42,811 nt of DNA from Candidatus Parcubacteria bacterium (lineage in GTDB: Bacteria; Patescibacteriota; Minisyncoccia; Phycocordibacterales; CAIZLB01), in the NCBI GenBank assembly GCA_039795775.1, contig JBDKLC010000001.1, forward strand, positions 1 through 42,811. Reading direction: 5' to 3'. The notes under the pieces were generated by a model. The model was not told the DNA's origin and ran no database searches. It worked only from the letters and a program-made list of their open reading frames with translations. A program made the translations under genes and the position numbers. Positions 1 to 42,811 of the stretch are shown piece after piece; position 1 is the first letter of the stretch; the number at the start of each line of letters is the position of its first letter.

Positions 1-135
1 GTGTCAGCACAACTTGCTTCGTCTCGTCCTCCCAATGGACGTGGCCCGAAGCGGAAAAAGAAAACCGCGGGTAAAGTCCTGCAACCTTACGTTCAACGTA
101 AGCCGGCTCGTCTTCAATTCGCGATGGTGAGCTAG
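1..135 (+). CDS. Probable 3' end of an upstream gene (basic C-terminal tail), product unknown
   Basis: Frame 1 is open from base 1 to TAG at 133-135 (...PKRKKKTAGKVLQPYVQRKPARLQFAMVS*) and is followed by a strong terminator hairpin. Confidence 0.4.
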   Translation: MSAQLASSRPPNGRGPKRKKKTAGKVLQPYVQRKPARLQFAMVS

Positions 136-154
136 ACAACCAACCCGAAACTTC

Positions 155-202
155 AAAGGGCCCGGTCGCACAATCCAATGCGACCGGGCCTTTCCTCTTT
201 TT
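155..202 (+). terminator. Intrinsic terminator
   Basis: GGCCCGGTCGCA-caatccaa-TGCGACCGGGCC stem followed by TTTCCTCTTTTT. Confidence 0.8.
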
Positions 203-323
203 ATACATAAATATCGCGGGTACGTCTTTTTTTGTTTATGTCCCTCACCTGTTGTACAAATGGCTACAATATTCATTTTTAGACCATAAAGTGCTACTAT
301 GAAAGCGCCTATTATATAGACAT

Positions 324-3300
324 ATGACCAATACAGACGCACAGCCAGTAGGGGAACCGATTTCACCAGCCGCAGAGCGAGAGCATCGAGTTCTTGAATA
401 TTGGAAAACAAATAACATTTTCAAACAGACACTTGAGAAAGATGCCCCTCAAGGTAATTTTGTATTTTTCGATGGACCTCCATACGCGACAGGTCTTCCA
501 CACTACGGTCATATTCTTCCTACTACAATCAAAGATATTATTCCTCGATACAAAACTATGCGAGGTTTTCGAGTACCACGACGATGGGGATGGGATTGTC
601 ACGGTCTTCCAATTGAAAACCTTGTAGAAAAAGAACTCGGACTTCAAGGAAAAAAACAAATTGAAGAACTTGGTATTGATAAGTTCAACAAAGCAGCTCG
701 AGACAGCGTTCTTCGATATGCAGATGAATGGAAAGAAATTATTCCACGACTTGGCCGATGGATTGATATGGATAATGACTACCGATCTATGGATGCTTCA
801 TTCATGGAATCAGTGATGTGGTCATTCAAAGAACTCTACAAAAAAGGATTGGTGTACGAGGGATACAAGGTAATGCCATATTGTCCTCGATGTCAGACAG
901 TGCTTTCAAACTCAGAAGTAAGTCAGGGATACAAAGACATCACTGATATTTCTGCATATGTAAAATTTGAAGTAATGACCGGTGGAGATACTGCGACAGA
1001 CTCTGAGTCATCTACAAAGACATTCTTGCTTGCTTGGACAACAACGCCATGGACTCTTCCTGGTAACGTTGCACTCGCTGTAAACGCAGAAGTCGTGTAT
1101 GTAAAAATTGCTGTAAAAAAAGAAGATCTCAGTGTCGAACAGTACATCCTCGCGAAAGAACGACTTTCAATTGTAAAAACAGAATACACTGTACTCGAAG
1201 AAATGACAGGACTCCAACTTGCGGGTCTTTCATACAAACCTGTGTTCGGATATTTTGAACTAAGGGGAACCCTCATCGGCGATCACGAAAACAACCGAGA
1301 CAATGCATGGAAAGTATATACAGCTCCATTCGTCACAGCTACAGATGGTACAGGTATCGTGCATATTGCTCCTGCCTTTGGAGAAGATGACATGAATCTT
1401 GCTCGAGAAGTAAACCTTCCCGTTATTCATCACGTGGGTCACGACGGAAATCTTAAACACGAGACTGTGCATTTTTCTGGTATGCAGGCAAAGCCAAAGG
1501 GTGACCATCAAAAGACAGACATCGAAGTGATCAAAGAACTCGCTCTTCGAAATGCGCTCTATGGAAAAGAAAAGTTTATTCACTCATACCCACACTGTTG
1601 GCGATGTGATACTCCACTTCTCAACTTTGCGACATCATCATGGTTTATCAAAGTTACATCTCTCAAGGATACACTCGTTGAACAAAACAACACTGTAAAT
1701 TGGGTGCCAAAAGAAATTGGTGAAGGACGATTTGGAAAGTGGCTTGAAAGTGCTCGAGACTGGGCTGTATCACGAAGTCGATATTGGGGAGCACCTCTTC
1801 CTATTTGGCGATCAGACAAGGGTACTATCGAACTCATCGGTTCTGTTGCTGAACTCAAAGAAAAAATTTCAAACAACGGCAACAATATTATATTGATGCG
1901 CCATGGTGAATCAGAAGCAAACGTAAAAGGCATCATCAACTCTCATGATACGAACATCTGCGGTCTTACTGAAAAAGGAAAGCAAGAAGTACGAGCAAGT
2001 GTTGAAGAACTTAAAGCAAAAGGTGTTACTACTATCTACGCATCTGATTTTCTACGAACAAAAGAGACAGCCGAGATTGTTGCTGAAACTCTTGGTATTC
2101 CTGCCTCAAAGATTATCTACGACCGACGACTTCATGAAATTGACGCCGGAGATTTTGATGGTGGCTCATGGGGAGAACGAACAGCGTATCTCTTAAATAA
2201 AGAAAACAAACTTTGGCAGAAAGTTCCAAACGGCGAATCTGTTGCCGATGTAAAAAAGCGAGTGACAGAATTTTTGTATGACATTGAAGCAAAACATCAG
2301 AACGAAGATGTTCTTGTGGTGACTCACGGTCTACCAATCCGTCTTGCTATGCAAGCTGCAGAAGGAAAGACTCTCCGAGATATGCAGAAACATAACTGGC
2401 AAGATGTACCAGATCCACAAGTTGGAACTGCATCTCTTCACCCTATAGATTTCAAACCTCTTCCACACAACGAAGAATTTGAACTCGACCTCCACCGACC
2501 GTATATCGACAGTGTAACTTGGGAAAATGAACACGGCGAAACAATGCGACGAGTACCTGAAGTATTCGACGTATGGTACGACTCTGGAGCTATGTCATTC
2601 TCACAGCAGCATTACCCATTCGAAAACACTGAAGCATTTTTGAAAGAAGGAAGTTCACAATTTCCGGCTGACTTTATTGCAGAAGGTCTCGACCAGACAC
2701 GAGGTTGGTTCTATCACATGCTTGTCACATGTGTTGGTCTCTTTGGAAAAACTCCATTTAAAAATGTGGTAGTAAACGGTTTGATCCTTGCTGAAGATGG
2801 AAGAAAGATGTCGAAGAGTCTCAAGAACTATCCTGACCTCATGCCGACAGTAGAGAAGTACGGTGCCGACTCTCTCCGATATTATCTCGCAGCGTCGCCT
2901 GCTGTACACGCTGAAGAAGTACTTTTCTCAGAAAAGGCTCTTGATGAAGTAAATAAGAAATTGTTTAACCGACTCGGTAACGTACATACATTCTATGAGA
3001 CATATGCAGGAGGTGTGGAGGGTGAAGCTGCGAATGTTGCTTCATTTGAACGACCACAAAGTACAAACATGCTCGACCAATGGATTCTTTCAAGACTCGA
3101 CGAAGTTGTAACTGCTACAACAGCTTCTTTGGAAAAATATGAAATCGACAGAGCGGCACGACCACTCATGAGTTTTGTTGATGACCTTTCTACATGGTAT
3201 CTCCGACGATCTCGAGATCGATACAAGGGTGATGATGCTGTCGATAAGAAACAAGCAATTGATACAACTGCGTATTCACTGTACGTATTGTCTCTGGTAA

Positions 3301-3932
3301 TGGCTCCATTTACTCCATTCTATGCGGAAGATTTGTATATGAAGCTTACAAAGGGTAAGAAGCTTGCCAGTGTGCACCTCGAATCTTGGCCAACTGCACT
3401 CGGTGTAGATGTAGAAGTAATCTCAAAGATGGAAGCTGTACGAAAGATAGTAGAATCAGCGCTCGCTGACCGATCAAAGAAAGGAATCAAAGTACGACAA
3501 CCAATTTCAAAAGTGATTGTTACAAATTATGAAACAACATTCGACGCATATCCTCAGGCTGCAGAACTCATCAAAGATGAAGTAAACGCAAAAGCTGTTG
3601 AATGGATTGTTGATGCATCAAATGCTGAGTTAAAAAATTCAGTACAAATTGATGAGAATCTCACACCAGAGCTCATCGAAGAAGGGAAGTTCCGAGAATT
3701 TACTCGAGCTATCCAAGACCTCCGAAAGACAGAAGGCCTCGAGCCATCTGATGCTATTTGGTTGCTTGTAAGTTCTGACGAAAAAGGAAAAGCTTTTGTT
3801 GGAGCGTTCGAAAAAGAAATTTCAAAGGCTGTGCTTGCTACGAAGATCACTACTGGTCCTGTTGGAGACGATGCACAAAATATCAAAATTGAAGACCTCG
3901 AGTTCAACGTTGTTATTTCACGACAGAGCTAG
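324..3932 (+). CDS. ileS: Isoleucyl-tRNA synthetase (IleRS2 type) with an inserted histidine phosphatase domain
   Basis: DGPPYATGLPHYGH (HIGH-like), WGWDCHGLP, WTTTPWTLP, GTGIVHIAPAFGEDD (editing domain), DWAVSRSRYWG, KMSKS; insert carries RHGES...VVTHG. Confidence 0.97.
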   Translation: MTNTDAQPVGEPISPAAEREHRVLEYWKTNNIFKQTLEKDAPQGNFVFFDGPPYATGLPHYGHILPTTIKDIIPRYKTMRGFRVPRRWGWDCHGLPIENLVEKELGLQGKKQIEELGIDKFNKAARDSVLRYADEWKEIIPRLGRWIDMDNDYRSMDASFMESVMWSFKELYKKGLVYEGYKVMPYCPRCQTVLSNSEVSQGYKDITDISAYVKFEVMTGGDTATDSESSTKTFLLAWTTTPWTLPGNVALAVNAEVVYVKIAVKKEDLSVEQYILAKERLSIVKTEYTVLEEMTGLQLAGLSYKPVFGYFELRGTLIGDHENNRDNAWKVYTAPFVTATDGTGIVHIAPAFGEDDMNLAREVNLPVIHHVGHDGNLKHETVHFSGMQAKPKGDHQKTDIEVIKELALRNALYGKEKFIHSYPHCWRCDTPLLNFATSSWFIKVTSLKDTLVEQNNTVNWVPKEIGEGRFGKWLESARDWAVSRSRYWGAPLPIWRSDKGTIELIGSVAELKEKISNNGNNIILMRHGESEANVKGIINSHDTNICGLTEKGKQEVRASVEELKAKGVTTIYASDFLRTKETAEIVAETLGIPASKIIYDRRLHEIDAGDFDGGSWGERTAYLLNKENKLWQKVPNGESVADVKKRVTEFLYDIEAKHQNEDVLVVTHGLPIRLAMQAAEGKTLRDMQKHNWQDVPDPQVGTASLHPIDFKPLPHNEEFELDLHRPYIDSVTWENEHGETMRRVPEVFDVWYDSGAMSFSQQHYPFENTEAFLKEGSSQFPADFIAEGLDQTRGWFYHMLVTCVGLFGKTPFKNVVVNGLILAEDGRKMSKSLKNYPDLMPTVEKYGADSLRYYLAASPAVHAEEVLFSEKALDEVNKKLFNRLGNVHTFYETYAGGVEGEAANVASFERPQSTNMLDQWILSRLDEVVTATTASLEKYEIDRAARPLMSFVDDLSTWYLRRSRDRYKGDDAVDKKQAIDTTAYSLYVLSLVMAPFTPFYAEDLYMKLTKGKKLASVHLESWPTALGVDVEVISKMEAVRKIVESALADRSKKGIKVRQPISKVIVTNYETTFDAYPQAAELIKDEVNAKAVEWIVDASNAELKNSVQIDENLTPELIEEGKFREFTRAIQDLRKTEGLEPSDAIWLLVSSDEKGKAFVGAFEKEISKAVLATKITTGPVGDDAQNIKIEDLEFNVVISRQS

Positions 3933-3946
3933 TCTGCGAAAGACAT

Positions 3947-4549
3947 ATGTCACACCATATCTATCAAACTGAAGGGTTCATCATCGAAGCCGTAGATGTT
4001 GGCGAGGCAAATAAGCTCTATACTCTTTTTACAAAAGACCTCGGACTGATACGAGCATCTGCCCAAGGTGTTAGATTTCTCAAATCGAAGTTGCGCTACT
4101 CGCTTCAAGAACTTTCGTTCTCGAGCATTGCGGTCGTGCGAGGAAAAGAAATGTGGCGTATCACCAGTGCTCGAAAACTTATTTCTCTTTTTGATAAGAG
4201 ATTGCCTATGCCTGTGCGAAAAATGTTGGCAAAAGTGCTTATGTTCACAAAACGTATGATGCCTGAAGAAGGGAAGAATGAAGAAATCTTCAAAGTCCTC
4301 TCAACTCTCTCTGCTTCTACATTCTCAAATCGTGAACTCTTCCTACAAAATCCACAAGCTGCTGATGCTGCTGAAGTCCTCGCTCATCTTTATATACTCA
4401 AAGTTCTAGGTTATGGTACAGCACGAAATGAACTCACAGAATTTTTAAAAGAAATATCTTTTTCTACAGAAGTTCTTGAAAAATTTTTGCCTCATATCAA
4501 TCTCGGTAGGGTAGAAATAGATAAGTCACTTGAAGAAAGTCATTTGTAG
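3947..4549 (+). CDS. recO: DNA repair protein RecO (N-terminal OB-fold type)
   Basis: GEANKLYTLFTKDLGLIRASAQGVR...KSKLRYSLQ matches the RecO N-terminal domain. Confidence 0.85.
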   Translation: MSHHIYQTEGFIIEAVDVGEANKLYTLFTKDLGLIRASAQGVRFLKSKLRYSLQELSFSSIAVVRGKEMWRITSARKLISLFDKRLPMPVRKMLAKVLMFTKRMMPEEGKNEEIFKVLSTLSASTFSNRELFLQNPQAADAAEVLAHLYILKVLGYGTARNELTEFLKEISFSTEVLEKFLPHINLGRVEIDKSLEESHL

Positions 4550-4585
4550 AACGGCTGATGCTTTTTGTTGTGATATAATTTCGTC

Positions 4586-6526
4586 ATGTCATTAGATGAT
4601 AGCAAGATAGAACAACTTAAAAAGAGATTGTATTCAAATACTGATAACCTCCCTCCACCTCATCGAGGAAAACTTCATCCTCATGCTCCTCTCGTAAACA
4701 GTTCTTGGGATGCTGCACCAGAAGATACAAACCATACTTTCAAAGTAGAAGATACTGAGAGATCGTATAAGGGATTTTCACCTAAATTCATTAAGCCACT
4801 CCTTGGAATAGCGGCTCTCGTGCTTGTCGCCGCTATTGGTATAGCAGCATATATTTTCATAAACGGGGGCAACTTCATTTCTCCGGACAATATTGATATC
4901 AAAATGCTCGGCCCTGTTGCTACACCTGCAGGTGAAGAGCTTTCTCTCGACATTGATATTACAAATCAGAACAACACCAACATGGTGCTTACTGATCTTA
5001 TTCTGACGTATCCAGAAGGAACACGACAAGCGGGCGATAGAGTAACGTCGATGGTAAGCGCTCGTGTTCCAATTGGAACTATCAAAGCAAAAGAAACTGT
5101 ACGAAAGACGGTCAAATCTATTCTCTTTGGAGAAGAAAACGTTCGAAAGAATATTCGTGTAACTATTGAGTATCGAGTACCAGATTCAGACACTATTTTC
5201 GTAAAAGAAAAAGATTTCCCGATCTTTATCGGTTCATCTCCGATTACGTTGAACGTTGATGCACTTAAAGAAATCACAGCAAATCAAGATGCTACATTTT
5301 CAATCAATGTAGTATCAAACTCAGCATCTGTTGTGAAAGGTGTCGTTCTCAAGGCTGACTACCCATTTGGATTTCAGTACCAGAGTTCTGATTTGCAGCC
5401 AATAGCAGGCAATAATGTATGGAACCTTGGCGATATTGCACCAGGAGCGACTCGAAAGATTGTCGTAAAAGGAAAGATTGTAGGAGAAAATGATGAAGAT
5501 CGAGTATTTAGATTCTATGCTGGAACTGAAAATACAAGAGATCAGTCTGATATTGGTACTATTTTCGTTAATACATCAGCTAGTGTTGCTGTGCGTAAGC
5601 CATTCTTGGGGGCAGATATATCACTTGATGGAGCTGGCACTTCTGTGTTTGTTGGTACCGCTGGAAATCCTGTGAAAGGTGAAATCACATGGCAAAATAA
5701 TCTTGATGTGCCAATCAACGACATTGTTATTGAGGCAAAAGTTACAGGTGATATGCTCGACAAATCATCAGTAGAAGGAGATCGTGGTTTCTATCGATCA
5801 CTCGACAGTACTATTTTGTGGGACAAGACAACTCTAGAAGATCTTAAAGAAATTGCTCCAGGCCAGGTAGGACGAGTACAGTTTAGTCTTGCTTCTCTAT
5901 ATCCATCACAACAAGTAAATTCTAATTTCCGACGACCATCACTATATTTTGATCTTACAATCAAGGGTAAGCGACTCAATGAAGACAATGTGCCACAAGA
6001 AATTAAATCATCTGTCTCACGAGAAATTAAGATTGCGTCAGGCCTAACATTGAATTCAATTTTGGTACGAAGTATTGGTCCATTCAACAACACGGGTCCT
6101 CTTCCTCCAAAAGCGGATAAAGAAACTACCTATACAGTTATGGTAAGTGTGTTGAATTCATTTAATACAGCAAAAGGTGTTGTATATACAGCCACACTCC
6201 CAGCGTATGTAAAATGGCTCGGAAAAGTATATCCAGAAGATTCAGCTGTTACATACAACGCAGACAAACGTGAAATTACAGTTTCACTTGGTGATATCGG
6301 TCCTGGAGTAGGATACACATCAACTGCAAAGCAGTTTGGTTTCCAAGTTGTATTCCAACCAAGTATCAGCCAGATAGGCACAAGTCCTGTGGTTATCAAT
6401 GCTCAACGAATTGCAGGTAAGGACTCATATGCAGATGTTATCGTAGAAAGTACAGTCGGCCCACGAGACATCAAGATCGAAGAAGACCCAGAATATAAGT
6501 ATGGTCAGGATAAAGTCGCTCAATAA
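4586..6526 (+). CDS. Single-TM-anchored extracellular protein with repeated Ig-like/DUF11-like beta domains
   Basis: One hydrophobic helix at about aa 72-92, then a beta-rich ectodomain with repeated 'WNLGDIAPG', 'LKEIAPG', 'LGDIGPG' motifs. Confidence 0.75.
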   Translation: MSLDDSKIEQLKKRLYSNTDNLPPPHRGKLHPHAPLVNSSWDAAPEDTNHTFKVEDTERSYKGFSPKFIKPLLGIAALVLVAAIGIAAYIFINGGNFISPDNIDIKMLGPVATPAGEELSLDIDITNQNNTNMVLTDLILTYPEGTRQAGDRVTSMVSARVPIGTIKAKETVRKTVKSILFGEENVRKNIRVTIEYRVPDSDTIFVKEKDFPIFIGSSPITLNVDALKEITANQDATFSINVVSNSASVVKGVVLKADYPFGFQYQSSDLQPIAGNNVWNLGDIAPGATRKIVVKGKIVGENDEDRVFRFYAGTENTRDQSDIGTIFVNTSASVAVRKPFLGADISLDGAGTSVFVGTAGNPVKGEITWQNNLDVPINDIVIEAKVTGDMLDKSSVEGDRGFYRSLDSTILWDKTTLEDLKEIAPGQVGRVQFSLASLYPSQQVNSNFRRPSLYFDLTIKGKRLNEDNVPQEIKSSVSREIKIASGLTLNSILVRSIGPFNNTGPLPPKADKETTYTVMVSVLNSFNTAKGVVYTATLPAYVKWLGKVYPEDSAVTYNADKREITVSLGDIGPGVGYTSTAKQFGFQVVFQPSISQIGTSPVVINAQRIAGKDSYADVIVESTVGPRDIKIEEDPEYKYGQDKVAQ

Positions 6527-6620
6527 ATATATAGAGTTTCTCCTACGCATCCTGCCTGCTGGCAGGTGCTCTGCTCGGCCTCGACGGCCTGCGCAAGAGT
6601 CGAAACTCTATATATTTATT
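6522..6620. repeat. Palindromic element with 19-bp perfect terminal inverted repeats (REP/MITE-like)
   Basis: AATAAATATATAGAGTTTC (6522-6540) / GAAACTCTATATATTTATT (6602-6620) enclose two GC-rich internal hairpins. Confidence 0.7.
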
Positions 6621-6676
6621 TCGCGTGGGAGTTAGAGTTGAAAAAAATGGCCTAAAGTCGTATAGTTAGCGTCATC

Positions 6677-8101
6677 ATGTCAAACGATACACCACAGCAG
6701 CCAAAGAATACTGCTTCTAGTATGGAAAACATCATTTCTCTCGCTAAACGACGAGGCTTTATTTATCAGGGTTCAGAAGTATACGGCGGTCTCGCTGGTA
6801 CTTGGGATTACGGACCTCTCGGTGTATCTCTCAAAAATAACGTAAAAAATCTCTGGTGGAAACGATTCGTAGAAAACCGAACAGATATGTACGGTGTAGA
6901 TGCAGCTATTCTTATGCATCAGAATGTGTGGAAAGCATCTGGTCACGTGGCAGGTTTTGCTGATCCTCTTGTAGAAGATTTGAAAACAAAAAAACGATAT
7001 CGAGCAGATCATCTCCTTGAAGATGCTGGTATTGATACAAAGGGTCTCAAACTCGACGACATGAACGCTCTTATAAAAGAGAAGGGCATCAAGAGTCCAG
7101 AAGGAAATGCACTCGGAGATGTACGACAGTTCAACATGATGTTCAAAACAAATGTGGGTGCTATTGAAGATGACACATCTATTTCATACCTTCGGCCAGA
7201 AACTGCACAGGGTATGTTTGTGAATTTCAAAAATGTTCTCGATACATTCCATCCAAAGCTTCCATTTGGTATGGCCCAGATTGGTAAAGCATTCCGAAAC
7301 GAAATTGCTCCACGAGACTTTATTTTCCGAACTCGAGAATTCGAACAGATGGAAATTGAATACTTTGTGAATCCTGAAAACTGGCAAGAAGTATTTGAAG
7401 AATTTAGAAAAGAAGTGTGGGAATATACAAAAGATGTTGGTCTCGCACAGGGAAGTGTACATGAGCTCGAAGTAGGTGATGGTGATCGAGCACATTATTC
7501 TAAGCGAACAATCGATTTCGAATTCGATTATCCATTTGGTAAAAAAGAACTCTACGGTCTCGCGTATCGAACAGACTACGACCTCAAAGCGCACACTGAT
7601 TCAAGTACTGTAGATTTGAGTTACTTTGACGAAGAGAAAAAACAGCGATTCATTCCACATTGTATCGAACCATCGTTCGGTGTTGATCGAACAGTACTTG
7701 CAGTACTCGCAAATGCATATGCTGAAGACGAACTCGGAGGTGAAAAGCGAACATTCCTCAAATTTAACAAAAACGTAGCACCTATTCTCGTGGCGGTATT
7801 TCCACTCCTCAAGAACAAACCTGAGCTCGTTGCAAAGGCAAAAGAAGTATGGACAAGTCTTCGAACAGAAGCTGGCGCTCGAGGTATTGCACTCGGACGA
7901 ATCTCATTCGATGACAACGGTAACATTGGTAAACGATACCGACGACAAGATGAAATCGGTACACCATTTTGTGTGACTGTAGACTTCGATACACTCGGTG
8001 AAAGTGGTGACGAGAAGAAAGATACTGTTACTCTTCGAGACCGAGATACAGGTGAACAAAAACGAGTTCATATTTCTGAACTTGCTGTGAATATTTTCTA
8101 A
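6677..8101 (+). CDS. glyS: Glycine--tRNA ligase, alpha2 (eukaryote/archaea-like) type
   Basis: DYGPLG, YLRPETAQG, GKAFRNEI, FRTREFEQME, IEPSFGVDR, IGKRYRRQDEIGTPF. Confidence 0.96.
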   Translation: MSNDTPQQPKNTASSMENIISLAKRRGFIYQGSEVYGGLAGTWDYGPLGVSLKNNVKNLWWKRFVENRTDMYGVDAAILMHQNVWKASGHVAGFADPLVEDLKTKKRYRADHLLEDAGIDTKGLKLDDMNALIKEKGIKSPEGNALGDVRQFNMMFKTNVGAIEDDTSISYLRPETAQGMFVNFKNVLDTFHPKLPFGMAQIGKAFRNEIAPRDFIFRTREFEQMEIEYFVNPENWQEVFEEFRKEVWEYTKDVGLAQGSVHELEVGDGDRAHYSKRTIDFEFDYPFGKKELYGLAYRTDYDLKAHTDSSTVDLSYFDEEKKQRFIPHCIEPSFGVDRTVLAVLANAYAEDELGGEKRTFLKFNKNVAPILVAVFPLLKNKPELVAKAKEVWTSLRTEAGARGIALGRISFDDNGNIGKRYRRQDEIGTPFCVTVDFDTLGESGDEKKDTVTLRDRDTGEQKRVHISELAVNIF

Positions 8102-9369
8102 TGAAACTCAATAAAACAACACTCAAAAATGGCCTACGGATTCTCAGTATTCCGATGCCTCATGTACAGACTATTACAGTAATGGTGCTTGTTGGTACTG
8201 GTTCAGAATATGAATCAAAGCGAGAAAACGGCCTCGCACATTTTCTCGAGCACATGTGCTTCAAGGGGACAGTAAAGCGCCCAACAGCTCATGATATTAC
8301 CTATGAGCTTGATAGTATTGGTGCTGATTACAACGCATTTACTGGCGGGACTTACACTGGATACTACGCGAAATCACACAAGAAAAATGCGTTCAAGATT
8401 CTCGATATCATTTCTGACATATATTTAAATTCAACATTTCCTCAACAAGAACTGAAGAAAGAACAAAGTGTTATTGTTCAAGAAATAAATATGAAGCAGG
8501 ATAATCCTCGATCAATAGCGAGTGATCTTATTGATGAACTTATCTTTGGTGATACTCCTCCAGGTAGAACAATCATTGGAACAAAGAAGACAGTACAGTC
8601 ATTTACACGAAATGACCTTTTGAATTATCACAAAAAGTTTTATGTGCCAGGCGCTACGCTTGTGATTGTTTCAGGTGCAGTACCAAAAGACATGACGTCA
8701 GAAATCTCTACAATATTTTCAAGAATGAAAAAAGCGCCTGTTGTAAAAAAAGAAAAAGTTGTGCCTGAACAAACAGTGCCCGCTCTCAAGATTCGATATA
8801 AAGACACAAATCAAACTCAACTCATCCTCGCGTTTACAACAAAGATGGATATGTTTGATAAAAAAGTTCCAGAATCAAAAACACTTTCGACAGTGCTTGG
8901 TGGGGGAATGAGTTCTCGACTCTTCACAAAGATTCGTGAAGAGATGGGACTTTGTTATGGCATTAGTACTGCTATGCATGTTGGGTCAGATGGTGGAATG
9001 TTTGTAGTTCGAGCCGCTGTAGGTCATGACAAAGTTGAAGAAGCAGTAAAAGCTATTCTTGAAGAGCTTCGAAAGGTTCGAGATGAAGGCATTTCTGAAA
9101 AAGAATTACGAAAAGTAAAAGACTACCGACTCTCTGGCTTGGTACTCGGTCTCGAAACATCAGAGGATTATGCAGAATACTATGGTTTCCAAGAGCTTTC
9201 TAAGAAGAAAGTAAATACACCGGAAGAAGCAGCCGTACTTATTGAAAAGGTTACTGCCGCACAAGTGCAGTCTATTGCCAAAAACATCTTCAAAAATGAA
9301 GTTCTCAACTTAGCAATTGTCGGTCCACACAAGAGTCCAAAGTCTCTCAAGTCTATTCTCAAGATATAA
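8101..9369 (+). CDS. M16 family zinc peptidase
   Basis: Inverted zinc motif HFLEH, YNAFT, GGGMSSRLF..IREE.GLCY. Confidence 0.93.
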   Translation: MKLNKTTLKNGLRILSIPMPHVQTITVMVLVGTGSEYESKRENGLAHFLEHMCFKGTVKRPTAHDITYELDSIGADYNAFTGGTYTGYYAKSHKKNAFKILDIISDIYLNSTFPQQELKKEQSVIVQEINMKQDNPRSIASDLIDELIFGDTPPGRTIIGTKKTVQSFTRNDLLNYHKKFYVPGATLVIVSGAVPKDMTSEISTIFSRMKKAPVVKKEKVVPEQTVPALKIRYKDTNQTQLILAFTTKMDMFDKKVPESKTLSTVLGGGMSSRLFTKIREEMGLCYGISTAMHVGSDGGMFVVRAAVGHDKVEEAVKAILEELRKVRDEGISEKELRKVKDYRLSGLVLGLETSEDYAEYYGFQELSKKKVNTPEEAAVLIEKVTAAQVQSIAKNIFKNEVLNLAIVGPHKSPKSLKSILKI

Positions 9370-9413
9370 GGGCATGTCTAGCCATTCCTATAGAGGAGTG
9401 GTATTCTAGGCCT

Positions 9414-10481
9414 ATGGGTGATAAGCATTTATCTATTACTATCAGTACTGGGACGCTCGTAAAGATTGCGCTTTTTATACTTGCTACATTTTTCCTCGTT
9501 AAACTCACTGGTCTTGTGCTTGTTGTGCTTACCGCTGTAGTTATTGCTTCAGTTATTGAGCCTGGCACCGTATGGTTTGTAAAAAGAAAAGTACCTCGAG
9601 TACTCGCAGCCATACTTATGTATGTGCTCATTGCTTCGTCTATCATTTCAGTATTTACCTTTGTCCTCCCACCACTATTTGGTGAAACAGTGGCCGCACT
9701 CAACAACCTTCCTAAGAATATTAAGACGATCGACATCCTTACACCGATTCACAAAGATACGTTTCTCAGTGTAAAAGCGTTGTTTCCAAGTTTGCCAAAC
9801 ACTATTTCTGTAGGTGACTTGGTAAGTAGTATCACAGGCACGGTTTCTACATTCTCAGGAGGCATATTTGATACCGTTGCCGGATTCTTCGGTGGTATCG
9901 TTAGTTTCATACTTGTCGTCGTTATTTCTTTTTACCTGTCTGTGCGCGAAGACGGCGTCGGTGAGTTCTTAGCTATAGTCACGCCTATAGAATATGAAAA
10001 ATATATTCGAGGCCTCTGGAAACGATCACAAAACAAGATCGGTAAATGGATGCAAGGTCAGCTTCTTCTTGCTGTAGTGGTGGGAGTAATGACGTATGTC
10101 AGTCTGCTCATCATTGGCGTTAGTCATCCGCTGCTTCTTGCATTCCTCGCCGGTATATTTGAACTCATTCCGGTTATTGGTCTTACGCTTTCAGCAATCC
10201 CTGCATTCTTGATTGCGGTACTCGATAAAGGAATCGGTCTTGGTCTTATCGTTATCGCCGTGTATCTTTTCATCCAGCAGATTGAAGCGCACATCATTTA
10301 TCCTATTGCTGTGAAGAAAATTGTAGGTGTACCACCACTGTTAGTGATTATCTCGCTTGTGGCAGGTGCTGAAATAGCTGGATTTATTGGAGTGCTCTTG
10401 TCTGTACCAATTTCCGTAGCTCTTATGGAATACCTCGACGATGTAGATAAGAGAAAGCGTAGTTTGCCCGATAGAATATAA
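9414..10481 (+). CDS. AI-2E family transporter
   Basis: Multi-TM; W..GQLLLA, ELIPVIG, IQQIEAHIIYP, G..G.LLSVP. Confidence 0.88.
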   Translation: MGDKHLSITISTGTLVKIALFILATFFLVKLTGLVLVVLTAVVIASVIEPGTVWFVKRKVPRVLAAILMYVLIASSIISVFTFVLPPLFGETVAALNNLPKNIKTIDILTPIHKDTFLSVKALFPSLPNTISVGDLVSSITGTVSTFSGGIFDTVAGFFGGIVSFILVVVISFYLSVREDGVGEFLAIVTPIEYEKYIRGLWKRSQNKIGKWMQGQLLLAVVVGVMTYVSLLIIGVSHPLLLAFLAGIFELIPVIGLTLSAIPAFLIAVLDKGIGLGLIVIAVYLFIQQIEAHIIYPIAVKKIVGVPPLLVIISLVAGAEIAGFIGVLLSVPISVALMEYLDDVDKRKRSLPDRI

Positions 10482-10505
10482 AGTAACCCAACCTCAAAGA
10501 TATTT

Positions 10506-11957
10506 ATGTCAGAACACAAAGAAACATTTTACGTAACAAGTCCCATTTTTTATCCAAATGGGGAGCTTCATATTGGTCATGCATACACTATGACTGTGTG
10601 TGATTTGCTGACTCGATATCACAAGCAAGTTGGTAACCAGACATATTTTCTTACAGGTGCTGACGAAAATAGTACAAAAATTGTAAAAGCAGCTGCTGAA
10701 CAAGGAGTAGAAGTTCATGAATATTTGAGAAATATTTCAAATAATTTTAAGCAGCTCTATGCTGACATGCATGTCGAATATAATCAGTTTATTCAGACAA
10801 CAGACAAAGAAAGACACTGGCCGGGAGCACTTCTTATGTGGAAGAAGCTTCAAGAGTCGGGTGATATCTATAAGAATGCATACGAAGGATTGTACTGCGT
10901 AAACTGCGAGGCTTTTTATACAGAAAAGGACTTGATTGATGGAAAATGTCCATATCACGGTACAGAACCAACAAAAATAAAAGAAGAAAACTATTTCTTC
11001 AAGCTTTCGAAATACACAGCACCAATCAAGGCAAAGATAGAAAGTGGGGAACTTCAAATCCTTCCTATCGCTCGAAAAAATGAGATTCTTGCTCTTCTTG
11101 AACGAGGTCTCGAAGATGTGAGTTTCTCTCGACCAATTAAAAATGTTCCGCACGGTATTCCTGTACCAGGAGACGACGAGCAAGCTATTTATGTATGGTG
11201 CGACGCTCTCGTGAACTATATTTCAGCTCTCGGGTATGGCCGAACAGATGATTCATTATTTAAAACATTCTGGCCTGCCAATGCGCATGTTATTGGAAAA
11301 GATATTCTCAGATTTCACGCTGCTATTTGGCCAGGAATGCTCCTATCCGCAGGTCTTCCGCTTCCTAAGACAATACTCGTGCACGGTCTTATCATGTCTG
11401 GTGGAAAGAAAATGTCTAAATCTATTGGAAATGTTATTTTGCCGTACGACATCATCAACGAATATGGTCATGAAGCTATGAAATATTTCTTTGCTCGACA
11501 TATTTCTATTTTTGATGACGGCGAAATGACAATGGAAATATTCAAAGATGCATATAACTCTCAGCTCGCAAATGGTATCGGAAACCTCACCAACCGAATT
11601 TTGAAAATGGCAATTTCAAACGAAGTGCAGTTTGATAGTTCATCTTGGAACCATACTTCGACAGTACAGTACAAAGAATGGCAGGTTGCATTTGAATCAT
11701 TTGACATCAACAAAGCTGCTGATGTTGTATGGAAAAAAATAGGGGAGATGGATGCTCAAATTCAATCTTCTGAACCATTCAAACTTGTGAAAACTGACCC
11801 TGAAGCAGCGAAAGCAATTATTGCAGAGCTCGTTCAGGATTTGAGTCTCGTTGCAGAACTTGCGACACCAATTCTTCCAGATACATCTGCAAAGATCAAA
11901 GAATGCATCAACGAACGAAAGATGCCAGAACAGCCTCTCTTCCTAAGAAAAGATTAA
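10506..11957 (+). CDS. metG: Methionine--tRNA ligase (short form, no C-terminal tRNA-binding domain)
   Basis: YPNGELHIGH, CVNCE knuckle, YVWCDAL.NY, GKDILRFHA..WP, KMSKS. Confidence 0.96.
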   Translation: MSEHKETFYVTSPIFYPNGELHIGHAYTMTVCDLLTRYHKQVGNQTYFLTGADENSTKIVKAAAEQGVEVHEYLRNISNNFKQLYADMHVEYNQFIQTTDKERHWPGALLMWKKLQESGDIYKNAYEGLYCVNCEAFYTEKDLIDGKCPYHGTEPTKIKEENYFFKLSKYTAPIKAKIESGELQILPIARKNEILALLERGLEDVSFSRPIKNVPHGIPVPGDDEQAIYVWCDALVNYISALGYGRTDDSLFKTFWPANAHVIGKDILRFHAAIWPGMLLSAGLPLPKTILVHGLIMSGGKKMSKSIGNVILPYDIINEYGHEAMKYFFARHISIFDDGEMTMEIFKDAYNSQLANGIGNLTNRILKMAISNEVQFDSSSWNHTSTVQYKEWQVAFESFDINKAADVVWKKIGEMDAQIQSSEPFKLVKTDPEAAKAIIAELVQDLSLVAELATPILPDTSAKIKECINERKMPEQPLFLRKD

Positions 11958-11975
11958 TACGTCACAACGTCACCT

Positions 11976-12833
11976 ATGTCACAACGACCTGAATATATCG
12001 ACATTCACGCACACCTCAACTTTGCTGCTTACGATGCTGATCGAGCTGAAGTAGCTGCCCGAGCAAAGGAGCAGGGAGTATGGATGATTAATGTTGGCAC
12101 ATCACTACAGACTTCAAAAGAAGTAGTTCAACTTTCGGATGAGTATACTGAAGGTGTGTATTCTATTATTGGTTTGCATCCAGTTCATTCACACAGCTCG
12201 CATGACGACGAACAAGAGTCTACGACAGGAGAAGCAGCTACTCTTGCACCTGAAGGTGAAGAGTTCGACGTTGAAGCATATGAGAAGCTCATTCAGAATC
12301 CAAAAGTGGTTGCAGTAGGAGAGTGTGGTTTAGATTATTTTCATCTTCCTGAAGGAAAAGAAGATGAGTCAAAGAAAGTTCAGGAAAAAGCCTTTAGACT
12401 CCAAGTTGAATTAGCGATGAAGTATGACAAACCAATTATGATTCACGCGCGACAGTCATATACAGAAATTTTAGGAATTATTGATGAATATTTAAGCCTC
12501 CCGGGCTCAAACTTACGAGGGAATGTCCACTTCTTTGCTGGTACCATCGAAGAAGCACAGGCATTCTTGGATAGAGGATTTACACTTTCATTCACTGGAG
12601 TTGTTACTTTTGCAAAACAATACGAAGAATTGGTCCGATACGTGCCTTTAGACCGTATGATGTCAGAGACCGACTGCCCTTATGTAGCTCCAGTGCCATA
12701 CAGAGGAAGACGCAATGAGCCCCTGTATGTCACAGAGGTAGTTAAGAAGATAGCTGAAATCAAAGGCCTACCCCTCGAAGAAGTCAAAAAAACGTTGGTA
12801 GATAACGCTTTTAAAGCCTTTAAACTGGCCTAA
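11976..12833 (+). CDS. tatD: TatD family hydrolase/nuclease
   Basis: DIHAHL, GLHP, VGECGLDY, IH.R, ETDCPY; usual position after metG. Confidence 0.93.
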   Translation: MSQRPEYIDIHAHLNFAAYDADRAEVAARAKEQGVWMINVGTSLQTSKEVVQLSDEYTEGVYSIIGLHPVHSHSSHDDEQESTTGEAATLAPEGEEFDVEAYEKLIQNPKVVAVGECGLDYFHLPEGKEDESKKVQEKAFRLQVELAMKYDKPIMIHARQSYTEILGIIDEYLSLPGSNLRGNVHFFAGTIEEAQAFLDRGFTLSFTGVVTFAKQYEELVRYVPLDRMMSETDCPYVAPVPYRGRRNEPLYVTEVVKKIAEIKGLPLEEVKKTLVDNAFKAFKLA

Positions 12834-12886
12834 AACGGCCCTAGAAAGCCTTGCGTCCAGCCAAAAGCTGTGCTAGTCTGTAGTCC

Positions 12887-13387
12887 ATGTCAACAGAATT
12901 GAATCAAGACGCAACAACTATGGATGCGGAACAAAATGAATCTCTTAAGGTCTATGAACTCGGCTTTCACTTTTTGCCTACAATCGCAGAAGATGATGTA
13001 GCTGTTCAGTTTTCTCACCTTAAATCATTCATCGAAAAGCGAGGTGGTGAATTTATTTCAGAAGATTTCCCAAAGCTTCGAGACCTTGCTTATGAGATCT
13101 CAAAGACTGTAAAATCTCAGAAAAAGCGATATACAAAGGCCTACTTTGGCTGGGTAAAGTTTACTCTCGAAGCCGATAAGGTTGAAGAAGTAGAAAAAGA
13201 ACTCAAAGCTTTCGACCCAATGCTCCGATACTTACTTATCAAAACAGTTGCAGAAAATACACTCTCATCTGTAGGTAAAGAAGAAAAACGAGATAAGGAT
13301 CAGGCCACAGACGGCGTAGCAGGAGAAGTTCTTGCAGAAGGAGCAGAAGCTCATGTTGAAAAGACAACAGAAGAAGTAGTACAATAA
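12887..13387 (+). CDS. rpsF: 30S ribosomal protein S6
   Basis: YELGF...LRDLAYEI...AYFGWVKF...LRYLLIK; rpsF-ssb-rpsR order. Confidence 0.9.
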   Translation: MSTELNQDATTMDAEQNESLKVYELGFHFLPTIAEDDVAVQFSHLKSFIEKRGGEFISEDFPKLRDLAYEISKTVKSQKKRYTKAYFGWVKFTLEADKVEEVEKELKAFDPMLRYLLIKTVAENTLSSVGKEEKRDKDQATDGVAGEVLAEGAEAHVEKTTEEVVQ

Positions 13388-13393
13388 CAATAT

Positions 13394-13873
13394 ATGTATT
13401 TAAACAAGGCAATCATTTACGGAAACATTACTAGAGATCCTGAATTAAAAGCTCTCCCATCAGGGATTCAGGTCGTAAGTTTCTCAGTTGCCACAAATCG
13501 TGTTTGGAAGGACCAGAGTGGTGCTAAACAAGAAAACGTTGATTATCACAATATCGTAGTATTCGGACGACAGGCAGAAATTGCTGCACAATACCTCAAA
13601 AAGGGCAGTGGAGTATTTGTTGAAGGTCGAATGCAGACACGATCTTGGGATGGTCAGGACGGTAAAAAACAATATCGAACAGAAGTCGTGGCAGACAAGA
13701 TCCAGTTTGGTCCTCGACCAGGTGGAGCCGGAGCTGCAGGAGGCTACTCTCAGCCACAAGCTGATGCCCCTTCAAAACCAGCTAAGAAAGCTTCAAATGA
13801 TGAAGAATCTGGCGGCGGCGAATCATTCGATTATCCTTTGGAAGATATTAATCCGGAAGAAATTCCATTTTAA
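13394..13873 (+). CDS. ssb: Single-stranded DNA-binding protein
   Basis: LNKAIIYGNITRDPE, VEGRMQTRSW, C-terminal EEIPF. Confidence 0.97.
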   Translation: MYLNKAIIYGNITRDPELKALPSGIQVVSFSVATNRVWKDQSGAKQENVDYHNIVVFGRQAEIAAQYLKKGSGVFVEGRMQTRSWDGQDGKKQYRTEVVADKIQFGPRPGGAGAAGGYSQPQADAPSKPAKKASNDEESGGGESFDYPLEDINPEEIPF

Positions 13874-13947
13874 TTCTTCGTTTGGCGGTTAAAACGAGAA
13901 AGATTATTAACTAATAAAGTATCCACGGGCGTACGCTCGCACATTTT

Positions 13948-14151
13948 ATGAAAAAACAGTGCTACTTTTCACAGAACAATATCAAGCATATTGACTATAA
14001 GGATCTCGATATTCTCAAAAAGTTTATCAACCCTCATGCTCGAATGCTTTCTCGTGATAAGACAGGTGTGACAGCTAAAAACCAGCGAAAGCTTGCTATG
14101 GCTATCAAACGAGCTCGATACATGGCTCTCTTGCCATTCGTAGCGAACTAG
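13948..14151 (+). CDS. rpsR: 30S ribosomal protein S18
   Basis: [35 protein letters not shown]. Confidence 0.96.
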
Positions 14152-14173
14152 TCACCTCGAACACTCAGTGTTC

Positions 14174-14211
14174 AAACAAAAACACCCACAAAGATGTGGG
14201 TGTTTTTGTTT
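14174..14211. terminator. Bidirectional terminator between convergent rpsR and efp
   Basis: 17-bp perfect inverted repeat AAACAAAAACACCCACA-aaga-TGTGGGTGTTTTTGTTT. Confidence 0.88.
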
Positions 14212-14229
14212 AGTATATGTTGAGAAAGA

Positions 14230-14796
14230 CTATTTAGTTACTCGTTCTGTATATTCGCCAGTTTCTGTGTTGATTCGGAGGATGTCACCTGTATCGATGA
14301 ACATAGGAACGGTCATAGATGCACCTGTTTCGAGGATAACGATCTTTGAACCACCCTTTGCTGTATCACCTCGTACAGCAGGAGCTGATTCTGCAACTTT
14401 GAGGTCAACTTTTACAGGGATAACGATACCGAAGATCTTTTCATCGTAAATCTTTGCTTCTACAACTGTGTTAGCTTTAAGGAACTTTCGAGCGTCACCG
14501 AGGAGTTCTTCTGAGAGCTGGAATCGGTTAGCAGCGTCTTTTTCATCGCAGAACCACCATTCGCCTTTGTTGTTGAAGAGGTACTTTACGTTCTTGTATT
14601 CGATTTCAGCTTCTTCAGCTTTGTCAGATACATGGTATGAGTGTTCTACAATTCGGCCTGTGATGAGGTTTCGCATTTTTACAGCGTTTACTGGCTTTCG
14701 CTGCTGCTTTCGAAATACGTGAGAAGCGAGGACTTCATAAGGTTCGCCTTCAAAGATAACGTATTTTCGGAGTGTAATTTCGTTGTATTCTAACAT
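14230..14796 (-). CDS. efp: Elongation factor P (non-canonical tip loop)
   Basis: PAVRGDTA.GG.K...LETG...VPMFI..GD.LRINTETGEYTERV C-terminal signature. Confidence 0.93.
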   Translation of the reverse strand: MLEYNEITLRKYVIFEGEPYEVLASHVFRKQQRKPVNAVKMRNLITGRIVEHSYHVSDKAEEAEIEYKNVKYLFNNKGEWWFCDEKDAANRFQLSEELLGDARKFLKANTVVEAKIYDEKIFGIVIPVKVDLKVAESAPAVRGDTAKGGSKIVILETGASMTVPMFIDTGDILRINTETGEYTERVTK

Positions 14797-14874
14797 GTCG
14801 GTTGTTTTGTTATTTGTAAGGACATTCTAGATGAAAATAGGGCATCTGTCTAATGACTGGTGGTCCTATAACCA

Positions 14875-14912
14875 ATCAAAAACACCTCTACATATATAGA
14901 GGTGTTTTTGAT
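14875..14912. terminator. Terminator downstream of recA
   Basis: ATCAAAAACACCTCTA-catata-TAGAGGTGTTTTTGAT, 16-bp inverted repeat. Confidence 0.82.
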
Positions 14913-14957
14913 CTAGATGTCTCTGGAGAGCACGTATACGTGCGTAGAAGAGGGAAT

Positions 14958-16058
14958 TTAGATAGTTTTGAGGTGTTCTCGGATCTCTTTGAGGACCTTT
15001 CGAGATACTTCTTTGTTTTCTCGGAGGAACTGTCGTGTAGCATCATACCCTCGGCCGAGTTTTACTTCGCCATAACTGTATGAGTTACCTGATTTTGAGA
15101 TGATACCCATCTTTTCACCCAATGCGATCATTTCGCCTTCCTGTGAAATACCTTCGTTGTACATAAGGTCGAATTCAGTCTGTTTGAATGGGGCAGCAAC
15201 CTTGTTCTTTACTACCTTTACTCGTACTCGACCTCCCATAACTTCTTCACCCTTCTTTATCTGGGCGATTCGTCGAATGTCGAGTCGTACTGATGTATAG
15301 AACTTCAGAGCCTTACCACCTGGTGTAGTTTCAGGGTTACCAAACATAACACCAATCTGCATTCGGATCTGGTTGATGAAGATAACGATAGTCTTTGACT
15401 TAGCTACGATACTTGTAAGCTTTCGGAGCGCCTGTGACATAAGTCGCGCTTGTTTACCCACATGGTGAGCACCCATATCACCTTCGATTTCATCTTTTGG
15501 TGTAAGAGCGGCTACTGAGTCGATAACAATTACGTCAATCTTTCCAGATCGTACGAGACTCTCAACGATTTCGAGAGCTTGTTCGCCTGTGTCAGGCTGA
15601 GAGATGAGGAGTTCATCAATCTTTACTCCAAGTCGTGTTGAGTAATCTGGGTCCATCGCATGTTCTGCGTCGATGAATGCACAGATGCCACCTCGTTTCT
15701 GTGCTTCAGCAATAACATGAAGGGAGAGGGTAGTCTTACCTGATGATTCTGGTCCGAAGATTTCGATGATTCGTCCTCTTGGAAGACCACCAACACCTAG
15801 TGCGGCATCGAGACCAATAGAACCTGTAGGGATGGCATTTACATCAACTTTTGGCTTTTCACCAAGCTTCATGATGGCGTCATCGCCAAACTTCATTTTA
15901 ATCTGATCAATAGTGTCGGTAATACCTTCACTACTTTTTGCTTTCATTTTTGAAATCTTTTCTGCGTCTGCCTGTTCTGCATCTTCTTCACTCATTTCTG
16001 CTTCCATTTCTGGTTTTTCTTCTTCAATCTTTTTTGTTGATTTTGCTTTTTTTGCCAT
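14958..16058 (-). CDS. recA: Recombinase RecA with a charged N-terminal extension
   Basis: [51 protein letters not shown]. Confidence 0.98.
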
Positions 16059-16067
16059 TGTCGTTGG

Positions 16068-16427
16068 TTAAGGTTTATAGATAAGCTCAAGATGCTTTTC
16101 GACTGAAGCCCCAAATTTATCCCGAGCTTGTAATTTGATTATATTATACCCCGGATAGAGCAGCAATTTCTCTTGAAAGTTGCCTGCTTCATCGATGTAT
16201 ATGGGCCTGTCATTCAGACTTATAAAGGATATATTTTTTGCCACACCTTTTACGACCACATCACTTTGGGTAAGTGTGCTGCCAGAAAGGGGAGCCGATA
16301 CAGATATCTCTGGACCGGTGAGTATCTTTTTTGATTGAAAGATACTATATCCAATTATTGTCAGTACAAAGAACGCAATGAGAAGTACTCTGATTATTAA
16401 CTTTCCATCTTCATACACTGATATCAT
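16068..16427 (-). CDS. Small membrane-anchored Ig-like domain protein
   Basis: N-terminal TM helix, then GP.I.V..P...VKGVAKN...LNDRPI...G.F...LLYPGYN.I...A.DKFG. Confidence 0.7.
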   Translation of the reverse strand: MISVYEDGKLIIRVLLIAFFVLTIIGYSIFQSKKILTGPEISVSAPLSGSTLTQSDVVVKGVAKNISFISLNDRPIYIDEAGNFQEKLLLYPGYNIIKLQARDKFGASVEKHLELIYKP

Positions 16428-16473
16428 AAATTTCTTCTCATTAAATCTTCTTCAATAAAAGCTCAATTAATTA

Positions 16474-18774
16474 TTAAGCCATATCATCTGAAGACTCACC
16501 ACCTGAATCTTGGTAGCCAATAACTTCTCGAGGTTTTGCACCATCAGCAGGACCAATTACACCGCGACTTTCGAGTATATCCATAAGACGTGCAGCGCGT
16601 GCATATCCTACACGAAGTTTTCGTTGGATGTATGACGTAGATGCTTTACCGGCTTTCATTACCAAATCTTTTGCTTCTTCATAGAGATCATCATCTTCTT
16701 CGTCGTCAGCGGATTCATCGAATCCTGAACTAAATACTGGATCGTTTACAGCACTTGTTCCAACAATAGATTCACCAGTCATAGAGACTTCATCTGGAAG
16801 GGAATCAGCATTATCGACAAGGTGTTTAACGATACCCTTGAGTTCACTTTCAGAAAGGAAGGCAGATTGAACTCGCTGAGGTGTAGACATATCGGCAGAA
16901 AGGAAGAGCATATCTCCGGCACCAAGGAGCTCTTCAGCACCACGAGTATCGAGGATAGTTCGTGAGTCGATTTGAGATGCTACCTGAAGCGCAATTCGAG
17001 ATGGAACGTTCGCTTTGATAAGACCTGTAATAACGTTTACTGAAGGTCGCTGTGTTGAAAGGATAAGGTGGATACCAACGGCTCGACTCATCTGTGCAAG
17101 GCGAACAATAGCGGCTTCGAGTTCTCTTGGATATGTCTGCATGATATCGGCCAATTCGTCGATCACAATTACTATATAAGGCATTGTGTCTGGAATAGTA
17201 ACTTCGTCATCCTCAGATCCTTTTGTCTTTTTAATCTGCTCAAGTGCTGGCATTAGGACATTCTTATGATATGACTGGATGTCTCGGACAGAGTTCTTTT
17301 CCAAAAGGTCATATCGTCTGTCCATTTCTTTTGCGGCCCATTTTAAGGCTAGAATAGCTTTCTTTGCGTCCTTTATAACTGGAGTGAGGAGGTGGCCGAT
17401 CTTGTCGTACTGAGTAAGTTCAACTCGCTTTGGGTCGATCATGATGAACCGAAGGTTGTCGGGTGAGTTGCGGTAAAGGAGTGAACAAATGATGGCGTGG
17501 ATGGTAATTGATTTACCAGAACCTGTAGCACCGGCAATCAAGAGGTGAGGAGCTCTAGCCAAATCAGCGAAGTAACTCTTTCCTGAAACACCTTTTCCAA
17601 GTGCGTACAAAAGTGGCTTTTCAGACTTCTGATAATCGTCTTGAGAAAGGAGACTACCAAGTCGCACAGTAGTCTTTACACTGTTTGGAATTTCGATACC
17701 TACAAGTGCCTTTCCAGGGATAGGTGCTTCGATTCGAATAGGGTGTGCTGCGAGGGCCAAAGCAAGGTTGTTTTGGAGTCCCAAGATTCGTGAAAGCTTC
17801 ACGCCTTCGGCTGGTTTGAGAGAGTATCGAGTTACTGATGGGCCAATTGAAATTTCATCCATTTCAACATCAATACCGAAGTTCTGAAGAGTTCGTTTGA
17901 TGATGTTTGCGTTCGCTTTGATGTCTCCAACTTGTGGTTTTCCTTTATCAATTTCAAGGAGTGAAAGTGGAGGTGGTACGAAGTTTTTACCGAGCAAAAT
18001 ACTCTTTCGTGATACCTGGATCATATCGCTTTGAACTGCTTGTTCTGGAGCCTCTGTAGGCTGTCCACCACCCATCTTTCGTTTGATTGCAGCAAGCATG
18101 CCACCAGACTCTTCTTCGTCTTCTTCCGTATCTTCTTGTTGAGCCTCCTGAGCTTTTTTAGCCGCCTTCATTTTTGCTATTTCAACGGCAGCTGCAGCTT
18201 CATCAATTTTGCCTGTTTCTAGCTCGTCGAGGACTTCTTCGCTCGGATCAGCAGGTGCTCGTTTGAAGTGTCTCCAAATCATGAAATGTTCTTTCTTTAG
18301 GGCAGAATCAAAGATCACTAATATTGAAATAATAAGGAGGGCAAAAAGGAAGATAAATCCTGTAGGTACATCAAAGAATTTCAAGAGAGGAGCAGCAACC
18401 CATTTGCCAATGATACCGCCACTAGATTCCTTTATAAGGTGAAATATACCGAGCCCTGAGAAAAAGAAAAAGAATGAGCCAATCGACTTAGAAAGGGGAA
18501 ACCGTCGGTTGTGGTCACTAAAGAATGAAAGAGACAATATAACCAATAGGATAGGAACAAGGTAGTACCCAACACCTAAAAGGGCCCCGAGCCAAAGGTG
18601 AGTTTTAATACCAACTATTCCTCCAATATTGAACGCAGCAAGGAGAAAGAAAATTGCTGCTACTAATAAAATGATCCCCCATACACTATGAAGGGTACTT
18701 TCCTGAAGGTCATTGAATACAGGACGCTCGCTGGAAGTGTCAGCCGAGCTCTTACGCTTATCTTTTTTAGCCAT
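16474..18774 (-). CDS. ftsK: DNA translocase FtsK/SpoIIIE
   Basis: N-terminal 4TM region, IRIEAPIPGK, AGATGSGKS, MIDPKRVEL, IDELAD, TQRPS, gamma domain; start placed at MAKK (18774), 6 nt after a TG-TAAAAT -10. Confidence 0.97.
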   Translation of the reverse strand: MAKKDKRKSSADTSSERPVFNDLQESTLHSVWGIILLVAAIFFLLAAFNIGGIVGIKTHLWLGALLGVGYYLVPILLVILSLSFFSDHNRRFPLSKSIGSFFFFFSGLGIFHLIKESSGGIIGKWVAAPLLKFFDVPTGFIFLFALLIISILVIFDSALKKEHFMIWRHFKRAPADPSEEVLDELETGKIDEAAAAVEIAKMKAAKKAQEAQQEDTEEDEEESGGMLAAIKRKMGGGQPTEAPEQAVQSDMIQVSRKSILLGKNFVPPPLSLLEIDKGKPQVGDIKANANIIKRTLQNFGIDVEMDEISIGPSVTRYSLKPAEGVKLSRILGLQNNLALALAAHPIRIEAPIPGKALVGIEIPNSVKTTVRLGSLLSQDDYQKSEKPLLYALGKGVSGKSYFADLARAPHLLIAGATGSGKSITIHAIICSLLYRNSPDNLRFIMIDPKRVELTQYDKIGHLLTPVIKDAKKAILALKWAAKEMDRRYDLLEKNSVRDIQSYHKNVLMPALEQIKKTKGSEDDEVTIPDTMPYIVIVIDELADIMQTYPRELEAAIVRLAQMSRAVGIHLILSTQRPSVNVITGLIKANVPSRIALQVASQIDSRTILDTRGAEELLGAGDMLFLSADMSTPQRVQSAFLSESELKGIVKHLVDNADSLPDEVSMTGESIVGTSAVNDPVFSSGFDESADDEEDDDLYEEAKDLVMKAGKASTSYIQRKLRVGYARAARLMDILESRGVIGPADGAKPREVIGYQDSGGESSDDMA

Positions 18775-18883
18775 GCACATATTTTAACAGCTGATACAGC
18801 TAGGTAAAAGTTGCTTTTAAGGTTGTCTTATATATAATGAGGTTAAACAGATCTCGTGACTGATAGAACTCAAAAAAGTCGAA

Positions 18884-18900
18884 TGTCTTTATAAAAGACA
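18884..18900. promoter_or_regulatory. Candidate operator palindrome TGTCTTT-N3-AAAGACA
   Basis: Perfect 7-bp inverted repeat downstream of a TTGCTT-16-TATAAT promoter (18811-18838), with extra AAAGACA/AAAGGAC half-sites nearby. Confidence 0.4.
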
Positions 18901-18948
18901 AGGTTCAGGCAACTAAAGGACTATTTATAAAATATACCCCACAAAAAC

Positions 18949-19725
18949 ATGGACAAGGATACTAATAGACAAAAAGACAATCAAAATATTTTAACACTGG
19001 CCGAAATCAGTATCTTTGATAATGATCATTATTTTAGCTACATTTACAAAAAGTCAGAGAAGATAGCTGCTGCGCTTTACATGATAACTGACTTCCTTTC
19101 TGACTCAGAACCGTTAAAGACAGAAATCAGACTCAACTCATTGTCCCTTATAAATAAAACTCTTGAGCTCAATACTTCAGCATCATCTGAACGAAAAAAT
19201 CTTTTAAGTAAAATTATTCAAAACTCACTCTCACTCATTTCGTTTTCTCAGATCGCAGTCTTTTCTGGAATCGTGTCCGTTATGAATCATCAGATCGTAA
19301 AGAGGGAGCTAGAGCTATTCATCAAGACTATTGAAGATAGAGAATCTCCTAATAAATTGGGTCGAAATTTCGTGCTTAGTTCTGAATTCATCAAAGATGA
19401 TTTGATCGTTCAAATGAACAAATCTCAATCAGTTCAAAAGCCAGTTTCAGAACCAGTTCGTCCTCATTTTTCTTCAAATAATCCAATTCAACCTAAAATT
19501 CAACCTGTTCAAAAGGAGGGAAAAAACGATCGAAAAAATGAACGACAAGAACTCATAATTGCCACTATTCGAGCCAAAGGAGAACTATCTATCCGTGACC
19601 TCAGTTTGGTTATCAAAGGCTGTAGTGAGAAAACTATCCAAAGAGAGCTTTTAGCCTTAGTTGAAGCCAATATTCTCACAAAATCAGGGGAACGAAGGTG
19701 GAGTCGGTACTCCCTTGCTAATTAG
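18949..19725 (+). CDS. Helical-bundle plus C-terminal winged-HTH (DeoR-like) putative DNA-binding protein
   Basis: C-terminal RQELII..I...GELSIRDLS......SEKTIQRELLALV...IL...GERRWSRY; Q/P/K/S-rich linker. Confidence 0.75.
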   Translation: MDKDTNRQKDNQNILTLAEISIFDNDHYFSYIYKKSEKIAAALYMITDFLSDSEPLKTEIRLNSLSLINKTLELNTSASSERKNLLSKIIQNSLSLISFSQIAVFSGIVSVMNHQIVKRELELFIKTIEDRESPNKLGRNFVLSSEFIKDDLIVQMNKSQSVQKPVSEPVRPHFSSNNPIQPKIQPVQKEGKNDRKNERQELIIATIRAKGELSIRDLSLVIKGCSEKTIQRELLALVEANILTKSGERRWSRYSLAN

Positions 19726-19779
19726 TCAAAAGTAGGTTGTTACGTTGCAAAATCGAGGGTTTTGGTGTAATATTGCCTC

Positions 19780-20295
19780 CAGTTACCCGTCTATATATGT
19801 GCTAAGCATATATACAAATTTTGTGTTAGTTATCCACATTGAAACTTGGTCCAAGATAACGCACATAATATAATTCAGTACGACGGCTCGTTGACAACAT
19901 AAATAAGCAAAGTTGATTCTTAAAAGATTCAACTTACGACAGGTCTATAAATTAATTTATGGATCGCTTACTTCCGATATTCAGAATTGTTCCTACACGA
20001 TAGATTTTCCGAAATTCCAATTCACCCTAACAACTTTCCTTTGCTTTGCGTCGATAACAAAAAGCGGGGGAGTGGTATGAAAGACATTCTTTATAAGAAA
20101 TTATGAAGAGACGGTCATCATAAGAACTGCGAGCCCGTCCTGGTGTTTGACACCTACATAATATATGTAGAGCCAACATCACGACGGGTTCGCAAGTTAA
20201 TTAATTAACCCGAAGATACTGACGCTTACACATTATTAACTTCGTTATTCAATAACGTAGGCTAAGTATCTTTAAAACTTATCAAATACATATAT
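19780..20295 (+). promoter_or_regulatory. Long structured 5' leader (or ncRNA) upstream of the S-layer-like gene
   Basis: TTGCAA-17-TAATAT promoter at about 19745-19773, no ORF of 60 aa or more in the track, many stem-loops including 20125-20198. Confidence 0.55.
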
Positions 20296-22071
20296 ATGTC
20301 ATTAAAGAAATTCGTTTCTGGCGCTCTTGTTTTGGCATTGGCTCTTACAGTTGTTGCTCCAGTAGCAGCAGGTGCACAGTCAATGACAACAACGTCAGCT
20401 TACACTTTCGTTGCCGGTCTTAAACTCGGTTCACGAGGCGCTGCAGTGGTATCACTCCAGTCTTTCCTCGAAGCTAAAGGTTTCCTCGTTATGCCAGCTG
20501 GCGTAGCTAAGGGATACTTTGGTGGTCTTACAAAAACAGCGGTAGTAGCCTACCAGGCTTCAAAGGGTCTTCCTACAACAGGATTCTTTGGTCCTATGAC
20601 AAATACAGCAGCTTGGGCTGATGTATCTGCAATGGGTACAACTGGTGGTACAACTACTGGTGGTACAACTGGTGGTACAACAACTACTGGTGGCGTAACA
20701 TTCACAAACCCTGGAGAAGGATTTGTTGATGTACGACTCGCAGCGACACCTGCAGACAATGCAGATATCCGAACTTCAACAGATGTTCCTGTTTACGGTC
20801 TCGAACTCCGAGCTCGACAGGCTGATGTTGCAGTACAGCGAGTTGACCTCCAGGTTGACGTTACAGCAGCAGCTGCTTCTGAAACACCTTCTACATTGAT
20901 CAATACAATCAAGGTATGGGATGGTTCATCAGTTATCGCTACATTCCCAGTATCAACAGGAACATTCACAAAGGATTCTTCTAACCGATACTATGTACGA
21001 TTGACTGGCTTCAACTTCGTTGTTCCTAAGGACACAACAAAGGTACTCACAGTATCATTCAGTACAAACTCAATTGATACATCTCGAATCACAACAGTTC
21101 GAGGTTACCTTTCACAGTCAGTTCGAGCGACAGATAGTACAGGCGTAAGTACATTCTACGATGCATCTACACTTACACGAACACACACATTCGTTAAGCC
21201 AGGTTCATCTTCATTGACACTTGCTTCTGATGCTGCTGTTCTCCGAGCACAGAACTACAAGATCCCTACAGAAGGTACAACTGAAGTAGTTATGACTACA
21301 TTCAACGTTAAATCTACTGTTGGTGATTCTGTAATCACACAGGTTAACGCAAGTGTAAATGCTTCTGGTTCATACCCAACAGCATTGAGTCTCTACGATG
21401 GCTCTACACTCTTGAGTTCTAAGTCTGTTACATCTCTTAACTCTTCTTCAATATTCGACAATCTTACATTGCCAGTTGGAAAGGAAGTTACAAAGACATT
21501 GACTCTTAAGGCAACTTACCAGTCAACAACAGCTTCAGGTTCAGCGGCTTCTACAACAGTTACAGCTGTAACTTACGATAAACCAAACGGTTCATCAGCT
21601 ACAGTTTCTGCTTCTGTTAACGGCCCAGAACACCGACTCTTCAGTGTTGTTCCAAAGTACACTTTGAGTTCAATCACTACATCTAACCCTACAATTGGTG
21701 GTTCAACAGCTTCTTCATCTGATTCTCAGTATGTACAGGCTGTGTTCACATTCAATGTAATGGCTAACGGTGCTACATTGGTTAAACCAGTTGCTTCTGA
21801 CTTCACAATCCTCGCTGCTTCATCTTCAGGTTCACGAGCTGCTACAGTTTCATCTGTTACAGTAAACAACAACCGAGATATTGCTGACGGTGGTTCTGAT
21901 ACAGTTACAGTTGTTGCTCGACTCGATGCTTCAAACATCGCTTCTGGTAACACAGACTATAACTTCGCTATCTCTTCAATCAAATGGGGATTTGTTGGAT
22001 ACTCTTCAACAACTCAGTCATGGGGTCTCGAAGACTACCGATCTGGTCCAGTTACAGGTTCACGAAAATAA
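20296..22071 (+). CDS. Secreted Ser/Thr-rich surface (S-layer-like) protein with an N-terminal peptidoglycan-binding domain
   Basis: Signal peptide; LKLGSRGAAVVSLQSFL...GYFGGLTKTAV.AYQ..KGLPTTGFFGPMT (PG_binding_1-like); beta-rich S/T body; strong codon bias suggests high expression. Confidence 0.8.
   Translation: MSLKKFVSGALVLALALTVVAPVAAGAQSMTTTSAYTFVAGLKLGSRGAAVVSLQSFLEAKGFLVMPAGVAKGYFGGLTKTAVVAYQASKGLPTTGFFGPMTNTAAWADVSAMGTTGGTTTGGTTGGTTTTGGVTFTNPGEGFVDVRLAATPADNADIRTSTDVPVYGLELRARQADVAVQRVDLQVDVTAAAASETPSTLINTIKVWDGSSVIATFPVSTGTFTKDSSNRYYVRLTGFNFVVPKDTTKVLTVSFSTNSIDTSRITTVRGYLSQSVRATDSTGVSTFYDASTLTRTHTFVKPGSSSLTLASDAAVLRAQNYKIPTEGTTEVVMTTFNVKSTVGDSVITQVNASVNASGSYPTALSLYDGSTLLSSKSVTSLNSSSIFDNLTLPVGKEVTKTLTLKATYQSTTASGSAASTTVTAVTYDKPNGSSATVSASVNGPEHRLFSVVPKYTLSSITTSNPTIGGSTASSSDSQYVQAVFTFNVMANGATLVKPVASDFTILAASSSGSRAATVSSVTVNNNRDIADGGSDTVTVVARLDASNIASGNTDYNFAISSIKWGFVGYSSTTQSWGLEDYRSGPVTGSRK
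20635..20694 (+). repeat. Coding tandem repeat encoding a Thr/Gly linker
   Basis: Repeated (ACT)GGTGGTACA(ACT) units encode GTTGGTTTGGTTGGTTTTGG. Confidence 0.8.
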
Positions 22072-22138
22072 TCTCGCTTAGCTGAAGCTAGTCGAAAGAC
22101 TAACCTAAGTTAAAAAGATTAGTTTCTAACCGAAACTC

Positions 22139-22175
22139 AAAAAGCCGCGCTCGAAAGAGCGCGGCTTTTTGTTTT
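22139..22175 (+). terminator. Intrinsic terminator of the S-layer-like gene
   Basis: AAAAAGCCGCGCTC-gaaa-GAGCGCGGCTTTTT. Confidence 0.92.
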
Positions 22176-22206
22176 GCAAACTTTTTGAATTTGAGTGTTC
22201 TTTAGG

Positions 22207-22229
22207 TGCTGGGGTATAGGGACTCGAAC
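22207..22229 (-). pseudogene. 3' fragment of a tRNA (Gln-like)
   Basis: Minus strand reads GTTCGAGT-CCCTA-TACCCCA-G-CA (T-loop, T-stem 3' strand, acceptor 3' strand, discriminator); the 5' part is absent. Confidence 0.55.
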
Positions 22230-22251
22230 TCTGATTTGTTATACTGATAAC

Positions 22252-22359
22252 ATGTTAGACAAAACAGCATTCAAACTCATTTGTGTATTCCTCGGCATTT
22301 TGATTGTCGGTTTTGTTATCTTTCTCGGTACAGGATACTCTCAACTCTATCTAAAGTAG
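22252..22359 (+). CDS. Small single-TM membrane protein (35 aa), not in the ORF track
   Basis: MLDKTAFKLICVFLGILIVGFVIFLGTGYSQLYLK*; TG-t-TATACT -10 lies 6 nt before the ATG. Confidence 0.6.
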   Translation: MLDKTAFKLICVFLGILIVGFVIFLGTGYSQLYLK

Positions 22360-22421
22360 GTTTAGATAAACTACATATTTTTTTGAGTAAAATTTAATGA
22401 GCTGTTTTGTACTGTATATGT

Positions 22422-25169
22422 ATGAATACATTCGTACGATTTTTGAGTGGTCTGATAATCTGTGTTGTTATAGGAGGACTTGCTAGTTTCCCGCAACCTG
22501 CACGAGCACTTATATTTTTAGGTGACGAACATTGGACTCTTCAAGGTAGTCCATATGTTATTGATAGCCCTAAAAACATTCTTCCTGGCACCAGTCTCAT
22601 TGTTGATCCTGGGGTCGAAGTTGTTTTTACAACTGGATATTTAAATATATACGGAAGCGTCCTGCTCAAAGGTACACAGTCTCAACCTATTCGTGTACAA
22701 AATAAAAATCCTCAGACTATATTCAATCTCTTGTACGATGGTGCAAGTCTCAATATAAAATATTCGTCAATCACGGGTGATTTGTCACAAGAGAGTGGGG
22801 TGATAGTATCTGCGGCAGAGCCATCAAACATTTCTATTTCGAGCAGTACGCTCGAGTATGGAAAAGGCAGTGCATTACAGGTGAATAATAATTCTACGCT
22901 GTATATCTCATACTCGGATATCCGAAACTTTACAGACAAAGCTTTAGAGATAAAAGATTCGTTCGCTCAGATTGTGGAGACCAATATTGAAATGACTGGA
23001 GTTGGTATTTCATCTATCGATAGCGAAGTACATGCACGCAACAATTGGTGGGGACACGCTACTGGTCCTTTTAGCTCTACGACGCAGCCGTTTGGTAGAG
23101 GAGTTAGTATTTCTGGCACCGTAGACTTCATTCCGTGGAGTACGACAAGGTTTCGATCTGAAAATGATGTATGTTGCTCGAGTGTTTTATTTATTCCAGG
23201 TATGCAAGGGAGCCGTTTATATAAGAAAGAAAGATTTTTTGAAAATCAGCTGTGGGAGCCTGATTCAAATGAAGATATTCAAAAGTTATTTCTCACTTCA
23301 GCCGGAACAACAAAAGATTCGACAATTTATACGAAAGATATAATTGGCACAACAAACATACTTGGCCCAGTATTCTCTGTCCCAATATATACATCACTTA
23401 TAACCTCTTTAAATTCACTTGTGAAGGATGGATCTATTACTACATGGCAGTCACTTCCATATGACTGGAGAATGTCCCAAGAAAGCCTTATAGACAGCTC
23501 TGTAATCAGTCGTATTACTGAGCTCGCATCTACATCTAAGACAGGGAAAGTAACGATAGTTGCTCATAGTAATGGTGGGTTGCTTGGTAAAGTTATTATG
23601 AAGAAGCTATCTGATATTCATAAAGACTACCTGATCGATAAAATCATGTTTATTGCTGTTCCAGAAAATGGTACACCTCAAACTCTTACAACATTGCTTC
23701 ATGGAGACAATCAGACACTACTGTTTGGTTTCTTGATGAATAAAAAAATGGCAAGAGATTTTTCATTTAATATGTCTTCTGTTTATACACTTGTACCTTC
23801 GAAAAAATATTTTGAGACAAATGTAGATCCCGAGGTTATAAGGTTTACTTCAGCAAGCACTTCTATGAAGTTTGTATACGGCGATCGTATTAAAGACTAC
23901 GATACTCTATATGATTTCTTCCTTGCTTCTCGCGGAGACAGATTCAAAAATCCAAAGACAGCATCCGACACTAATTGGCCAAATATTCTGAATGTAGGAT
24001 TACTTCAATCTGCGAAGCAATTCCACACAACATACGACACGTGGCAGCCTCCAGCGCATGTTCAGTTCACCACTATAGCTGGTACAGGAAAAGATACTCT
24101 GAAGGGGATTGAATACTTCATATCGGATTGTAAAACAGGAAGTTTTATTGCAGACATTCTTATCTCTATAAAATGCGGGCTTGATAATCCTCGAAGAATT
24201 CCTATGACGTCTACAAACGGTGATGGTGTCGTTACTGGCGGTGGTATCCAATATAGACCTGGAAATTTTTTCTTTGTTGATTTATTTGGCATCAATGTTC
24301 TCGAAAAGAAGAATTACGCTCATGCAACTATGCTGAATATACCGCAGGTACTTCAAATCATTAAAGACGTAATTCAGAATAAAACAATTCAGACGGGGGC
24401 AAACATATATCCAGTTGTACCGCACATGCCTAGAGAAAGAGATGTGTATTCGTACACCGTATCTCAAGAAGTTGATATATCAGTTCGAGATCAAGATAAT
24501 AAAGTCACTGGTGCAGGTACAGTCTACAGTTCAAATATGACTCAACCTTTATATGAAGAAATTCCGAATAGTTCCTACTTCACAATAGGAGATTCAAAAA
24601 AAATAACGCTTGCTGAAAAACCAACAAAAGTTGAAATAAAAGGGGTCTCTACCGGAGTATTTAGTTTGGTGACAGAAGCAAAGGTCATTTCATCAAGTAC
24701 TGGATCTGCTTACTACAGAGTATTTGATCGTGTTCCTGTGACCTCTGTCACATCGGGCACACTTGTGACAACAGCTACTACCTCACAGCTTGAACTTGAT
24801 GATGACTCAGATGGCGATATTGATCGGGTCATTATTCCAACAGATACTACTGCCTCCTCTACGAATGAAGCGCAGCTCGACTTAAGCATGTTCAGAAGAC
24901 GAATTGCTTCGAGTTCAGATGATGTGTTTTCACTTGTAACAAAAAGATATCTTCTTCGATTTGACGGCATCGAAGGAGCTGCTCTGAAAGCTTCCACAAC
25001 TGAGGCCGTTCGTTTAACTCAAATTACCATCGATCGGATTGCCGGTGTTATTGAAGATTTGCAGCTCTATAAAGGGCGGAATCCGGCATACGTTATGACA
25101 GACCTCAAGCAATATTCATTGCTCTATATTATTTTTGCCGACCTAAGGAACGTCCTCATAGCTCATTGA
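22422..25169 (+). CDS. Secreted beta-helix plus alpha/beta-hydrolase (lipase/LCAT-like) fusion protein
   Basis: Signal/TM; WT..GSPY...NNWWG beta-helix region; VLFIPGMQGS, PYDWR, AHSNGG nucleophile elbow, GDGVV, later His; ATG start at 22422. Confidence 0.78.
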   Translation: MNTFVRFLSGLIICVVIGGLASFPQPARALIFLGDEHWTLQGSPYVIDSPKNILPGTSLIVDPGVEVVFTTGYLNIYGSVLLKGTQSQPIRVQNKNPQTIFNLLYDGASLNIKYSSITGDLSQESGVIVSAAEPSNISISSSTLEYGKGSALQVNNNSTLYISYSDIRNFTDKALEIKDSFAQIVETNIEMTGVGISSIDSEVHARNNWWGHATGPFSSTTQPFGRGVSISGTVDFIPWSTTRFRSENDVCCSSVLFIPGMQGSRLYKKERFFENQLWEPDSNEDIQKLFLTSAGTTKDSTIYTKDIIGTTNILGPVFSVPIYTSLITSLNSLVKDGSITTWQSLPYDWRMSQESLIDSSVISRITELASTSKTGKVTIVAHSNGGLLGKVIMKKLSDIHKDYLIDKIMFIAVPENGTPQTLTTLLHGDNQTLLFGFLMNKKMARDFSFNMSSVYTLVPSKKYFETNVDPEVIRFTSASTSMKFVYGDRIKDYDTLYDFFLASRGDRFKNPKTASDTNWPNILNVGLLQSAKQFHTTYDTWQPPAHVQFTTIAGTGKDTLKGIEYFISDCKTGSFIADILISIKCGLDNPRRIPMTSTNGDGVVTGGGIQYRPGNFFFVDLFGINVLEKKNYAHATMLNIPQVLQIIKDVIQNKTIQTGANIYPVVPHMPRERDVYSYTVSQEVDISVRDQDNKVTGAGTVYSSNMTQPLYEEIPNSSYFTIGDSKKITLAEKPTKVEIKGVSTGVFSLVTEAKVISSSTGSAYYRVFDRVPVTSVTSGTLVTTATTSQLELDDDSDGDIDRVIIPTDTTASSTNEAQLDLSMFRRRIASSSDDVFSLVTKRYLLRFDGIEGAALKASTTEAVRLTQITIDRIAGVIEDLQLYKGRNPAYVMTDLKQYSLLYIIFADLRNVLIAH

Positions 25170-25204
25170 CGAAACAGGTCTTTATAGTGTATTCTGTCCT
25201 TCGA

Positions 25205-25325
25205 AGGCTTCGGAGACCATAGGCACCAATAAGTCCTATGCAGAGGTCAAACCAAAGGGGAAGTAGCAATACTTCTGTTTTGGTCACCAATCTCCTGGGC
25301 CCCGTGCATCCGCACGTGGGCTATT
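25205..25325 (+). promoter_or_regulatory. Ribosomal protein L10 leader (autogenous control element)
   Basis: GGAGAC-CATAGG...AATAAGT-CCTATG-CAGAGG resembles the L10-leader AGAC..GUAGG..CCUAC..GAGG consensus; directly upstream of rplJ. Confidence 0.75.
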
Positions 25326-25382
25326 TTCATGAGATAGTCATGAGCCTTTGGTCGATAACCAATCAAAAAAACACATAGTATT

Positions 25383-25874
25383 ATGGCAATTACAAAAGCA
25401 AAGAAACAAGAAATTGTTGCAGATGTAAAGAATGTACTTTCAAAAGCAAAGTCAGTAGTGTTTGTGAACTTTCATAAACTCACTGTACTTGAAACAACAG
25501 CAATTCGAAAAGAACTCCGATCTCATGGTCTCGGCTACTTGGTAGCAAAGAAGACTCTTGCGAAACGAGCTCTTGCAGAAGCTGGTGTATCAGGAGAATT
25601 ACCACAGCTTGATGGTGAACTCGCGCTCGTATACGGAGAGGATCAGATCGCTCCAGCACGAGAAATTTTCAACTTCCAAAAGAAGCTTGATAATCGAGTA
25701 GCTATCCTCGGTGGTATCTTCGAGGCGTCTTACAAGACAAAGGAAGAAATGACTTCAATCGCTTCTATCCCTTCTCGAAAGACTCTCTACGCTCAGTTCG
25801 TCAATCTTATCAATTCTCCTATTCAGGGACTTGTATTGGGACTCAATGCAATTGCTGAAAAGAAGCAACAGTAA
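25383..25874 (+). CDS. rplJ: 50S ribosomal protein L10
   Basis: K.KK.EIV..., IRKELR...YLVAKKTL.KRAL, IASIPSR..LYAQFV.LINSP. Confidence 0.95.
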   Translation: MAITKAKKQEIVADVKNVLSKAKSVVFVNFHKLTVLETTAIRKELRSHGLGYLVAKKTLAKRALAEAGVSGELPQLDGELALVYGEDQIAPAREIFNFQKKLDNRVAILGGIFEASYKTKEEMTSIASIPSRKTLYAQFVNLINSPIQGLVLGLNAIAEKKQQ

Positions 25875-25899
25875 TTTAGTAACAGTTAATTAAACATTT

Positions 25900-26307
25900 A
25901 TGTCAGAAGAAACAACAAACGTACAGGCAGAAGTTGTAGAAACTCCAGCTCAGTTCAAAACTGTAGTTGAAGCTATCGAAAAGATGTCAGTACTTGAACT
26001 CCACGAACTCGTGAAGTTCCTCGAAAAGAAATTCGGAGTATCAGCAGCTGCAGTAGCAGTAGCGGCTCCAGCAGCAGCAGGCGCGGCTGAAGAGAAATCT
26101 TCATTCAACGTTCACCTCGCTGATGCAGGCGCGAACAAGATTGCAATCATCAAGGTTGTAAAAGAAGTTCTCGGTCTTGGTCTTAAAGAAGCTAAGGATC
26201 TCGTTGACGCAGCTCCATCACTCATCAAGGAAGGCGTTAAGAAAGAAGATGCTGAAGCTCTCAAGAAGCAGATTGAAACAGCTGGTGGTAAAGTTGAACT
26301 CAAATAA
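25900..26307 (+). CDS. rplL: 50S ribosomal protein L7/L12
   Basis: [42 protein letters not shown]. Confidence 0.98.
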
Positions 26308-26333
26308 TCTTTCATTAGATTATTCGGTAGTTT

Positions 26334-26372
26334 AAAGAAAAAGCACTCCAACTCGGAGTGCTTTTTCTTTTT
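26334..26372 (+). terminator. Terminator of rplJL
   Basis: AAGAAAAAGCACTCC-aactc-GGAGTGCTTTTTCTT. Confidence 0.9.
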
Positions 26373-26440
26373 GATAAGACCATAAAAAACCGAGATGGGA
26401 AGGCCATGAAAGGGGAGGGATTTTATGGTACATTAAATAT

Positions 26441-27013
26441 ATGGACATATTAGAAAAAATCTTTGGAGGAGCCGCACGTGTGAAGCTTATGCGACTTTTC
26501 CTTTTCAATCCGAACTCAAGCTTTACGGCGGACGAAGTTTCTACACGAACAAAAACAGAAATCTCTCGGGTACGGCGTGAACTCAACTTTTTAGTAAAAG
26601 TAGGTTTGGCAAAAAAACGGTCATCAGCAAATAAGGGGGTGTGGTACCTCAACGAACGCTTTCCATATCTCGCTGAATTCCAGCGACTCCTTCTTCAGAC
26701 AAGTCTTATTACTCCTCAAACAATCCTCAAAAAACTCTCAAAAATAGGTCGACTCAAACTAGTGGTACTTTCAGGTCTTTTTAAGGAACAATGGGATAGT
26801 CGACTCGATATGCTTGTTGTTGTGGATAACTCAAAGAAGAGCACTATCGAATCTGTCATGTCTACTATTGAGGCAGAAGTGGGACGAGAAATACACTATG
26901 CTGTGCTTGACGCAAATGACTTTAAGTATCGATTGGGTGTAGGAGATAGACTAGTTCGAGATGTTTTGGACTATCCTCACGAAGTGGCTCTCAACAAGCT
27001 CGCTGTACTCTAA
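26441..27013 (+). CDS. Winged-HTH plus nucleotidyltransferase-like fold protein
   Basis: N-terminal ..RVKLMRLFLFNP....TADEV.......VRREL..L...G; C-terminal VLSG.F......LDMLVVVD...E.EVGREIHY. Confidence 0.65.
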   Translation: MDILEKIFGGAARVKLMRLFLFNPNSSFTADEVSTRTKTEISRVRRELNFLVKVGLAKKRSSANKGVWYLNERFPYLAEFQRLLLQTSLITPQTILKKLSKIGRLKLVVLSGLFKEQWDSRLDMLVVVDNSKKSTIESVMSTIEAEVGREIHYAVLDANDFKYRLGVGDRLVRDVLDYPHEVALNKLAVL

Positions 27014-27077
27014 ACTGCTATAATTATGTCATAGGGGTTGTCACCCTATGTAAGCAGTAATAAAATTTTATCCTTAT

Positions 27078-27767
27078 ATGTTATTAACAACTTGGGGTGA
27101 TGCGATTAGAACATCATTCTTTGGTCTAGGACCAAACGTTCTTCAGGTAGTTGTTCTTCTTCTTGTCGCTCTTATAATTTTTGCTGTTGGTTGGGTAGTG
27201 GGATCATTCATTGGAAAGCTTGTAGCAAAAGCAATCCGAGCTATCAAAGTTGATACAGCACTTCGAGAAGCTGGTGTTGAAAGCACTCTTCAGAAAGGTG
27301 GTATTGCTCTTGATTCAGGTGCATTTGTTGGATCGCTCGTAAAGTGGTTTATCGTTGCAGTCTTCTTACTTGCTGCACTTCAGATGCTTGGTCTTACTCA
27401 GGTGACTCTCTTCTTGCAAGTTGTAGTCGTTAATTATTTACCTCGAGTAATAATTGCAGTTATCATTCTTCTTGTTGCTGTTGTTATTGCAGATGTAGTG
27501 AAGCGAGTTGTTTCAGCATCTTCAGCAGCAGCGGGAGTTACATCTGGTAACGCTGTTGGTCTTATCGCAAAGTGGGCGATCTTGGTGTTTGCAGTTCTTG
27601 CAGCTCTTGATCAGCTTCAGGTTGCTCCAACACTTATTCAGACACTCGCACTAGGAATTGTGATTTCACTTTCTCTTGCGTTTGGTCTTGCGTTCGGACT
27701 AGGTGGCCGAGATGCAGCGGCTCGAGCTATCGAACGAATTGAAAATCAAATCAATCATCGACGATAG
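27078..27767 (+). CDS. Conserved TM-helix membrane protein (CmpX/small mechanosensitive channel TM-like)
   Basis: Multi-TM; YLPRVIIAVIIL, ALDQLQVA, AFGLAFGLGGRDAA. Confidence 0.8.
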   Translation: MLLTTWGDAIRTSFFGLGPNVLQVVVLLLVALIIFAVGWVVGSFIGKLVAKAIRAIKVDTALREAGVESTLQKGGIALDSGAFVGSLVKWFIVAVFLLAALQMLGLTQVTLFLQVVVVNYLPRVIIAVIILLVAVVIADVVKRVVSASSAAAGVTSGNAVGLIAKWAILVFAVLAALDQLQVAPTLIQTLALGIVISLSLAFGLAFGLGGRDAAARAIERIENQINHRR

Positions 27768-27797
27768 TATTCTCTGTCTACGTTATATAGAGTAGGG

Positions 27798-27837
27798 GAA
27801 AAGGGGGCGGCCGTACGGCCGCCCCCTTTTCTTTTTT
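27798..27837. terminator. Perfect 34-bp GC-rich palindrome/terminator
   Basis: GAAAAGGGGGCGGCCGTACGGCCGCCCCCTTTTC followed by TTTTTT. Confidence 0.88.
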
Positions 27838-27885
27838 ACATACTTTTTGCAATTATTTCGATAACCCTGTAGAGTTACCGTCTAG

Positions 27886-28563
27886 ATGAATACACATAGT
27901 ATCCGTCAGCCCGGCTCGATTCTCGAGTTAGGAGGGCTCTCCAAGGATGGGTTTCGATTCATCCAAACGACAGTAGAAGGTGCTCCGTGCATCTTATCAG
28001 TTCGAAAGTTCTTCGCAGCTTCACAGCTGCTGGTGCGATCGAATTATTGGCGGTTCCTGAAGGCTTGTCTTGCGATGACAAGTCTTCCTGGAAATATAAA
28101 AACGCAAATTCAACAACGTGAAGAAGCAGACTTATCGCAAATGACGCTTCATGAGCTGTGCGCTCTTTCACAAAAAGTTCTTCCTGCAAAGATGTATGCG
28201 AGTGACAAGACCGTGGGTTTCGACATCGGAGCCCGTGATCGTGTCCTCTGCAGATTCATGCAAAGGTTGTATGGTATCCAAGGAGCTCCGTTTTGGCAGG
28301 TGTTTGCAGTCGACATGATGGATAACTTCCTCTTTCGATTGCGGGACTTGCTCAAGGAGCACCACCAAGATCTCGGTCTCGGCAAGGAAGACTTTGTGTA
28401 TCTACAAAGGTATTGCTCTTTTCTACAGCAGCTCGGCGACGGTCTGTTGTATCTGTGGGAGGCTATTCCACCAGAAGCACAAGCTGTCGAAAAAGGGGAA
28501 ACCCGACTGCGACTGCAATTCATGGAAGTCATCCATGCGAGCTTGAAAGGAGTTAAAGAATAG
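27886..28563 (+). CDS. Hypothetical protein (no family recognised)
   Basis: 225-codon ORF with an ATG start, bounded by terminators on both sides. Confidence 0.6.
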   Translation: MNTHSIRQPGSILELGGLSKDGFRFIQTTVEGAPCILSVRKFFAASQLLVRSNYWRFLKACLAMTSLPGNIKTQIQQREEADLSQMTLHELCALSQKVLPAKMYASDKTVGFDIGARDRVLCRFMQRLYGIQGAPFWQVFAVDMMDNFLFRLRDLLKEHHQDLGLGKEDFVYLQRYCSFLQQLGDGLLYLWEAIPPEAQAVEKGETRLRLQFMEVIHASLKGVKE

Positions 28564-28605
28564 TGGGCACACACTCACACAACTGCACACAAATACGTTC
28601 GGGAT

Positions 28606-28637
28606 GAGCGGCGAGGTTCCATACCTCGCCGCTTTTA
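28606..28637 (+). terminator. Intrinsic terminator
   Basis: GAGCGGCGAGGT-tccat-ACCTCGCCGCTT followed by TT. Confidence 0.85.
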
Positions 28638-28776
28638 TATTTATATAGTAGAAACCTACGCTTTTACATGCAGATATTTGTACTAAAAATAAGGTAAAAA
28701 AGAGGCTGAAAAACCGTCCAAATAAGCCTCCCTAGAGGGGGTAAAAGGAGGCCTATATATAAGGGGGATATAATAT

Positions 28777-28810
28777 TTGACAAGATTACGGCTATGCGTA
28801 TAATAACCAC
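28777..28810 (+). promoter_or_regulatory. Promoter of the 23S-5S rRNA unit
   Basis: TTGACA-16 nt-TATAAT-AACCAC; a 16-nt spacer is typical of rRNA promoters. Confidence 0.88.
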
Positions 28811-28894
28811 CACATCAGATATGTTGAATCATCTTAGAAGCGGAACTAAGAAACAACGCCAATAGGCATACCAATGCCTGGCGCTGTTTTAAAG

Positions 28895-28929
28895 AGACCG
28901 CTTCTAAAAAGGAGCGGTCTTCTTTTTTT
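28895..28929 (+). terminator. Intrinsic terminator-like hairpin inside the 23S leader
   Basis: AGACCGCTTC-taaaaa-GGAGCGGTCT-TCTTTTTTT. Confidence 0.65.
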
Positions 28930-29687
28930 AAAGAAAACACGAGCTCCAAGATGAATACCGACTGACAGAAATTTGAAAACTTCATTCTGCCCCGTTACAT
29001 TTCAACGAAAGTTGTTTATGGTCTTTTCAAGACGGAGGCAGAGTACGACTTCTTAACTACCCGTTAAAGGAGTCGTACAATCCACCGTGTTACTTCTCAA
29101 GGTAACCGGTGGGCAGGTAATACATTAAGTGATTGTGGTTTTTACATTTCCTAATAGGAAATGTAAGGGCGTATGGTGGATGCCTTGACACAACAAAGCG
29201 ATGAAGGACGCGGCATAGCGGCGATATGCTCCGGGGAGATGCTAAGCAATCTTTGATCCGGAGATTTCCGAATAGGGAAACCTAAGAGACTTGATCTCTT
29301 GTTCTGCTATTAAGCAGTTCGTATACCCAGGGAAGTAAAACATTTCAGTACCTGGAGGAAAATAAAACAATCTCGCAAGAGAACCATTTCCTAAGTAGCG
29401 GCGAGCGAAAAGGAAGTAGCCCAAACCAAGCTTTCCTATGGATGGCAACGTAAGTTGCACTCCATAGGGTAGCTTGGGGTTGTAAGGTGATGCACGAGCA
29501 ATTTATTGTTCAAAAAGTTACAAAATGTTTCGTTAACAGAACGCGCTGGGAAGCGCGGCCCAAGTAGGTAATAGCCCTGTATGTGAAAACGAAATATCTT
29601 TTAGCGTCATTCTTGAGTACCTCGAGACACGAATGGCTCGGGGGAATCCACCGGAACTAACCGGTAAGGCTAAATATTTGTTGTGAT

Positions 29688-29724
<37 letters not shown>

Positions 29725-29780
29725 AAGTCCGATGAGGACAGTGAAATAGACCTGAAACCATATGCCTACAAGGAGTCGGC

Positions 29781-29930
29781 GCGGGCTGAACTCTCTACAT
29801 AATTTATTTGTATTTACCCAGATGAGAATTTTTTCTCAACTGGAATTTTTGTTTACACACTTTTCGAAGTGATACAAGTAAATAAAAACAACGTAAATAT
29901 ATTTTAAATTATATGAAGAGTTCAGTCCGT
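29781..29930 (+). other. Expanded helix 25 (IVS or expansion segment, about 130 extra nt)
   Basis: AT-rich branched insert closed by GCGGGCTGAACTCT/AGAGTTCAGTCCGT, between TACAAG and GCGTGCCTATTG. Confidence 0.85.
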
Positions 29931-31272
29931 CACGGCGTGCCTATTGAAGAATGAGCCAACGAGTTGATGCATGCTGCGCGGATAAGGGCGAGAGCCTGGA
30001 TCCATAGGGAAACCGAGTGTTAATAGCGCGTATGTAGTATGCATCAGACCCGAAGCCAATGCGAGCTTACCATGAGCAGGGTGAAGTACCTCGAAAGAGG
30101 TATGGAGGCCCGAACCCGTTAGTCGTTCAACTCTTTGGGATGACTTGTGGTAAGAAGTGAAAAGCTAATCGAGCTTGGTAATAGCTGGTTCTCTCCGAAA
30201 TAGCTTTTGGGCTAGCGTTACGTGTTCCTCTAGGGGGTAGAGCACTGGAAGGACTCGACAGGGAGAAATCTCGCGAGTCCTATCAAACTCCGAATACCTA
30301 GAGTTATAGCGTGGCAGTTAGACCGTGGGGGCTAAGCTCCACTGGTCAAAAGGGAAACAGCCCTGATCCATATTTAAGGTCCCTAAATCTATGTTAAGTG
30401 CACTTAAGGTGGTGAAGTTTCTGAGACAATGAGGAGGTTTGCTTAGAAGCAGCAATCCTTGAAAGATAGCGTAACAGCTCACTCATCGAGAGATTTCGCG
30501 CCGCAAATAACCGGGGCTAAAACATAGTACCGAAACTTGGGGTGCGTTCCGTCTTCGGACGGTTCGCGCGGTAGGAGAGTGTTCTTGTCCGCGATGAAGG
30601 CAAAGGGGTGACCCATGCTGGAGCGTCAAGAAGTAAGAATGTTGGCACAAGTAACCACAATCGATGTGAAAAACATCGACGCCGAAAGATCAAGGTTTCC
30701 TTGGCAATGATTGTCATCCAAGGGTTAGTCAGGCCTAAGGGGATGGTGAGAACCGAACCCGATGGACACATGGTTAATATTCCATGACTTTCACGTATAG
30801 TGATGAAGGGACGGAGTGTAGTATGTAGAGCGAATTATGAATTTTCGTCCATGCCTTAAGGGCGTTCTGTAGGTAAGTCCGCAGAACTGATTTTAATATC
30901 GTCCCAAATGGAGTGGAGATGCTGGGGATTCGTTTCCAGATAATTCTACAAAGCACGCTTCCGAGAAAAGCTTCTAAACTTATATACGTGAAAACTGTAC
31001 CGCAAACCGACACAGGTGATCAGCTCGAGTAGAGCAAGGCGAACGGGTGAGAGGTCTTCAAGGAACTCGGCAAAAAAGCAGCCGTAACTTCGGAATAAGG
31101 CTTGCCCTCTTTATGAGGGTTGCAACAAAAGTATCCCTGGCAACTGTTTATCAAAAACACAGCTCCCTGCGAACTCGCAAGAGGATGTATAGGGGGTGAC
31201 ACCTGACCAATGCCAGAAGGTTAAATATTGGCGGTGACATAGCAATATGTTTGCTGACTGATATATGCCCTG

Positions 31273-31307
<35 letters not shown>

Positions 31308-31536
31308 TCAGCGTTCATTTCATATGAATGCTGAAGGACTAGGACTGTTGTAAGTTTCTGATAAATTAGATTGAACAGCACAGTTCCATTACACACATAG
31401 AATAGCTACCTACAATGTAGTAATACATTGTTAGTCCATCATAGTTAAATAGAGACCAACACTATGCATCCCAGCTTCTTTAATCGAAAGATATAAGAAA
31501 AGGATGAAGATAGAGTCCTTCTCTAAGGAATAGAAG
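31308..31536 (+). ncRNA. Group I-like intron at L1931 (229 nt, degenerate core, no homing endonuclease)
   Basis: Splits CCTAAGGT|AGCGAAATTCC; upstream exon ends in U and insert ends in G; R-like TAGAGACCAAC, P8 CATCC/GGATG, S-like AAGATAGAGTCC. Confidence 0.8.
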
Positions 31537-32199
31537 AGCGAAATTCCTTGTCAGGTAAGTTCTGACGCGCACGAATGGTGTAATGACTGGGGAACTGTCT
31601 CGAAGACTCGCCCGGTGAAAATGCAATAGCGGTGAAGATGCCGCTTACCTGCAGCTAGACGAAAAGACCCCAGAAGCTTCACTGTAACGTGATATTGAGT
31701 ATATGTTTTTACTGCGTAGCATAGGTGGGAGAGATTGAAGTCAGGATTTTGGTTCTGATGGACTCGTCAGTGAAATACCACTCTTTCAAAATATATATTC
31801 TAACCGCGACGGCAAAAACGTCGCGAAACAGTATCTCGTGGTCAGTTTTAGTGGGGCGCTATCCTCCCAAAAAGTAACGGAGGAGTTTATTAAGGTTGGC
31901 TAGGCGCGAATGGAAACCGTGCCGATAGTGCAATGGCATAAGCCAGCTTAACTGTAAGACGTGAATGTCGAGCAGATGCGAAAGCAGAACATAGTGATCC
32001 GACCATACGCGTTAGACGCGGTGGGAGCTCATCTGATAAAAGCTACTCTGGGGATAACAGGCTGGTTGTATCTAAGAGTCCATATCGACGATACAGTTCG
32101 GCACCTCGATGTCGGCTCAACTTATCCTGGGGCTGGAGAAGGTCCCAAGGGTTTGGCTGTTCGCCAATTAAAAAGTTACGCGAGCTGGGTTCAGACCGT

Positions 32200-32621
32200 T
32201 CAGAAAGGAAACATTAGGTATCAGAATTTAGATGATAGAAGTACTGCTGTATTTCTAAAGTCTAAATTCTGATAGCTAACTTCTATTTTGAACAGTCTGA
32301 ATCCTTCGAGAGATTGATTTATACGAGTAGTATAAACACTGTTAGATTAACCTATTGATTTGAAATAAAATCAAAATCACGGCGGTCATATATTGAAAAA
32401 TATAATGACATAGTTTACTAGTATCGGTGAAGTCCGTCTGAAAACTGACAACTAAACAGTTTTCAAGGATAATACCGAGGGAAGCCCAAACTCTGTAAAG
32501 AGATTAGGCACCCGTAGAGACTAAACGTAAACCATCCGGCAATTTATGATAGAAGTAAAATTCTATTCATGAAAAAGGATGATGATATAGTCCATTCCAC
32601 GTAGCAATACGTGAAAAGAAG
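32200..32621 (+). ncRNA. Group I intron at L2593 (422 nt, no homing endonuclease)
   Basis: Splits GACCGT|CGTGAGAC; IGS TCACG-G-CGGTC (32377-32387); P3 GTTTAC/GTAAAC, P4 TCGGT/ACCGA, P7 GACTA/TAGTC, P8, P9 with GCAA loop, terminal G. Confidence 0.93.
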
Positions 32622-32999
32622 CGTGAGACAGGTTGGTCTCCTATCTACTGCAGGCGTTGATACTTGAGAAGATTTGCCCTTAGTACGAGAGGACCGGGGT
32701 GAACTGACCTCTGGTGTACCAGTTGTCGCGTCAGCGGCATTGCTGGGTAGCTAAGTCGGGAATGGATAAGCTCTGAAAGCATCTAAGAGCGAAGCCAGCT
32801 TCAAGATTAGGTATCGTTTGAGACCCGTAAGAGATGATTACGTTGATAGGCGCTAGATGTAAGCACAGTAATGTGTTCAGTCGAGGCGTACTAATGCGTC
32901 GATTCCTATTAGGAAATGTGAATGCCACGATCGCTAAATGTATTGTTTGTAAAAATTATGAAGTTTGAAATTGAAAAGTAAGCAAAGTTAAATCCTTTG

Positions 33000-33107
33000 T
33001 TCTGGTGACTTATCGGAAGGGTCACACCTGTTCTCATTCCGCACACAGAAGTTAAGCCTTCCAGAGGCGATGATACTCTAATAGGGGAAAGTAGCTCGTC
33101 GCCAGAA
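33000..33107 (+). rRNA. rrf: 5S rRNA (short)
   Basis: TCTGGTGAC...CACCTGTTCTCATTCCGCACACAGAAGTTAAG...CGATGATACT...GAAAGTAG..CGTCGCCAGA. Confidence 0.93.
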
Positions 33108-33123
33108 CAAAGGATTGAACAAA

Positions 33124-33160
33124 ACAAAAAAATCGCATAGCAATATGCGGTTTTTTTGTT
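33124..33160 (+). terminator. Terminator of the 23S-5S unit
   Basis: AAAAAAATCGCATA-gcaa-TATGCGGTTTTTTT. Confidence 0.88.
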
Positions 33161-33188
33161 ATCAGATATAGGCTATAATACGTCCATT

Positions 33189-33965
33189 ATGATTTCATGG
33201 GCTGCAAAACGACAACTCGCATACGCTACTCTAGTCTTGGTTGTGCTTCTTATTGTTATCGGCCTCCCTGTGTATTTTATTTATATACAAAAGCAGCCAA
33301 CGTGCTTTGATAAAATAAAAAATCAAAACGAGCAAGGGGTGGACTGTGGTGGTGTATGTCAGCGAGCGTGTATGGAACAAGTGATTCCACTTCCCATTAC
33401 AATGTGGTCAAGAGCATTCAAAGTATCTGGAGGAACCTATAACCTTGCTGCTTATGTACAAAACGCAAACGTTGATTACACATCAGAGCCAACACGATAT
33501 CTCTTCCGTGTGTATGACTCCGAAAACGTTCTCATTGGTATAAGAGAGGGTATTACATCTGTACCACCAACAAAAAGTTTTCCTATCTTTGAACAAGCAT
33601 TCAATACAGGAGAGAGAGTTCCAGCAAAAGTATTCTTTGAATTTACACGAGGCATGGTATGGAAAAAATATGCCGGCGTTAAGCCAGAAATTGAGGTTAT
33701 TGATGAACGATTTGTTGGTACTACAACTGCGAGTTCATCGATGCCTCGACTTGAAGCCGCGCTCTCAAACAAGACTGTAAATACATATCGAAATATCGAA
33801 GTAGTGACAATCGTTTATGACATAGATGGAAACGCGATGGCTGCATCAAGAACATATGTAGATATTCTTCCAGGAAAACAACAAGTGCCTATTCTCTTTA
33901 CATGGCCTGAACCATTCAAGAGTGAAGTCTCAAAAGTTGAAGTTATTCCTAAGCTTGTCTTCTAA
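33189..33965 (+). CDS. Membrane-anchored protein with a Cys-rich 'CFD..KNQ.E.GVDCGG.C' motif
   Basis: TM helix, then PTCFDKIKNQNEQGVDCGGVC..AC, then beta-rich domains; ATG at 33189 follows a TATAAT. Confidence 0.72.
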   Translation: MISWAAKRQLAYATLVLVVLLIVIGLPVYFIYIQKQPTCFDKIKNQNEQGVDCGGVCQRACMEQVIPLPITMWSRAFKVSGGTYNLAAYVQNANVDYTSEPTRYLFRVYDSENVLIGIREGITSVPPTKSFPIFEQAFNTGERVPAKVFFEFTRGMVWKKYAGVKPEIEVIDERFVGTTTASSSMPRLEAALSNKTVNTYRNIEVVTIVYDIDGNAMAASRTYVDILPGKQQVPILFTWPEPFKSEVSKVEVIPKLVF

Positions 33966-35083
33966 TGAAGAAGGGTATTTTTAGATTGGATTGGTATATC
34001 GTTGGTGCGCTTCTTCCAATTCTCGGAGCAGGGCTCGTTACGATGAAGTCATTTACTGGAAACGGTACGCACTTTGGTCGTCAGCTCATATGGATCTGTG
34101 TGGGATTCATCATATTTTATATTTGTAGTTTTATTGACTTTAGATTCTTGAGACGAACACGAGTGATTATCACGTTGTTTGCTCTTTCTATATTGTCACT
34201 TCTTACTATTTTTATCTTCGGTAACGTAGCAAAAGGAGCAAAAAGTTGGCTCGACCTGGGCTTCTTTTCTATTCAACCTGCTGACCCCGTGAAGCTCGTT
34301 CTTATTATGCTTTTGGCAAAATATTTCTCGCGCCGACACGTAGAAATCGCTGATATTCGCCATATTATCGTCTCAGGACTTTATGCCTTTGTTCTCTTCT
34401 TTTTGGTGCTTTTACAGCCAGACTTTGGTTCGGCAATTGTTCTGTTTCTCATCTGGTTTGGTATGGTATTAGTGTCAGGTATTTCAAAGAAGCACTTGGC
34501 TATAGTATTTTTGATAGGGACAGTTGCCTTCGCAGGGTTGTGGAATTTTGGATTCAAGGAATATCAAAAAGCACGTATCAAGAATTTCATCCATCCGCTC
34601 GCAGATGTGCGTGGAACCGGATATAACGCGTACCAAGCAATGATTACAGTAGGGTCTGGGGAAATACTCGGAAAAGGTATTGGATACGGTACACAATCGC
34701 GTTTAAAGTTCCTCCCTGAATATGAAACAGACTTTATTTTTGCAGCATTTGCTGAAGAATGGGGATTTATTGGGGTACTAATTTTATTTATTCTTTATGG
34801 AATTATCATTTACCGTATATTTTGGTATGCCTTACGAGGAGAAACCAATTTCGAAATTCTGTATGCAACAGGGCTTGCAATCTATTTTATGATTCACCTC
34901 ATTATCAACTTCGGTATGAATATTGGTGTAATGCCTGTAACGGGTATTCCGGTGCCATTTATGAGTTACGGGGGTTCACATGTACTCGCGGAGTTCCTCG
35001 GTCTCGGTATGCTTATGGGTATGAAAAACTATGCACGAGTAATGCATAGAGAAGTGATCAAAAACGAGTTCCACGGAGCGTAG
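33965..35083 (+). CDS. rodA: Rod shape-determining protein RodA (SEDS family)
   Basis: GAKSW....FSIQP, LQPDFGSA, YQKARI..F..P..D..GTGY, FLPE.ETDFIFA, PVTGIP.PFMSYGGS. Confidence 0.93.
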   Translation: MKKGIFRLDWYIVGALLPILGAGLVTMKSFTGNGTHFGRQLIWICVGFIIFYICSFIDFRFLRRTRVIITLFALSILSLLTIFIFGNVAKGAKSWLDLGFFSIQPADPVKLVLIMLLAKYFSRRHVEIADIRHIIVSGLYAFVLFFLVLLQPDFGSAIVLFLIWFGMVLVSGISKKHLAIVFLIGTVAFAGLWNFGFKEYQKARIKNFIHPLADVRGTGYNAYQAMITVGSGEILGKGIGYGTQSRLKFLPEYETDFIFAAFAEEWGFIGVLILFILYGIIIYRIFWYALRGETNFEILYATGLAIYFMIHLIINFGMNIGVMPVTGIPVPFMSYGGSHVLAEFLGLGMLMGMKNYARVMHREVIKNEFHGA

Positions 35084-35097
35084 GAACGTAGTTTTTC

Positions 35098-36270
35098 TTA
35101 ATAAAATTTTTCAGTATTTTTAATCATCTGTTCAAATGAGAATTCACCAGTTATTTTCTCATGAAGATTAAAAGAAAGTTTATTCTGTTTTTCTGGAGTA
35201 CGAATCATTGTAAAGAGAGCATCACAGAGGGCTTCTGGATCACGAGGAGGTACAAGGAGTCCTGTTTCTTCGTGCACAATCATTTCAGGAATACCACCAA
35301 CTGCAGTAGCTACGACAGGAAGAGCCGCCTGTCCTGCTTCTTGAATCACATAGGCAAGGCCCTCTGAAAGAGAAGAGAGGACAAAGATATCGAGTGCTTT
35401 GAGGTATGAAGCCGCTTGTGGGACGTTTCCACAAAGGAATACTTTACCCTCGAGGTTCATATCTCTAATTTTTTTCTCAAGGTGCGCGCGTTCTTCGCCC
35501 CCTCCCATAATGAGGAGAGAAGGAACAATAGATGGGGTGTTCGATAGCTTCTGGAGAAGGAGCTTATAGGCGTCAATGAGGTAATTGTGCCCTTTGATGT
35601 GATGCAATTCACCGATAGTCCCTATAACTGGAAGTGAAAAAGACTGTGATGATACTTCGCAAATGTCAGCAAGTCGCGCTCGGGCAATCTCTCGGGTGAG
35701 GAAGTATGGATTTTTTATGCCGTTATATACGACATGGATCTTTTTGTGTACAAAAGGGAAGAGTTTTTGTGACTGCTTGAGTAGACCTTCTGACACAGAA
35801 ATAGTAGCGTGACTCCAGAGTATTGTAAGCCAATAAATAAACCTGATGAGGGACTTAGAAATGAAGGATCTATTTTCATTTGTCGCTAATCCATGGAGGG
35901 TAAATACGATGTGTGGCACTCGGGCGAGTCGTCCAACGAAGGCGCCGAGGGCACCAATCTTTGAACTATTGAGGTGTACGACATGAGGTTTTTCTTTTTT
36001 GAAAATAGTATACAAATAGAACGCTGTTTTGATGTCACTTGTCAGTGAAATGTCTCGTATGAGTGAGGGGATGGAAATAGTCTTGATACCTGCTTCATCG
36101 AGCCTCTTTTTGAGAGTGCCATCACCACCCATGAGGACTGTTATATCGTATTCTTCAGAGCTAAGGCCTGTTGCAAGGTCATATACATAACGCTGAGCAC
36201 CGCCCCAGTTTGATTTTGTAATAACGAGGAATAGTTTCTTTTTTTGAGGCGATTGAGTTGATTTTTCCAT
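35098..36270 (-). CDS. Glycosyltransferase family 4
   Basis: WGGAQRY, HLNSSK.G, DIFVLSSLSEGL.YVIQEA....LPVVAT.VGGIPE; start placed at MEKS. Confidence 0.92.
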   Translation of the reverse strand: MEKSTQSPQKKKLFLVITKSNWGGAQRYVYDLATGLSSEEYDITVLMGGDGTLKKRLDEAGIKTISIPSLIRDISLTSDIKTAFYLYTIFKKEKPHVVHLNSSKIGALGAFVGRLARVPHIVFTLHGLATNENRSFISKSLIRFIYWLTILWSHATISVSEGLLKQSQKLFPFVHKKIHVVYNGIKNPYFLTREIARARLADICEVSSQSFSLPVIGTIGELHHIKGHNYLIDAYKLLLQKLSNTPSIVPSLLIMGGGEERAHLEKKIRDMNLEGKVFLCGNVPQAASYLKALDIFVLSSLSEGLAYVIQEAGQAALPVVATAVGGIPEMIVHEETGLLVPPRDPEALCDALFTMIRTPEKQNKLSFNLHEKITGEFSFEQMIKNTEKFY

Positions 36271-36370
36271 GTACGTATAGAGCATATTATACATGATCAA
36301 TTTGGCAAAGCTTTTTTTGAAGAATAATTGTAATTTGCATCATATTTAGTATGATAGGCCTATCTAAGCC

Positions 36371-37702
36371 ATGACTATAAAGAATAGACAAGAACCATTT
36401 TTACTCTTCCTCGGCGATATTTTTGCCTTTTTTGCTGCGCTATGGCTTACCTTGGTCATTCGATACCTCGAAGTGCCTAGCGAGGCTATGTGGGAAGCGC
36501 ATCTCCTACCTTTCTCTGTAATTATTGGGATTTCTTTTATCGTATTTGTGATTGCCGGATTATATGGAAAACACACAACAAATATCCGTACAAAACTGCC
36601 ATCTACTATCTTTAGTGCCCAAGTCACAAACGCAATTCTCGCACTACTTGTTTTCTACTTCATTCCTTTCTTTGGTATTACCCCAAAGACAAATCTTTTT
36701 ATCTATCTCATTCTTTCGACTGGTCTTATCTTTGCTTGGCGACTTGCAGGTGGAAAGTTTTTTGAAATAGGGAAGAAACAAAAGATTGTTCTCATTGGAA
36801 AGAAAGCTGAAGCCGAAGAAATCGCCGCAGAGGTGCAGGCTAACGAACGGTATGGTCTCGTTGTGAGCAATATTTTTGATATAGACATTGTGTCTGAGGA
36901 CGAAATAAATGCTGTATTTAACTCAGCCCTTCATACAAAGGACTGTATCGTAGTTGCTGATAGTGACAACCCAAAAGTAGCTTCAGCATTGTCAAAGAAT
37001 TATGATCTTATTTTGTCTACTCTTATTTTCTTCGATATTCATTGGCTCTACGAGCAAATGTTTGATCGAGTTCCAGTAAACTCAGTGAATTACCTGTGGC
37101 TTATTGATTACAACAAGTCTTCAATTGCTCTTTACGATATTGTGAAGCGAATTATGGATCTTGTAATTGCGCTCCCATTCTTCCTTATCACTCTTCCATT
37201 TTTTCCACTTGCCGCACTTCTCATCAAACTTGAAGATCGAGGTCAGATTCTTATTACACAAGAACGAGTAGGAAAGCGTGGAAAAAAAGTGTATCTGTAT
37301 AAATTCCGAACCATGAATCGAAGTGATGAGGGAGTGTGGCTCGGTGAAAGTGAGAACAAAGTGACAAAAGTAGGCTATTTCCTCAGAAAGAGTCGAATCG
37401 ACGAATTACCACAGCTTCTCAATGTGATTAAGGGAGATATATCTCTTATCGGTCCACGGCCTGACATTGTGGGCCTAGGAAATAAGCTTGTAGAGGCTAT
37501 TCCATACTATATGACTCGATATATTGTACCGCCAGGCCTTTCAGGCTGGGCTCAAATTCAGCAGAAACCACCTCAGTCTATTGAGGAAAATAAGCTCCGT
37601 TTTTCATATGATTTGTTCTATGTAAAGAATCGATCTATCTTCCTCGACCTCGTTATCGGACTTCGAACAATCAAGACTCTCTTGTCACGAACGGGTATGT
37701 AG
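36371..37702 (+). CDS. Polyprenyl-phosphate phosphoglycosyl transferase (WcaJ/WbaP-like sugar transferase)
   Basis: N-terminal TMs; KRIMD, QERVG, YKFRTM, LRKSRIDELPQL.NV..GD.SLIGPRP, PGLSGWAQI. Confidence 0.93.
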   Translation: MTIKNRQEPFLLFLGDIFAFFAALWLTLVIRYLEVPSEAMWEAHLLPFSVIIGISFIVFVIAGLYGKHTTNIRTKLPSTIFSAQVTNAILALLVFYFIPFFGITPKTNLFIYLILSTGLIFAWRLAGGKFFEIGKKQKIVLIGKKAEAEEIAAEVQANERYGLVVSNIFDIDIVSEDEINAVFNSALHTKDCIVVADSDNPKVASALSKNYDLILSTLIFFDIHWLYEQMFDRVPVNSVNYLWLIDYNKSSIALYDIVKRIMDLVIALPFFLITLPFFPLAALLIKLEDRGQILITQERVGKRGKKVYLYKFRTMNRSDEGVWLGESENKVTKVGYFLRKSRIDELPQLLNVIKGDISLIGPRPDIVGLGNKLVEAIPYYMTRYIVPPGLSGWAQIQQKPPQSIEENKLRFSYDLFYVKNRSIFLDLVIGLRTIKTLLSRTGM

Positions 37703-37755
37703 AGTTGTGATATCATAAGTTACCTTTTATTCAATTTATAACTATTTAGAGACGT

Positions 37756-38859
37756 ATGCGTTTATTTATCACTGGTGGGGCAGGATATGTGGGAGCAATG
37801 TTGGCAGATCAATTCTCTGAGCGATCAGATGTTGAAAAGATTCTTTTGATTGATAAATCAGAAAAGCCAGAACTCCTTAATGGTAAAGATAAAATTGAAT
37901 TCATCACAGCTAATACGGCTGACGATTCTTGGGTAGAGAAAGCAAAAGCCTTTCAACCAGATGTGGTGATCCACACAGCATGGCAGATTCGAGAAATGTT
38001 TGGTAAGCAAGATATTCAATGGAAATGGAACGTAGATGGTTCTGCAAAGATTTTTGATTTTTCTTTTAGTACTCCAAGTGTAAAAAAGCTCATCTATTTT
38101 TCTACAGCTTCTATTTATGGTGCTTTCAAAAACAATACAATCGAGCATGAATTTGCAGAAACAGAGCCTCTCCTTGAAGACGAATACCTCTACGGTGTAG
38201 AAAAGAGAAAAGTTGAAGAAATTCTTAGTGAAAAGGTTGAAAACCTCAAGAAAGAAGGGAAGCAGGTACCTCAGATTTTCATTGTTCGACCTGCGGCTAT
38301 TACTGGTCCACGAGGTAGATACATGATGAAAAACCGATTTGGCCTCCAATCAGCTTTGAGTGGCCGACTTTCAGGTTCACCTATCTATTCAATCATCAAA
38401 TTGCTCGTAGCTATCGTGCCAGCAACAAAACTCTGGTGTCGACAGTTCATTCACGAAGATGATGTAAAGGATATTGTTGAATTGCTTACATTTAATAATC
38501 TCGAAGGGTCATACGAAATTTTCAATATCACTCCTCCAGGTAAAGTGGTGCTCGCACAAGATATGGCTAAAGTGGTAGGGAAGAAAGTTATTGTACTTCC
38601 ACCATGGTTCATTCGAATTGGTTTCTTCTTTGCTCGAACACTTTCTTTTGGAAAAATCCCTACATCAAAAGGAGGTTGGAAATTCTATTCATATCCAATC
38701 GTAATGGATGGAACAAAACTCACAAAGAAGTACGGGTATCAATATAAGCACGAATCTCTTGAGGCCTTCAAAAATATAGTGGGAAGATATGCCAAGTACG
38801 TATCAGAAGAAGATAAGAAAGCTGCTGAAGTATTGGCTACTGGTACAAAGACTTCATAA
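37756..38859 (+). CDS. NAD-dependent epimerase/dehydratase (extended SDR)
   Basis: ITGGAGYVG, STASIYG, YGVEK (YxxxK), FIHEDDV. Confidence 0.9.
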   Translation: MRLFITGGAGYVGAMLADQFSERSDVEKILLIDKSEKPELLNGKDKIEFITANTADDSWVEKAKAFQPDVVIHTAWQIREMFGKQDIQWKWNVDGSAKIFDFSFSTPSVKKLIYFSTASIYGAFKNNTIEHEFAETEPLLEDEYLYGVEKRKVEEILSEKVENLKKEGKQVPQIFIVRPAAITGPRGRYMMKNRFGLQSALSGRLSGSPIYSIIKLLVAIVPATKLWCRQFIHEDDVKDIVELLTFNNLEGSYEIFNITPPGKVVLAQDMAKVVGKKVIVLPPWFIRIGFFFARTLSFGKIPTSKGGWKFYSYPIVMDGTKLTKKYGYQYKHESLEAFKNIVGRYAKYVSEEDKKAAEVLATGTKTS

Positions 38860-38877
38860 AATATCTCAAAATATATC

Positions 38878-38905
38878 GAAAAAGACCCTCATGAGGGTCT
38901 TTTTC
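38878..38905. terminator. Palindromic terminator
   Basis: GAAAAAGACCCTCATGAGGGTCTTTTTC. Confidence 0.8.
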
Positions 38906-38959
38906 CTTGGGTTGATTGAGTGGGGAATATCTGTATAATACAGCTCAATTCAATCAAAT

Positions 38960-40315
38960 ATGACAAAATCTAGAATTGGAGCAATATTTCTTGTGTTGGC
39001 CGGAATCTTGATAGGACTTTTTGTCTACGCATCACAGAAACCAGGTCAGGGTTTTATTTCAAACTTTCCTTTTAAACTCGGTCTCGATCTCAACGGAGGT
39101 AGTCACCTTGTATATCAGGCTGACGTCTCACAGATCACATCTGGCGACATCGACGGAACAATGGATACACTTCGAGCGGTTATCGAAAAACGAATCAACG
39201 CTTTTGGTGTAGCTGAACCTATTGTTCAGACTGAAACAGCTAACGCTGGAGGTCAGCAAGTTCACAAACTTGTAGTAGAGCTTCCGGGTGTTACAAATAT
39301 CAACGATGCTATTGAGCTCATTGGTAAAACACCAGCTCTCGAATTCCGAACAGAAAAAGCGACTTCGACACTTGCTGATGCAACTTCATCAGAAGCTATT
39401 CTCGCGCAGTTCAATCCAACTCAGCTTACTGGCCGATACCTTGAATCAGCCCAGGTACAGTTTGACCAGAATACAAATCAGCCAACAGTGGCGCTTGTGT
39501 TCAATGCAGAAGGTAAAAAACTCTTCGCTGAAATCACAAAAGCAAACGTAGGAAAGGTAGTAGCCATCTTCCTCGATGGTGAGCTTATTTCAGCTCCAGT
39601 AGTACGAGATGAAATCCGAGATGGAAAAGCAGTGATCAGTGGCCGGTTCACTCCAGCTGAAGCTAAGAACCTTGCTCAAGATCTTCGATATGGTGCACTT
39701 CCTGTACCTATTCAGCTTATCGGAACACAGACAATCGGTGCTTCACTTGGTAGTGATGCCCTCAGAGCTAGTATGGTAGCTGGTGCATGGGGCTTCCTCA
39801 TCATCGCTCTCTTCCTTGTTCTTTGGTACCGACTTCCTGGTGTTATCGCTATTGCTTCACTTGTTATGTATACATTGCTCAACATGGCAATCTTTAAACT
39901 TATCCCAGTTGTACTTACATCTGCAGGTCTCGCTGGATTCATTCTTTCTATTGGTATGGCCGTTGACGGTAACATCCTTATCTTCGAACGAATGAAAGAA
40001 GAGCTTAAACGAGGTCTAGGTCTCGAAGATGCAATCCGAGAAGGATTCTCACGAGCTTGGCTTTCTATCCGAGATAGTAACCTCTCAAGTATTATCACAG
40101 CCGTTATCCTTTATACATTCGCTACATCAGCACTTATCCGAGGGTTCGCTCTTGTATTCTTGATCGGTGTACTTGTATCAATGTTTACAGCTATCACTGT
40201 TTCTCGAACATTCCTTCTTGCCCTTGGCATCAAGCGATCAGGAGGTCTTACAAAGTTCTTGTTCAACAATGGCTTGTCAGGAAACAAGGATGATTTAACA
40301 ACTAACTCTAAATAA
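38960..40315 (+). CDS. secD: Protein translocase subunit SecD
   Basis: LGLDLNGG, RINAFGVAEP, L..GALPVP, IGMAVDGNILIFERMKEE, I.DSN. Confidence 0.96.
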   Translation: MTKSRIGAIFLVLAGILIGLFVYASQKPGQGFISNFPFKLGLDLNGGSHLVYQADVSQITSGDIDGTMDTLRAVIEKRINAFGVAEPIVQTETANAGGQQVHKLVVELPGVTNINDAIELIGKTPALEFRTEKATSTLADATSSEAILAQFNPTQLTGRYLESAQVQFDQNTNQPTVALVFNAEGKKLFAEITKANVGKVVAIFLDGELISAPVVRDEIRDGKAVISGRFTPAEAKNLAQDLRYGALPVPIQLIGTQTIGASLGSDALRASMVAGAWGFLIIALFLVLWYRLPGVIAIASLVMYTLLNMAIFKLIPVVLTSAGLAGFILSIGMAVDGNILIFERMKEELKRGLGLEDAIREGFSRAWLSIRDSNLSSIITAVILYTFATSALIRGFALVFLIGVLVSMFTAITVSRTFLLALGIKRSGGLTKFLFNNGLSGNKDDLTTNSK

Positions 40316-40320
40316 TCTTT

Positions 40321-41220
40321 ATGTTTGTCGTTGCACACAGAAAAGTCTTTTATATGATTTCAGTAGTGATGATTGCGCTTTCAGTATTCGCAATGTCATT
40401 CTGGGGTCTCAACTTGGGTATTGATTTCAAAGGAGGTTCTATCCTTGAAGTCGAATATGCAAACGGACGGCCAGCTCAGACAGAGCTTCACGATGCTATC
40501 GCAAAGGTAAATATTGGCGAAGCAGTTATTCGTGCAGCAAATGATAATGGTTATATCATCCGAACTCGAACACTTACAGAATTAGAACGACGTTCAGTTA
40601 TTGCCTCTATCTCATTGCCAGGTATTTCAACTCCTGAAATAAAGCGATTTGACTCGGTAGGTCCAGTTCTTGGAAAAGAACTCCAAGGTAAAGCTATTTG
40701 GTCTATCATCCTCGTTCTCATTGCTATTGTACTCTTCATTACATTCGCATTCCGACATGTATCTCGACCAGTATCTTCTTGGAAATACGGTGTAGTAGCA
40801 ATCATTGCCCTTCTTCACGACGTTATTGTGCCAGCAGGTGCATTCGCATTCCTCGGACGAAATGGGGGATATGAACTCGATGCGTTGTTTATCACAGCGC
40901 TCCTTGTTATCCTTGGTTTCTCAATTCACGACACAATCGTAGTATTCGACAGAACACGAGAAAACCTCCGACTTGGTAGTAACTCAAAGAAAGACTTCGA
41001 ACAGATCGTAGGAGAAAGTGTGAGTCAGACAATTGCTCGATCAATCAACACATCACTCACTACATTGCTCGCGCTTCTTGCTCTCTACATCTTCGGTCCG
41101 GTTGCCACAAAGACATTTGCCCTTGCACTTATCATCGGTATTGCAATCGGTACATATTCTTCAATCTTCATTGGTAGTCCACTCCTTGTGACACTCCAGA
41201 AGTGGCAGAAGAAGTCATAA
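40321..41220 (+). CDS. secF: Protein translocase subunit SecF
   Basis: GIDFKGG, VGP.LG.EL, ALLHDV, GFSIHDTIVVFDR.RE, RSINTS.TT, GTYSSIFI. Confidence 0.96.
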   Translation: MFVVAHRKVFYMISVVMIALSVFAMSFWGLNLGIDFKGGSILEVEYANGRPAQTELHDAIAKVNIGEAVIRAANDNGYIIRTRTLTELERRSVIASISLPGISTPEIKRFDSVGPVLGKELQGKAIWSIILVLIAIVLFITFAFRHVSRPVSSWKYGVVAIIALLHDVIVPAGAFAFLGRNGGYELDALFITALLVILGFSIHDTIVVFDRTRENLRLGSNSKKDFEQIVGESVSQTIARSINTSLTTLLALLALYIFGPVATKTFALALIIGIAIGTYSSIFIGSPLLVTLQKWQKKS

Positions 41221-41228
41221 TAGACAGT

Positions 41229-41846
41229 ATGAATTTGCACCTTATAAAAGAATCACTTGCTTTCGGGTATAAAAAGACATTGGAAAACCTTAGTTTTCTT
41301 GTCCGTGTTTCAGGTGCAGTACTCATATTTACGTTTCTTATAAATTCTCTTCAGAAAATGGCATCAGATAGCTCAGTGCTTACTGGTGCTTTTTTCTTTG
41401 CACTAACATTCGCTGTAGATATTATTATCAAGATAGGGTACACAAAAATATATCTTGCTCTCTATGACGGACACGATGTACATCTGAAAGATGTTTTTTC
41501 TCACCACGGGAAATTCTTTACTTACTGTGTGGCATACGTTGCACTCAGTCTTCTTACCCTTGTAGGCTTTGGACTATTTATCCTTCCTGGATTCTTTGTT
41601 ATTGCAACATTCTTCTTTGTACCGTTTCTTGTTATTGATCAGGATATCAGTGTGATCGATGCGTTCAAAAAGAGTTATGAATTAACAAAAGGAAAGCGAT
41701 GGTATGTCCTCTTGTACCTTCTTCTCGCCTTTATATTAAATGGCCTTGGATTGGCATTATTTGTAATTGGATTACTTATAACAATCCCCATCACGTATTT
41801 TAGCCTTATTTTCCTTTATAGGGGGTTATTGGAGACAAATCAATAA
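41229..41846 (+). CDS. Integral membrane protein (DUF975-like)
   Basis: Multi-TM; LFILPG...FFFVPFLVID...AFKKS.ELTKG; ATG start at 41229. Confidence 0.7.
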   Translation: MNLHLIKESLAFGYKKTLENLSFLVRVSGAVLIFTFLINSLQKMASDSSVLTGAFFFALTFAVDIIIKIGYTKIYLALYDGHDVHLKDVFSHHGKFFTYCVAYVALSLLTLVGFGLFILPGFFVIATFFFVPFLVIDQDISVIDAFKKSYELTKGKRWYVLLYLLLAFILNGLGLALFVIGLLITIPITYFSLIFLYRGLLETNQ

Positions 41847-41886
41847 GAGCAAAAAAGGCCTAGAAATAGGCCTTTTTTGCTCTTAT
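41843..41886. terminator. Terminator insulating the 16S promoter
   Basis: 20-bp perfect inverted repeat ATAAGAGCAAAAAAGGCCTA-gaaa-TAGGCCTTTTTTGCTCTTAT. Confidence 0.9.
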
Positions 41887-41906
41887 GGCCCCTTCTGATA
41901 TCTTGC

Positions 41907-41940
41907 TTGACAAGGTTGCTTCTATGGCTATAATAACCAC
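41907..41940 (+). promoter_or_regulatory. Promoter of the 16S rRNA gene
   Basis: TTGACA-16 nt-TATAAT-AACCAC. Confidence 0.88.
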
Positions 41941-42116
41941 ACGCCTTAACGAAGGCGTTTTCCTTACATTATTACCTCGGTAGAAATGAAGGAGGAAACA
42001 ACCCGATTTTTGACAAATACATATTGATTTAGAATGTAAGAAACACAGCTTGTGTTAGTTTAAGTCTAGTGATGATCTAAAAAATCTCGAACCCTTCCTT
42101 TTGTTCTGTCTGGGTT

Positions 42117-42811
<695 letters not shown>

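What the first reader, a model, noticed from the sequence alone, without database searches (positions are those of the whole stretch)
31308..31536. Degenerate group I-like intron at L1931 that may be unable to self-splice yet interrupts an essential 23S region
Seen: correct boundaries (U|...G|) and 3'-half landmarks (TAGAGAC, P3-like CATAG/CTATG, P8 CATCC/GGATG, AAGATAGAGTCC). However, P7 is GACCA versus GAGTC (two mismatches; the G-site pair is kept). I find no P4 (TCGGT/ACCGA), no J4/5 GAA wobble receptor and no P6, only an ACAATGTA-gtaa-TACATTGT hairpin. The expected IGS (TGCT-G-CCTT) reads TGCT-G-AAGG. Instead GAAGGACT (31333-31340) pairs perfectly with the P7' strand AGTCCTTC (31514-31521), and TAGGACTG can pair with exon CGGTCCTA. 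It shares its ends (TCAG...AGAAG) and P8 with the intact L2593 intron. Established: position 1931 adjoins helix 69/70 at the subunit interface, so retention should be deleterious. Inference: removal by a non-canonical route, such as help from the sister intron's core, a host protein, or nuclease cleavage with or without ligation. This is the best candidate here for an undescribed RNA-processing system.
Basis: partly seen in the sequence, partly recalled or inferred. Interest (0 to 1): 0.8.

Follow-up and report, generated by a model that had tools for sequence, protein, structure and literature searches.

The report
Group I intron without P4–P6 domain
The 229-base insert in the only 23S rRNA gene of this tiny bacterium belongs to a widespread, conserved family of stripped-down group I introns that have lost a domain thought to be part of every group I core, yet keep the parts needed to find, cut and rejoin the rRNA.

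Summary
The insert (31308-31536) is real. It sits exactly between the rRNA bases that flank the known L1931 intron site, in the only 23S gene of an 822-kb genome. It is not a one-off wreck, though. It is GCUACCU at 31405-31411 and pairs with both exon ends (AGGU|AGC). A further 11-bp duplex holds the 5' exon. The L9 loop pairs with the 3' exon and covaries with exon variants. Every mini copy has A, not G, opposite the splice-site U. Relatives that keep P4-P6 mostly have G, so the wobble pair and the domain that normally reads it were lost together. Some mini-bearing genomes have no other group I intron and no LAGLIDADG gene, which argues against help from a sister intron. The likeliest mechanism is ordinary group I chemistry on a reduced core. 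No RNA evidence was obtained, and autonomous splicing remains untested.

The parts
31293..31303 (+). 5' exon segment (UAACGGUCCUA, 3' side of helix 69) bound by the intron
   Evidence: RNAalifold on 35 sequences predicts an 11-bp duplex with 31340-31350, paired in 33-35 of 35 per column. The exon is invariant, so covariation cannot test it.
31304..31307 (+). last four 5' exon bases AGGU, the exon strand of P1; splice site after U31307
   Evidence: Complementary to ACCU 31408-31411; paired in 33-35 of 35 (helix 1).
31308..31334 (+). H1: hairpin starting at the first intron base (11 bp, 5-nt loop)
   Evidence: 9 of 10 aligned pairs have changes on both sides (helix 2); also in the MFE fold.
31336..31340 (+). 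helix A, 5' strand GGACU
   Evidence: Pairs with AGUCC 31433-31437. First pair GC 30 / UA 4 across relatives (helix 4). In L020, L021 and L026 both strands differ from the window's yet remain complementary (read sequences).
31340..31350 (+). second exon-binding site UAGGACUGUUG
   Evidence: Pairs with exon 31293-31303. The GGACUG part was required by my search pattern, so its invariance is partly by construction.
31351..31404 (+). variable region between the exon-binding site and the guide (holds GAUAAA and AUUACA motifs shared with relatives)
   Evidence: Length ranges from about 25 nt to over 150 nt in relatives. Too short in the 185-193-nt members to stand in for P4-P6.
31405..31411 (+). 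internal guide sequence GCUACCU: GCU pairs with 3' exon AGC (P10), ACCU with 5' exon AGGU (P1); A31408 faces the splice-site U
   Evidence: Conserved as GYURCCU in all family members. R is A in all minis and G in 27 of 31 P4-P6-bearing relatives.
31412..31431 (+). P2 hairpin (8 bp) with GUAA loop
   Evidence: 8 of 8 pairs have changes on both sides (helix 5).
31433..31437 (+). helix A, 3' strand AGUCC
   Evidence: See 31336-31340.
31440..31444 (+). P3 5' strand CAUAG
   Evidence: Pairs with 31462-31466; 5 of 5 pairs covary (helix 6).
31445..31450 (+). 6-nt linker where P4-P6 lies in canonical relatives
   Evidence: Guide-to-P7 distance is 39-43 nt in minis and 96 nt or more in relatives carrying P and Q elements.
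31451..31456 (+). P7 5' strand AG-A-GAC with bulged A31453
   Evidence: Invariant in 35 of 35 (A31455 in 33). Pairs G31452-C31518 and 31454-31456 with 31515-31517 (helix 7).
31462..31466 (+). P3 3' strand CUAUG
   Evidence: helix 6.
31467..31506 (+). P8 (CAUCC ... GGAUG with a variable distal part)
   Evidence: 4 of 5 pairs covary; the CC:GG pairs are nearly invariant (helix 8).
31507..31514 (+). J8/7 AAGAUAGA
   Evidence: A,A,G,A,-,A invariant. Matches the Rfam group I consensus at this place (alignment).
31515..31518 (+). P7 3' strand GUCC
   Evidence: Invariant.
31519..31535 (+). P9 hairpin (UUCU/AGAA); loop segment AAGGAAU (31525-31531) pairs with the 3' exon
   Evidence: P9: 4 of 4 pairs covary (helix 9). 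Loop-exon pairing: AU 30 / UA 5 (helix 10). All 10 relatives with a variant exon have the matching loop.
31536..31536 (+). terminal G (omega G), 3' splice site
   Evidence: G in 48 of 48 complete minis.
31537..31549 (+). 3' exon: AGC (P10 partner) and AUUCCUU (31543-31549, L9 partner)

Best explanation
This is a mini group I-derived intron. It arose from an ORF-bearing L1931 intron through a deletion that removed the homing-endonuclease gene together with the whole P4-P6 domain.

What remains is a substrate domain and a catalytic half. The substrate domain comprises P1/P10 on the guide GCUACCU, P2 with a GUAA loop, helix A and hairpin H1. The catalytic half comprises the P3-P7 pseudoknot, P8, J8/7, P9 and omega G.

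The intron grips the 5' exon with 15 nearly contiguous base pairs (11 + 4). It grips the 3' exon with 3 (P10) plus 6-7 (L9 loop) pairs.

Inferred mechanism:
- P2 stacks on P1, and its loop docks on the conserved CC:GG pairs of P8. P1 is therefore held in the P3-P8/P7 cleft without the J4/5 receptor.
- This would explain why the G.U wobble has become a U-A pair.
- Guanosine bound at the conserved G-C pair next to the bulged A of P7 attacks after U31307.
- Omega G31536 then enters the same site, and the exons, aligned by P10 and the L9-exon helix, are ligated.

Shown: the anatomy, its conservation and the covariation. Inferred: that splicing occurs, that it uses guanosine, and that no dedicated protein is needed.
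For: 1. Exact L1931 boundaries in the only 23S gene of a 99.8%-complete genome.
2. 53 proposed pairs are 94.0% paired in 35 relatives, against 75.4% in shuffles (0 of 500 as high) and 36-42% when slid. 33 pairs change on both sides.
3. P7, the bulged A, J8/7 and omega G are invariant. These are the catalytic landmarks of the Rfam group I consensus.
4. The guide pairs with both exon ends. Its central base is A in all 50 minis and G in 27 of 31 relatives with P4-P6.
5. The L9 loop follows exon variants: AUACC/GGUAU 6 of 6, GUACC/GGUAC 2 of 2, GUUCC/GGAAC or GGAAU 2 of 2. This shows selection on exon alignment.
6. The canonical relative L021 has its ORF in L6 and a 3' end almost identical to the minis'.
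7. The main mini clade (37 rows, support 98/97) spans many candidate phyla, so the form persists.
8. Three mini-bearing assemblies have no other group I match, no LAGLIDADG_1/_3 match, and a 23S with no room for another intron.
9. CPR rRNA insertions are reported to be removed from transcripts (passage in PMC11270868).
Against: - No RNA evidence for this intron. The one usable RNA-like run has window-identical exon contigs at depth 4000-6000 and none on either intron. A probable DNA run of the same study also lacks both introns, so that strain may simply be intron-free.
- From recall, not tested here: in canonical group I ribozymes P4-P6 scaffolds the core, and a P4 phosphate helps bind a catalytic metal. 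Engineered P4-P6 deletions of the Tetrahymena ribozyme are only weakly active.
- A U-A pair at the cleavage site is unusual.
- A group I intron at this same site in Simkania is titled 'unspliced' (reference lists seen; paper not held).
- The family was collected with a pattern that required the exon, a T and GGACTG, so those letters are invariant partly by construction.
Confidence: 0.62

Rival explanations
1. The RNA keeps the group I fold but cannot catalyse alone. A general host protein, not intron-encoded, replaces P4-P6 as scaffold, as proposed for lichen degenerate group I introns. The chemistry is still group I.
For: Lichen rDNA group I introns average about 233 nt, fail to self-splice in vitro, and are removed in vivo (passages of PMC8527467). 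Loss of P4-P6 should weaken the core (recalled).
Against: No LAGLIDADG_1/_2/_3 domain in this genome, and no _1/_3 in three other mini-bearing assemblies. No candidate cofactor was identified. The minis occur across many candidate phyla, so any cofactor would have to be universal.
Confidence: 0.2
2. The mini intron borrows the P4-P6 domain of another group I intron in the same cell (here the L2593 intron at 32200-32621), acting in trans.
For: This genome and G023, G160 and G256 each have at least one canonical group I intron in 23S. From recall, P4-P6 can complement a deleted Tetrahymena ribozyme in trans in vitro.
Against: 11 of 45 mini-bearing assemblies have no Intron_gpI match at E<=0.001, and 25 of 45 have none above the cut-off (strict filters, MAGs of unknown completeness). 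G405, G441 and G407 have complete 23S genes of 3190, 3236 and 2951 nt against a 2925-position model, including minis of 204, 227 and 205 nt.
Confidence: 0.05
3. The insert is not removed and stays in mature 23S rRNA as an expansion, as the title of the Simkania L1931 paper implies for that organism.
For: Title of Everett et al. 1999, seen only in reference lists. No direct splice-junction evidence was obtained here.
Against: Selection maintains a guide complementary to both exon ends, the L9-exon covariation and omega G, none of which serves a retained insert. If kept, the 15-bp clamp on helix 69 would compete with the native fold. CPR insertions are reported absent from transcripts.
Confidence: 0.07
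4. The insert is cut out by host nucleases without ligation, leaving a fragmented 23S, like RNase III-processed intervening sequences.
For: Fragmenting intervening sequences are known in bacterial 23S and are suggested for other CPR sites (23IS2, 23IS4; passage).
Against: The two ends of the insert do not pair with each other in a long stem; H1 and P9 are local hairpins. P10 and the L9-exon helix, which align exons for ligation, are conserved.
Confidence: 0.04

Closest known systems
Canonical L1931 group I introns of bacterial and organellar 23S rRNA (Thermotoga, Synechococcus, Simkania; CPR site 23IS7 with I-ShaI)
   Same: Same insertion site. P1/P10 guide, P3-P7-P8-P9 core and terminal G are present. 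The CPR relatives L020, L021, L073 and L082 share the whole 5' module (H1, helix A, GGACUGUU, distant guide, P2) and the 3' end. Haugen 2007 (PMC1995217, passages) and Tsurumaki 2024 (PMC11270868, passages) list L1931 introns.
   Different: The listed bacterial ones are 654-700 nt with a LAGLIDADG gene and a full core. This one is 229 nt, has no ORF, no P4-P6 and a U-A pair instead of G.U at the splice site. Rfam scores are 35-54 bits for six canonical relatives, against no hit at E<=1 for seven minis.
Degenerate group I introns of lichen-fungus nuclear rDNA
   Same: Short (mean about 233 nt), have lost sequence needed for self-splicing, sit in rRNA, and are still cleanly removed in vivo (PMC8527467, passages).
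   Different: They are eukaryotic. The passages do not say that the whole P4-P6 domain is missing. Here the loss is a clean excision of P4-P6 in bacteria, coupled to loss of the wobble pair.
Engineered P4-P6-deleted Tetrahymena ribozymes
   Same: A P3-P9 half plus substrate helix without P4-P6, reported to retain weak activity.
   Different: Those are laboratory constructs needing high Mg2+/polyamine or P4-P6 in trans. This is a natural, conserved and widespread form with extra exon-clamping helices.
The L2593 group I intron in the same 23S gene (32200-32621)
   Same: Starts with a hairpin at its first base, has its guide about 180 nt from the 5' splice site, and has CAUCC/GGAUG in P8 and the same J8/7-P7 motif.
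   Different: It keeps P4-P6 (65.2 bits to Intron_gpI) and a G.U wobble (GCGGUC against exon GACCGU).

Membership tests
Group I intron (Rfam RF00028 / classical definition) | Match to the family covariance model above its gathering score | tested here: not met
   12.9 bits against a cut-off of 50, E 0.95, covering only the 3' half. Seven other minis gave no hit at E<=1.
Group I intron | P3-P7 pseudoknot with P8, conserved J8/7, and a bulged base next to a G-C pair in P7 (G-binding site) | tested here: met
   P3 5 of 5 and P8 4 of 5 pairs covary; P7 and J8/7 are invariant.
Group I intron | P4-P5-P6 domain with J4/5 and the J3/4, J6/7 junctions | tested here: not met
   Only 6 nt lie between the P3 5' strand and P7. 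The domain is present at that place in relatives.
Group I intron | 5' splice site after a U that forms a G.U wobble with the internal guide | tested here: not met
   U31307 faces A31408. The base is A in all minis and G in 27 of 31 canonical relatives.
Group I intron | Internal guide forming P1 with the 5' exon and P10 with the 3' exon | tested here: met
   GCUACCU against AGGU|AGC, 97.9% of cells paired. The exon is invariant, so there is no covariation test.
Group I intron | Terminal G at the 3' splice site | tested here: met
   G31536; G in 48 of 48 complete minis.
Group I intron | Guanosine-initiated two-step self-splicing | not testable with these tools
   Needs in vitro splicing. The RNA-run evidence was inconclusive.
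Mini L1931 intron family defined here | H1 at +1, helix A, GGACUGUU, guide GYUACCU, P2, 39-43 nt from guide to P7, L9 complementary to 3' exon +7 to +12 | tested here: met
   The window aligns throughout with 34 relatives and sits inside the 37-row mini clade (98/97).
RNase III-type intervening sequence | Long stem formed by the two ends of the insert | tested here: not met
   The ends form separate local hairpins.

The most novel reading that the evidence does not exclude
A natural, widespread class of bacterial group I-derived ribozymes self-splices with no P4-P6 domain and no G.U wobble. It uses only P1-P2 plus P3-P7-P8-P9 and a roughly 25-bp exon clamp. This would make it the smallest natural group I architecture (185-230 nt) and would show that the P4-P6 half of the universal core is dispensable in vivo.
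Probability: 0.4. Interest if true: 0.88.

Novelty: new variant of a known kind. Interest (0 to 1): 0.76.

Why it matters
P4-P6 is treated as part of the invariant group I core. It folds first, scaffolds the active site, and reads the G.U wobble at the splice site.

A conserved family that deleted it while keeping every other catalytic landmark is a natural deletion experiment. The family changed the wobble G to A in every mini copy, and the tree suggests this happened in two or three separate lineages. This makes several questions directly testable:
- what the minimal natural group I ribozyme is;
- whether extended exon pairing and a P2-P8 contact can replace P4-P6;
- how introns survive loss of their homing-endonuclease gene.

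It also matters practically. These inserts escape Rfam, so they would be counted among the roughly half of CPR 23S insertions not classed as introns.

Tried and rejected
- Four runs were laid, all as Logan contigs.
- Exact joints 31307->31537 appear only as short contigs (side 25) in RNA run X6. Similar joints appear in DNA-like runs. Because the flanks are universally conserved, these most likely come from intron-free organisms.
- X5 has window-identical exon contigs at depth 4000-6000, more than a 2-Gb run could give as DNA of a 0.82-Mb genome. It has zero depth on both introns.
- X4 (probably DNA, same study) shows the same pattern at 215-300x, and both carry three fixed differences at 31746/31750/31785. 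That strain may lack the introns, so no verdict is possible.

**Searches that found nothing useful**
- Metagenome scan with a 36-nt species-specific exon stretch: 0 hits.
- BLAST of the intron against 401 phylum genomes: only matches of 39 nt or less. Relatives were found by exon-anchored patterns instead.
- Six of the 80 loci were chance matches in non-rRNA DNA and were dropped (L039, L046, L080, L096, L100, L107).
- Earlier-findings look-ups returned nothing.

**Readings rejected**
- A hidden P4-P6 in the variable region: rejected because 185-193-nt members have only about 25 nt there.
- Mini introns at other rRNA sites: the short Intron_gpI hits examined were either the minis themselves or the 3' part of an ORF-bearing intron.

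**Tree**
- The first run dropped 28 rows through a faulty motif filter. It was redone with 56 rows.

**Literature**
- Searches for a natural group I intron lacking P4-P6 found none in the held library.
- Everett 1999 and Nesbo 2003 are not held. Brown 2015 was not found.
- Supplements of PMC11270868 (Tables S1-S3, Figs S1-S3), which may list these short 23IS7 inserts, could not be seen.

Full report
**Context**

The window comes from an 822,618-bp, six-contig genome rated 99.8% complete. It has a single 23S gene at 29150-32915, followed by 5S. The start of a 16S gene lies 9 kb further on. The 23S is 3766 nt against a 2925-position model. The excess is mainly two inserts: the one under study and a second at 32200-32621.

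**The observation**

The insert is 31308-31536, 229 nt, between ...CGGUCCUAAGGU and AGCGAAAUUCC....

The last exon base aligns to position 1933 of a 2906-nt annotated E. coli 23S gene. That is the L1931 site if the annotation's two extra bases are at the 5' end.

The boundaries are unambiguous: U before the insert, G as its last base. The RNA folds much better than shuffles (-58.4 kcal/mol; z -4.89; 0 of 200 shuffles as low). No ORF longer than 48 aa overlaps it on either strand. Rfam's Intron_gpI model gives 12.9 bits (E 0.95) on the 3' half only. The second insert scores 65.2 bits.

**Relatives**

A plain BLAST of the intron found only short matches. An exon-anchored pattern found inserts after U1931 in 9 of 401 sampled genomes of the phylum, all starting with U. 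Seven of these share a distinctive 5' module with the window.

A second pattern (exon, U, a 25-55-nt gap, GGACTG) was run over one genome per species. Six were chance matches outside rRNA and were dropped, leaving 81 family members with the earlier ones. This pattern fixes the exon, the first U and GGACUG by construction.

**Two forms**

In 50 members the distance from a conserved heptamer GYURCCU to the P7 5' strand is 39-43 nt (the minis). In 31 members it is 96 nt or more and holds recognisable P4 and P4' strands, P5 and P6, sometimes with an ORF.

Six of seven such canonical members given to Rfam score 35-54 bits. None of seven minis gave a hit at E<=1.

The window is a mini. After the P3 5' strand (31440-31444) come six bases and then P7.

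**Structure**

I aligned 35 minis with 15 + 20 nt of exon (A1) and counted a structure I had read from the sequences.

| Measure | Result |
|---|---|
| Proposed pairs | 53 |
| Cells paired | 94.0% |
| Paired in shuffles | 75.4% (0 of 500 as high) |
| Paired when partner slid 1-3 columns | 36-42% |
| Pairs with changes on both sides | 33 |

By helix, the pairs with changes on both sides are H1 9 of 10, P2 8 of 8, P3 5 of 5, P8 4 of 5 and P9 4 of 4. P7 is invariant. Helix A has GC 30 / UA 4 at its first pair.

Invariant positions include the P7 strands, the bulged A, most of J8/7 and the terminal G. All 48 complete minis end in G.

**The guide**

The conserved heptamer GCUACCU (31405-31411) is the guide:
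- ACCU pairs with the last four exon bases AGGU;
- GCU pairs with the first three bases of the 3' exon, AGC;
- P2 follows directly.

The L2593 intron in the same gene has the same layout. Its guide CACG-GCGGUC lies about 180 nt from its 5' splice site.

**Exon clamp**

RNAalifold, run independently, pairs exon 31293-31303 with intron 31340-31350 (11 bp, 33-35 of 35 sequences per column).

On the other side, the L9 loop AAGGAAU (31525-31531) pairs with exon AUUCCUU (31543-31549). Here the exon varies in some hosts and the loop follows:

| Exon variant | Loop | Count |
|---|---|---|
| AUACC | GGUAU | 6 of 6 |
| GUACC | GGUAC | 2 of 2 |
| GUUCC | GGAAC or GGAAU | 2 of 2 |

This is direct evidence that intron-exon pairing is under selection.

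GAAGGACU with AGUCCUUC is complementary in this sequence, but it fails in relatives: 82.5% paired against 83.5% in shuffles, and its outer pairs are broken in 9, 14 and 21 of 35. Where GGACU becomes UGACU, the partner that changes is AGUCA after P2, not the P7 strand.

**Wobble pair and P4-P6**

The guide base facing the splice-site U is A in all 50 minis (U-A pair). It is G in 27 of 31 canonical members (G.U wobble). Four canonical members have A.

From textbook knowledge (recalled), J4/5 in P4-P6 is the receptor of that wobble pair. Losing both together makes sense and supports both assignments.

These are related sequences, not independent events. A tree of 56 distinct complete members puts 37 minis, including the window, in one clade (98/97). 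Three others (L023, L024, L030) fall among G-type canonical introns (88/92). This gives 2-3 origins in the best tree and in the 5-95% bootstrap range, although the strongly supported branches alone do not exclude one origin.

**Origin**

L021 is canonical, has A in the guide, and carries its ORF in the P6 loop. Its 3' end is almost identical to some minis. One deletion from just after the P3 5' strand to just before P7 would remove the ORF and P4-P6 together.

Tsurumaki et al. note ORF-less, shorter inserts at the same CPR sites that are highly similar outside the ORF. They classed only 45% of 23S inserts as group I using Rfam (PMC11270868, passages). I saw nothing there on P4-P6 loss. Their supplements were not available.

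**Helpers**

This genome and three other mini-bearing genomes have canonical introns elsewhere in 23S.

Across 45 further mini-bearing assemblies, however, 11 have no Intron_gpI match at E<=0.001 and 25 have none above the cut-off (strict filters, completeness unknown). Three of the 11 have full-length 23S genes of 3190, 3236 and 2951 nt that already include minis of 204, 227 and 205 nt.

No LAGLIDADG_1, _2 or _3 match occurs in this genome. No _1 or _3 match occurs in those three. A sister intron or an intron-encoded maturase is therefore not generally needed.

**RNA evidence**

This was inconclusive; the details are under Tried and rejected.

**Verdict**

The anatomy is firmly established, at about 0.9 for the structural claims. 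The mechanism is inferred: group I chemistry on a core reduced to P3-P7-P8-P9. In this reading, P1 is positioned by stacking on P2, by a probable GUAA-P8 contact and by a long exon clamp, rather than by P4-P6.

I put removal by the intron's own group I chemistry at 0.62. Self-splicing of the bare RNA under near-physiological conditions gets about 0.4.

Rivals:
- an obligatory host protein (0.2);
- retention in mature rRNA (0.07);
- trans help from a sister intron (0.05);
- cleavage without ligation (0.04).

The intron fails three defining tests of the group I family: the model score, P4-P6 and the wobble pair. I therefore file it as a new variant derived from that family, not as a plain member.

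Four literature searches of the held library found no natural group I intron lacking P4-P6. The nearest precedents are:
- lichen degenerate introns;
- engineered deletions (recalled).

Noticed in passing
window 32200-32621: The second 23S intron (L2593 site) is 422 nt, not the 238 nt that Rfam marks (32377-32614). It starts TCAG right after GACCGU. Its guide CACG-GCGGUC is at 32378-32387, about 180 nt from the 5' splice site. A near-palindromic stretch at 32188-32303 draws spurious miRNA-family hits on both strands.
   Followed up: partly
window 29150-33107 and 42117-42811: Gene order is 23S, 5S, then about 9 kb, then the start of a 16S gene on the same strand. The 16S therefore lies downstream of, and unlinked from, 23S-5S.
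   Followed up: no
window about 29480-29560 and from about 29836: Further small expansions of 23S relative to the bacterial model: about 30 and 21 nt near model positions 283 and 313, and a longer one after position 583 (alignment, cut off).
   Followed up: no
L040, L048, L053, L062, L073, L085, L089, L097 (also L029, L056, L082): Among canonical, G-type relatives at L1931, 8 of 17 complete copies end in A, 2 in U and 1 in C instead of the usual terminal G. All 48 minis end in G.
   Followed up: partly
L023 (G160) and L024 (G023); also L044, L049, L048, L050, L029: The 3' exon departs from rRNA sequence about 20 nt after the L1931 intron. In L023 an Intron_gpI hit follows directly (1022-1306, 65.9 bits). 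This implies a second intron near L1951 separated by a roughly 20-nt exon.
   Followed up: partly
L094, L074, L083, L063, L087: Some minis carry large inserts in peripheral loops while the core is unchanged: about 190 nt in L9 (L094), about 110 nt in P8 (L074, L087), and 80-150 nt in the variable 5' region (L063, L083).
   Followed up: no
tree, e.g. L042 / L086: Closely related minis sit in genomes labelled as different candidate classes (Minisyncoccia and Saccharibacteria). This suggests horizontal spread of an ORF-less intron, or mis-binned rRNA contigs.
   Followed up: no
runs X4 and X5 on window 31700-31800: A wastewater study holds a close relative (three fixed differences at 31746, 31750, 31785) whose contigs cover the exons but neither intron.
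   Followed up: partly
L158 430-760 (G414): An ORF-bearing intron just upstream of 23S model position about 2527, whose ORF runs up to the P7 strand. An L2593 intron homologous to the window's follows 100 nt later.
   Followed up: partly
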